A stretch of 64,000 nt of DNA from assembly GCF_035084215.1 (NCBI RefSeq), contig NC_090334.1:70990001-71054000 (forward strand), given 5' to 3'. This DNA comes from Heptranchias perlo (taxonomy: Eukaryota). How positions within the stretch are numbered: the stretch's first letter is position 1; every line of letters starts with the position of its first letter. A program made the translations under genes and the position numbers. The notes under the pieces are model-generated. The model saw only the letters and a list, made by a program, of their open reading frames with translations. It searched no databases and was not told where the DNA came from. Shown in pieces: positions 1 to 64,000 of the stretch.

Positions 1-950
1 GAGTCGTCTTGTTTTAATCCATCAGATTCATTGCAGACGTGCTCAGACGATGGGCCCCCATGGAGTGTGTCTGCTGGCCAGCACCAAGCTTTGTATCATT
101 TGTCTTTTTAGAAGCAGATTGAGATAAATTTGTTTTAATTTCCAGCTCGTCGATGCTGAGTTCTACTGTAAATAGAATCTGCTTTAACATAGCTTGATTG
201 TTGCAGCACTGAGCACTGGCGAGTGGACATAGTCTGCAGGGGTTTTCTATCCAATATCATGGGTGAGATTTAACACATGGAGGCATTGATGTTCATTGAA
301 ACATAGCTAATCCCATCGTTGTTCCCCTTCCTGATCTGGAGTTCCATGTGTCACCATTGGTCATTCCAGAGTATTAATAAAATCAACCTGCACAATATGG
401 TATTGTGAATTTCAGAAATGGTGGGGTGAGGGTTTCGTGATACAGGGCCGATGCAAAGACCTATTTTGGCTGCGACACCAGCAGCGTAGCTCCGTTAGTT
501 ATACCGATGGACAGTTAGTAGGGAGGTGATCTTGGAGACTGTATAAAGGAAAAAAATAATTAAACTAGAACCAGCACTTTGCTTACACAATGTACCGATC
601 ATGTGTTGTCCACTTCAATGTAAATGTTCTCACTCTATCACTAGTATTGCCAGACTGGGATGGTTTTAATATTGTACCATGTAAATAGTCCAGCTCAACA
701 GTGCTTAGCTGTGAACTGAATGTTATTTATTTGTAAAAGACTGGTACAGATACTTTTATATTTTGAGCGCTGTTTGCAATGCTTGATGGTATGGATACTC
801 TTGATTTTTTTGGAATATTTATACTGTTTATGATTAAAAGTGAATGAATGTGATGTAGTCATTTCTTTTTTTCGTTTTTGGAATCTTTTTAGAAATGCAG
901 CTATGTAACAGAAGAAAATATTAAACATTTTATCTATTTATATAAAAGTT
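1..950 (+). other. Probable distal 3' UTR of an upstream host gene (gene not identifiable)
   Basis: Unique, repeat-free, U-rich sequence. Pumilio-type TGTAAATA at 167-174 and 680-687, ARE nonamer TTATTTATT at 723-731, AATAAA at ~376 and a TATAAA variant at ~941. UTR status is inferred from composition. Confidence 0.4.
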
Positions 951-2796
951 TTGAGAGCATCCACCATGCTCCAGATGTCACACTTTGTTCAGCTGTGATT
1001 TATTGGTATTTTATACGATCTTAAAGCGTACAACAAAAGCCATTTATCTTCTATTTTTTTCTGCTTTTGAGATAATCAGGAATGGAGCCAAACAACTGTT
1101 AATATAGAGAAGCTTTTGACGACAGTAATTAACCTCAGGACCTATTTATACCACTTATCCCATAAGGAGTATGTGACCGGTGGGCTAAATTAACTGCCAA
1201 ACACTACAAGTGTGCTCTCAACCCTAGACAAGCGATAAGCAACACTATAGGATATCGGCTACTTTGATTAAAAGAAAAAAAATGTACAGGAAGATGAATA
1301 TCTGCTTCACAACCAAGTTACATTTTTTGTTCCATTAACATTTGTGGCTAACAATATTGGCTATCAGCAGGAGACAGTGTTGAATTCCAGGATAATGGAG
1401 CCCATGGCACCAACATCCTCTTAGCCAGCCAAATCTGAGACTTAACCATCCTCTCTCATCCCTTTATTATGTTATTGGCCTCCCCCTCTGCCTTAAGGAT
1501 AAGTGGTAATTAATTTTCTCACTATACTGATGCAAGGGGAAAGGGCAATGTTTGGGACTATATTGTTATTGCCATTGAAGACAATGTTGGTTAAGTCCGT
1601 GCTTTATAGGACTTGTGTGCAAACAGTTCTGCTTTGTGGTTCAGAACTCCTGGGTATTAAAAAAAAAAGTGCTTCCTCTAATTCAAGCACAAGATCCACA
1701 CCCGAACTGTGAGGTGTGAAAAAGGAGAAGCAGCTCGAGGCAGACAGGGCTCTGCTCACACCAACTTGTCTGCGTACCAAGGAGGGGGGGGGTCAGCTTC
1801 ATGGCCAGAATGCGGAAAGGATTTGGACCAAGTTTTGGGTGATGAGCAAGCCTGTTACGCACCATTGGACTTAGACATTTAGAACATTAAGGTGGCTGAC
1901 CCAAGCTGTCTTGTGTAGGTCCTTCTGCCATGCTGAAGGCAGATGTTCATTGTATAGCTTGTGACAAATGTGAAGCAGTTCTGTTCTGTTTTGGTCAGGT
2001 AGCTGCCCTTTTAAATCAGGCACAATACAAATTTATAAAAAGACCCCTGTAGCCTCAGCCAATTTATTACATATATTGCAAAGTTTATTTAGTCTCTTGG
2101 GTAACAGGCTTCAGAGGCAGTTGAAAATGATTTTCAAATATATACAAACTTCATGACTAGTTTAGTTATGGATATGACAGTGTCTAATTTTTTTGAATGA
2201 GGCTTGCAGTTATGAATTTCTGAGTAACATTGGCTATTAAAAAAATGTCCTGCAAGTGTACTCAAATCAAACTAACTGAGATCCAGGGGTCAATTTTAGG
2301 ATGGCCGAGCGGGTGCATTCGTGGCAGGGGGGGTTTCCTAAAATTGGGGAATCCGGGAGTGGGTCCGGAGCCCGGCTCCAACCCGCCCACTTCCGGGTTC
2401 CCCAATGACGTGAATTGGTGCGCGTGCAGCCCCCGCATGCGGGACTCCCACCGGCAATTAAAGCTGGCGGGATGACAATTTAGATAGTTAGGGAGGTACT
2501 TAAGATCGTTGACAGACCTCATTGGGAAGAGATTTTAGCAGGGATGTGATTTTGGACTCTCCTCAGTGTGGGAAACACTCCCTGTTTTTGCAGACGTGTT
2601 TCAGATATGCAGAGGATTCCTTGACAGTTGCGGGGGGGAATACCTCATTCATTGCAGAAGGGCACTCTATCACCTCAGACAAAGTTTTGCCTGCCACACC
2701 GTTGTCTCCACACAAAATTATTACATGATACCCTAAACTCTGCTGTCCAAACACATTTACCTACTTTGCAGACCCCCTCATACTCTCACCGTCAGG

Positions 2797-2930
2797 ATGG
2801 GTGGGGTTCCATAGCTGCATTCATCACTCCATTGGAGGATGAGCAACATCACCAGCCTCGCCAGGCACGCCGTCCACCTCCGCCACGTGGAGCTACACAA
2901 CACAGTGCTGCACAACAGGCACCTGCACAA
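2797..2930 (+). pseudogene. Putative N-terminal remnant of Harbinger transposase (frameshifted, DDE core deleted)
   Basis: ATG at 2797, then after a frameshift SIAAFITPLEDEQHHQPRQARRPPPPRGATQHSAAQQAPAQ. Position and orientation fit the transposase ORF, but no catalytic residues are present. Confidence 0.45.
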
Positions 2931-3493
2931 AGTAGTCGTGCAACTACACATACACCCACTGTATGGTGACCCAATGGGTGGCATCAAAGGTGTTCATGGA
3001 GAACCTCATGATAGGGCCTTATTGCACAAGCCAGTCAAGAATGGCCAAGATGTGGCAGTAGTGGTGACAATATAATATGTAATGTGAGTTGATCAGAAAT
3101 CAAATATAAGTTTAAAAACCATGACAAACCCTCAAATCTTGTGCATCCCCTTCATGCTCATGACACGTTTGCCTTACGCTTCCTACTACACATACGTGAT
3201 GCCTGCTCTGTGGCTGCAGCACAGTTAGTGGCAGGTTGGGTGAGGCTGACCGTGAGAGAGATGCATGAGAGGGTGAGTATGAGACAGAGCCATGAGATTG
3301 TATGAGGATCAGGTTGAGTGGTAGTGCTGGGATGAGTACCGGGGAGGTGAGGAAGTGCAGGTAAGGTAAGGATAAGGGTTCAGTGGGTGTGAGGAGTGAT
3401 GTGATAGAGTAGTGTTGGCAGTGCAGAAGGAGATGTGGGGTGGGGGCAGTGATGTGGCAGAAGGAGTGTAGGGGAATGAGTAAGAGTACTCAC

Positions 3494-3748
3494 TTCGGCT
3501 GACCTACTTAGGTCATTGAAGCGCCTCCTGCACAGTATGCAGGTGCGTGATATGTTGGTGGTGCTGGTGACCTCCTCTGCCTCCTCGAGCCAAGCCTTCG
3601 TGGTGGCAGAGGCAGGCCACTACCTCCCATCCGCCAGGTGGAAGATCTCCCTCCTCCTCCTCCTCCTCCTCCTCCTCACCCCATCCAGTAAGACCTGGAG
3701 TGAGGCATCAATAAACCTGAGTGCAACCTTCCCCCTGGGTTGCTCCAT
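3494..3748 (-). pseudogene. Harbinger Myb/SANT (trihelix, NAIF1/MSANTD-like) DNA-binding protein exon 1, one in-frame stop
   Basis: Manual translation MEQPRGKVALRFIDASLQVLLDGV(R)9EIFHLADGR*WPASATTKAWLEEAEEVTSTTNISRTCILCRRRFNDLSRSAE, followed by donor GTGAGTA. RF..LL.GV, AW, RT...C.RRFNDL pattern matches trihelix domains. TAG at 3620-3622. Confidence 0.8.
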
Positions 3749-4026
3749 GCTGTAATTTTGCCTATTTTCTGCAGCATCAGTCAGTGGAGAACTGCCCCTT
3801 TTAAATAGGGCTCCTGTGATGCGGGTGCGCAGTCCGCCCGCTGCGCAGCGCGAAACCCGGAAGCCAAGGTAAGTGGCTTCAATTTACTTACGATCGCGTG
3901 CCAAACCCACCGATTTGCGCCCAGTCAACCCCCCGCTGCCAACCTGCCTCCCCCCTAATATCGGGCCCCTAGTCTCTCGCAGGAGGAGTATATAAGTGTG
4001 TATGTAAGTTGTTTTTGGTGATACAG

Positions 4027-4240
4027 GTTGTTATGATCTGGAATGCACTGCCTGAAAGGGTGGTGGAAGCAGATTCAGTAGTAACTTTCAAAAGGGAATC
4101 GGATATATACTTGAAAAGGAAAAATTTGCAGGGCAATGGGGAAAGAGCAGGGGAGTGGGACTAATTGGATAGCTCTTTCAAAGAGCCAGATAGGTACAAT
4201 GGACCGAATGGCCTCCTGTACTGTAAGATGATTCTATGAT
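4027..4240 (+). mobile_element. CR1 LINE 3' end fragment
   Basis: Encodes VVMIWNALPERVVEADS, followed by the CR1 3' UTR (GGACCGAATGGCCTCC) and a GATTCTAT tail. Confidence 0.85.
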
Positions 4241-5267
4241 AGGTTAGCATTTAGAATCATGACTTTTTATTACTTTCCCCTTTGAGGAGATCAATGATAG
4301 AATTTCTACTATATATTATAAACCTACATGTTTGCTTGTTCATTGTTTATTTTAAGTTGCTTAATATCTTAAACCATAACGAAGTCTGATGGGATGTTCT
4401 ATCATTTATCGAAGACTCAAGATACATTTTGTGGAGGCTTATCAATAATTCAAGTAGCTTAAAAATAATTGTCAGACCAGGGTTTTCTGTTGGTTGTCCC
4501 AGGCACATCACAGGATATTTAACCTAGATAGTAAGGCTAGTGAAGACTCTCTTGAATGTGCAGGGAGTTTGGAATCACCTAGGAGAGTGATTTTAAAATA
4601 CGAAAGCTGAAAAGTCTAGAGAAAAGAAGGATTGAAAAGACCCAAAAATGTAACGTAGCCGATGAAGCTCGGAGACTTGGCAAGGCATTAGCTGGAGGCA
4701 GAGCATATGCATATCTAGAGCGCTGCTTACCTTTTAGTATCTACTATCCAACTAGCAAGGACTCAAACCCATTCTCAACAGTTGTTTCATGTCCAACCAA
4801 TGACGATCCTCCAGTACTGCCCTATCCCAAAGCATTGGATTTGCAAACTGCACCTAAGGTCTCCACATTTGCGTAAGTGGGTTGTGTCCCAATGGGAAAG
4901 AGTCTTGTAGGAGAAATGCCCTAAGAATTGCTGTAAATGTACTCTCAAAACGTGGTCAGTTGTTAGATGAAATTCTAGGAAAGGGCAAATACTAATTAAA
5001 CTATGATGGATTATACAAACAAAACATTCCTTACCAGGGATGGGCAACAAGCCATCAAGATCATAAGCCCAGAGACAGTTGGTTAAGGGGAACATAAAGA
5101 TATCCTGCCTTATCTAGACCTGTGTGTGTGACCTATTTGTTATCAAAAACCCGAGAAGCTATTATTTATTTAGTCAATTAACCCTTTCTCCTAATTATTT
5201 GCACGCTCAATGTTTAATGCTGCTAACTATGATTCTAAGATTAATAAATGAAAGAAATGTATCTATG

Positions 5268-5490
5268 CAGCAAGTTGTTATGATGATCTGGAATGCACTG
5301 CCTGAAAGGGTGGTGGAAGCAGATTCAGTGTTAACTTTCAAAAGGGAATTGAATATATACTTTTAAATGGAAAAATGTGCAGGGCTATGGGGAAAGAGCG
5401 GGGGAGTGGGATGAATTGGATAGCTCTTTCAAAGAACCGGCAGAGGCATGGTGGGCCGAATGGCCTCCTCCTGTGCTGTATGATTCTATC
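5268..5490 (+). mobile_element. CR1 LINE 3' end fragment
   Basis: Same subfamily as 4027-4240 (IWNALPERVVEADS; GGGCCGAATGGCCTCC; GATTCTAT). Confidence 0.85.
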
Positions 5491-6149
5491 TATAATAAAC
5501 AATTGTTAATTCATGGTTTTGTTGTCTGACATCTTTGATAATTGGTAAGAATGAGTTAATTCATTCACTCAGTAGCTTGTGTAGATCCAGATGGGAGGTT
5601 GGCAGTGTAAATGCTAACATAAGTTAGGTGAGCCAAATATAGGCATCATTAACTCCGAGGCACAGACTAGGTAGTAAACCCCAGACGATTCCGTGACAAG
5701 GAGTTAAGCTGAAGGGTTAAGAATTCGTCTGGTGTCCTTGATGAATATTCTTGTCAGGGTATTAAATTGGACAAAAGAAATTCTATATGTGTAGATTTGA
5801 GAGTAACCAGTGAACCATTGAAAATTCCCTCTTCAGAATCTTTGGGCAAATAGAGCAACATTGACTCATTAGAATCATAGAACCTCACTGCACAGAAGGA
5901 GGCTATTCGACCCATCGTGCCTGTGCTGGGAGACTTGATCTATTAAACAATTGTCCATCTGTAGTTCTACTTCAGAAGTTGGATTGGCTGGCTAAGGATT
6001 GTCGAATGCAGCACAGTTCCTCTCTGAACTGACAACACATGGTTCTACTACTGTGAAGAATGGAGTATGCAGTGAAGATTCTCTATTCACACTTGGCATC
6101 TATAAAATGTGGCATTCTAAAGGCATGCAAAGCAAATGGAGATTTGTTT

Positions 6150-6412
6150 AAAAACAGAAAATGCTGGAAACACAACAAGTCAGGCAGCATCTGTGGAGAG
6201 AGAAAAACAGAGTTAATATTTCAGGTCGATGAACTTTCATCAGAACTGGAAGAAGTCAGAAATTAAACAGTTTATAAGCAAATACTTACGAAAGGTCATC
6301 GACCTGAAAGGTTAACTTTGTTTCTCTCTCCACAGATGCAGCCTGACCTGCCGAGCGTTTTCAGCATTTTCTGTTTTATTTGAGATTTCCAGCATCCGCA
6401 GTATTTTGCTTT
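6150..6412. mobile_element. Fold-back non-autonomous element made of Penelope-type terminal repeats with decayed hammerhead motifs
   Basis: ~90-bp inverted arms (AAAACAGAAAATGCTGGAAA...TCAGGTCGATGAACTTT versus AAAGGTCATCGACCTGAAAGG...CAGCATTTTCTGTTTT). The minus strand of the left arm reads CTGATGA-stem-GAAA. Confidence 0.7.
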
Positions 6413-7865
6413 TGTGAGGAGATTTGTTTATGGTTGGGATAATCACTTTACAGCTATAAATTCTGACAGTTTTGTTTAGAATGTAGTGCAAATATAGTTC
6501 CATCAGAGTTCATTTGGCACCATTGCAAACATTCACCCCTTTCTGTATGTCTAGTGTTGTAGTTTATGAAGGAGAATTACAATATCCAGTCCTTTGGTCG
6601 ATCCTTAACATCATAATGCAATCTTAGCCTTGTTATGCACAATTCAATATAAACTCCTTTTGAACCTTTGCTAAACCATAGAAAAGATACGGTACAGAAG
6701 GGGGCTATTCGGCACATGTCCGCGCCGGCTTGAAGAACAACCAGGTGTCCATTCTAATCCCACCTTCCAGCACCCGGTCCGTAGCCAAGGAGAAGGAAAA
6801 CCTAGGGAATCTCTTTCAGTGGCATTTCTGTCTTTTAGCAAATCAGATCAGATCAGATCCACCATCTTATTGGGTCAGACTTAAAGCAATCTTTGCTGTG
6901 ATTTACTAAGAGATAATGGAATTGTATTATTCCTGCCACTTTATTCCTCAGAGATTGAATGTAGAGTTCTTCAGAGCTCTGTTATACTATTCCAATAGAA
7001 CTGAATAATTTTATGGTGCTAGACAACTTAAATTCCAGAGCTCACCTAAAAATGTATCTGATATAATAAACTGGTAGGTACAAAAGCTGGCAATAAAAGA
7101 GAAAAACTCATTCCACTTCACTTACAGCCACCTCATTGGCAATCATCAAAAACGTTGTGATAGATTCAATTTGGAAGCTGGCCATGTGTAGCAATCCAGA
7201 TGCCTTTGCTAAACGCTATTAATTGGATTAATCTTTTAAGGAAAATGCTGTTTTGGCCCATCTGTTTTTCACAACCTTTTGGCCATAATCCTAACATGAG
7301 GAGGATAAACGAATTTAAGAAAGTAATTTGCTGTTGTTATTGTCCTCTTCATTCTGTGCATTCAGTTTATCCTACACATATCTCATATGACAGCCCTCAC
7401 TCAGTAAAGACCATTCAGCCCCTCACGCCTGCTGGAATCAGAATCTAGGTGTGATTCTGTCATGGACTTTTATCCTCCTCTTCCTCTTGTGGAAGATCAT
7501 ATGGCTCTTCTGAGAGTACAGCAGGCCTAAACTCTTAATTGGTGACGTCAATGATTTTCCATTGATGTTGGGCCCAATCTAATGAAGAAGACCATATGGA
7601 GGGTTCGTAATTTTACTTTAGCTTCTTTCGGTAAGTCTTCCTCATTTTTTGATTGCAGTTTATTCTCCATAAATATAGTTCCTACTCTTCCGGCCCCTCT
7701 TCTCCTTCCTTGGATTTGGAGCTCTAAATGATTCCAGGTTGTATAGGTACAATCACCTCTGCAAAGTGGCTTTGTGAATAAGAACTGAAGATTGCTGTAG
7801 TACTTCAATCACAGAATGAGGAAGTCTTTGCTGAAGACAGGTAATCTAACTTATTTCCATAAGAA

Positions 7866-8035
7866 GGTTCACTGATGTGCTTCAGCAAAGGGAGCCTGCC
7901 ACCCCTACACTCTCAGGTCCACATGTGACTCCAGTCCCACACTATGTGATTGACTCTTAATACACTCAGGGCAACCCAGAATGGTCAATAAATACTCGCT
8001 TGCCAGTGTGTCACCCACATCCTAAGAACAAATTT
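7866..8035 (+). mobile_element. Old SINE-like internal-deletion derivative of LINE family B (5' UTR body joined to 3' tail)
   Basis: GGTTCACTGATGTGC...ACATGTGACTCCAG...GACTCTTAA matches the 5' UTR of 46873-50108 and 41256-41630. It is joined at ~7965 to CAGGGCAAC...CAATAAAT...TTGCCAG...CCCACATCC, which matches the family B 3' tail. Confidence 0.7.
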
Positions 8036-8367
8036 TTTAAAATGACTTTAGATTAATGGAAGCTTATGTCTCCTGCCTTAAAGTCACTTGATATATGTGT
8101 GAACACTGACTAATGCTTTCATTAAATTCTTAGAAGCATCTTCTTTAGCATTCAACTACTAAAGTCAGTGGGCCTTCGAATAACTGAAGCACAGAGCGCA
8201 TTGTGAAGAGAGTGAATCATGAACCGAATAGATTCGGTTGAACTTGAGAATTTGGTGAGAGGGAGAATTAGGTGTTGAGGGGGAAAGAGGTGCTAAATTT
8301 GAAAAAAAAAGCAAAGAAAACCCCAAAACAGACTAAAAAGTAATTATAAATAAATATAGATTAAGAT

Positions 8368-8622
8368 ATGGCAGAGCAGGTTGTGTGTCTGGACTGCAGT
8401 ATGTGGGAGCTGTGGACAGCGAGAATGTCCTGAGTGAACACATCTTCAGTAGATGTCTCTACCTTGAATCTCTCCAGCTCAGAGTCACTGAGCTGGAGTG
8501 CCAGTTGGAGACACTAACACATAAGGGAGGGGGAGGAGTATCTGGACCATTTGCTGCAGACCTCAGTCACACCTCATAGAGAGGTACGGGATCAGAATGG
8601 GGTTGGTGTGACCAATAGTGTA
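8368..8622 (+). pseudogene. CR1 ORF1 N-terminal zinc-finger/coiled-coil part
   Basis: MAEQVVCLDCSMWEL, then after a frameshift HIFSRCLYLESLQLRVTELECQLETL. Confidence 0.7.
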
Positions 8623-11390
8623 CAAAGTGACAGGCAGGAAGGAAGGGGAGGTGGGGTGGCTATTTTAATAAAGGACGGAATCACTGTAATACAGAGAAAT
8701 GATATTGGGACAAAGGATCAGAATAATGAAACAGTTTGGGTAGAGATAAGGAATAATAAGGGGAAAAAAACACTTGTGGGCGTAGTATATAGGCCTTCGA
8801 ATAGTTGCAACTCTGCTGGAAGAAGTATTAATCAGGAAATAGTCGGGGCATGTAATAAGGGAACAGCTACAATTATGGGGGATTTTAACTATCATATTAA
8901 CTGAACAAATCAAATTGGGCAGGGCAGCCTTGAGGAAGAGTTTATTGAGTGTATTAGGGATGGATTTCTTGAGCAGTATGTAACTGATCCTACAAGGGGG
9001 CAAGCAACCTTGGACCTGGTCCTGTGTAATGAGCCAGGATTAATTTATAATGTCCTAGTTAAGGATCCCCTTGGAATGAGTGACCATAACATGGTTACAT
9101 TCCATATCCAATTAGTGGGTGAGAAGGTTGGTTCTCAAACAAGCGTACTGAGCTTGAATAAAGGAGACTATGATGGTATGAGAGCGGAATTGATTAAAGT
9201 GGACTGGGAAAATAGATTAAAGGGTAAGACTGTACATGAGCAGTGGTGTTCATTCAAGGAGTTATTTTACAACTTTCAAAAAATATATATTCCACTGAGG
9301 AAAAAAGGGTGTAAAAGAAATGACAGCCATCCGTGGCTAAGTAAAGAAATTAAGGATAGTATCCGACTAAAAACAAGGACATATAAGGTAGCCAAACTGA
9401 GTGGGAGGAGAGAAGATTGGGAAGTCTTCAAAAGACAGCAAAAAGTAACTAAAGGATTGATTAAGAAAGGGAAGATGGATTATGAAAATAAATTAGCAAA
9501 AAATATAAAAACAGATAGCAAGAGTTTCTACAGTTATATAAAAAGAAAAAGGGTGGCTAAGGCAAACGTAGGTCCCTTAGAGGATGAGACCGGGAAATTA
9601 ATGGTGGGAAACATGGAGATGGCAAAAATGCTGAACAAATATTTTGTTTCAGTCTTTACGGTAGAGGACACTAAGAATATCCCAACACTGAACAAACAGG
9701 AGGCTCTAGGGGGGGAGGAGCTAAATATGATTAAAATCACTAAGGAATTGGTACTCAGTAAATTAATGGGACTCAAGGCGGATAAATCCCCTGGACCTGA
9801 TGGCTTACATCCTAGGGTCTTGAGGGAAGTGGCAGTAGGGATTGTGGATGCTTTGGTAATAATTTTCCAAAATTCTCTGGACTCGGCAAAGGTCCCGGCA
9901 GATTGGAAAACTGCTATTGTAACACCCTTATTTAAAAAGGGTAGTAGGCAGAAGGCTGGAAATTATAGACCAGTTAGCCTAACATCTGTGGTGGGTAAAA
10001 TTTTGGAGTCTATTATTAAGGAGACAGTAGCAGAACATTTGGATAAACATAATTTAATAGGACAAAGTCAGTATGGCTTTACGAAAGGAAAGTCATGTCT
10101 GACAAATTTGCTTGAGTTCTTTGAGGACATAACGTACAGGGTGGATAAAGGGGAACCAGTGGACGTAGTGTATTTAGACTTCCAAAAGGCATTCGACAAG
10201 GTGCCACATAAAAGATTATTGCTCAAGATAAAGAATCACTGGATTGGGGGTAATATTCTGGCATGGGTGGAGGATTGGTTAACTAACAGGAAGCAGAGAG
10301 TTGGGATAAATGATTCATTCTCGGACTGGCAACCAGTAGCCAGTGGTGTTCCGCAGGGGTCGGTGCTGGGTCCCCAACTCTTTACAATCTATATTAATGA
10401 TTTGGAGGAGGGGACCGAGTGTAACGTATCAAAGTTTGCAGATGATACAATGATGGGAGAGAAAGTGGAGAGTGAGGAGGACATAAAAAACCTACAGGGG
10501 GATTTAGACAGGCTGGGTGAGTGGGCGGAGATTTGGCAGATGCAATACAATATTGGAAAATGTGAGGTTATGCACTTTGGCAGGAAAAATCAGAGAGCAA
10601 GTTATTATCTTAATGGCAAGAAACTGGAAAGTACTGCAGTACAAAGGGATCTGTGGGTCCTGGTGCAAGAAAATCAAAAAGTTAGAATGAAGGTGCAGCA
10701 GGTGATCAAGAAGGCCAACGGAATGTTGGCTTTTATTGCTAGGGGGATAGAATATAAAAACAGGGAGGTATTGCTGCAGTTATATAAGGTATTGGTGAGA
10801 CCACACCTGGAATACTGCATACAGTTTTGGTGTCCATACTTAAGAAAAGACATACTTGCTCTCGAGGCAGTACAAAGAAGGTTCACTCGGTTAATCCCGG
10901 GGATGAGGGGGTGGACATATGAGGAGAGGTTGAATCGATTGGGACTCTACTCATTGGAGTTCAGAAGAATGAGAGGCGATCTTATTGAAACATATAAGAT
11001 TGTGAAGGGGCTTGATTGGGTGGATGCGGTGAGGATGTTCCCAAGGGTGGGTGAAACTAGAACTAGGGGGCATAATCTTAGAATAAGGGCCTGCTCTTTC
11101 AAAACTGAGATGAGGAGAAACTTCTTCACTCAGAGGGTGGTAGGTCTGTGGAATTTGCTGCCCCAGGAAGCTGTGGAAGCTACATCATTAAATAAATTTA
11201 AAACAGAAATCGACAGTTTCCTAGAAGTAAAGGGAATTCGGGGTTACGGGAAGCGGGCAGGAAATTGGACATGAATTTAGATTTGAGGTTAGGATCAGAT
11301 CAGCCATGATCTTATTGAATGGCGGAGCAGGCTTGAGGGGCCGATTGGCCAAATCCTGCTCCTATTTCTTATGTTCTGATGTTCTTATGT
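8623..11390 (+). mobile_element. Young 5'-truncated CR1 inserted into host CR1 ORF1
   Basis: Begins mid-APE domain (DRQEGRGGGVAILIK) and ends in a (TTCTTATG)n-type tail. TGTA occurs at both junctions (8619-8622, 11388-11391). Confidence 0.9.
9010..11274 (+). CDS. CR1 ORF2 (APE C-terminus plus reverse transcriptase). The frame extends upstream to ~8623 with a single TGA at 8902-8904
   Basis: 754-aa ORF with KSPGPDG, NYRPVSLTS, YLDFQKAFDKVPH, GVPQGSVLGP, SKFADD and RPHLEYC motifs. Confidence 0.92.
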   Translation: MDLVLCNEPGLIYNVLVKDPLGMSDHNMVTFHIQLVGEKVGSQTSVLSLNKGDYDGMRAELIKVDWENRLKGKTVHEQWCSFKELFYNFQKIYIPLRKKGCKRNDSHPWLSKEIKDSIRLKTRTYKVAKLSGRREDWEVFKRQQKVTKGLIKKGKMDYENKLAKNIKTDSKSFYSYIKRKRVAKANVGPLEDETGKLMVGNMEMAKMLNKYFVSVFTVEDTKNIPTLNKQEALGGEELNMIKITKELVLSKLMGLKADKSPGPDGLHPRVLREVAVGIVDALVIIFQNSLDSAKVPADWKTAIVTPLFKKGSRQKAGNYRPVSLTSVVGKILESIIKETVAEHLDKHNLIGQSQYGFTKGKSCLTNLLEFFEDITYRVDKGEPVDVVYLDFQKAFDKVPHKRLLLKIKNHWIGGNILAWVEDWLTNRKQRVGINDSFSDWQPVASGVPQGSVLGPQLFTIYINDLEEGTECNVSKFADDTMMGEKVESEEDIKNLQGDLDRLGEWAEIWQMQYNIGKCEVMHFGRKNQRASYYLNGKKLESTAVQRDLWVLVQENQKVRMKVQQVIKKANGMLAFIARGIEYKNREVLLQLYKVLVRPHLEYCIQFWCPYLRKDILALEAVQRRFTRLIPGMRGWTYEERLNRLGLYSLEFRRMRGDLIETYKIVKGLDWVDAVRMFPRVGETRTRGHNLRIRACSFKTEMRRNFFTQRVVGLWNLLPQEAVEATSLNKFKTEIDSFLEVKGIRGYGKRAGNWT

Positions 11391-11391
11391 A

Positions 11392-12060
11392 AGTAAGGGG
11401 CACCCACGTGAGATAGAGAACGAGGATCCACAGAAACTGATCCTATCCAACAGGTACAATGTACTTGCTACTTGGAAGGACAACTGGAATGCTAACCATG
11501 GCACTCTGGAACAGGAAGCTTCCGAAAGGGGGGAGGAGGAGGAGAAGCATGATGTGGTAATTGTAGGGGATTCAATAATTAGGGGGACAGATAGCATCCT
11601 TTGTAAGCAGGATCGAAAGTCCCACATGGTAAGTTGCCTACCTGATGCCAGGGTGAGGGACATCTCAAACCGACTTGAAAGGATGTTGGAGAGGGAGGGG
11701 GAGGATCCAGTCATTGTGGTCCATGTTGGGACCACCAACATAGGAAAAAGTGGACAAGAGGTCCTGGTCAGAGGGTACCAGGAGCTCGGAACTAAATTTA
11801 AAAAAATAGGCCCTCAAGGGTTATAATCTCTGGATTATTATACGAGCCATGTGCAAATTGGTGTTGGGATAGCAGATTCGGGAGGTGAACACGTGGCCAA
11901 AGGAGTGGTGTGGGAAAGAGGGGTTCCATTGCATGGGACATTAGCACCAGTTCTAGGAAGGAAGGTACTTTACCATTGGGATGGGCTCCACCTGAAATGA
12001 GCTGGGACCAGGGTCCTAGCAGAAAGGATAAATAGGGCAGTCACAAGGACTTTAAACTAG
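11392..12060 (+). pseudogene. CR1 ORF1 SGNH/GDSL esterase-like domain (frameshifted)
   Basis: VIVGDSIIRG...CLPDARVRD...VVHVGTTNIGK, later HWDGLHL, ending RTLN*. Confidence 0.85.
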
Positions 12061-13905
12061 TAAATGGGGGAGGGCTCAGGTGGAAAACGTAGTATAAATA
12101 ATAATTCTAAAACAAACTAAAAGGAAGAGAGTAGAGTGATAGAAATCATGCTTTAGGCACTACAGGTAAAGGGAAAACTAAAAGATATAAAGTAATTAAA
12201 TCAGGAGAGAAATAAGAAATGAGAAAAACAACATTAGAGCAGAAGGACAGGTTAGGGCGTGTGGCCCAAATAAACGTTCTTTATACAAACGCACGGAGTA
12301 TAAGGAACAAACTGAATGAATTACAGGCGCAAATTCAACTTAGAGGGTACGACATGGTAGCCATTACTGAGACATGGCTGCAAGATGGTCAGGACTGGGA
12401 ACTGAATGTACCAGGTTATAAGGTCTATAGGAAAGAGAGGGAAACTGATAGAGGCTGAGGAGTAGCCTTAGTGATTAAGGATGAAATTACTTCAATGATA
12501 AGAGAGGAAATATGGAGAGGTAAGCTGGCAGTGGGGACTTTATGGGTAGAATTAAGAAATAGAAAAGGATTTAAGACTGTAGTGGAAGTTGTGAATAGGC
12601 CCCCTGGTAGCAGCTGTGAAGCAGCAGAATGTATAAATGCAGAGATTAGACAAGCATGTAGCAAAGGCAGAGTGGTTTTAATGGGGGATTTTAACTTTTA
12701 TATAGATTGAGATAAGCAGACAAGCTCATGTTAGAAAGGTAGTGAGTTTCTTGAGTGTATTCTGGACAGCTTTCTGCAACAAGGGGGCAGGCCATATTAG
12801 ATTTAATAATGAGTAATGAGCCAGATTTAGTTAACAGCCTAACGGTGTGCGAACATTTATCTAATAGTGATCATAAAATGATCGTGTTCAACGTTGTGTT
12901 TGAAAGGAAGAATCTGTATCAGCTACTAAGATTCTAAATTTAGGTAAGGCCGACTTCAATGGGATGAGGCAGAGACTGCCCATTGTAAACTGGGCAAATC
13001 CGTTAATGGGTAAAACGACAGAAGATCAATGGGAGGTATTCATAAAAGAATTGAATGTGATAAAGAACCAGTTTATACCCTAAGGGGCAAGAGCTCTACT
13101 TGTCAAAAGAAACAGCCATAAATGACAGAAGAGGTAAAGGGACAATATAAAATTAAAAGAAAAAGCATACAAAAATACAAAAAATAGCACAGATCCTCGT
13201 GACTGGGAGACATACAAAGAACAGTAAAGGGTGACAAAACAGATAGTAAGATCTACAAAAACGGAATGTGGAAAGAAACTTGCAAGGAAAATCAAAATCA
13301 GCTTAATGCTGATTTTGATTTTCCTTGCAAGTACATTAGGAAATAGAGGGTGGTCAAGAGCAATGTGGGCCTCTTAAAAACTGATAATGGTGATATTGTA
13401 AATGAAAATAAGGAAATGGCAGACATGTTAAATAATTACTTTGCATCAGTATTTACAGCAGAGGAAGAGGATAGCTTGTCAGACACCCCAAGGAAACTAA
13501 TTTTGAATCAGGGATAGGGACTCACCATAATTAACGTAAGGAAATTAACAGTAATGAAGAAAATAATGGCACTAAAGAGTGACAAATCCCCAGGGCCAGA
13601 TGGTTTCCATCCCAGGGTTTTAAAGGAAGTAGGTGAGCACATTGCAGATGCCTTAACTATAATCTTCCAAAGTTCTCTTGATTCAGGAACTGTTCCTTTA
13701 GATTGGAAAATTGCACATCACTCCACTATTTAAGAAAGGTGGGAGAGGGAAATCAGGGAATCGTAGATCAGTTAGCCTAACATCTGTTGTCGTGAAATTA
13801 CTAGCATCTAGAATTAAGATGTGGAGATGCCGGTGATGGACTGGGGTGGACAAATGTAAGGAATCTTACAACACCAGGTTATAGTCCAACAAATTTATTT
13901 TAAAA

Positions 13906-13942
13906 TCACAAGCTTTCGGAGATTATCCCCTTCGTCAGGTGA
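13906..13942 (-). ncRNA. Minimal type I hammerhead ribozyme (Penelope terminal repeat)
   Basis: Minus strand reads TCAC-CTGACGA-A-GGGGA-TAA-TCTCC-GAAA-GC-TT-GTGA. Stem I is TCAC/GTGA, stem II is GGGGA/TCTCC, and a palindromic AAGCTT replaces stem III. Confidence 0.75.
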
Positions 13943-14174
13943 ATGAGTGAAAGGTTCTCAAATCGCATATCTTATATTAGGCTGGGAAACCATCACACCA
14001 ATCAAAAGGTGTCGTTGGTGTTCAGACAGATTAGCCACGGAGAACAGTACATCCCAGTACACTGAATATACATTGTGTCAAATTACACAGACAGAGAGAA
14101 AGAGACCCAAATGGCAGAGAGAGAGAGAGAGAATATTAAAAACAGATAACTTTTTTTCCCCCTTGCTGGTGGGG

Positions 14175-14557
14175 TTACGTGTAGCGTGACATGAACCCAA
14201 GATCCCGGTTGAGGCCGTCCTCATGGGTGCGGAACTTGGCTATCAATTTTTGCTCGACAATTTTGCGTTGTCGTGTGTCTCGAAGGCCAACTTGGAGAAC
14301 GCTTACCCGAAGATCGGTGGCTGAATGTCCTTGACTGCTAAAGTGTTCCCCGACTGGGAGGGAACCCTCCTGTCTGGCGATTGTTGCGCGGTGTCCGTTC
14401 ATCCGTTGTCGCAGTGTCTGCATGGTCTCGCCAATGTACCATGCTCCGGGGCATCCTTTCCTGCAACGTATGAGGTAGACAACATTGGCCGAGTCACAGG
14501 AGTATGAACCATGTACCTGGTGGGTGGTGTCCTCTCGTGTGATGGTGGTATCCGTGT
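14175..14557 (-). pseudogene. Penelope GIY-YIG endonuclease domain (C-terminal part of the PLE ORF)
   Basis: SCDSANVVYLIRCRKGCPGAWYIGETMQTLRQRMNGH...VGEHF...EQKLIAKFRTHEDGLNRD. Confidence 0.9.
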
Positions 14558-14925
14558 CTTCAGGTAAGCGTTCTCCAAGTCGGCCTTCGAGACACACGAC
14601 AACGCAAAATCATCGAGCAGATATTGATAGCCAAGTTCCGCACCCATGAGGACGGCCTCAACCGGGATCTTGGGTTCATGTCACGCTACACGTAACCCCA
14701 CCAGCAAGGGGAAAAAAAAGTTATCTGTTTTTAATATTCTCTCTCTCTCTCTGCCATTTGGGTCTCTTTCTCTCTGTCTGTATAATTTGACACAATGTAT
14801 ATTCAGTGTACTGGGACGTACTGTTCTCCGTCGCTAATCTGTCTAACACCAACGACACCTTTTGATTGGTGTGATAGTGTCCCCAGCCTAATATAAGATA
14901 TGCGATTTGAGAACCTTTCACTCAT

Positions 14926-14962
14926 TCACCTGACGAAGGGGATAATCTCCGAAAGCTTGTGA
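14926..14962 (+). ncRNA. Minimal type I hammerhead ribozyme (Penelope terminal repeat)
   Basis: TCAC CTGACGA AGGGGATAATCTCC GAAAGCTT GTGA, an inverted copy of 13906-13942. Confidence 0.75.
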
Positions 14963-16198
14963 TTTTAAAATAAATTTGTTGGACTGTAACCTGGTGTTGT
15001 AAGATTTCTTACATCTATAATTAAGGATAGAGTGACTGAACACCTTGAAAATTTCAGCTGATCAGAGAGAGCCAGTATGGATTTGTAAAGGGTAGGTCAT
15101 GCCTGATGAACCTGATTGAATTTTTTGAAGAGGTGACTAAAGTAGCGAACAGGGGAATATCTATGGATATTGTTTATATAGACTTCCAGAAGGTATTCGA
15201 TAAAGTCCCTCATAAGAGATTGTTAGCTAAAGTTGAAGCTCATGGAGTTGAGGGCAATTTATTGACCTGGTTAGGAAATTAGCTGAGCGGCAGGAAGCAG
15301 AGAGTAGGGATAATGGGCAGGTACTCAAATTGGCAGAATGAGACTAGTGGTGTCCCACAGGGATCTGTGTTGGGGCCTCAACTATTCACTTAGATGACGG
15401 GACAGAGAACCTCGTATCCAAGTTTGCCGATGACACAAAGATAGGCAGCATTGTAAGCAGTGTAGATGGAAGCATAAAATTACAGAGAGATATTAATAGA
15501 TTAAGTGAATGGGCAAAACTGTGGCAAATAAATTTCATTGTAGGCAAATGTGAGGTCATCCACTTTGGACCTAAAAAGGATAGATCAGAGTACTTTCTAA
15601 ATAGTGAAAAGCTTGAAACAGTGGAGGTCGAAAGAGACTTAGAGGTCCATATACATAAATCATTAAAATGTTATGGACAGGTACAGAAAATAATCGAAAA
15701 GGCTAATGGAATGCTGGCCTTTATATCTAGAGGACTAGAATACAAGAGGGTAGAAGTTATGCTACAGCTATACAAAGCCATGGTTAGACCACACCTGGAG
15801 TACTGTGTTCAGTTCTGAGCACTGCACCCTAGGAAGGATATATTGGCCTTGGAGGGAGTGCAGCATAGATTTACTCGAATGATACCTGGATTCCAAGATT
15901 TAAATTACGAGGAGAGATTACACAAACTAGGGTTGTATTCCCTGGAATTTAGAAGATTAAGGGGTGATTTTATCAAAGTTATCAAGATGTTAAGGTGAAC
16001 TGATAGTTTCACTCTATCTACCCTATTTCCACTGGTTGGGGAGTCTAGGACTAGGGGACATAGCCTAAAAATTAGAGCCAGGACTTTGAGGAGTGAAGTT
16101 AGGAAACAGTTCTACACACAAAGGGTGGTAGAAGTTTGGAACTCTCTTCCGCAAACGGCAGTTGATGATAGTTCAATTGTTAATTTTAAATCTGAGAT

Positions 16199-17348
16199 GG
16201 TAGGTTGTTACATAAGGTTAAATCTCACGGGATCCAAGGTGAGGTAGCCAATTGGATACAAAATTGGATTGACGACAGAAGACAGAGAGTGGTTGTAGAG
16301 GGTTGTTTTTCAAACTGGAGGCCTGTGACCAGCGGTGTGCCTCAGGGATCGGTGCTGGGTCCGCTGTTATTTGTTATTTATATTAATGATTTGGATGAGA
16401 ATTTAGGAGGCATGGTTAGTAAGTTTGCATATGACACCAAGATTGGTGGCATTGTGGACAGTGAAGAAGGTTATCTAGGATTGCAACGGGATCTTGATCA
16501 ATTGGGCCAGTGGGCCGATGAATGGCAGATGGAGTTTAATTTAGATAAATGTGAGGTGATGCATTTTGGTAGATCGAATCGGGCCAGGACCTACTCCGTT
16601 AATGGTAGGGCGTTGGGGAGAGTTATAGAACAAAGAGATCTAGGAGTACAGGTTCATAGCTCCTTGAAAGTGGAGTCACAGGTGGATAGGGTGGTGAAGA
16701 AGGCATTCAGCATGCTTGGTTTCATTGGTCAGAACATTGAATACAGGAGTTGGGATGTCTTGTTGAAGTTGTACAAGACATTAGTAAGGCCACACTTGGA
16801 ATACTGTGTACAGTTCTGGTCACCCTATTATAGAAAGGATATTATTAAACTAGAAAGAGTGCAGAAAAGATTTACTAGGATGCTACCGGGACTTGATGGT
16901 TTGACTTATAGGGAGAGGTTAGATAGACTGGGACTTTTTACTGGAGAGTAGGAGGTTTCGGGGTGATCTTATAGAAGTCTATAAAATAATGAGGGGCATA
17001 GATAAGGTAGATAGTCAAAATCTTTTCCCAAAGGTAGGGGAGTCTATAACGAGGGGGCATAGATTTAAGGTGAGAGTGGAGAGATACAAAAGGGTCCAGA
17101 GGGGCAATTTTTTCACTCAAAGGGTGGTGAGTGTCTGGAACGAGCTGCCAGAGGCAGTAATAGAGGCGGGTACAATTTTGTCTTTTAAAAAGCATTTGGA
17201 CAGTTACATGGGTAAGATGGGTATAGAGGGATATGGGCCAAGTGCAGGCAATTGGGACTAGCTTAGTGGTATAAACTGGGCGACATGGACATGTTGGGCC
17301 GAAGGGCCTGTTTCCATGTTGTAAACTTCTATGATTCTATGATTCTAT
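16199..17348 (+). mobile_element. 5'-truncated CR1 (third subfamily) nested near the 3' end of the host CR1
   Basis: 248-aa RT fragment (GVPQGSVLGP; SKFAYDT with a mutated catalytic Asp), the C-terminal ORF 16989-17261, and a (GATTCTAT)n tail. Confidence 0.9.
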
Positions 17349-18799
17349 AATAGATTTTTGTTAACCAAAGGTATTAAGAGATATAGGGCTAAGGCGGATA
17401 TATGGAATGAGGTCACAGTTCAGCCATGATCTCACTGAATAGCAGAACAGGCTCGAGGGGCTAAATGTCCTACTCCTGTTCCTATGTTCTTATGTTTCCA
17501 AATATATATTATATCCTTCAACTTTCCCTCTATTTTCCCCCCTTGTAGTTTTGCTGGTCTATGTCAGCTCATCAATCCAGAGAGCATTCAAGTTACCTAC
17601 TGCCAGGTTTCCTACCATTGTTGCTGTTAGCCAGCTAGTAAGAGATAAACGAGAGTGGCCAGGTGATTGTAAAATATTTGAAGCAGTGGTCAGTCCTTGG
17701 AGTGGGTTGTGTACAACTTGCACTGTCAGATTCCCCACCTTATTTAGTCTCCTGAGCAAGGTAAACGTTTTAAGATAAGCCTCCAAAATTTCTCCTGAAC
17801 CACCATAGATGATCAAGCAAAAACTCCAAGTTTTTGGTCTAATGTTGCAATATATTCAACGCTAACTAATTGCACTCCACCAATTGTGTTTCTGAGAAGA
17901 CTTATTTTAATTGAATATTACATCTGTTATGCTTCAAATCTCCCTCACAGTCTTCTGTAGATTATTTGATACTTGTTGTTTTAATCCTCAGTTTCTTTAC
18001 CAATCAGATATTTGTCCAATTCCTTAATACAGGAATCAACCAACAGAATACTAAACCTTTTTAATGAGAGCTTATTCTACTTATTTATGTGGGAGAAGAT
18101 TTCTTCTAACCTGCCTTTTTATTTTCGCCCTATCTAATCATTTCAGTCATCTTAAATGGCTTCTCTCTGTTTCCCAATCCTCATTACTTTTTTAATTCCT
18201 TTTATCTTCCAAGTTTGTTCTGACTTCATTCATATGGGCTCGGTCTTGCTAAGTTTCTCAGTGATAATAGTTTAACACATTTCTTAAGGTGCCATTCATC
18301 TTCCACCAGCACCTTGGACAGATGCTCTATAGAAAGTCAGCTAGGAGTGCGTTAAAATCAATGTTTGCAATATTTAATACTGGTTTAGTTTAAATGACCA
18401 TTCCAGTGGCATTGGACGGACCAAAATCAATGTTTGATTATCTCCCTGCTGCCTTTCCAGTATATGCATCCCATCTCCGGTGAGTGAGAGAGAGAGGGAG
18501 ACTGAATGTTCCAGAATGAATTGTGTTCATTCACTTTTTTCTTTGGCTTGTTAAGCAGGTGCAGCTCTAATGAGGGCGTGTAGTGGCACCTTGACTTCCA
18601 ATGACAAAGCTTCCTGCTGGTATGTCTTGGGTTTCGAACATTCCTCATATGTACCTCTTACTCCAAAGCAAAAAAGATTTTTAGAAGTCTGTCGACCTTT
18701 CAGTGAAAGTAATCTGTGATTTTATTCAAGGGATTTGTGCACAGTAATGGCTGAGTAACATGCTCTCCATAATCAGAGATAATCCAAAAAAGCTTAGTG

Positions 18800-19110
18800 A
18801 GAGGGAGGTGTTAAATAGTATAAAAGGACTCAAAACTCAGGAATGGATGGCATTTATCCTAAGACACTAAGAGAGATGTGGGATGAAATTTGTGAGGTGC
18901 TGGTAATCACCATGAAGGAGTTGGTGTATGCTGGGGAGGACATGCTATATTAGAAACAAGCAAACATGGGACCTATTTTTTCCAAAAAAAGGTGATAAAA
19001 TATACCCAGACAAGTGTAGACCCACTAATGCTGCATCAGTAATGGATAAAATAAAGGAACTAATTTTCAGGATTAACAATGAGGATTACTTATGTCATAA
19101 TTGCCTAGTA
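18800..19110 (+). mobile_element. Old CR1 ORF2 fragment
   Basis: Degenerate DGIYPKTLRE and FPKKGDK.YPDKCRP, equivalent to FKKG...NYRP. Confidence 0.6.
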
Positions 19111-19114
19111 AATT

Positions 19115-19435
19115 AAAATTTTAAAATTCTCATCCTAGTTTTCAAATCTCTCCATAGCCTTGTCCCATCCTATCTCTGTAACCTCCTCCAGCCCCACAAG
19201 CCTCCAAGATCTCTGCACTCCTCCAGTTCTGGCCTCTAGCCTATCCCCGATTTTCATTGCTCCACCATTGGCGGCCGTGCCTTCAGCTGCCTAGGTCCTA
19301 ACCTGTGGAATTCCCTCCCTAAACCTCCCTGCCTCTCTACCTCTCTCTCTTCCTTTAAGACTCTCCTTAAAACCTACCTCACCTGTCCTAATACCTCCTT
19401 ATATGGCTCGGTGTCAAATTTTGTTTGATAACGCT
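19115..19435 (+). mobile_element. L2-type LINE 3' region
   Basis: FKILILVFKSLH...GGRAFSCLGP.LWNSLP...SFKTLLKTYL. Same family as 26825-27130. Confidence 0.8.
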
Positions 19436-20384
19436 CTTCTTGTGATTGATCTATTTAGACATTTTTGCAGCAACATATATCTCAAAGGAGTAGGAAGCCC
19501 CAAAATGAGAGGCAGATAATTATTTATTGGGGAAAGAAGTACCGAAAAAGGCCAGCATAAGACAAAATAAACTACTATGGGTTTTAAATTTTAAAATTAA
19601 ATGTATTTAAGGATGAGGATTTATTCACAAAATGGCAGCAATAGATAAAATAAAAAAGAGTGCTCACATGCTGATCGTGTACTGGTTTGTGACACTGGCT
19701 CAATGTCAAATTCCCAGGCCCTCCAGCAGAATGAATTGAGATGTGACGCAAGTGTGACAGACCAATGGGCGGGCGGGAGGGGTGTGAGGGATGCAGAGGG
19801 GTTATTTTGGTGTCAGTCTCCTGACAACAAAAAAATGCTTTCAAATTCTTCTGTCTATGCTTGTAAGCAGCTTGTCAAAAAAATTCTGTTTTGGTTTTGA
19901 AATTTGTTATCCTCCAGATGGCACTTAGTGGCCTGCATAAAATGCACAAAGAAAATGGAAAATCAATTTGGAAAACATACTTTGCAATCTCACCATAGTG
20001 CTACGTAGTGGCCGAAGCCTGCAACTATATTGTAACAGGCAAAAGCTTACATGGGAAAACTACCGTTATAAATATTTATATAACATTTTGACATTGTAAA
20101 TATTGACATAAAATATCGTCTTACCAAAAATTGTGACAGTCGGAAGTTGGACAGGAAATTCATGCGTACAGAATATTTTTAATATATATAGATATAACTG
20201 ATTTAGTGGAGTACAGTTGGAGGCTATTCCATTAAATATATACAGTGCTCTACATAGCACACACCTTGCGTACTGTCTCAGTTTTGGTAATTGACACATA
20301 AGAGAGGTATTCAGCCCGCCACCCCTCCTCCGAGAAGGTACAGGGAGGAGCTAGGCTGATACCTAGAATCAAAGGAATGAGTTG

Positions 20385-20700
20385 TGAGGAAACGCTAGAG
20401 AAACTGGGCTATTCATTCTTGAAAGGAAGTGACTTAGAGGGCACCTCATCGAATATAAAATATAACAAATAGTATAATAAAAACCAAATACAGAACACTG
20501 CTTTGATAGGATAAGGCGGCAATTAGGACTGATGTGAAGAGGTTCTTCAAACAGAGAGTCAGCACATGGAATGAACTTCCAAGGAGGGGTAGTGGAAGTA
20601 AAAACTTTGGTATCGTTAAAGAAACAGTTTGATACAGTGATGGAGTTGGGGGAGGGTGGGGGGATTACAGTTTTTTCCAGCTGATTAGGCTTCCTCATGA
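20385..20700 (+). mobile_element. Old CR1 3' fragment
   Basis: Degenerate LEKLGLF...LRGHLIE...RFFKQRV..WNELP. Confidence 0.6.
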
Positions 20701-21320
20701 CTATCTATCTTGGGCTAGAACTCTGCCCATTCATAGTCAATGGGCAGAAAAGTTAGCAACATGTGACCTTGTGAGCTATAATTGAAACTCACTCCACTAC
20801 AGCATTGTCATTTTTTAAATATGCCACAATTTCCAACATAAATTTATTTCATTAATACTGATTAATAATATTGATTATTGACCTGCATAGCTTATAGAAC
20901 CAAGGAGGAATGGGGAGAGGAGAAAGCACTGTAATCATCTTTGATCTCTGGCTCCTGCATCTTTTCCCTCAACAGCAATTATAGACTTCTACTCAAATAC
21001 TTTTATCAAACCTAATGATAAATTTCAAATGCCGGAGACCCTTGAGACAGTCTTTAATGCCACTAGTCAATTCAGTGGAGAGAATACTGTTAGTAATTAT
21101 CTTCTGTTTCACATTATCAAGCCAATTTTATTACTCATTTTACAGCATTCACCTTTCACCTGTGAACTTCCACTTTAACCACAAATATTATGTGAGGAAT
21201 CATAACAGCCAGTTTTTGAATATCCCTACATCCAAAGAGCTTTAAAAATATTCCACTACAGCACTCTTTCCCCACGCCTCAAATATAAATACATTCCCTT
21301 TAGTCCTGATGGAATTTTTT

Positions 21321-21678
21321 TGAGGGGTATAGATAAGGTAGATAGTCAAAATCTTTTCCCAAAGGTAGGGGAGTCTATAACGAGGGGGCATAGATTTAAG
21401 GTGAGAGGGGAGAGATACAAAAGGGTCCAGAGGGGCAATTTTTTCACTCAAAGGGTGGTGAGTGTCTGGAACGAGCTGCCAGAGGCAGTAGTAGAGGCGG
21501 GTACAATTTTGTCTTTTAAAAAGCATTTGGACAGTTACATGGGTAAGATGGGTATAGAGGGATATGGGCCAAGTGCAGGCAACTGGGACTAGCTTAGTGG
21601 TATAAACTGGGCGACATGGACATGTTGGGCCGAAGGGCCTGTTTCCATGTTGTAAACTTCTATGATTCTATGATTCTA
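21321..21678 (+). mobile_element. CR1 3' end, near-identical to 16990-17348
   Basis: The two 90-aa translations differ at only 2 residues; (GATTCTAT)n tail. Confidence 0.9.
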
Positions 21679-22264
21679 ATTTTTGTGCCTTTAAGTTTTC
21701 CAGTAGCTTATTGGTCATTAACCTGGTGACAATTGTGATCTTGTTTGCATCCTGTACCAACCTCATACAGGATTCTGAAGAACACAGGGGTAAAATATAT
21801 GAAAAAAACAAGAAAATCATTAAAATTGAGTCACACTGTTATTGCCTCTCTCACCCTTAAAGGAGCCCCATTTTTTTTCTACATGCATAACACAATGGAT
21901 CTCTATTTAATTTCCCTAATTCTTTTCTGATTTGTTTTTCCACTCTTTCTTCTCTCAATTTTAAGTCATTCTTGCATAATTTCCAATCTTCTTCCTTTTC
22001 CTGTTTCCTGAAATAATTTGTAACAGTTTTTTTTATTTTACTTTATTGTAGCTTTAGCCCTCTGTTTTGTTTTGAGCAGGACTTGTTCAAAACTGTGGTA
22101 AGCAACGTGCTGTGGTGTTGTGAAATGGGGTTCTGTGTCTCTAAAGTTGTTGTACTGCATGCACTGGATTTCAAAGTTGCATTCTCATGCCTGAGTCATA
22201 AATCCTTAAGCTTTGCTCTGATAGAACATATCAACCCCCCCCAGTTCCTCCATTAGATTCCAGT

Positions 22265-23062
22265 CTGACAAGTGACAGGTAACTTTCGCATCACCTAAGA
22301 ATCAGGTAATGACTGTTTTGAACATGAGAAAGCCCAGCTATCTCCCCTTGGCCTTCAACAGCACCAGAATCACCAAATCCCCCACCACTAACATCTTGGA
22401 GGTCACCACTGACCAGGAGCTAACCTGGGTCAGCAATATCAATACTGTGGTTACAGGAGCAGGGCACAGGCTGGATACTCTGCAGCGAGTGGCTCAACTC
22501 CTGAACCCTCAAAGCCTCTCCACCATCCAGAGGTCTCAAGTCTAAGAGTGTTATGGAATAATCACCGTTCATATGGAAGGTTGCAGCCCCACAAAAACAC
22601 TCAAGAAACTCAAAATCATCCAGGACAGAACAATTCACTTGATAAGTGTCCCTGTCATTAGATTCAATATCCACCCCAACAAACTACTGGTGCACTATGG
22701 TTGCAGTCTGTATGATCTACAACATGCAATGCAGCAACTCACCTAGGTTATTTCAACAGCATCTCTCCCCTTCGCGATCTCTACCGCCGAGAAGGACAAG
22801 AGTAGCAACGTTGTGGGAAAACCATCACCCCAAATTTCCTTCCAAGTCACGCAATATCCTGACTTATATATCTCCATTCCTTTGTCGTCACTGGATAAAT
22901 ATCTTGGAGTCACTACCTAACAGCATTGTGGGAACAACCATCAGCACAAGGGCTGCAGTGGTTCAACAAGAAGGCCCATCATCACCTTCTCAGGGCAACT
23001 AGAGATAGGTATTAAATGTCCCCTTGCCAGCATCACCCACATCCTGAGAACAAATAAATAAA
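22265..23062 (+). mobile_element. Older 5'-truncated copy of LINE family B
   Basis: Diverged LPLAFN...NILEVTTDQELTW...PQSLSTI; tail CAGGGCAAC...TTGCCAGC...CCCACATCC followed by an A-rich end. Confidence 0.8.
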
Positions 23063-24384
23063 AGCCATTCCTGCAGATGCACGTACCTATATGTTAAACC
23101 ACTGAAAGCCTTCGATTAGATTAGTCTGTAATTCTCACCCGGGTATCACTTATTTTATCTCCATTTATATTTGTTTTTATTTATTTCTAAAAGGGTATTT
23201 AACTGTTGGTGGCAAAAGTGTTAATTTTTTTTTGAGTATTACGTCTCTGTACCAGGACCAGGTCAGCAAAGTCTGCTTGTTCCTCACAGCTGGCTGTGCA
23301 TAGCAGGAAATCCTGATTAGGCTGTCAGGATATTTCATATTCCTTAAAAACAATGGGATTAATGGTTTTTGGTGGAGTTTTCTGTCAGTATTTCTGATAT
23401 AGGATCCAGTTGATATAATTAAACAATATTCTGATACAACAGTTGCATCAATCATACTGGAGAGAGTAGGGAGGCAGTAGCCACAGGTGGCAGAAGGTTT
23501 CATATTAAATACAAATGTTTCCTTCCCTTTGAGACTGAATGTCATGGTTGTATTAGAATGTTCTGGGAAAAAAGTGTGTAACAATCGTGTTAAGGAAGAA
23601 AAATATTTTTTCATGCTCAGTGCAATTTTGTATTGTTACTGAGAGAATTGAAGATGATAGGACTCCAAACCAAAAGGAAACAAAACAAACTTATTATCCT
23701 CACCTTTCATAATCCTCACTATTTTAAGACCTTAAATAAATTGAATAATTAGAACTGATGACACCCATGCATGATGAGCCATGCGTTTGCATATCAGCTT
23801 TGACCAACATTTTGTGCCTGCATTTGTATCATTTTGGAGCTGAGTTGCTGGGCAGAGCATTGTATGGAAAGGAGTTACTTGATCAAAGGGAGCAGAAAGT
23901 GCCGGGGACCATACTGAGTGACATAGGATTGCTCTTTCTCAGGGTGGAGGTAAAACTAAGGATTGTTTGCATCCTACAGAAGAGTGGCTTCTAAGCAATA
24001 CTGACATTGACCATGGAGAACTAAGCTGCATTCCACTCACCCACTGGAAAGAGAAGATGTGGCCAGTGGTACATAGCTCTACTGGGCTTAATGCATCCAT
24101 AATGACAACTTCTCCTGAAGAAAATGTGTTCACATAAATAATTTTCAGTGCTGTCACACTGACCTGAGTGATAGAATGCTATATATATTCAATGGTACAC
24201 TGTGATACCCCTCGAGTATCAGCTGCCTCAGCTTGAACATGCATTTCCCCAGTTTTATTTCTTGAGGCTTTTTCCAGTTCCATTTTGCAACCAGGTATTA
24301 GGACATTGACAAAAGCAACCTGTGTTTGACCAACTCTCCAATTTAATGTCTATTCCCTCGCTGTATATTTATCCTGATCAATAT

Positions 24385-24600
24385 TCCTGGCCAATATTTA
24401 TCCCTCAACCAATATCACTAAAAAAGCAGATTATCTGGTCATTATCTCATTGCTGTTTGTGGGACCTTGCTCTGTGCAAATTGGCTACCGCGTTTCCTAC
24501 ATTACAACATTGACTGCACTTCAAAAAGTACATCATTGGCTGTAAAGTGCTTTGGGATGTCCTGAGGTCATGAAAGGCGCTAAATGAATGCAAGTTTTAC
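24385..24600 (+). mobile_element. Deu-domain SINE 3' part (SacSINE1-like)
   Basis: CCTGGCCAATATTTATCCCTCAACC...CATTGCTGTTTGTGGGA...TGTAAAGTGCTTTGGGATGTCC...GAAAGGCGCT tail. Confidence 0.75.
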
Positions 24601-25384
24601 TTTCTGTATAGAAGCATTACACTTAGAGTCTTTCTCTGATGGCCTGGCTGAGACAATGGAACTCATCATTTGAGAAATCATAGATATCCTGTCCTGTCAT
24701 GCACTGCATTGGGCCATAACACATGAACTTTTAAGATCATCTGACTTCATACAAGATCGGTTGTCCTGCAAAGACATCAGTAAACCTCTTAGAGTATGAT
24801 GTGTTTTGTTTGAAAATTTAAATTCTACAATGCAAAATGCTCAATATTTATTTAGTGCAGGTGAGGGATGTTTTGTAGCTCAGATGTGTCTCTCTGAGAT
24901 TCTTTGGTTTGCTCCCAAATTGCTTCCTTTCTGACCCAGCTGGCCACTTTTTTCACTTCTATCTGCCTTCTTCCTTTACTTCATCCCTAGGATGTATATG
25001 GCTGATGTAAAAAAATAATCAGATTGTCTTAATTGACTGTTATTATAGTATGAAATGTTCAGAAATGTCAGCACTGGCTGGTACAAGCATTGGAGCTCCA
25101 ACATGCTACACCACAGAGTTCCTGATTTCGACCATGCTGCCTCGGAGGCAGTGAGATCAGAGGTGAGGCATTTTTGTAGAGAGAATCAAGGGAGGAAAAT
25201 AACAGTTGACCATATTTTGATGATCAATGATAGATATTATTAGCAAAGGCCTGGGAGCAGGTTACCTGCCCCACCTTACAGTAGGGTTGATACGTGATAT
25301 GTGGAGATCATTCCGCTAAAGAATAGATGTTTTAATATATTTGTTATTGTGATGTGGGTGACGCAGTCATCCTGAGGGCATGAA

Positions 25385-25648
25385 GAAAGAAAGGCTTGCA
25401 TTTTTATAGTGCCTTTCACAGCCTCAAGACATCCCAAATTGCTTTACAGCCAATGAAGTACCTTTGAAGTGTAGTCACTGTTGTAATGTAGCAAAGGCGG
25501 CAGCCAATTTGCGCACAGCAAGATCCCACAAACAGCAATGACATAAATGACCAGGTAATCTGCTTTTAGTGATGTTAGTTATGGGATAAATATTGGCCAG
25601 GACACTGCGTTACTAGTCCAGTGCCATAACCACTAGGCTACCGTACCC
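25385..25648 (-). mobile_element. Deu-domain SINE 3' part joined to a family B-type tRNA head
   Basis: 25385-25607 is the reverse complement of the Deu body/tail. 25610-25648 reads GGGTACGGTAGCCTAGTGGTTATGGCACTGGACTAGTAA on the minus strand, like the head at 50108. Confidence 0.7.
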
Positions 25649-26824
25649 TCATAAATAATAATAAAGAAACAAAAATATATATTGCGATGTTTTGAATTTT
25701 AATCAGGTACTTACATCCACAAAACTCGAGAGGTACTCAGCAGCCCAGTTATCTGGTTATACAGATGCCAACTCACCTGATCAACTGGAACCTAAATGTC
25801 AAACCATTACCATTTGTTGCCCAAAAGTTCGAGAAAGTTCCACCTCCTTGCCAACAGTTCTATTTTCTCCCCCTAAGGAATTAATTCTGTTTGTCTGGAA
25901 TGGGAGAAAAATCCTTTTCCAGCTCCTCTAAAATCAACATATTTCTAGGGAAACCTACCCTTTGACCCCAACCCCAAGTCCAGAATGTTCTTGGATAATT
26001 TGTAAAAATTGCCAACCATGTTTCTATAGTTGTAAATGGACAACTAGATCTTGAAACTAGAAATGTAACTTACATTTGGTGGGAAAAGGGTTAAATGCTT
26101 GAAATAGTTCTTCTGAATTTTTCAGATGGCCTCCATTTCATTGTTTGAGCAGAAAATAATTAGAGTAACTAAAGCTCGTGTTAACATTTTTAAAGCATCT
26201 CATCTGTCCCAATTAAACTGCCTTAATAGTAATCATACAGATAGAGCATATGGTAACAATTGCCTGTGATAGACTGCCTGACTTAGATTGATGTATTGAG
26301 ATGTCAGGGGGCTTGTACATATTTATGTGTGTACATGACCATGATCAATGTTGCAATAAGAGCATAAACCCATCCTGGCCAGACCAATGCCAAGTCTTAA
26401 ATGATAAACTACCAGAATCATACTCTAAAGAGGAGCAGAAGAGAATTATTGCCTTGGTAAAGCATGTTGCAAGAGCTGCAACAGGACCGCAAAAGGACCA
26501 GATGCAGAAAATAAGCAGTGAAAAATTGGAAATGGAGGGAAAAACGTCCCTGTTGTTAATTGTAAGCCAGTGAGTCATTCTGTACTTTAAATGTTCTCAC
26601 CACAATTGTGAAATAATTTGGTTCTGGATAGCTGATTTGGAATTTTCTATCCGTGAAGAACATCTATTAGTCATCATTGGATAACAAAGAATTGCATCAT
26701 ACTGGTTGTAAGTCGGTCCATTATGAGACCATTCCAAACATTGCTTTTATTGCTGTCAGATAATGTACCCTGATTGTATTAATTCCTATCCATGAAACAT
26801 TGTTCGATGAACTTGCAGTGATCA

Positions 26825-27130
26825 CAACAACAACAACAACTTGCATTTATATAGTGCCTTTAACGTAGTAAAACGTCCCAAGGCACTTCACAGGAGCGAT
26901 TAGCAAACATAATTTGACACTGAGCCATATAAGAAGATATTAGCACAGGTGACCAAAAGCTTGGTTAAAGAGGTAGGTTTTAAGGAGCGTCTTAAAGGAG
27001 GAGAGCAAGGTACAGAGGAGGAGAGGTTTAGGGAGGGAATTCCAGAGCGTAGGGCCTAGGCAGCTGAAGACACGGCTGCCAATAGTGGACCGAGGAAAAT
27101 CGAGGATGCGCAAGAGGGCAGAATTGGGCA
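26825..27130 (-). mobile_element. L2-type LINE 3' end
   Basis: GSRVFSCLGPTLWNSLPKPL...SFKTLLKTYLFNQAF; tail CTATATAAATGCAAG(TTG)n. Confidence 0.85.
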
Positions 27131-27642
27131 ATCATTAACACTTCAGTGCAGAAGCATTAATTGAATGGACCACACTGTCATTGGTGGTCACCATTACATC
27201 TGCCATCAAAAAAAAGTAAATAGATCCATAACACAATAAAACTGCATCCATGAAATCCACCATCCATGCATTTATGTACCATATTAAAAATCTTTCTTCT
27301 GTGCTCACTTCCATTATAAATTCTCATATCCATCTTTATAATAGAAACTGCCTATGTAAACTTGTCATGCTTTAATTATGCTCTCCCATCAGTGGTGGGA
27401 CTGTAGCATCACAGTTTTAATTCTCCCAGCTCCTCAACCTATACTGCATAGAAACTCCTATGCCCCAACCAATGCTCCACGATGGGCCAAATGGCCTCCT
27501 TTTGTGCCATAACTTTCTATGATTCTGTTTCCCCCAGTTGACGAAAATGTTGCTATTTAAATACAATTAACATCAAATCAAAGCATTATATAAAAATAAG
27601 GACAGAACCGATGACTTTAAAATGGAGACATTTATATCTATG

Positions 27643-27805
27643 GGGGCCATTTTCACTTTTGGTGGGTGCAGAAAACTGGCGGTAGCTGATTGGCTGCTCG
27701 TTATACATTGAAGGCAATGGAATGGAAAATCTGACGGGGGTGGGGGGGGGGGTACAACGGACGGCTGATCCGTCCCCCACCCCCCCAAAGTGAAAATCAG
27801 CTCCC
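27643..27805. mobile_element. Small MITE, probably Harbinger/Tourist-like
   Basis: TIR GGGGCCATTTTCACTTTTGGTGGGTG versus right-end reverse complement GGGAGCTGATTTTCACTTTGGGGGG. ATG flanks both sides (possible 3-bp TSD). Confidence 0.6.
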
Positions 27806-28030
27806 ATGTGTCCTGGTCCAATTATCTCCTGTCCTGTAACCTTGCTTCACCTGAAGGCTATATTTGCTCTTGACTTGCCATGTGCAACAGGAATGGGAGT
27901 TAAACCAGTATGATTAAAAATAGTACTACACTGGATTTATTTCAATGTTGTAATCTGCTCCCTTGGTTCAGGAGGCAAAAACAAGTTGAATCTGATGACA
28001 GCTCGGTCATCCATTACAAACTTATATAAT

Positions 28031-28780
28031 GGCCCAGAAATTGCTGGAGCGGGGCATCTCGCGGCGAGCGCCATGAAATGGATTTTTTACCTCACCCATT
28101 AGATTTTATTATTGTTGCGTCGCAAATTGCTGGAAGTGTGATCTGATAACAGCGTGGTGACGTCAATGGGGAATCTGGGACCTCATGAACATCGGGTCCA
28201 ATGGCCTACCTCCTTTACCAATTACATTTAAGAATGGAGAAAGAAACAGAGTGAATGACAGAGATGGAAATAGGGTGAATTAGAGTCAAATTAGAAAGAG
28301 AAATAAAGAGAGGGAAAGAGATTGGATTATGAGAGAGAAAAAAAAGAGACAGAAAGGAAAAATAAGAAAAAAATAAAAAATGTAAAAACCTCTTGGAACA
28401 ATTTACTACCTGCTGGAGTGAGACTCCACAGTTTCATTGTTCCCTTTCTCATCCTCTAAGGCTGAGTGGCATGTCCAGACCATAAATCACATCATTAATA
28501 GGGTCCTTATGACATGAATTACCAGCCCTAAATGGCAGCAGCGAGATTAATTCATATTAATGGCGCAAATCCAGCAATTTCATGACACACAATGGGAAGG
28601 CTCACAGCGAGATGGTCATTTTTTCGGATTTGTCAAGACTAATGGCAAATCGTCCAGCAATTTGTGATGAATTGGAACTCATGGCATATTTCTTCCTCGC
28701 TGCAAGTTGCTGGGTTTTTTACGTACTAATAATGGTGTGTGGTGAGAACTCGCTGTTATTTTTCTAGCAATTTCTGCGCC
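28031..28780. mobile_element. Non-autonomous TIR DNA transposon (Harbinger-like)
   Basis: TIR GGCCCAGAAATTGCTGGA versus right-end reverse complement GGCGCAGAAATTGCTAGA. Internal AAATTGCTGG/CCAGCAATTT repeats and a purine-rich core. Confidence 0.7.
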
Positions 28781-28926
28781 ATTATAAACAAGTACTGAAA
28801 AACAGGAGAGAATGGATTTGCTAAGCCTGTGCTGAAATATCTCCCTTCCTGGAAGTAAAAGTTTGTTATTCACAATGGTGCTGCTCTCTGATGTGCCCTT
28901 GGAGTAGGAATGCAATGTGCTGACAT

Positions 28927-29420
28927 TTTTTTTTATTCGTTCATGGGATGTGGGCGTCGCTAGCAGGGCCGGCATTTATTGCCCATCCCTAATTGCCCTT
29001 GAGAAGGTGGTGGTGAGCCGCCTTCTTGAACCGCTGCAGTCTGTGTGGTGACGGTTCTCCCACAGTGCTGTTAGGAAGGGAGTTCCAGGATTTTGACCCA
29101 GCGACGATGAAGGAACGGTGATATATTTCCAAGTCGGGATGGTGTGTGACTTGGAGGGGAACGTGCAGGTGGTGTTGTTCCCATGTGCCTGCTGCTTTTG
29201 TCCTTCTAGGTAGTAGAGGTCGCGGGTTTGGGAGGTGCTGTCGAGGAAGCTTTGGCGAGTTGCTGCAGTGCATCCTGTGGATGGTACACACTGCAGCCAC
29301 AGTGCGCCGGTGGTGAAGGGAGTGAATGTTTAGGGTGGTGGATGGAGTGCTAATCAAGCGGGCTGCTTTATCTTGGATGGTGTTGAGCTTCTTGAGTGTT
29401 GTTGGAGCTGCACTCATCCA
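28927..29420 (-). mobile_element. LINE family B 3' end
   Basis: MSAAPTTLKKL...HHHLLKGN, the conserved tail and an A-tract. Confidence 0.9.
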
Positions 29421-30007
29421 TATGTGTATAAAAAAACATTGTATGTCTAATGCGAGGCTGCAATGAAGCTTTTATTTTGTAGAGATTGCATTTCTTGGTT
29501 ATAATCTAAATAATGTTCATTTTTAGTTATGTATTTATGATCAAGGTAAGGAACGTCGGTGCTAGGAAATGGTTGTCTACTTTGCATGTCTGGTGTCAGC
29601 ATCTAACATTTCCAGGTCAGGCATTACCTAGATTTGATGCAGGGTAAAGCTGTTTCTCCACTACCTCAATAATGTACCTGAATGCAGCTTCAAAACAGTC
29701 TATACCACACCAGTATGACATTTTCTTTTCCCATAACTATCATCCTTGTAACCAGCCTAAGTTACAGCGTGCTGAGCTGTTAGTAGTTTTGTGCTGTGGA
29801 CCCATGCCCACTTGGACATTTCACAAAGAACCCTTACACAAGACAAAGAAGACTTTCCACCCACCCATCTGTCTGGGCTGGGCTGTAACGCCAGTCGGAG
29901 AGGTTGAAGGATAATGTTCTTACCCGCTGCGGTATCCAACTTAAATGACGTTCTTAGGTTACAAAATTGCTTGTGGTTGGATCCTAACCCAGATGGAATC
30001 ACTTGTT

Positions 30008-30078
30008 TTCAATTGATTAACCCAGCCTGTCTGTCTTCAATTGATTAACTCAACCTGTCTGTCTTCAATTGATTGACT
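30008..30078. repeat. 28-bp tandem repeat, ~2.5 copies
   Basis: Unit TTCAATTGATTAAC(C/T)CA(G/A)CCTGTCTGTC. Confidence 0.8.
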
Positions 30079-30702
30079 TATCTTGACAACTTAAAGTCTG
30101 TGACTAAAGAATAACATGGTGGTAGCATGCGAGAAAACAGTCAGAGGGAAACTGGACTGTCAATATACAGTGAATATTTTTTCTAACTAAATCAGTATGT
30201 ACATCACCCTATAATCAGAATAAATTGTAAAAATAAAATTATGAATATCCCTATTGAGAAGGCTTAAAATTCTAAAGTAATTGGACAATCTGAATTCCTG
30301 CCATCAGATATAAATTGTATTTAATCTCTAGCGGAGTGTGTTTGCCAATAAATCATGTCTTGTGGACAACAAAACTATATGTTATTGGATCTCATGATGG
30401 TCCCTTTAAAAAACCCAAATCAAATCAGTAAGAGGTTTCTTTTGTCAGCTTGCATCAGAACATCAGACCTATGACTGGCAGTTGCTGAGTGAGTCTTCTG
30501 TCATCTTATCCTGCTTAGGTTCTGATTGACATTTGGGCATCTGTTTCCTGTCCTCATTCTGGTCTGCTTATTGGCAGCAAGTTTACCAGCTTCAAAGGGG
30601 AATCATTCTGCAGGTAATGAAAGTTTGCGTAATTGTACGACCTGTTGTTCTTACTGAAGGAAGAAGCAGAGAAGCTGTAGTGTGTAGTTAAATTATACCA
30701 GT

Positions 30703-32117
30703 TGTAAGAATGGACAGGTCAAGGAAGATTCGAGCAAGAGCCCATGATAATATGGTTTACTTATAATTTTAATAACGCTACCTGGCAAAGAAACAGTTAA
30801 AACTAAAAGTGCTGAAATAACCTGTGTAGTCACTGTAATCCTAGGTAATGTCTTTAAAAGAATTTAGTAAGAATGTTTTGTTGAGATAAGCTGCTCATGA
30901 TTGACCACCCTCATCTTAATCACTGCAGCTCTGGACAATAACTGTCTCTTAAAGAAATTAGCCTGTTGAGATAAGCCGCTCGTGGCTGATTGGCCTCGTC
31001 TCCTTCCAGACTAAACTCATCTAGCTGAGAATAACCGATCAACCTTATCTTCCCTAACCTCGTTATGTTGGAAAAACGTCACATTTGGAGGCTCCAGGAG
31101 CAAGGGTCGGGCTGGTACCGATTACAAAACCAATATAAGTATAGGTGATTGTAAGAGGTCAGTAGAAGAGGAAGAAGCTACAAAGGAGAGATCAGAGTAC
31201 ATTCTAAATTGTGAAAAGCTTGAAACTGTAGAGGTCCAAAGAGACTTAGGGGTCCGTGTACATAGATCATTAAAATGTCACGGACAGGTACAGAAAATAA
31301 TCAAAAAGGCTAATGGAATGCTGGCCTTTATATCTAGAGGACTGGAATACAAGGGGGTAGAAGTTATGCTACAGCTATACAAAGCCCTGGTTAGACCACA
31401 CCTGGAGTATTATGTTCAGTTCTGAGCACTGCACCTTAGGAAGGATATATTGGGCTTGGAGGGAGTGCAGCGTAGATTTACCAGAATGATACCTGGACTC
31501 CAAGGGTTAAATTACGAGAAGCGATTACACAAACTAGGGTTGTATTTCGTGGAATTTAGAAGATTAAGGGGTGATTTGATCAAAGTTATCAAGATATTAA
31601 GGGGAACTGATAGAGAGAAACTATTTCCGTTGGTTGGGGAGTCTAGGACTAGGGGACATAGCCTAAAAATTAGAGCCAGGACTTTCAGGAGTGAAGTTAG
31701 GAAACACGTCCACACGCAAAGGATGGTAGAAGTTTGGAACTCTCTTCTGCAAACAGCAGTTGATGCTAGCTCAATTGTTAATTTTAAATCTGAGATTAAT
31801 AGATTTTTGTTAACCGAAGGTATTAAGGGATATGGGGCTAAGGTGGGTATATGAAGGTAAGTCACAGATCAGCCATGATCTCATTGAATGGCAGAACAGG
31901 CTCGAGGGGCTAAATGTCCTACTCCTGTTCCTATGTTCCAAAGAAGAAGGAAACCCGAGCAGGTCGAGCATCACAATTCAGAAGAGAATGAAATAATTTT
32001 ATTCTGTTCTTATAACTATGGCTTGAGCGTTGTAATTGTTTTACTTTGTGCTTAGTTTGATCACCTCAATAAAGAAGTCTTCGCCACACACAAGGTGTCA
32101 GGGTCGGATTTATTACA
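30703..32117 (+). mobile_element. Solo LTR (~660 bp after removing the nested CR1), ERV- or Gypsy-type
   Basis: TGTAA...TTACA termini; 4-bp TSD CAGT (30699-30702 and 32118-32121); TATAAG at 31134; AATAAA at 32068-32073; duplicated TGTTGAGATAAGC motif in U3. Confidence 0.7.
31186..31938 (+). mobile_element. 5'-truncated CR1 (same family as the host CR1 at 8160-17497) nested in the LTR
   Basis: Closely matches 15575-16198 plus 17349-17490. CAAAG is duplicated at 31181-31185 and 31939-31943. Confidence 0.9.
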
Positions 32118-32204
32118 CAGTGCTAACTTTGTTCCCCCGCTGGTGGAGGCTAGTTCCTGACTGGCCAATGAGCTCTGTGAGCATGGTCCACTGTACTGCT
32201 TTAA

Positions 32205-32440
32205 GAAAAAAAAGACTTGCATTTATAGAGCGCCTTTCACGACCTCAGCATCTCCCAAAGCGCTTTGCAGCCAACAAAGTACTTTTGAAATGCAGTCACT
32301 GTTAAACTGTAGGAAACGCGGCAGCCAATTTGCGCACAGCAAGGTCTCACAAACAGCAATATGATAATGACCTGATAATCTGTTTTTTATTGAGGTTGGT
32401 TGAAGGATAAATATCGGCCAGGACACCAGGGAGAACTCCC
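32205..32440 (-). mobile_element. Deu-domain SINE 3' part
   Basis: Reverse complement of the Deu body with the GGCGCTCTATAAATGCAAGTC tail. Confidence 0.75.
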
Positions 32441-32832
32441 CACATTCCACCTGTACTTTGGGTGGATGGGAAATAATGTTGCAGTAGTATTCTCTTTCTG
32501 GGCAGTGAATTTTTGTGATCAAGATGAAGAATATTAATGGTGGGGAATGAGGTTTCCGAATCCTTTCCTGATGTACGTTCTGATTGTTTTTTTGCTGAGT
32601 ATGTCAAAGCTAATGTGACAAGTGAATCTTTGCATTTCCAATTTTCTATCGCTTGTTTTCTTTGTAACATGCAGTTGGGAACATTGAATCCCTTTTATTT
32701 AATCCTCTCCTGGAATTTAGCTTCGGGCCGCTGATGACTGGTTAAGCAGCACGGTATTCATTTTTTTAATAAATGGGTGGGCTGCCTGTGATGGTGCCTC
32801 AGGTGTCAGCAGATTCACCCAAATAATATTTC

Positions 32833-32985
32833 GGTTGGGGTTGTGCACTCCGTGTGAGGTTGGGGTTGTGCACTCCGTGTGAGGTTGGGGTTGTGCACTC
32901 CGTGTGAGGTTGGGGTTGTGCACTCCGTGTGAGGTTGGGGTTGTGCACTCCGTGTGAGGTTGGGGTTGTGCACTCCTTGTGAGGT
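32833..32985. repeat. 25-bp minisatellite, 6 copies
   Basis: Five exact copies of GGTTGGGGTTGTGCACTCCGTGTGA plus one copy with a single substitution. Confidence 0.95.
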
Positions 32986-33611
32986 GCTCATCTCAGGCCT
33001 GAAAACCATCTGAAAGGAATTTCCACCCCACTGTGTCTACGCTTGATCCCTCTATCCTTGAGGATTTCCCCGAATATGTCCGTGCGGTTGCCACATGCAC
33101 CACAGTGCAAGTACAATTTTGAAAATCCTTCACTCGTTACTCCTGAGAAGTCAAAGTCAAACTGCTGCACATTGTCTGAAAACCCTTGCAGGGTGTTTAG
33201 CCCTGTCTTAAAAGATGCCATGAAGGTCTTTGGGTCATTGATTAATTCCTTTCTGAAGGCAGGCCCAGTGGGGTACCAATCCTTTGGCCATCCAGTAGAT
33301 ATTATGTCTCAGGCAAAAAGTCTAGGCAGCTGCTTGCTGTTTCTCAGCCACCATCTCCACTTGTTCTTTTTCACTTTTGACTCATGCTTCAATCAGTGCT
33401 CCCTAATCACATTTACTATCTACAAGGCCCAGAGTGTTTGGATGGTGCTCTGGTCCAGGCTCTCACCAGTTGATGCTGCCTCATTTAGGGAAGAGCCAAA
33501 ATGAGAAAAGATGTGTGACTATGGTATGCCTCGTAACAGAGATAAGATACCAATATACTGTCCGACGAGCTACTATTGTGCAATGTATACCTCCGTGTTA
33601 CTTTTAAAAAA

Positions 33612-34467
33612 TTATTCATTCATGGGATGTGGGCGTCGCTGGCAAGGCCGGCATTTATTGCCCATCACTAATTGCCCTTGAGAAGGTGATGGTGAGCCAC
33701 CTTCTTGAACCGCTGCAGTCCGTGTGGTGACGGTTCTCCCACAGTGCTGTTAGGAAGGGAGTTCCAGGATTTTGACCCAGCGATGATGAAGGAACGGTGA
33801 TATATTTCCAAGTCGGGATGGTGTGTGACTTGGAGGGGAACGTGCAGGTGGTGTTGTTCCCATGTGCCTGCTGCTCTTGTCCTTCTAGGTGGTAGAGGTC
33901 GTGGGTTTGGGAGGAGCTGTCGAAGAAGCCTTGGCGAGTTGCTGCAGTGCATCCTGTGGACGGTACACACTGCAGCCACTGTGCGCCGGTGGTGAAGGGA
34001 GTGAATGTTTAGGGTGGTGGATGGGGTGCCAATCAAGCGGGCTGCTTTGTCCTGGATGGTGTCGAGCTTCTTGAGTGTTGTTGGAGCTGCACTCATCCAG
34101 GTGAGTGGAGAGTATTCCATCACACTCCTGACTTGTGCCTTGTAGATGGTGGAAAGGCTTTGGGGAGTCAGGAGGTGAGTCACTTGCCGCAGAATACCCA
34201 GCCTCTGACCTGCTCTTGTAGCCACAGTATTTATGTGGCTGGTCCAGTTAAGTTTCTGGTCAATGGTGACCCCCAGGATGTTGATGGTGGGGGATTCGGC
34301 GATGGTAATGCCGTTGAATGTCAAGGGGAGGTGGTTAGACTCTCTCTCGTTGGAGATGGTCATTGCCTGGCACTTATCTGGCACGAATGTTACTTGCCAC
34401 TTATGAGCCCAAGCCTGGATGTTGTCCAGGTCTTGCTGCATCATTATCTGAGGGGTTGCGAATGGAG
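33612..34467 (-). mobile_element. 5'-truncated LINE family B
   Basis: MQQDLDNIQAWAHKWQVTF...RSVMEYSPL...HHLLKGN plus tail. Confidence 0.9.
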
Positions 34468-34832
34468 TATGCATGGCTCCAAGCAAAAAGTTGAAGTGTT
34501 CCCCGACTGGGAGGGAACCCTCCTGTCTGGCGATTGTTGCGCGGTGTCCGTTCATCCGTTGTCGCAGTGTCTGCATGGTCTCGCCAATGTACCATGCTCC
34601 GGGGCATCCTTTCCTGCAACGTATGAGGTAGACAACGTTGGCCGAGTCACAGGAGTATGAACCATGTACCTGGTGGGTGGTGTCCTCTTGTGTGATGGTA
34701 GTATCTGTGTCGATGATCTGGCATGTCTTGCAGAGATTGCCGTTGCAGGGTTGTGTGGTGTCGTGGACGCTGTTCTCCTGAAAGCTGGGTAATTTGCTGC
34801 AAACGATGGTCTGTTTGAGGTTGTCTTCACCT

Positions 34833-36065
34833 GTCTTCACCTTCGACAACCAGTTCTTTACCCAAACACACGGAACAGCCATGGAGACCTAATTCGCACC
34901 CCAATACGCCAACATTTTCATGCATAAATTCGAGCACGACTTCTTCACTGCACAGGACCTCCAACCAACGCTATACACTAGATACATCGACGACATTTTC
35001 TTCCTATGGACCCACGGCGAAGAATCACTGAAGAGACTACATAATAACATCAACAAGTTCCATCCCACCATCAAGCTCACCATGGACTACTCATCAGAAT
35101 CGGTTTCTTTCTTGGACACACGAATCTCCATCAAAGACGGGCACCTCAGCACCTCACTCTACCGCAAGCCCACGGACAACCTCACGATGCTCCACTTTTC
35201 CAGCTTCCACCCTAACCACGTCAAAGAGGCCATCTCCTATGGACAGGCCCTGCAAATACACAGGATCTGCTCAGACGAGGAGGAACGCGATGGACACCTA
35301 CAGACGCTGAAAGACGCCCTCGTAAGAATGGGAGATGACGCTCGACTCGTCGATCGACAGTTCTGACGGGCCACAGCGAAAAATTGCATAGACCTCCTCA
35401 GAAGACAAACACGGGACGCAACCAACAGAGTACTCTTCGTCGTCCAGTACTTCCCCGGAGCAGAGAAACTGCGCCATGTTCTCCGCAGCCTTCAACATGT
35501 CATCGATGACGACGAACACCTCGCTAAGGCCATCCCCACACCTCCACTACTCGCCTTCAAACAGCCACCCAACCTCAAACAGACCATCGTTCGCAGCAAA
35601 TTACCCAGCTTTCAGGAGAACAGCGTCCACAACACCACACAACCCTGCCACGGCAACCTCTGCAAGACATGCCAGATCATCGACACAGATACCACCATCA
35701 CACGAGAAGACACCACCCACCAGGTACATGGTTCATACTCCTGTGACTCGGCCAACGTTGTCTACCGCATACGTTGCAGGAAAGGATGCCCCGGAGCATG
35801 GTACATTGGCGAGACCATGCAGACACTGCGACAACGGATGAACGGACACCGCGCAACAATCGCCAGACAGGAGGGTTCCCTCCCAGTCGGGGAACACTTC
35901 AGCAGTCAAGGACATTCAGCCACTGATCTTCGGGTAAGCGTTCTCCAAGGCGGCCTTCGAGACACAAGACAACGCAAAATCGTCGAGCAGAAATTGATAG
36001 CCAAGTTCCGCACCCATGAGGACGGCCTCAACCGGGATCTTGGGTTCATGTCGCGCTACACGTAA
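34833..36065 (+). pseudogene. Penelope RT core/thumb plus GIY-YIG endonuclease, with in-frame stops
   Basis: FTFDNQFFTQTHGTAM...YTRYIDDIF...SFLDT...LYRKPT...HFSSFHP...CHGNLCKTC...VVYRIRC...WYIGET. Stops near 34890 and at 35364-35366. Confidence 0.9.
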
Positions 36066-36336
36066 CCCCACCAGCGAAAAAAAAGTGATCTGTTTTTAAT
36101 ACAACTGGTCATCCTCTCTCTTTCTCTTCCTTTCGGATGTTTCTCTCTCGCTCTCCCTCTCTGTCTTTGGTTCTGGCCGTTTGTATATTCAGTTGTCTGG
36201 TATCTAAGGTTTCTCTGTCTGAACACTATTCAATTCATTTGATGGCCTTGATAACGGGCAGTTGGAAAGATTATCTGTAATCACCAGGCATTGTTCTATG
36301 ACTATACATGCGGTAATTTTCAATGAATCTCGACAC

Positions 36337-36373
36337 TCACCTGATGAAGGAGAAAGCCTCCGAAAGCTTGTGA
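36337..36373 (+). ncRNA. Minimal type I hammerhead ribozyme (Penelope terminal repeat)
   Basis: TCAC CTGATGA A GGAG AAAGC CTCC GAAAGCTT GTGA. The core is intact, and stem II differs from the 14926 copy but still pairs. Confidence 0.78.
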
Positions 36374-38335
36374 TTTTCAAATAAAACTGTTGGACTATAA
36401 CCTGGTGTTGTAAGATTCCTTACATTACTAAAATGGGTGCATAGGTGACATTCATCCTGATTCCCGAAAACTCCTTCCTCATTTGCTTTCAGATCATTTG
36501 GATCTCTGTTTCTCTGTAAGTATTTTGTGCACTCCCGGCCTGTATTGATCCCACTATATATTATATCTAGTATTGATATGTTTATTTGGATAGCTAATGG
36601 GTGATTCAGAAGCATTAAAGCAGATGCATTACGATAGGCTTCTCAGTGGTAACCCCACTAACCTTCAAAAAAATCAGAAGTGGAATTGTATGTTCCTAAA
36701 TGTGTTTAAAACTAAAGGGAGAAAAAAATAACTTTTATTTAAAACACAGTGTGCTAAGAGGGGCAACAAAGAGAAACTTCATTCTGCTGCTGACTGTGCT
36801 GTACATGGCCTGGGTGCACTTGATGCTGATGCCAGTTGCCTGAAATGGGAAGTGTGTTATCCTTGAGCACTAATGTCCTCACCTTGAGTACAAAACTTAC
36901 CTTGAGAGTAACGTTCTCCCCTCCCCCAAAATGCCATTGCCTCTTGAAGAAAAGAAAGTACCGAGGAAAAAGGAAGTTGCGTCATTTAACTGACGCCAGA
37001 AATACCAGTATTACCTTCCCGCAAAAGTCTCCTGAAATGAAAAAAATTATATGCATACAGCATGGGAAGAAAGGAAAGTTTAAAAGAGAGAACAAAATGC
37101 GAGTGAGAGATAGATTTGCAGAGGTCCTCAGTATCCCATTAACAGCTCTTTCAGGCTGCATTCATTTTAAAACTGGAACATTACAGGCAATGTGGAATAG
37201 AACAGGAAGGATACACACATCGTCCATGAGAATATCACCAGATTAACATGTGGCCTACTCTAAAAGAAGCACTAGAGGGTTATTGACGTATATCAGTCTC
37301 AATCGGGTGTAACGATTGCGCTTCTTCGCTATTTAACAACATATGAGAACATAATATCATCACCTTTCAACGTGTCTGAACTTTACTTGGTGTGTTTTCA
37401 GTTTTGTGGGCAGGTTGAAAAACCTACAGGAAAACCAGTAAGAAAATATTAGGAAAAGTGTGTAATCTACAGGAAATGTCAGATCATGACTTAGGTAAAC
37501 GAACACCTCCGGTTAGAATTGGCAGGATGTTTTTTTTTACTACCGAGCACGAATATTTTTGTGCTATAGATGTTTGTCCACTGAAAGCAAAGTAAGAAGG
37601 TACAGTAGGAAAAAATGGGTGCATACAGCAAATTTGTCAAAACTTTCACTTGTAACTTTTTACTGTTATTGAGCCACTTTACTGAAGATGGATTGAGGCA
37701 TCAAACTACTTACAGTCTGTCCGAGAGAGAAAACTTTTACTCCACCTCTCTGGGCTAAATTTGAAGATAAACCCAAGGAGCTGAAAAGGAGGGATTGTGT
37801 TGTTATTGAGGCATTTTTGTCCCTCTTCCTCTCGAGTTTATTCAGGTATGACTCAGGCATCTCCAATTCTACTCCAAAACCAGCTAGTAGGGTGAACATG
37901 AGAACAGTCCAAGTTTGCTTTCCTTCCAATTTTCCTCCTCTCTTTCTGCAGGAAAGCATTCAGTGATTTAGCACAACAACATTCTGGGATTGGGAACTCA
38001 GTGTGGACAATTGTGGGTGTAAACATGCTTTCCTGTCACGTCAATGTGGCTTATATACTCTACTACCATGCTGCCCTGAAAGAACATCATTCTAATGACG
38101 TGTGTCATTGATATTGTTCAGAAAGAGCAGATCTCCACCCCTTCTAACTTGTGAGGAACAGAATCTGGTTTTGTACAGATTGAACAGTTTACTTTTCACT
38201 TGTCTTTGCCATGCATGGTAGCACTTCTCCCTTGCATCCAATTTGCCGTCTTTGGTTTGAAAGGTAGGATTGCCCTGTGCTCAGTGGCATTTCATTGTCA
38301 GAGATATTCCGTGGTCGCTCTCCAGGATCTATTCC

Positions 38336-39440
38336 TTTTTTTTTTATTCGTTCATGGGATGTGGGCATCGCTGGTAAGGCTGGCATTTATTGCCCATCAC
38401 TAATTGCCCTTGAGAAGGTGGAGGTGAGCCGCCTTCTTGAACCGCTGCAGTCCGTGTGGTGAAGGTTCTCCCACAGTGCTGTGAGGAAGGGAGTTCCAGG
38501 ATTTTGACCCAGTGACGATGAAGGAAAGGCGATATATTTCCAAGTCGGGATGGTGTGTGACTTGGAGGGGAACGTGCAGGTGGTGTTGTTCCCATGTACC
38601 TGCTGCTCTTGTCCTTCTAGGAGGTAGAGGTCATGGGTTTGGGAGGTGCTGTCGAAGAAGCCTTGGCGAGTTGCTGCAGTGCATCCTGTGGATGGTACAC
38701 ACTGCAGCCACTGTGCGCCGGTGGTGAAGGGAGTGAATGTTTATGGCGGTGGATGGGATGCCAATCAAGCGGGCTGCTTTGTCCTGGATGGTGTCAAGCT
38801 TCTTGAGTGTTGTTGGAGCTGCACTCATCCAGGCAAGTGGAGAGTATTCCATCACACTCCTGACTTGTGCCTTGTAGATGGTGGAAAGGCTTTGGGGAGT
38901 CAGGAGGTGAGTCACTTGCCGCAGAATACCCAGCCTCTGACCTGCTCTTGTAGCCACAGTATTTATATGGCTGGTCCAGTTAAGTTTCTGGTCAATGGTG
39001 ACCCCAGGATGTTGAGGGTGGGGGATTTGGCGATGGTAATGCCGTTGAATGTCAAGGGGAGGTGGCTAGACTCTCTCTTGTTGGAGATGGTCATTGCCTG
39101 GGACTTATCTGGCGCGAATATTACTTGCCACTTATGAGCCGGTCTTGCTGCATGCGGGCTCGGACTGCTTCATTATTTGAGGGGTTGCGAATGGAACTGA
39201 ACACTGTGCAATCATCAGCGAACATCCCCATTTCTGACCTTATGATGGAGGGAAGGTCATTGATGAAGCAGCTGAAGATGGTTGGGCCTAGGACACTGCC
39301 CTGAGGAACTCCTGCAGCAATGCCCTGGGGCTGAGATGATTGGCCTGCAATAACCACTACCATCTTCCTTTGTGCTAGGTATGACTCCAGCCACTGGAGA
39401 GTTTTCCCCCTGATTCCCATTGACTTCAATTTTACTAGCA
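38336..39440 (-). mobile_element. 5'-truncated LINE family B
   Basis: GVPQGSVLGP...MFADDC...RSVMEYSPL; tail plus A-tract. Confidence 0.9.
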
Positions 39441-40349
39441 ATAGAAGGAGTTTCAGACTAATTTTACTTTGCTTACTCCAGAGACCAAGTCAAGACCAAC
39501 AAAGCTTGCCCTGTAGAGGAAGTCTCCATGTGGATGATGGTCAAAAGTAGGAATCACATTCAATCCTCCTAACTGAGAATGCCAAACTCTCAGTGTAGTA
39601 CAGTCTAAGCTTCCTGTAATTATTGGACATTTTTTGACTGATCCTGTTTGCGTTGCTCTGGTACTATTACACTGTGGAAAAAATGCTATTTATACTTCAT
39701 GACTATTCTCATTTATGGGGCTGCCCATTGTACAAATCACTAACTGGACGGATATTGACCAATACAGACCTTTTATACCATGGAAATGGGCATTTGTTAA
39801 TCATTTGTTGTTTCTCCCTCCCTGCCATCCCTCAATTATGTAGAACAACCCAATCTGTGAAGCAATAACGTTCTTTTATTGTATTCTCAAGTGCTGAAAT
39901 TGTGTCTGATGACTGCCACAATTCTAATTTTGACACCAATTATAAGGCATCTTGTCCCATTGGAAATTAAAGAGGCGCTTGCCAAATTGGCTCCATGCCT
40001 CTAAAACATTTCTTCCAATTCTGTGTGCTTTTATTATGTGGGATAGTGTCCTTTTTTAAAATCACATAACAACCAGATGCAACAGGATACAACTGTAACA
40101 AGAACATGAATTTGACCCTTGTGGCAGCACAGATAAACTGGGAGAAGTTAGACTGGGCTCTTAACAGAAAAGTCGGTGATTTCCCATAGTCTAATATATG
40201 CTGCGGAAATCCTGGTTTAGCAATTGATATTTAACTCTGTATTTGAACTTCAGTGTCCGAAGTACAGAGATCCAGAGGATAAAGCTATCTTGAGAAGGTT
40301 CACACGCAGAATATGCAGTGTGTGAAGTTTGGGAAGCTTTGCTGTCGAT

Positions 40350-41025
40350 AGGGTTTGAAGATGGCAGGACAAGTTGATAAAAATGTTGAAAAAGAACACG
40401 GGATCCTTGGCTTTATAAATAGAAGCATAGAGTACAAAAGCGAGGAAGTCACGGTAAATCTTTATAAAACGCTGGTTAGACCTCAGCTTGTTTCCAATTC
40501 TGGGCACCACATTTTAGGAAGGATGTCAAGGCCTCGGAGAGGGTACAGAGGAGATTTACCAGAATGGTACCAGGAATGAGGGAATTCAGTTATGTGGAGA
40601 GACTAGAGATGCTGGGATTGTTCTCCTTAGAGCAAAGAAGGTTCAGGGGCGATTTAATAGAGGTGTTCAAAATTATGAGAGATTTTGGTAGGATAGGGAG
40701 AAACTGTTTCCACTGGCAGGAGGGTTGGTAACCAGAGGACACAGATTTAAGATAATGGGCAAAAAAGCCAGGGGAGAGATGGGGAATTTTTTCATTCAGT
40801 GAGTTGTTATGATCTGGAATGCATTGTCTGAAAGGGTGGTGGAAGCAGATTCAATAGTAACTTTCAAAAGGGAATTGGATAAATACTTAAAAAGGAAAAA
40901 CTCGCAGGACCACGGGGAAAGTGTAGGGGAGTGGGGCTAATTGGATAGCTCTTCCAAAGAGCCGGCACAGGAAAAATGGGCCGAATGGCCTCCTTCTGTG
41001 TTGTGTGATTCTATGATTCCATGAT
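40350..41025 (+). mobile_element. CR1 3' portion
   Basis: GILGFINRSIEYKS...LYKTLVRPQL; 3' UTR with GATTCTAT tail. Confidence 0.85.
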
Positions 41026-41255
41026 ATTACATGCTGAATTTAATGTTGAGATCCAGTTCCTTAGTTATGCTATAGTACTATATTATTGAGGATGATAAAT
41101 AATGTTCTGCACAAATGGCTCAATTGCAGCGAGTAATAGCTCAACTCTGACAGTCCTGAAGATAACAGTCACAGAGCCACTAACCATAGCACCAAATGTT
41201 TGGGATCCTTAGGTGGAAGGGGTTCGACTAAGAAGCTATCTTCTGTGCAGCGGCT

Positions 41256-41630
41256 GGGATATGGTAGCACAGTAGTTATATTACTGGACTAGTAATCCAG
41301 AGAATGTAAATTCAAATCCCACCGTGACAGTTTGAGAATTTGAATTCAATTTTTAAAAAAAGTCTGGAAAAAGAAAGCTGGTATTAGGAAAAGTGATCAC
41401 GAAGCTGTTGGATTATCGTAAAAGCCCAACTGGTTCACTAATGTCCTTTAGGGAAGGAAACCTGCCGTCCTTACCTGGTCTGACCCATATGTGATTCCAG
41501 TTTCACACTAATGTGGTTGACTCTTAACTGCCCTGTGAAGTGGCCTAGCAAGCCACTCAGTAGTATCAAATCGCTAGAAAGGAACAAAGGAATAAAACCA
41601 GACGGACCACTCGGCTGCGACCTAGACACC
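41256..41630 (+). mobile_element. 5' fragment (tRNA-like head plus 5' UTR) of a family B-related element
   Basis: A-box-like TAGCACAGTAG and B-box-like ATTCAAATCC; collinear with the reverse complement of 49750-50108 up to AATAAAACCAGACGGACCAC. Confidence 0.75.
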
Positions 41631-44600
41631 TTAAAAATGTAGTATTTTGAAACAAGTAAATCTTTAAAGTATAATTGAGTCTTGCCGTAAACTACAGTGC
41701 CCAAGGAAAGCCTTGTTTGGGGCTATAGAGCTATCAGCACTGGCTCAGAAATGAACTATGTGACCCTTTTGCTTTGCTTCAAATTATGCACAGTATTTTA
41801 CTCTTTAATGCCTTTCCTTGCACGGCAGAGATTTGGATTTGGAACACGATGCATGTCTCATTGGCTGATGTGTATCTAGTTCAGTACTACCAATTCCAGT
41901 AACCTTGTCACTTCATGTTTGATACCCGTTGAAGAGGAGTGGTATCAAGGGAGTGGTCCATGAGCAACTTGTGTGGTTTTGATTCTGAGATGAAGAGGAA
42001 CTTGGCTCGGGAGCTAAGATTTTTCTGACTTCGGGCTGTTTCCAAATATCTTCTCTTTGGATCCTGGAGATAAGTCAGCCAACAATAATTTCTGTTGAAG
42101 CCAAAGCTGGCTCCATGGACTTGTGATTACCAACCTTGGTGGAAGCCTTCAGGAGGTCACTCGTCTGTAAGTCAGTTCAAGCTAGCTGAATTAGTGAACT
42201 CAGAACCAATTATCACATTATTATTGGCCAATTCAATCCATTTCACAACCAATTGCTAAAACATTTTGCTAGCTAAGACAAGGTAGAACTAACATCAAAA
42301 CAGAAAATGCTGGAAATTTATAGGAGGTTGGTTAGGATCTAAACAAGAAACTGAGGTAAATGTATCTGCGTTTCTCTTTCCGGTGTTAATTGACTGGAGG
42401 TGCATTTACAACATTTTATTTCAGATCGCCTTCATGTTTTATTTAATTTTTCTCCCTACGAGTTCAAACTAGTTCAGTGACTGCAGTCAGTCTAACTTTA
42501 AAAAAAAAATCTCCTTACCATCATGGCCATAGGGCATTTGCTGATGGGCAAACTTCAATCTGTTCTATCTGTTGTGGCAGCCTGATATTGTCGCAAGTCT
42601 GAGTAACAATGAATGGTGATACGACAGTGATAGCCTGTAGCTTCGATTCCTTCACATTGATGAGGCCCTGACCTTAACTGTGTCAATGGAGGTCAAGCAC
42701 GTTCGATAGAAAATAAGATAGATTCATCCCTGGAGCTCTCTTGTGCGTCTCTGATGAATCTCTTGAAGGAACACAGCTGCCTTACACTATGATGCTTTTC
42801 TTATGTGGGGTTTATCCTCCTAAAAAAGAAACCAATTGTTCTTGTGCTATATCTATGCATCAAGGATATGGATCATTTTGCATCACTTGCACAATGGAGA
42901 ATGTACAGAAGGGGCATTAGTACATTTAAGAAAATAAGAATCTTTTTCACAAACAACAAAAGGCCATTAAACCCAACAAATCTGTCCCTAGTACTTGAGG
43001 TAATCAGGAAAAAACTGCTGTCTATAAGGGGGTGGAGTGGAGGGAGAAGGTCCCATTCCATCCACAGCTTAAGTCCAGAAAATTTTGGACCTTTTGCTTT
43101 TAGATGCAAAACAATTAACTTTTTGTCGACAAAAATAAACAAGTATCTGCCAGAATGCTTGTCATCTGTAGCAAAATTTAGATAAAGGGTTTGTTTTTGA
43201 ATTTCGTTTTCTATTGGATTTGTGTTTTGCTGCAAAAATTACATGTCTGGAAACAGCAATATTGCATAATATTTGTAAGGGATTAAAAAAAAGTGGTTGT
43301 GACTTTCTGTAGCAGTGTATAAAATCAAAATTACTATACTGCAGTCCATCTTATTACTCCAAATAACACCAAACATATCCATGCTTACAGACTGTGTTCC
43401 TTTCCACTATAATAGCTCCTTACATGCTTTGCTCTCTCTGACGATCTTTCTTTTCTTGTCAGCTTCTTTCATCTAACACTAGCTCTGCTCATGTTTATTT
43501 TGCTCTTTAATTTGCAGTCTATCCCATTCCTCTTTTTACCTAGCAAGGTTCTGGTCATTCGCTGACCATGCTTAAAAATTTTATGTCACTAAGTGAGGAC
43601 TTCATTTTTCAGAATTACTTACAATCAATTCATTTTAAAAGTTTTCTTTTTCTTTGAAGACATTAGCAATTTTTAAAAAATGCTTTCACCTGAAAAAAAA
43701 GTGGTCTTTTAAATTTAAACCATGGCCCAGGGTGGAGATCTCCCAATGCACTGGGAGCTCCTTTCAGCCACAGCTTTCATGGGCCCAAATACCGGCTCAT
43801 AGCATCATTAATAATAACATTCTTAAGACCTGTTAGAAAACCCAGATGGTTGTTCACATGCCGGAGACTTGGCAATGACAGAAGGTGAAGTGTCAAGAGG
43901 CTCCATCGCTAACCATCGACACCTCATTGTCTGACTGTAGCAAATTGATAGGCGCAGCATCTGTACCGGCCAATAATAAAACTGTACATTGGGAAATTCT
44001 GGCCAGACTTTCTTTTAATCCTTCTCCAAATTCATGAGTTTGTTTGGCAGTCCATGGAAGCACAGGGAATGATTTCTTCTGCAAGGGTAGTGGTGGGGGG
44101 AGGGGGGTCAAATATGTAAACTACAACTATTGAATAAGCCTCGTGCGATTAACTCGCGTTTGAGGCAGAACTTAGAATAAATTCCACGTCCAACTTCCAA
44201 TCTATTTTTCCTTTCTTGAAGAGCATTTATACCAGGCGAGATTGCTTAAAAAAAGAGCTGGAATGGGATATTCCGGGACGTTAATGTGGTGCACTTCTCA
44301 TTGGAAATGCTGAGTGATTTGGCAATGTTAAGCACTTTGCAATAACCTGGCTACCCAAAAGGCACTGTCTAAAAGGAGGGAAATGGCTGATGGCACTACT
44401 GCCTTGCACATCTGGCTCCTCTGCAATGTATTGTAAGGCCTCCCTGCAGCCAACAGATTGGTTAAAAATATTCAATTCACAACTCTGTCTACTTTCAAAT
44501 GCAAAATGTTCACATGGAGCCATTATCAACTCTCTACATGGTCTCTTCCCATTTGAAGCAAGTGCTGAACCTAGGATTTTTTAAAAATGTAATCAACTGT

Positions 44601-44669
44601 AAGTGCCTTTGTGATTTAAAATAAGATTTATTTATTTATTTCCAAAGTAGGATAGCACAGATCACAAGA

Positions 44670-46000
44670 TCTTCAGCCCATCTTAATTGATCCACCCAAA
44701 ACAACCCTACACTCCCCCCATTGCTGCATCGAATTATTTTTTAGATGATTCCAGGGTTTTTGCCTCTGCTTGGAAGTGTCGATTAGTCTCCGTCTGAAAA
44801 AGAACCTCCTGATAACAGTCCTAAAGTTACTTTTTACTAGTTTGAACCTGTGTCCCCTTGTAATACCCCCGCTGTTTAAAGTAGTATTGTGGATTAACTT
44901 TTCCAAACCATTTACTATCTTATGAACTTGTAGAAGGTCATCTCTCAGATGTCTCATTTCCAGGCTTAAAAACCCAAATCTATTCAGTCTTTCCTCATTT
45001 TTTTTTTATTCGTTCACGGGATGTGGGCGTCGCTGGCGAGACCGGCATTTATTGCCCATCCCTAATTGCCCTCGAGAAGGTGGTGGTGAGCCGCCTTCTT
45101 GAACCGCTGCAGTCCGTGTGGTGAAGGTTCTCCCACAGTGCTGTTAGGAAGGGAGTTCCAGGATTTTGACCCAGCGACAATGAAGGAACGGTGATATATT
45201 TCCAAGTCGGGATGGTGTGTGACTCATAATGCAGACCCTAATGCTAGGAGTCTGTGTGCCTTCTCTGCACTGTGTTGAATTTCTCCCTTGTTTCTCGTTA
45301 ACCAGCTCTGTACATTTTGATCAAAACTCCCTTTGCCTTATATTCTACTGTTTTGGTGATGTAGTTTAACATTCTATTGGCTTTATTTATCATTGTTTTA
45401 CATTGGCTGGACGTGTTGAGTGTTGAGTTTACTAAGACTCTTAGGTCTCTTTCAACACCATTCATGATGTATGCACGTTGCCCATTTTTCCTTCCTATGT
45501 GCAATACTTGTCCGCATAAAATTTCATCTGCTACTTGGCCCATTCACATTTTGTTCAGCTCATTCTGTAATTTCTGAAATTTCATTTCTCTTTCAAGAGA
45601 ATGAAAAAGATTCATTCTCTTTCAATATGAAGTTGAAATAAGGCTAATAGGTCTGTAATGGCAATCTCTGTTTTGTCACCTTTCTTGAATGTGGGCATCT
45701 TTTTAGTCTGTTTCCAGTGTACTAGTACTTCCCAGTGTCCAGTGACTCCCTCATAATGATTGTCAGTGCCATCCAAATCTCCCCTATCTCAATACTCTGG
45801 ATAAATACCATCTACACTTGGGGATTTATTTGTTTTACGTCCTTTCAGCTTGTCTAGGACTTCCATCTCACTTTTATTGAAGTCTTGAATAATTCATTGG
45901 CAGTTTTTTTGGGGAGGTCATATTGTTCATATCCTCCCTTGTGAATACTTTGAGGAAGTAATCATTCAGAATATTTACTATCTTGCACTCCTCTTCAGTT
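44670..46000 (-). mobile_element. Old CR1 ORF2/3' remnant with a nested family B tail at 44999-45222
   Basis: TRGHRFKL, ERDLRVLV and KANRML motifs. The nested piece is flanked by CTCAT at 44994-44998 and 45223-45227. Confidence 0.7.
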
Positions 46001-46872
46001 TCAAGCTGATTTGCATCTGACCTGGTATTCTTTATCAAATCGTTCCATTTCTAAACCAGTGGTAGACACTGCTGGATCATCAGCTCGCAGCTGTTCAGAG
46101 ATATTTCCTTTAGTCTTCAACTGGCATGGATCCCTGTCCTTTTTCCCTATGTCTCTAACACTGAGGATACTCAACAGCAAGCTCCTATGCCTTGTCATGG
46201 CAAATTGTGCAGAAAATAATGGATTATTCACGGTCAAATGTCAAAATACATGAAAAGTCATAGACATATTTTGCAGTAACCAAGCTTATCTTTATTTTGA
46301 TCTACTTCTGCCTCTCCTCCACTTCTGTTTCTCTCCTCCATTTCTTTCCCTTCCCTCTTCTTATTCTGGTTTTACCTCTCAGCTGTCTGCGACTGCAGTT
46401 GTGGGCAGGAAGAGGCATAGGCTTTGGGACTGAGGTGAGCAGGTAATTTACAATCAGTGGTTTAAGGACTCAGATGGGTGAGTAAGTCAGAGGCAGCAAT
46501 ATTGGTAGCCAATGGGACTGGGGCTTGGAGGAAAGGGATGCTGGTAATGCTGTCATATCCTGTGGGGGCGTCTTAGAGACTCCCAGTTAGTGGCTGTCTG
46601 TGGTATCACATCTTTTGGGGTGCCAAGGGTCCCAGGTTCAGTGCCCCAGGCAAGCCTTTTCAGGGCCGAGTCAGTTGCTCCAGCATTGGCTTGCCCAAGC
46701 TGTATTGTCAACCCTCTCGCCTGCTACTAGCATAGAGCCACATATGAGTGAGGTTAGCACTATTAATGAATACAACTCACTTTGGAATATCCTGCTGGTG
46801 GATAATCAAATGGAATGAAATGCAGTGTTGCCAGCTCTCCCACTGGGAATGCACATGGCTGACATACATGCT

Positions 46873-49800
46873 TTTATTTAAATTCGTTCATGGGATGTGG
46901 GAGTCACAGGCGAGGCCGGCATTTATTGCCCATCCCTAATTGCCCTTGAGAAGGTGGTGGTGAGTCGCCTTCTTGAATTACTGCAGTCCGTGTGGTGAAG
47001 GTTCTCCCACAGTGCTGTTAGGAAGGGAGTTCCAGGATTTTGACCTAGCGACGATGAAGGAACGGCGATATATTTCCAAGTCAGGATGGTGTGTGACTTG
47101 GAGGGGAACGTGCAGGTGGTGGTGTTCCCATGTACCTGCTGCCCTTGTCCTTCTAGGTGGTAGAGGTTGTGGGTTTGGGAGGTGCTGTCGAAGAAGCCTT
47201 AGCAAGTTGCTGCAGTGCATCCTGTGGATGGTGCACACTGCAGCCACTGTGCGCCGGTGGTGGAGGCAGTGAATGTTTAGGGTGGTGGATGGGGTGCCAA
47301 TCAAGCGGGCTGCTTTGTCCTGGATGGTGTCGAGCTTCTTGAGTGTTGTTGGAGCTGCACTCATCCAGGCAAATGGAAAGTATTCCATCACACTCCTGAC
47401 TTGTGCCTTGCAGATGGTGGAAAGGCTTTGGGGAGTCAGGAGGTGAGTCACTCACCGCAGAATACCCAGCCTCTGACCTGCTCTTGTAGCCACAGTATTT
47501 ATGTGGCTGGTCCAGTTAAGTTTCTGGTCAATGGTGACCCCCCCAGGATGTTGATGGTGGGGGATTCGGCGATGGTAATGCCGTTGAATATCAAGGGGAG
47601 GTGGTTAGACTCTCTCTTGTTGGAGATGGTCATTGCCTGGCACTTGTGTAGCTTGAATGTTACTTGCCTGGATGTTGTCCAGGTCTTGCTGCATGCGGGC
47701 ACGGACTGCTTCATTATCTGAGAAGTTGCAAATGGAACTGAACACTGTGCAATCATCAGCGAACATCCCCATTTCTGACCTTATGATGGAGGGAAGGTCA
47801 TTGATGAAGCAGCTGAAGATGGTTGGGCCTAGGACACTGCCCTGAGGAACTCCTGCAGCAATGTTCTGGGGCTGAGATGATTGTTCTCCAACAACCACTA
47901 CCATCTTCCTTTGTGCTCGGTATGACTCCAGCCACTGGAGAGTATTCCCTCTGATTCCCATTGACTTCAATTTTACTAGGGCTCCTTGGTTCCACACTCG
48001 GTCAAATGCTGCCTTGATGTCAAGGGCAGTTACTCTCTTTTGTCCATGTTTGGACCAAGACTGTAATGAGGTCTGGAGCTGAGTGGTGCTGGAGGAACCC
48101 AAACTGAGCATCGGTGAGCAGGTTATTGGTGAGTAAGTGCCGCTTGATAGCACTGTCGACAACACCTTCCATCACTTTGCTGATAATTGAGAGTAGACTG
48201 ATGGGGCGGTAATTGGCTGGATTGGATTTGTCCTGCTTTTTGTGGACAGGACATACATGGGCAATTTTCCACATTGTTGGGTAGATGCCAGTGTTGTAGC
48301 TGTACTGGAACAGCTTGGCTAGAGGCGCAGCTAGTTCTGGAGCACAAGTCTTCATCACTACAGCCAGGATGTTGTCGGGACCCATAGCCTTTGCTGTATC
48401 CAGGGCACTCAGCTGTTTCTTGATATCACGTGGAGTGAATCGAATTGGCTGAAGACTGGCTTCTGTGATGGTGGGGATATCGGGAGGAGGCCGAGATGGA
48501 TCATCTACTCGACACTTCTGGCTGAAGATGGTTGCAAACACTTCAGCCTTGTCTTCTGCACTCACGTGCTGGACTCTGTCATCATTGAGGATGTGGATAT
48601 TTACAGAGCCTCCTCCTCCCGTTAGTTGTTTAATTGTCCACCACCATTCACGACTGGATGTGGCAGGACTGCAGAGCTTTGATTTGATGCATTGGTTGTG
48701 GAATCGCTTAGTTTTGTCTATAGCATGTTGCTTCCGCTGTTTAGCATGCATGCAGTCCTGTATTGTAGCTTCACCAGGTTGGCACCTCATTTTTAGGTAC
48801 ACCTGGTGCTGCTCCTGGCAAGCTCTTCTACACTCCTCATTGAACCAGGGTTGATCCCCTGGCTTGTTGGTAATGGTAGAGTGAGGAATATGCCAGGCCC
48901 ATGAGGTTACAGATTGTGGTGGAATACAATTCTGCTGCTGCTGATGGCCCACAGCACCTGATGGATGCCCAGTTTTGAGCTGCTAGATCTGTTCTGAATC
49001 TATCCCATTTAGCACGGTGGTAGTGCCACACAACACGTTGGATGGTGTCCTCAGTGCGAAGACGAGACTTCGTCTCCACGAGGACTATGCGGTGGTCACT
49101 CCTACCAATACTGTCATGGACAGATGCATCTGCAACAGGTAGATTGGTGAGGACGAGGTCAAGTACGTTTTTCCCTCGTGTTGGTTCGCTCACCACCTGC
49201 CGAAGGCCCAGTCTGGCAGCTATGTCCTTCAGGACTCGGCCAGCTCGGTCAGTCGTGGTGCTATCGAGCCACTCTTGGATGGACAATGAAGTCCCCCACC
49301 CAGAGTACATTCTGTGCCCTTGCTACCCTCAGTGCTTCCTCCAAGTGGTGCTCAACATGGAGGAGGACTGATTCATCAGCAGAGGGAGGGCGGTAGGTGG
49401 TAATCAGCAGGAGGTTTCCTTGCCCATGTTTGACCTGATGCCATGAGATTTCATAGGGTCCGGAGTCAATGTTGAGGACTCCCACGGCCACTCCCTCCTG
49501 ACTGTATATCACTGTACCGCCACCTCTGGTGGGTCTGTTCTGCCAGTGGGACAGGACATGCCCAGGGATGGTGATAGAGGTGTCTGGGATGTTGCCAAAC
49601 GGTATGATTCTGTGAGTGTGGCTATGTCAGGCTGTTGCTTGACTCGTCTGTGGAACAGCTCTCCCAATTTTGGCACAAGTCCCCAGATGTTCATGAGGAG
49701 GACTTTGCAGGGTTGACTGGGCTTGGTTTGCCTTTGTCGTGTCCGGTGCCTAGTGGTCCGTCCGGTTTTATTCTTATTATGACTTTTCGTAGCAAAATTT

Positions 49801-50108
49801 TACAACTGAGTGGCTTGTTAGGCCATTTCAGAGGGCAATTAAGCATCAACCACATTGTTGTGGGTCTGGAGTCACATATCGGCCAGACCGGGTAAGGACG
49901 GCAGGATTTCCTTCCCTGAAGGATATTAGTGAACCAGATGGGTTTATACAACAATCCGGTAGTTTCATGGCCACCATTACTGATACTAGTTTTTTTTAAA
50001 TTCCAGATTTTTTTTTATTTAATTGAATTTAAATTCCCTAGCTGCCGTGGCAGGAATTGAACTCTGGATTACTAGTCCAGTAACATAACCACTATGCTAC
50101 TGTACCCG
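46873..50108 (-). mobile_element. Full-length LINE family B (CR1-group APE-RT, no ORF1, tRNA-like 5' head), frameshifted
   Basis: TSD ATGCT (46868-46872 and 50109-50113). A ~410-bp 5' region precedes APE (NIWGL, LTESY, YRPP, VGDF, LDLVLTN, SDH) and RT (KAMGPD, NYRPISLL, LDIKAAFDRVW, GVPQGSVLGP, FADD). Conserved tail plus A-tract. Confidence 0.9.
50053..50107 (-). promoter_or_regulatory. tRNA-type internal Pol III promoter at the 5' end of the family B LINE
   Basis: A-box TAGCATAGTGG (50089-50099) fits TRGCNNARYGG; B-box GTTCAATTCC (50053-50062) fits GTTCRANNC. Confidence 0.7.
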
Positions 50109-51699
50109 ATGCTCTACTGCGAGCAACGATCCTCATCTTCCAGTTAGGACCCACCTCAAGGATGCACAATACTGCAGGTGCTGACTGCAGAGGGAGAAAA
50201 GTGCTGCTAAAAGTACCAGTCATACCAGTCTGGTGCTCTTCATTGAGAGAACTGGCAGCGTTATTTGATTTTTAAAAAATTCTGGCGGCAGGCTTTTCCA
50301 GAGCAGAGCGCTCTTCATTCATAGTGCTGCCCTTACTCATCTGTGGCAGGATTAGAAGGGATCAGCTAAGGTATGGGGCAGAGCAATTCTTTTTGAATTA
50401 GGACTTGCTCGGTGGGCTGGATGAAATTGTGAAGTGGGACAGAGTTAGCCTACAGATCACGTGTCAGACAGTTCAGCCACCTGGCACTAAGGCACATTGT
50501 TGGGGAAGACTCGAGAGATCTGGGAGCTGGAATTGGGTACCCAAAATAAAATAGAATTCCATGCTGCAGCATTGATGTTTTGACAAGGACAAACAAATCA
50601 CCAAACATATAAATAAGAAAAAAATTACCATTGCTATACTTATCGCCTTTGAAACTATTGCTCCTATAACAGAAATTTATTTAACGTGGATGACATTTTT
50701 CTGACTTTATGAAGTTTTTCACCACATTACTTTTTCCTGTAAAATACTAAAACAAAATCTATTTAAAACTTCACTTGTTCCCTAGTTTTTGTTATACTAG
50801 ATCATGCTTTGAAACTAGGTCTGGACTGAGAATAATTACCTCATTTAATGTAAACACCCAATATCTACCCTGTATCTGAAAATGTCAAAACTAATTTGAA
50901 AAAAAATACTCCCTAACATTCTTGCCTTTCACTAATTTGAAAGGGTTATATTGTTGCATCCTGCTGTGAGTTTTAAATAAATGGTGAGAAATTAAGAAAT
51001 GTAGGCCAGCTGGGTTAGTGCAATGGGTTAGTCTCTGCCTTTCAACTCCAGTATCAGACTTACACAATGAAAGCTTTGCTCGCTGTAAGGGTCCAGTTCC
51101 CCATTCAATTCTCAGTGATCATAGGTCCTCAGGTTAGAACCAGCTCTAATTTGTAAGGCTACAGGATAGCTGGTGTGAGAACTGGCTAAATGGCACAGTG
51201 GTGTGAAAGGGATGCCCTCAGAGCTTGGGGCCAAGTTGAATTGTTGGTGAGAGTAGACGGAGTTTACTCTTTTTCAAACCATGCAATGCTTGATGCCGAC
51301 ACTGGCTGTCCAAAATGGAACGCACACCATTCCCCAGAGCAACGCTTATATCCTTCACCTTGATGAACACAATAACCCACATACTCAGGAAGGAAAATTC
51401 TGTAAAAGTTATCCTTGAACTGCCCTTGGGGAAAACTCTATGAAATCTATTGATCCTTCCTGCAGCAATACTGAAGCCTGGCCAATTGTTCTCTACACAT
51501 GACATTTCTATTGTCCCGGCAGCACAGCTTTTTTCCTGCAGTGTTGTATTATCTTGCTCAATACTTCATCCCTCCAACCGTCAATCTCATTCATCTAAGC
51601 ATTTTGTGAAGGAGTTAGTTGCCATCACCACCTGCTTTTTCTGGGACTGTGGTCCATAGATCCACTACATTAGGATTTTTGTTTTCTCATCTAGTTTTA

Positions 51700-52720
51700 C
51701 CATATTATTTTCTATTTGTGTCCTCTAGTTCTGCTTGCATATTATTAAGGTCCCTCAACATTTAATGTTCCGAATGATGTCCTTACGATACTCCTCCAGT
51801 GAAAACAAGTTCAGAAAAAAGTTCTCTTCATAACTTAGAGCCTTCATAAACATTCTTGCTGCCCTTCTTAGTATCCGCTTCGCTACATCAATGTTTTTTT
51901 TGTTGGATTGTATCCAAAATTGCACACTGTATTCCAACAATGACTTCACCGATGGTCTATACAAAGTTATTATAACTCTCAAGATGCATCCCATTATTTT
52001 GTTTTGTTGATAAAAGGTTCACATTGACTGGTCAACAATCGCAACCCAATCCTTTCCTTTCTCCACTTTGTTAGTGGACATCCTTCAACTTTTACACTTG
52101 GTTCACGTGATAGATACAAAGAAGGAAAGGCATTTGACTCACCTTAGCTCTTCCATTCAGAGGGCCCCTATTATCTCCATATCATGGCGTACAAATGTTC
52201 CTGAGTGCAGGATTTTTGTCTGCACTACTCTATTCCAAGAAGTCCATTCCAAGTGTTGACCACTCTGTGTGATGAAGAACTTCCTGACATCAGTCCTATA
52301 TTTGTCTTGTAAAAGTTGTGTCCTCTTTTCCTACTCATGGTTTAGTTTGAATTATTCTTCTAAATTTACCTTTTCCATTCCGTTTACTTAATTTATCTGC
52401 CTCTGTGAGGTCACCTCTCAGTCATCTCCTTTCAAGGATGAAAAGCATTAGATCCTCCGGTCTTTCCTCATAGCCTAGCCCTATGACACTAAGGATCAGT
52501 CTGAGCTGGGTTTTAATGTCTTCATTATGCCCTGGTGACCAGACTGGATACAGTACTCAAAGTGGGCTGACCAGAACATGATACAGTTTGAGTGTGATTT
52601 CTTCTGATTTCTACTCTACTGTTTTGGTTCTAAATTTCAACTTTGTTGTTTGCTGTTCTGCAATTATTGGACATCTCTTTTTCTAATGTGCATTATCTTA
52701 CATTTATCCATATTAAAATA
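51700..52720 (-). mobile_element. Old CR1 remnants
   Basis: LYRPSVKSLLEYSVQFW...LRRAARM; a second degenerate CR1 3' end lies at ~52130-52720. Confidence 0.6.
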
Positions 52721-52821
52721 TGACTTGATAATTTTTTGATACACTCTTCATTAGCTAAATGCAGCAGAAAAGAATTTGGAGTAAATTATTTTAATGTCAC
52801 AAAATATTTGGATGTCCTAAT

Positions 52822-53318
52822 GTCAGCCTTGGCTCTGAGTCAGATGGATGGGCAATAAATGCTGGCCTTGCCAGCGACGCCCACATCCCATGAACGAATA
52901 ACAAAAAAGGTCAGGGGTTCAAGCCCTACTCCAGATGCTTCAACACATAATCTAGGCTGACACTTCAATGCAGTACTGAGGGAGTGCTGCAACATCGGAG
53001 GTGCCGTCTTTTGCGTGAGCTGTTAAACTGAGGCCTGGTCTGCCCTCTCAGGTGGACATGAAAGATCCCATGACACTATTTGAAGAAGAGCAGGGGATTT
53101 CATCCGGTATTCTGGCCAACATTTATCCCTCAACCAATACCACCAAAAATAGATCATCTGTCATTTATCTCATTGCTGTTTGTTGGACCTTGGAAATTGG
53201 CTGCTGTATTTCCCTACATAATAATAGTGACTAAACTTCAAAAGTACTTTATTGGCTGTGATGCACCTTGGAACATGTTGAGGTCATGAAAGGCACTGTG
53301 TAAATGCAAGTTCTTTTT
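52822..53318 (+). mobile_element. Near-complete tRNA-headed Deu SINE, with a ~60-bp family B tail inserted at 52846-52908
   Basis: CTCTGAGTCAGA[insert]AGGTCAGGGGTTCAAGCCC (B-box); Deu core GCAGTACTGAGGGAGTGCTGCA...TTAAACTGAGGCC...CCCATGACACTATTTGAAGAAGAGCAGGGGA; AAATGCAAG tail. Confidence 0.8.
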
Positions 53319-53654
53319 TTCTTTCTAGTTGATTGAATGTTGAAAGTGTCTTTATGTTGTGTGGCAGCGCTATCTGAAGTAGATAAGTGACAATCTAAAA
53401 GTCCAAAAAGGTGACACTGGCATCATATAAACCACTGCAATAACCATACTTGGAGAATTATGTCCAGTTTTGATCACTATACTTACATGAACGGAACTCG
53501 AGTAGATAATTCTGATGTTGGAGCTCGCATCAGCCCGGGCACAATGGGGCAAATGGCCTCCTTGTGTGTTGAAATTTTTCTAATTCTATAAAGACATTGG
53601 GAAGGTTCAAGGAGGGGCAAAAACCAGGTCTTAAATTATTCAGCTGAGAAGAGA

Positions 53655-53743
53655 AGGGAGAGCAATCTGTTTCATAAAGGGAGAGCAATGTGTTTCATAA
53701 AGGGAGAGCAATCTGTTCCATAAAGAGCGAGCAATCTGCCTCA
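53655..53743. repeat. 23-bp tandem repeat, ~4 copies
   Basis: AGGGAGAGCAATCTGTTTCATAA units at 53655, 53678, 53701 and 53724. Confidence 0.85.
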
Positions 53744-53890
53744 TTTGAACAAAACGACTGGGCAGAAATACAAAAGTTTTTAAGATCACAATGGAATGTG
53801 GAGAAATTTTGAATTTGAGACATGATTACAATCTAAGGACGCCTCAAGCTAAGTGCAACTTCAACAACTTCACACTTAGCAATTATTACA

Positions 53891-54026
53891 TAATGGAACA
53901 CACTGCCATTTTGGGCAGTGAACATAGACTTGGAATGGAGCATCCAAAAAATAAATAGACTGATTCCTTTTGAAAGCTTCATTCCATGTCTACATTCACT
54001 GCCCAAAGTGGCAGTTTATTCCATTA
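53891..54026. repeat. ~59-bp inverted repeat (hairpin) within an old CR1 3' end
   Basis: Left arm TAATGGAACACACTGCC...GCATCCAAAA versus right-arm reverse complement TAATGGAATAAACTGCC...GCTTTCAAAA; about 9 mismatches and a ~17-nt spacer. Confidence 0.85.
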
Positions 54027-56454
54027 CCAATAAGCTACACATTTGGAGACATGGTATAAGGGAAATGCAGATGGTTTGAATGGGTCCTTTACATGAGCTG
54101 AATGGCCTATTCCCAACAATACCTTCTTACGTTCTTACCCAACAGTGTCACATATAAGGGTGATACAATTTTATAACTTGCACTCTGCAGAAAATGCACG
54201 TACTTATATTATTTTTACCCACATGAGGCACAGATCAATTTTATTAATGCAATGCTTCCTGCGAGACAAGGGTCAGACAAAGTTCACCACCTTGGAAACA
54301 AGTCCCTAACAAACGTAATAGGCCAATTAACTTATTTATCCCTGAAGCATTCCTAGACAGTTAGTACAAGTTTAAAAAGAGAATTCCCCAGAAGATCAAA
54401 ATTATATTTCTTGAACTGAGACATTTGCCCAAATTCCCACATTGTTACATTGTAATGCTGTTAACTGCACAACCCATTTGCCAGCAAATACTAACAAGTT
54501 AAATAAAGACATGTGTTTTACAGGGTTCTGTAAATGAAGCTCTATTGTTAAACATAAAACAATGGCTCCATTTGTTTTTAATCCGTTTGAGGGGATATGT
54601 TACAATATATGCACCAGGTCCAGATTAACATAAAGGAGAAGTGTGTGCTCCCAACGTGCAGAGTACGCAATGCATTGCCCCCTCGAATTTTCTCTTCTTT
54701 CCCAAAGACACCGACTCTTACTGAGGTATAGTTTCAAGAAGCACCAGTAGCCCTCTGGTACCTTGTTGAAGTGCTCCATTCTTCATATGCAAAGAAAACT
54801 TAGCAAAGACTGGGGAATGGAACCTGAGACCTTTGGACTGGTTTAATATAATCTGATACCATTCAATCCATTTGCCAAGTATACCATTGGAGTGTATGCT
54901 TCTTAACCAGTCAGATGGTTGTAGGTTCAAGTCATCTGAATCTGCCTGCCACTATTGGGAAGGTTAATCGTGTATTTTCCTTTTGTACCAGGATGCCGGA
55001 GGAGATGCATTATGATTGGAGAAGGCTCCATCAAGGAGTAGGGTGAAAGGAAATCAGATTGGGGGAGACAGGAAGGGGAGGGAAAGAACTGATAGTTGGC
55101 TAATGAGGCATCCTCTCAGGACAGCAGAATGTACTGGTCAGCTCAGTTTTAGGTCATCTAGTGACAGGATATTTCACTGGATTGAAGGGGGAGAAAAACA
55201 AATAAATTCCTCAGCCTCACTTTCTGTAAGTTGATCGTAAAATGTAGCACTGACAAGCAGAGTTACAGTAATCTCCAGCTCAGACCAACCTGTCCCAGGG
55301 ACATGAAGTAGGTTGTGGCATTACAATCTGTTGTGCTGAACAGCTCCCTTAGAGAAATAGAAAGTTGAAAAATAAATATAGTAATTTTTATTGCGCAGAC
55401 ATATGGCTCGGAAAGTTTGGAGGACTATCATACTATACCATAGAGTGATTGGATGGGAGTTGATTGGCACCAGTCCTCACTTGGTGGGTTCCTGATCTTG
55501 GCTGGATTTCAATAGGTTGGCAATATGTAGCTGGATGATGCCAAGCTGAGATCATCTCGCAGAAGAGGAAAGGAAAATGGGAGGATGCACTAGCTCAGGG
55601 GATTCTCAAGTAGCTCTGACCCCTAGGAACAGGTCACTTTCCTGGCCAAAAAATAATGCATAGCACGAGGGTGGAGATGCAAGAGGATGTAAAGCTCAGG
55701 AGGGGAACTAAAATAACAAAGAAAATGGGAGTAGTGCTGGGAAGGAAAACACACTGTAGAGAAAAACAAACCTATTCCACATGTCCATATTCTGTGTTCA
55801 TTGTATATTCATCACTAGGCTCTGTGCAGACATTCCAGAAAAACAAATTAGATGTAATGCATCTCTGTTTCTTAGAAAGTAACACAATACAATAGGTCGA
55901 AACACTATCCTTTCACCCCAGGAATGCAGTTTTCGTGCCAACACAGACAGACAGGATGAGGTTCTCCGTGCTATGATGGTTTGTTAAGGGTCCTGAGTGC
56001 GATAGGTTTGGGCAGCCTCAACTGAAATCCCAGTGGATCCACAGCAAAAAATTCACAATTGGCACTGAAACAATCCTTGATTAAACATTCTTTCAATCCT
56101 CAAAAAGATTCTAATTGTATCATGTTTATTCACTGTCATTTGGCTGAAAGGTATTTTCAATTAGCAGCAATGGAAGAGCGTCTGGGCAGTCTTGCCAGAA
56201 TAATGATGGAGTGGTCAACTCCAACACAAAATCAAAGATCAAGCCTGTCAGTCTTCTAGTCTACCCTTGATTTGGCAAAGTGATACATGCCAAGTCCATT
56301 GCTGTTATTCAATCCCACCCTTGAGATTGTGTTCTAACATTGCAGTTCCAAGGGCTTTTGATGTTCAATCTATTTTATTATATACAATATTGTTTTTGAG
56401 TTAATTAGGGGTATTTGGATATTGGTGAAATTAAAAATCCAGAAAGTGCCAGAA

Positions 56455-56750
56455 ATGTCAGTAACCAGAGGACACGGATTTAAGGTAATTGGCAAAAGAA
56501 CCAGAGGGGAGATGAGGAGAACTTTTTTTAATGCAGTTGTTATGATCTGGAATGCGCTGCTTGAAAGGGTGGTGGAAGCAGATTCAATAATAACTTTCAA
56601 AAGGGAATTGGATAAATACTTGAAGGGGAAAAATTTGCAGGGCTATGGGGAAAGAGTGGAGGTGGGGCGGGGGGGGGGGACTAATTGGATAGCTCTTTCA
56701 AAGAGCCAGCAAAAGCACAATGGGCCAGATGGGTTCCTTTTGTGCTCTCT
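56455..56750 (+). mobile_element. CR1 3' end
   Basis: TRGHGFKVIGKRTRGEMRRTFF...IWNALLERVVEADS. Confidence 0.85.
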
Positions 56751-57109
56751 GATCCAGTGATTGTTTAAGTGCGCAGCAGATTGATCAGCATTAGAGAAGA
56801 AAGCTTTGAGTTTTGGCTGTGATTCTTCTTCAGAACCAGAACTCATCCATTGTTCATGACTATTTTCTTTTTAACCAGCCTTTAGCCACCAACATCTGTG
56901 ATTCCTCTGATACTGGTGGCCACTTCAACAATGTCAGGGTGTCTGGCCTTCAACACCCCTTTACCATAAACATTATTCTTTCTGCACCTCAATCACCCAA
57001 GAAGATGATCTCCCCAAGTCTCTGCTTCTTCCTCAATCATTACCCTAATCAGTCTCCATTTTCAATTACCCTTCTCTACTCGGCCGATCGCTCCCTGGAA
57101 CAAAAATCC

Positions 57110-57903
57110 AGACCTGAGTTCCAGCCTTCCCGTAAGCAGGGGAGGAGGGATCTCAGCCCAAAAGTTACTCACATGTGAACGCCATTCCTTAATGCCGTCC
57201 TCTGCCTCTGATGGCGAATCGAAGGAGTAAGTTCACGCATTTGCACATGCGCACTAAAACCCGGAGATCGTGAACTTGCTCCTATTGGTTTGCTGGTGAT
57301 TTGACAGCTGTAAATTAAAGGGGAATCGCACTCCATAATCATGGAAATCACTGAAAAATCTGTAATCTTGCCCATCTGCCCAGCTGGAACATAACTACTT
57401 ACGTCACCAAAAGGTACGCTGAAAAATACCAGGTCGACACTACTTTTTAAAAATGTGGAGTCTCATATTACTCCTTATTGTCATATTTTTTGATTATTTT
57501 TTGATTATTAAAAAAAATTAAAATAAGTTTTAATTTTTTTTACTTCTTTCTCTTTAATTTAATTAAATTACTTCTTTGGCCTTTTATAAAAAAATATTAA
57601 CATTTCTATTTACAATGACTTGCAGAATATTACTTTAAATGCTTTTAAATAAAACTTTGCTTGCCTGCTTGTGGGCGTGACTTTGCTTCCTGACAGATTA
57701 TGTGGGCGTGTCTTCCTTCTCACCGACATTTCCCATGTGAATCAACCCACGCTGTTCAGAGGCTGGGTCGATATCGCGCATTTTTTGAAAACTTGCAAAT
57801 CACGCAAGTCTACGCCACGGAGCCCGCAGTGAGTAAATTCGTACATTTAATTCGAAGGAGCTGCAGCGAACGTTGCCAGGCCACTGTAAGCAAGTTTCCG
57901 GCT
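57110..57903. mobile_element. Probable degenerate non-autonomous DNA transposon (Harbinger-like)
   Basis: CpG-rich ends flanking an AT-rich core, with a right end (GCAAGTTTCCGGC) resembling that of 28031-28780. The left boundary is uncertain. Confidence 0.4.
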
Positions 57904-58391
57904 AATTACTTCCTCCAGCGCCCTGAACACAAATGATCTCTATTACACTACTGAGGACATGAATGCATTGGTGTCTCGTCCCTCTATTCCCAATCAACAC
58001 CAGGGGGGTTCAAAGAAAATACAGATGTATTTTCAGCCACCTCCAACTTTTATCAGATTCAGGAGTGAAAAAGATAAAATTCTCTTAACATTCCAAATTC
58101 ATGTGACAAACATCAAAAAGTTTGTTTAAACCGTTCTTAAACAATCACTAAAACTACCGATGCAGGTTAAAAAGGCCATTAAAAAAGCAAACCAAGCACT
58201 AGGGTTCATTTCTAGAGGGATAGTGTTGAAAAACAGTGAAGTTATGTTAAACTTGTGTAGAACCTTGGTTAGACCACACTTGGAGTATTGTGCACAGTTC
58301 TGGTCTCCATATTACAAAAAGGATATAGAGGCATTGGAGAAGGTGCAAAAAAGATTCACAAGGATGATACCAGAACTGAGAGGATATACTT

Positions 58392-60150
58392 AGAATCATA
58401 GAAAAGTTACAGCACGAAAGAGGCCATTCGGCCCATTGAGTCCGTGCCAGCTCTATTCAAGAGCAATTCAGCTAGTCCCACTCTCTCGTCCTATCCCCAT
58501 AGCCCTGCAAATTTTTTCCTTTCAAGTACTTATCCAGTTCCCTTTTGAAAGCCATGATTGAATCTGCCTCCACCACCCACTCTGGCAGTGCATTCCAGAT
58601 CCTAACCACTCGCTGTGTAAAAACGTTTTTCCTCATATTACCTTTGGTTCTTTTGCCAATCACCTGAAATCTATGTCCTCTGGTTCTTGACCCTTCCACC
58701 AATAGGAACAGTTTCTCTCTATTTACTCTGTCTGGACCCTTTATGATTTTGAACACCTCTATCAAATCTCCTCTCAACCTTCTCTGTTTCAAGGAGAACA
58801 ACACCAGCTTCTCCAGTCTATCAACGTAACTAAAGTCCTTCATCCCTGGAATCATTCTAGTAAATTGCTGCAGGAGTTCCTCAGGGTAGTGTCCTAGGCC
58901 CAACCATCTTCAGCTGCTTCATCAATGACCTTCCCTCCATCATAAGGTCAGAAATGGGGATGTTCGCTGATGATTGCACAGTGTTCAGTTCCATTCGCAA
59001 CTCCTCAAATAATGAAGCAGTCCGAGCCCGCATGCAGCAAGACCTGGACAACATCCAGGCTTGGGCTCATAAGTGGCAAATAACATTCGCGCCAGACAAG
59101 TGCCAGGCAATGACCATCTCCAACAAGAGAGAGTCTAACCACCTCCCCTTGACATTCAACAGCATTACCATCGCCGAACCCCCAACCTTCAACATCCTGG
59201 GGGTCACCATTGACCAGAAACTTAACTGGACCAGCCATATAAATACTGTGGCTACAAGAGCAGGTCAGAGGCTGGGTATTCTGTGGTGAGTGACTCACCT
59301 CCTGACTCCCCAAAGCCTTTCCACCATCTACAAGGCACAAGTCAGGAGTGTGATGGAATACTCTCCACTTGCTTGGATGAGTGCAGCTCCAATAACACTC
59401 AAGAAGCTCGACACCATCCAGAACAAAGCAGCCTGCTTGATTGGCACCTCATCCACCACCCTAAACATTCACTCCATTCACCACCGGCGCACAGTGGCTG
59501 CAGTGTGTACCATCCACAGGATGCACTGCAGCAACTCGCCAAGGCTTCTTCGACAGCACCTCCCAAACCCGTGACCTCTACCACTTAGAAGTACAAGAGC
59601 AGCAGGCACATGGGAACCACACCACCTGCACGCTCCCCTCCAAGTCACACACCATCCTAACTTGGAAATATATCGACGTTCCTTCATCGCCGCTGGGTCA
59701 AAATCCTGGAACTCCCTTCCTAACAGCGCTCTGGGAGAACCTTCACCACACGGACTGCAGCGGTTCAAGAAGACAGCTCACCATCACCTTCTCAAGGGCA
59801 ATTAGGGATGGGCAATAAATGCTGGCCTCACCAGCGACGCCCACATCCCATAAATGAATAACAAAAAAATCTCTTCTGCACCCTTTCTAAGGCCTTCACA
59901 TCTTTCCTAAAGTGCAGTGCCCAGAACTGGACACAATACTCCAGTTGTGGCCGAACCAGTATTTTATAAAGGTTCATCATGATTTCCTTGCTTTTGTAAT
60001 CTATGCCTCTATTTATAAAGCCCAGGATCCAGTATGCTTTTTTAACTGCTTTCTCAACCTGCCCTGCCACCTTCAACGATTTGTGCACATATACCCCCAG
60101 ATCTCTCTGTTCCTCTACCCCTTTTAGAATTGTACCTTTTAATTTGTATT
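58392..60150 (-). mobile_element. CR1 3' portion (58392-58865 and 59869-60150), itself split by a family B LINE
   Basis: LVRPQLEYCVQFW...ERVQKRF joins FTRMIPGMKDFSY. AAAT is present at both junctions of the inner insertion. Confidence 0.85.
58866..59868 (+). mobile_element. 5'-truncated LINE family B
   Basis: GVPQGSVLGP...MFADDC through to the tail GGGCAATAAATGCTGGCC...CCCACATCCC and an A-tract. Confidence 0.9.
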
Positions 60151-61179
60151 GCCACACCTATCAGGAAAGGCTGAACAGGCTGGGGTTCTTTTCAAAAAAA
60201 GAGAATCCTGAGGGGTGACCTGATAGAGACCTATGAGATAATGAAAGGGTTTGATAGGTTAGACGTAGAGAAAATGTTTCCACTTGTGGGGGAGTCCAAA
60301 ACCAGAGGTCATAAATATAAGAAAGCCACTAATAGGGAATTCAGGAGAAACTTCTTTACCCAGCGAGTGGTTAGAATGTGGAATGCACCACCATGAGGAG
60401 TAGTTGAGGCAAATGGCATAGATGCATTTAAGGGGAAGCTAGATATGCATAAGAGGGAGCAAGGAATAGAAGGGTATGCTGATAGGGGTGGTGAAGAGGG
60501 GTGGGAGGAGGTTAGTGTGGAGCATAAACGCCAACAAAGTCCAGATGGGGCCGGATGGCCTGTTTCTGTGCTGTAGACTCGATGTAACTTGATGTTTCTA
60601 CCTCTGTAAGTCACTCCTTTACAGTGCTTTCAGACAGCTGGTTGTTGATCGGTATCAGGTATAAATTCTTTGGATTTTTGACTGGTCAATTCTGTCTGAA
60701 AACACCTGCCATACACCTCAGTGTGTATGTTGTTGAGGCTGGGGGGGATGGTACTACAGCATATCTATTGGTTTGAATTGGAACAGTAAACCATGCAGAT
60801 GCTATTTTTATTTTATGTTAAAGAGGAATACTCTTGGCATAAGTAGGAGAAACAGACCAGACATGGAAAAAATGTCTGCTTTATGAAGACCAATGATTTA
60901 TATTCCACCAGTAGAATGACTTGCTAACTTACAATTTACAACTTTGCAAGTCATTTACAGACAGATCTATGAATGAGGTATGCACCATATCTGTAAGGGT
61001 TTTCAATGATATGTATGATACTTGCATATTGTTAACTGAACACTAGACGGCCCTCTGATGGGAGTAAGCACCTTGTAGCAATTACTTTCCAAGGTCTCTC
61101 TTGTATTACTTTTGTTATTCTTTGACGAGACTGTTCTAGAGGGTCTGGAAATAAAGGAAGTGAGTTATTACCACACCCA

Positions 61180-61470
61180 TCTTCCTTTGTGTCAGGTATG
61201 ACTTGAGTAACTGGAGGGCTTCCCTTTTGACCCTCCCCCCATTGATCTCAGATTTGGTTCTTTGGTTCTTTACTCGGTTGAATGTTGCTCTGACATTGAG
61301 GGCAACTGATTTTACCTCCTGTGGCATTCAGCTTCTCGTCCATGTCTGAATCAAGGATGAGGTCTGGAGCCAAGTAGTTCTGGTAGAACCTGAACTGAGT
61401 GTCAGTGAGTAGGTTATTGGTGAGTGGGTGGTTCTTAATTGTACTATTGATGACCCCTTCCATCATTTAT
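61180..61470 (-). mobile_element. Older LINE family B RT fragment
   Basis: MEGVINSTIKNHPLTNNLLTDTQFRF...APDLI and SYLTQRKM. Confidence 0.7.
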
Positions 61471-61529
61471 CACCTGTGCATGCCTCTTTTCTTCACCGTA
61501 CGATTAGTGCATAGCTTCCTAGCCATGTT

Positions 61530-61745
61530 CTCTGAAACTACCTCCCTAAACCCTTCCAGCTCTCTACTTCTCTCTGTTCCTTTTAATAACCTTCTCAAAA
61601 CCCATCTTTTTCCCCAAGCCGTCAGTCACCACTCATAAACTCTCGTTCCTAGCTTGGTATTCTGTTCTTCTTACTGTTACTCTGTAAGGTTCCCTGGGAC
61701 ATTTTGTACATTAAAGGGTGCTATATAAATGCAAGTTGTTGTTAC
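61530..61745 (+). mobile_element. L2-type LINE 3' end
   Basis: SLNP...FNNLLKTHLF and the GTGCTATATAAATGCAAGTTGTTG tail. Confidence 0.7.
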
Positions 61746-62669
61746 TGTATGGTAGTAAATTGGAATAGCTATTTTCAGTAAAATGATGAAGTTCCCCTTT
61801 AAGTGAACAATCTGTGTGTGAAACAAGCTGCTCCCAACATAACATCAACTCGGGCATTTCTACTGGCTCTCAGTTGAGGGCAGGGAAAATACATCATACA
61901 CTCCGGAAGGATGTCATCCACAGGAACATTCAAGCTCCGTTGTCAGTGGGAATACAAAGTACCGACAGTACTGCAGCCAAAAATTTTAAAGTTCCAGCCT
62001 AAGTATACACATAAAAGTCAATCAAAACTAATACTTTGTGAGGATGGATTATAAAAATGTCATTGATGTAGCTACCCTGATGACTCAGTTTGTAAATTTG
62101 ATGGGATGCAATTTTAATAACATTGAATGAGGATACATTCTTTTGGCTCTGATTAACCTGCATTATAAACTTGTGACCAACATACTCAGCTCTGAACCAT
62201 GTTATTTTTCTAAGTTGTCGTGGAAAAAAAATATTATATGAATCACACCCTTCCTGGAATTTTAACCCTGACACATAGGAAATCAGTAGGTTCCTGGCAA
62301 AGTCTGAAACAAAAAGTTTAAAGACTTACTGAACAGGACATCATACCTGGGAAGTGGGTTAAGCAATTATGTTAAAACTCATTATTTTCACCTATACAGA
62401 TGTCTCCAGCTTTTATTCCCCACAAGTACAGTCAATGTCTGCCAAATGAATAACCTGATTGCCACAAAATTTGATTAGCTTATCTGGGATTTTGAATTAT
62501 TTGCAAGTGTTTTCCTTTGCACGATTTCCTGCACATTGTTTATTTGTAATAAAACATTCCAAGTCTGCTGCAGTTACAGTTGAATCCTGATAAGCAGGTA
62601 ACTAGGCTGCCAGAAACATTTTTGGCTGGATCAGGCTTACACTTTGATAAGGATGTTTGTAAGAAAGGA

Positions 62670-63185
62670 ATTATTTGCATTTATTTGCATTTTTCAAGTC
62701 CTCACAATTTTTTTATGCTGTGTAGTCACTGTTCTAATGCAATAGAACATGACAGCTAAAATTGTATACATAATGGTGGCATGAACAGAAACTGGAGAAA
62801 TGACCAGTTAATCTGTTTCTGATGGTGTTAGCTGAGGAATAAATGTTGGCCAGGAAAGCTCCCCTGCTCTCCTTTGAATAGTGCCATGGGATTCTTTATG
62901 GCCACCTGAACATAGATTACAATGTGGAAAGAGGTTGTTTATCCCAACCAGTCTGTGTCGCCATTTACCCTCCACACGAGCAAATAGTCCTAATCACATT
63001 TACCCATCTTGTTCCCGCATCCCTTCATCCATCAGGCAGATGGGGCCCTAGTCTAACAAAAGATGGCACCTTTGACTGTGCAGCACTCCCTCAGTAATGC
63101 ACCAAGGTGCCAACCTGGATTGTGTGCTGAAATCCTGGAGTGGGGTTTCTCAGAATGAGAGTGCTACTGACTGAGCCAAGCTCAC
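62670..63185 (-). mobile_element. Degenerate tRNA-headed Deu SINE with an internal insertion (~62915-63030)
   Basis: Reverse complement of the Deu core (GTGCCATGGGATT, GCAGCACTCCCTCAGTAATGCA) and head (GAGTGCTACTGACTGAGCCA). Confidence 0.65.
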
Positions 63186-63894
63186 ACATGTGCCGTAAGA
63201 GCATAGAGCAGCCTATCTGTAATTCTTTGTGTCACAGCTCAATTATCAATTTGTTTCGATCTGCATTCTCATCTTTGTTTTTTCTGTTTTTCTGAAGGAT
63301 GATGTTTTTTCTGTTTTTCTGTTTTTTTCTTAGTTTTTATCTCTCTATCTTTGTCTTCCTAGATTTCCCTCTCTCACCTTTTGCTGCTCAAACTTTTTTT
63401 TAATTCTCTCTCTGTCTCTCTCTCTCTGCTGTGCTGAGAGAGCCCTAATTTTTTGTTGTTGTGAATTTTGTGCTAATCAAGGTGAGGCACGTTAGCGTCG
63501 GTCAGGCATTGAGCGTTAATTGTCATTAAGCACTTCAGGTTAAAACTGCCTCGACTCTGCCCTAACAATTTGCCTCAGTTCCAACCTCATGGGAGCACCT
63601 GTATATCACCAATGTAATATTTCTATTTCCACACATCAGCCATTCTGTGAGCTTTCAATATAAAATTGCCAATTAGGGGTAGTTTTGTACAATGGGTCCT
63701 TGCCCAATAGGGACTGGACGATGACTGAAGAAAGTCATAGGATCTTTACAGCCAATACGCAAATAACTTTCATCCCATTAGTCCAGGCTGGATTTGAACC
63801 CAGGGTCCTGAAGTTAAAAGCCAGTGTCTAACCCGCTCCACACTCACTGCATCAGTTCCCTGCCCAGGATTTTACTGAGACAATACATCATTCT

Positions 63895-64000
63895 ATCATG
63901 TTCCCCTCCAAGTCACACACCATCCTGACTTGGAAATATATCGACGTTCCTTCATCGTCGCTGGGTCAAAATCCTGGAACTTCCTACCTAACAACACTGT
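63895..64000 (+). mobile_element. LINE family B 3' fragment running off the window
   Basis: HVPLQVTHHPDLEIYRRSFIVAGSKSWN. Confidence 0.85.

Follow-up and report, generated by a model that had tools for sequence, protein, structure and literature searches.

A decayed copy of an elasmobranch CR1-Zenon LINE, a family that is already published, lies on the minus strand of the window (the whole 64,000-nucleotide stretch of Heptranchias perlo DNA that was analysed, from a genome of 3.25 Gb), and the element begins with a tRNA-derived head that contains an A box and a B box. The Zenon family, its loss of ORF1 and its A tail are known already, while the tRNA-derived head has apparently gone unnoticed. 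Judged from the sequence, the promoter in this head is probably, though by no means certainly, used by Pol III in sharks and rays.

Family Assignment and Anatomy of the Window Copy

The family majority, built from 31 loci and the window copy (out of 40 fetched stretches, 39 of them distinct), is 3297 nt long and has one frame of 967 codons; member copies are 95–98% identical to it. The single APE-RT frame described in the initial annotation exists in this majority and in copy L037, where it is unbroken and contains APE and RT domains, but the window copy itself has six frameshifting indels and two stop codons (Table 1). The product of an unbroken copy (P0001, 968 aa) matches Pfam PF03372/PF14529 and PF00078, and the database proteins nearest to the Zenon frame, among them moth and lancelet proteins, are 33–43% identical. 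The family is assigned to CR1-Zenon because its 5' 400 nt, compared by eye, closely match published consensuses that are placed in this clade (PMC13343379). The elements of five elasmobranchs described in the available parts of that paper lack ORF1 and end in a poly-A tail, and the window family likewise has a single APE and RT frame, no ORF1 and a poly-A tail; an A tail is typical there of every Zenon, headless ones included. The consensuses CarCar, HypSab, RhiTyp and ScyCan Zenon-1 and SquAca Zenon-1/2/3 (PMC13343379) belong to the same family. SquAca_Zenon-1 shares, by eye, roughly 90% or more identity with the window family over the first 400 nt, and the Zenon-1 consensus lengths given in the available parts (3.24–3.31 kb) compare with 3297 nt here. 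Within the first 400 letters, again by eye, all seven published shark and ray consensuses open with the head and UTR; two hagfish and one coelacanth Zenon consensuses are headless and have T4+ runs within their first 400 nt.

The word 'tRNA' does not occur in the available text and supplement of PMC13343379, nor Pol III in that text, and no description of the head, the T-run deficit or the missing AUG was found there. The available parts of PMC4824008, PMC11481361 and bioRxiv 10.1101/443036 contained no claim of a tRNA-headed Zenon. The head is undescribed in the open-access literature searched; Repbase, Dfam, subscription journals or bioRxiv supplements may note it.

Table 1. Features of the Zenon copy and related elements (window coordinates).
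Feature	Position	Strand	Remarks
Full-length dead elasmobranch Zenon LINE	46873..50107	-	96% identity to 3297-nt family majority
tRNA-derived head, family 5' terminus	50043..50107	-	Inter-box spacer 27 nt shorter than majority
A box	50089..50099	-	Alignable with the A boxes of the genome's tRNA genes
Anticodon-arm-like hairpin	50064..50080	-	Present twice in about half of family copies
B box	50053..50062	-	10 letters identical to B box of genomic tRNA-Thr(TGT) genes
Conserved 5' UTR block	49800..49942	-	Also in short derivatives and all published shark/ray consensuses
Hairpin with 7-nt anticodon-like loop	49806..49831	-	Loop CTAGCAA in majority, CTAACAA in window copy
Sole sense TTTT	49794..49797	-	Private mutation in 7-nt linker preceding GCT
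Conserved GCTA	49790..49793	-	GCT in frame with APE-RT; candidate non-AUG start and putative loop pseudoknot partner
APE-RT reading frame	46936..49793	-	Disrupted (6 frameshifting indels, 2 stops); endonuclease motif I at 49691
3' UTR	46873..46935	-	Stem-loop (majority z -2.2), AATAAA at 46922-46927, short A-rich tail at 46873-46882
5-bp direct repeat, 5' copy	50109..50113	-	Possible TSD; chance level possible
5-bp direct repeat, 3' copy	46868..46872	-	Possible TSD; chance level possible
Older-subfamily copy, 5' part (head and UTR)	41256..41620	+	77% identity; T5 at 41350-41354

Other Zenon pieces inside the window are mostly 3' fragments. The window also contains RT and GIY-YIG-like frames (34893–36065, plus strand; 14175–14609, minus; about 34440–34890, minus) of what we take to be Penelope elements, which served as a control for T-runs; an inverted partial copy of one Penelope-like element adjoins a Zenon fragment. 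A CR1 copy (8518–11274 and 11380–11826, plus strand) has an unbroken 789-aa RT frame, followed by a fragment that presumably corresponds to an esterase-type ORF1, and a 25-bp tandem repeat (6.1 copies, 99% matches) lies at 32833–32985.

The best full-length metagenome relative, L171 (37%), is the one headless full-length relative used for comparison; by eye it has an in-frame AUG, and no B-box match was found upstream. No relatives were returned by a single-protein metagenome scan or a viral scan, Rfam gave nothing credible on the loci of seven relatives, and relaxed ARAGORN on metagenome loci gave noise. A short UTR motif, twice repeated in L171 (400–490) and seen by eye also in the hagfish Zenon-2 consensus, is without an Rfam match and may form a structured RNA in headless Zenons. 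In run X22 of organism H, 20 raw reads match the UTR and head (compared with L037:4010–4440) and none the endonuclease part; they may derive from a rare, distantly related UTR block or be contaminants.

The Head as the 5' End of the Family

The suggestion that the head moves with the LINE was borne out, as the head is the fixed 5' end across the family. Searching with the APE region alone yielded 4638 candidates; 40 were scored, and among the 29 other loci that were inspected, 17 extend to element position 11 or below and the remaining 12 break off in the UTR or at the APE start. With a second APE query, 22 of 29 loci reach position 16 or less. The head start is common to 39 of the 58 copies chosen in this way, which end at the head about 430 nt upstream of motif I and have flanks that are unrelated apart from other repeats. 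Therefore, nothing ORF1-like lies upstream of the head, in agreement with the earlier statement that ORF1 is absent, a trait already published for Zenon (PMC13343379). Contigs assembled from public runs of organisms A, B, C and D, which indicate presence only even for RNA-labelled runs, have loose ends at the identical base. A headless full-length form with a different 5' end was not seen among the APE-picked copies, the two subfamilies or the seven published shark and ray consensuses.

The proposed target-site duplication, by contrast, is no better than chance. AGCAT is present at both ends of the window copy, but family-wide the end matches are no longer than those of random pairs: 1 of 27 full-length copies has an end-to-end match of 5 nt or more, versus 2.0% of random flank pairs. 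The duplication was rejected as proof of co-insertion, and the prediction that full-length copies begin with the head inside a duplication holds for the head start and fails for the duplication. Seven of the 27 full-length copies interrupt older repeats, the halves of which rejoin within −4 to +7 nt, indicating that the element inserts as one unit from head to tail. Short A-rich tails are present in all 27 full-length copies scored. Beside Zenon 5' ends at L072, L153, L077, L050 and L054, we observed heads duplicated in inverse orientation, one inversion, and full-length copies in tandem or nested arrangement.

Promoter Boxes and tRNA Likeness

The two elements of the head that we take to be A and B boxes fit the type-2 consensus as initially described and align with the boxes of the genomic tRNA-Cys and tRNA-Thr genes, the two kinds of gene that the comparison covered. 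As in a type-2 unit, the A/B spacing is tRNA-like, with a shortening in the window copy, and the element starts just 5' of the A box, 8 nt upstream. By eye, the A box is intact in all seven shark and ray consensuses, with changes limited to degenerate positions, and the B box fits in six of the seven, the inter-box spacer being different; across the published consensuses, conservation of the UTR block equals that of the boxes. The designation of the head as tRNA-like is correct for the boxes, but the head makes a poor tRNA: it scores 16.6 bits with Rfam against a cut-off of 29, is not recognised by ARAGORN, has a fold z of −0.24, and its acceptor and T stems are unpaired. As the cloverleaf is not maintained and the boxes are kept, constraint appears to act on the boxes and not on the fold. 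On contig G000:C23, nearly identical tRNA-Cys and tRNA-Thr genes form dense arrays, with about 2.4–4 kb from one gene to the next.

The anatomy of the head end is like that of SINE2 or tRNA-derived SINEs, as far as described in the available parts of PMC7245038, PMC5499810 and PMC5786205. 'SINEs cannot encode a protein' (PMC5786205, in the part available); in contrast to SINE2, full-length Zenon encodes APE-RT, and among Zenon forms, only the short derivatives are non-coding and non-autonomous. No resemblance to bivalve MetaSINE consensuses was seen by eye, and a MetaSINE body was rejected.

Runs of T in the Sense Strand

The single sense TTTT that had been noted in the window copy is a private change, at a site where the majority reads TCTC, and the claim of more than ten sense AAAA runs was confirmed by 15 runs of four or more A. 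The older-subfamily copy does lack a T-run at the corresponding site, as had been stated, but has a T5 elsewhere (Table 1). The 3' fragments at 28926, 33614, 38337 and 58864 are free of TTTT, also as claimed; they are about 92% identical pieces of one family and therefore not independent tests. The CR1 copies used for comparison are indeed rich in TTTT (8, 9, 2 and 1 in 2757, 1914, 840 and 389 nt, respectively), and their strands are T-richer than Zenon (T fraction 0.23–0.27 versus 0.17–0.20).

The majority contains no T4, seven T3, 19 A4, 12 C4 and seven G4 runs, and T4+ inside the transcript is absent from both the young and the older majorities. A base shuffle of the whole element predicts 4.2 T4 (P 0.0125) and 20.8 T3, and with a dinucleotide-preserving shuffle the values become P 0.13 for T4 and P 0.05 for T3. 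When protein and codon usage of the ORF are preserved, 0 T4 are observed versus 1.9 expected (P 0.10) and 5 T3 versus 12.0 (P 0.001–0.003); with a CpG control added, the figures are 0 versus 1.2 for T4 (P 0.27), 5 versus 10.0 for T3 (P 0.02) and 81 versus 88 for TT (P 0.03). The absence of TTTT was therefore rejected as proof of selection, being not significant (P 0.10–0.27) with one to two runs expected from codon usage. Of the proposed selection against Pol III terminators, the argument from TTTT is thus explained by base and codon composition, an outcome that the initial annotation had itself listed as counting against its reading, and the deficit of TTT and TT remains. The codon-preserving shuffle with a CR1 control, which the initial annotation had called for, gave the same divided answer: T4 is not significant, but T3 is modestly depleted in Zenon and not in the controls (31 versus 30.8 expected in CR1, 6 versus 5.2 in the Penelope-like frame and 62 versus 59.7 in L171; TTTT in L171 is 17 versus 15.9).

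In a comparison set of 62 frames, four from the genome of the window and 58 from metagenome loci (those of 80 loci whose open frame measures at least 1200 nt), the T3 ratio of observed to expected by base composition is lowest in Zenon (0.30), in a set in which most controls are T-richer than Zenon and few are composition-matched. The codon-controlled T3 ratio of a 696-nt Penelope-like piece is below that of Zenon, two control frames have more negative shuffle z values (−3.0 and −2.9 versus −2.2), and the low-T relative L186 is also free of TTTT over 1.2–1.4 kb.

The older subfamily was sampled with 33 loci and 11 earlier loci, by a tight pattern, as older-copy seeds returned mostly the young family. 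Its majority has no T4 and six T3, with three T3 in the ORF versus 7.4–9.7 expected; it is 94% identical to the young majority, and the two are therefore not independent tests. Just behind the head, T4–5 occurs in 16 of 30 older head-bearing copies, a count biased by a query that carried this run, and in 1 of 11 readable copies of an unbiased sample. Since T intrudes into the A-run of the tail in 5 of 27 young copies, the T-runs of individual copies are read as post-insertion drift. Overall, the T-run pattern is compatible with Pol III and modestly suggestive of it, but is not proof.

Translation Start

No in-frame AUG is present upstream of the endonuclease, and the first in-frame methionine is residue 281, beyond this domain. 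An ATG immediately precedes endonuclease motif I in five copies (the window copy at 49692–49694, minus strand, L038, L058, L067 and L068), where the majority reads ACT; it probably lies too far downstream to work as a start. The frame is open from a GCT 33–39 codons upstream of the endonuclease. The distance from GCT to motif I is a multiple of three in 68 of 86 young and five of seven old copies, with the classes of 99, 102, 114 and 117 nt making up 63 of the 86, and of the seven published consensuses, by eye, four keep the GCT in frame and the three from dogfish do not. These data suggest that translation likely starts near GCT at a non-AUG codon. From an AUG at majority position 276, a frame of about 70 aa runs in −1 and overlaps the APE-RT start; by eye it is broken in several published consensuses, and it could alternatively explain the in-frame indels.

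In the dicistrovirus IGR IRES, an anticodon-like mimic pairs with an in-frame codon and sets the frame without an AUG. The Zenon UTR offers a lead to a mechanism that would work alike, as the central AGC of its 7-nt hairpin loop could pair with the GCT 12 nt downstream, and by eye none of the seven published shark and ray consensuses departs from the loop or the GCTA. In contrast to the IGR IRES, the putative pseudoknot has only four possible pairs, among which no compensating change was seen, and no strong fold of the upstream block: the overall fold of the conserved UTR block is not significant (z about −1, for nested folds only), and Rfam contained no IRES match at E≤10. The loop CTAACAA occurs uncompensated in 10 of 87 young copies, including the window copy. 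A T-to-G change of the second loop base recurs in 13 of 87 young copies, as a subfamily variant or a context-dependent mutation.

Short Derivatives

Thirty loci were found with the 41256 copy, of which nine continue into the LINE body and 21 join head and UTR directly to the tail. In these short derivatives, head and UTR end at about 316–366, and the junction to the tail falls at 17 different positions from 3133 to 3233; public runs contain corresponding skips of about 2.9 kb. The many independent junctions suggest repeated deletion from a headed LINE, as for Persaeus, but template switching onto a discrete RNA of about 340 nt would look alike. The direction of events may be either capture of a SINE head by the LINE or birth of SINE-like forms from the LINE. 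In the available parts of PMC6740152, lepidopteran Zenon is likewise ORF1-less and gives rise to short internally deleted elements, the SIDE Persaeus, with variable breakpoints and an A tail. Persaeus carries the Zenon 5' end, without tRNA homology or a Pol III promoter (PMC6740152, same parts); unlike it, the short derivatives found here carry a tRNA-derived head. Their layout of tRNA head, body and LINE tail corresponds to that of bipartite SINEs (PMC5786205) and shark SacSINE1 (PMC5499810), as available.

Transcription of Zenon

In the reading judged more likely than not, Pol III would be recruited to the head by TFIIIC and TFIIIB, initiate at the G 8 nt before the A box, traverse the whole element and terminate where the flank offers a run of T. 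Translation of the uncapped RNA would begin in the GCT region, and pairing of the anticodon-like hairpin with GCTA, the weakest step and a doubtful one, might assist the start. The APE-RT would bind the 3' stem-loop and carry out target-primed reverse transcription, with duplications of 0–4 bp or small deletions, and internal deletions would produce head-and-tail copies resembling ordinary SINEs. Protein is produced from Pol III-driven reporters, and deletion of one TTTT about doubled the output (PMC8223928, in the part available). Taken in its entirety, with an autonomous Zenon transcribed end to end from a captured tRNA promoter, AUG-less translation of uncapped RNA via a tRNA-mimic pseudoknot and SINE-like offspring by internal deletion, this scheme is unlikely.

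Also rather unlikely is an ordinary Pol II-transcribed Zenon that captured a SINE-derived 5' part once, with this part or the UTR block now serving as an internal Pol II promoter; the boxes would persist by slow shark evolution or TFIIIC binding, and the T-poverty would be compositional. An AATAAA 40 nt upstream of the tail in the window copy would fit such a transcript, as would the A tail shared with headless Zenons (PMC13343379, available parts), the non-significant absence of T4, the UTR block conserved as well as the boxes, the upstream AUG-led frame and, going by its title, a study of Pol III promoters used by Pol II that is listed in the references of PMC8223928. Against Pol II transcription speak a 5' end exactly at the expected type-2 Pol III start, A-box changes confined across species to degenerate positions, a TT and TTT deficit that outlasts codon and CpG controls, and the lack of an in-frame AUG.

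Sharp 5' ends can also arise without a promoter, as in R2, where they are made by ribozymes. Zenon could thus be read through in host transcripts, with the tRNA-like head as a processing signal for an RNase P-like cut; its sharp 5' boundary and a non-AUG start, which uncapped RNA would suit, are consistent with this, but such processing needs paired acceptor and T stems, which the head lacks (z −0.24), its boxes being kept and its fold not, rendering read-through improbable. In the whale shark, 39% of CR1-Zenon copies are intronic (bioRxiv 10.1101/443036, available part), which would favour read-through. Chance juxtaposition or recurrent dead chimeras, in which an independent SINE lies beside or was template-switched onto 5'-truncated LINEs, would account for the abundance of short head-UTR-tail elements, but can be dismissed as highly improbable: the head-UTR-APE junction recurs in 39 of the 58 copies picked by APE, in both subfamilies and in the seven published consensuses, which come from five species, and none of these sources showed a full-length form that lacks the head and has a different 5' end.

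Implications

LINEs are usually transcribed as Pol II mRNAs and SINEs as non-coding Pol III RNAs. If Pol III transcription of Zenon, the preferred reading, is true, a tRNA promoter in a LINE would predate the shark–ray split, and Zenon would provide a natural protein-coding vertebrate Pol III transcript of 3.3 kb, raising the testable question of how uncapped RNA is translated. Deletion would then also be a way to turn a LINE directly into a SINE. Should Pol III play no part, Zenon would still be a published family with an unnoticed SINE-derived 5' end.
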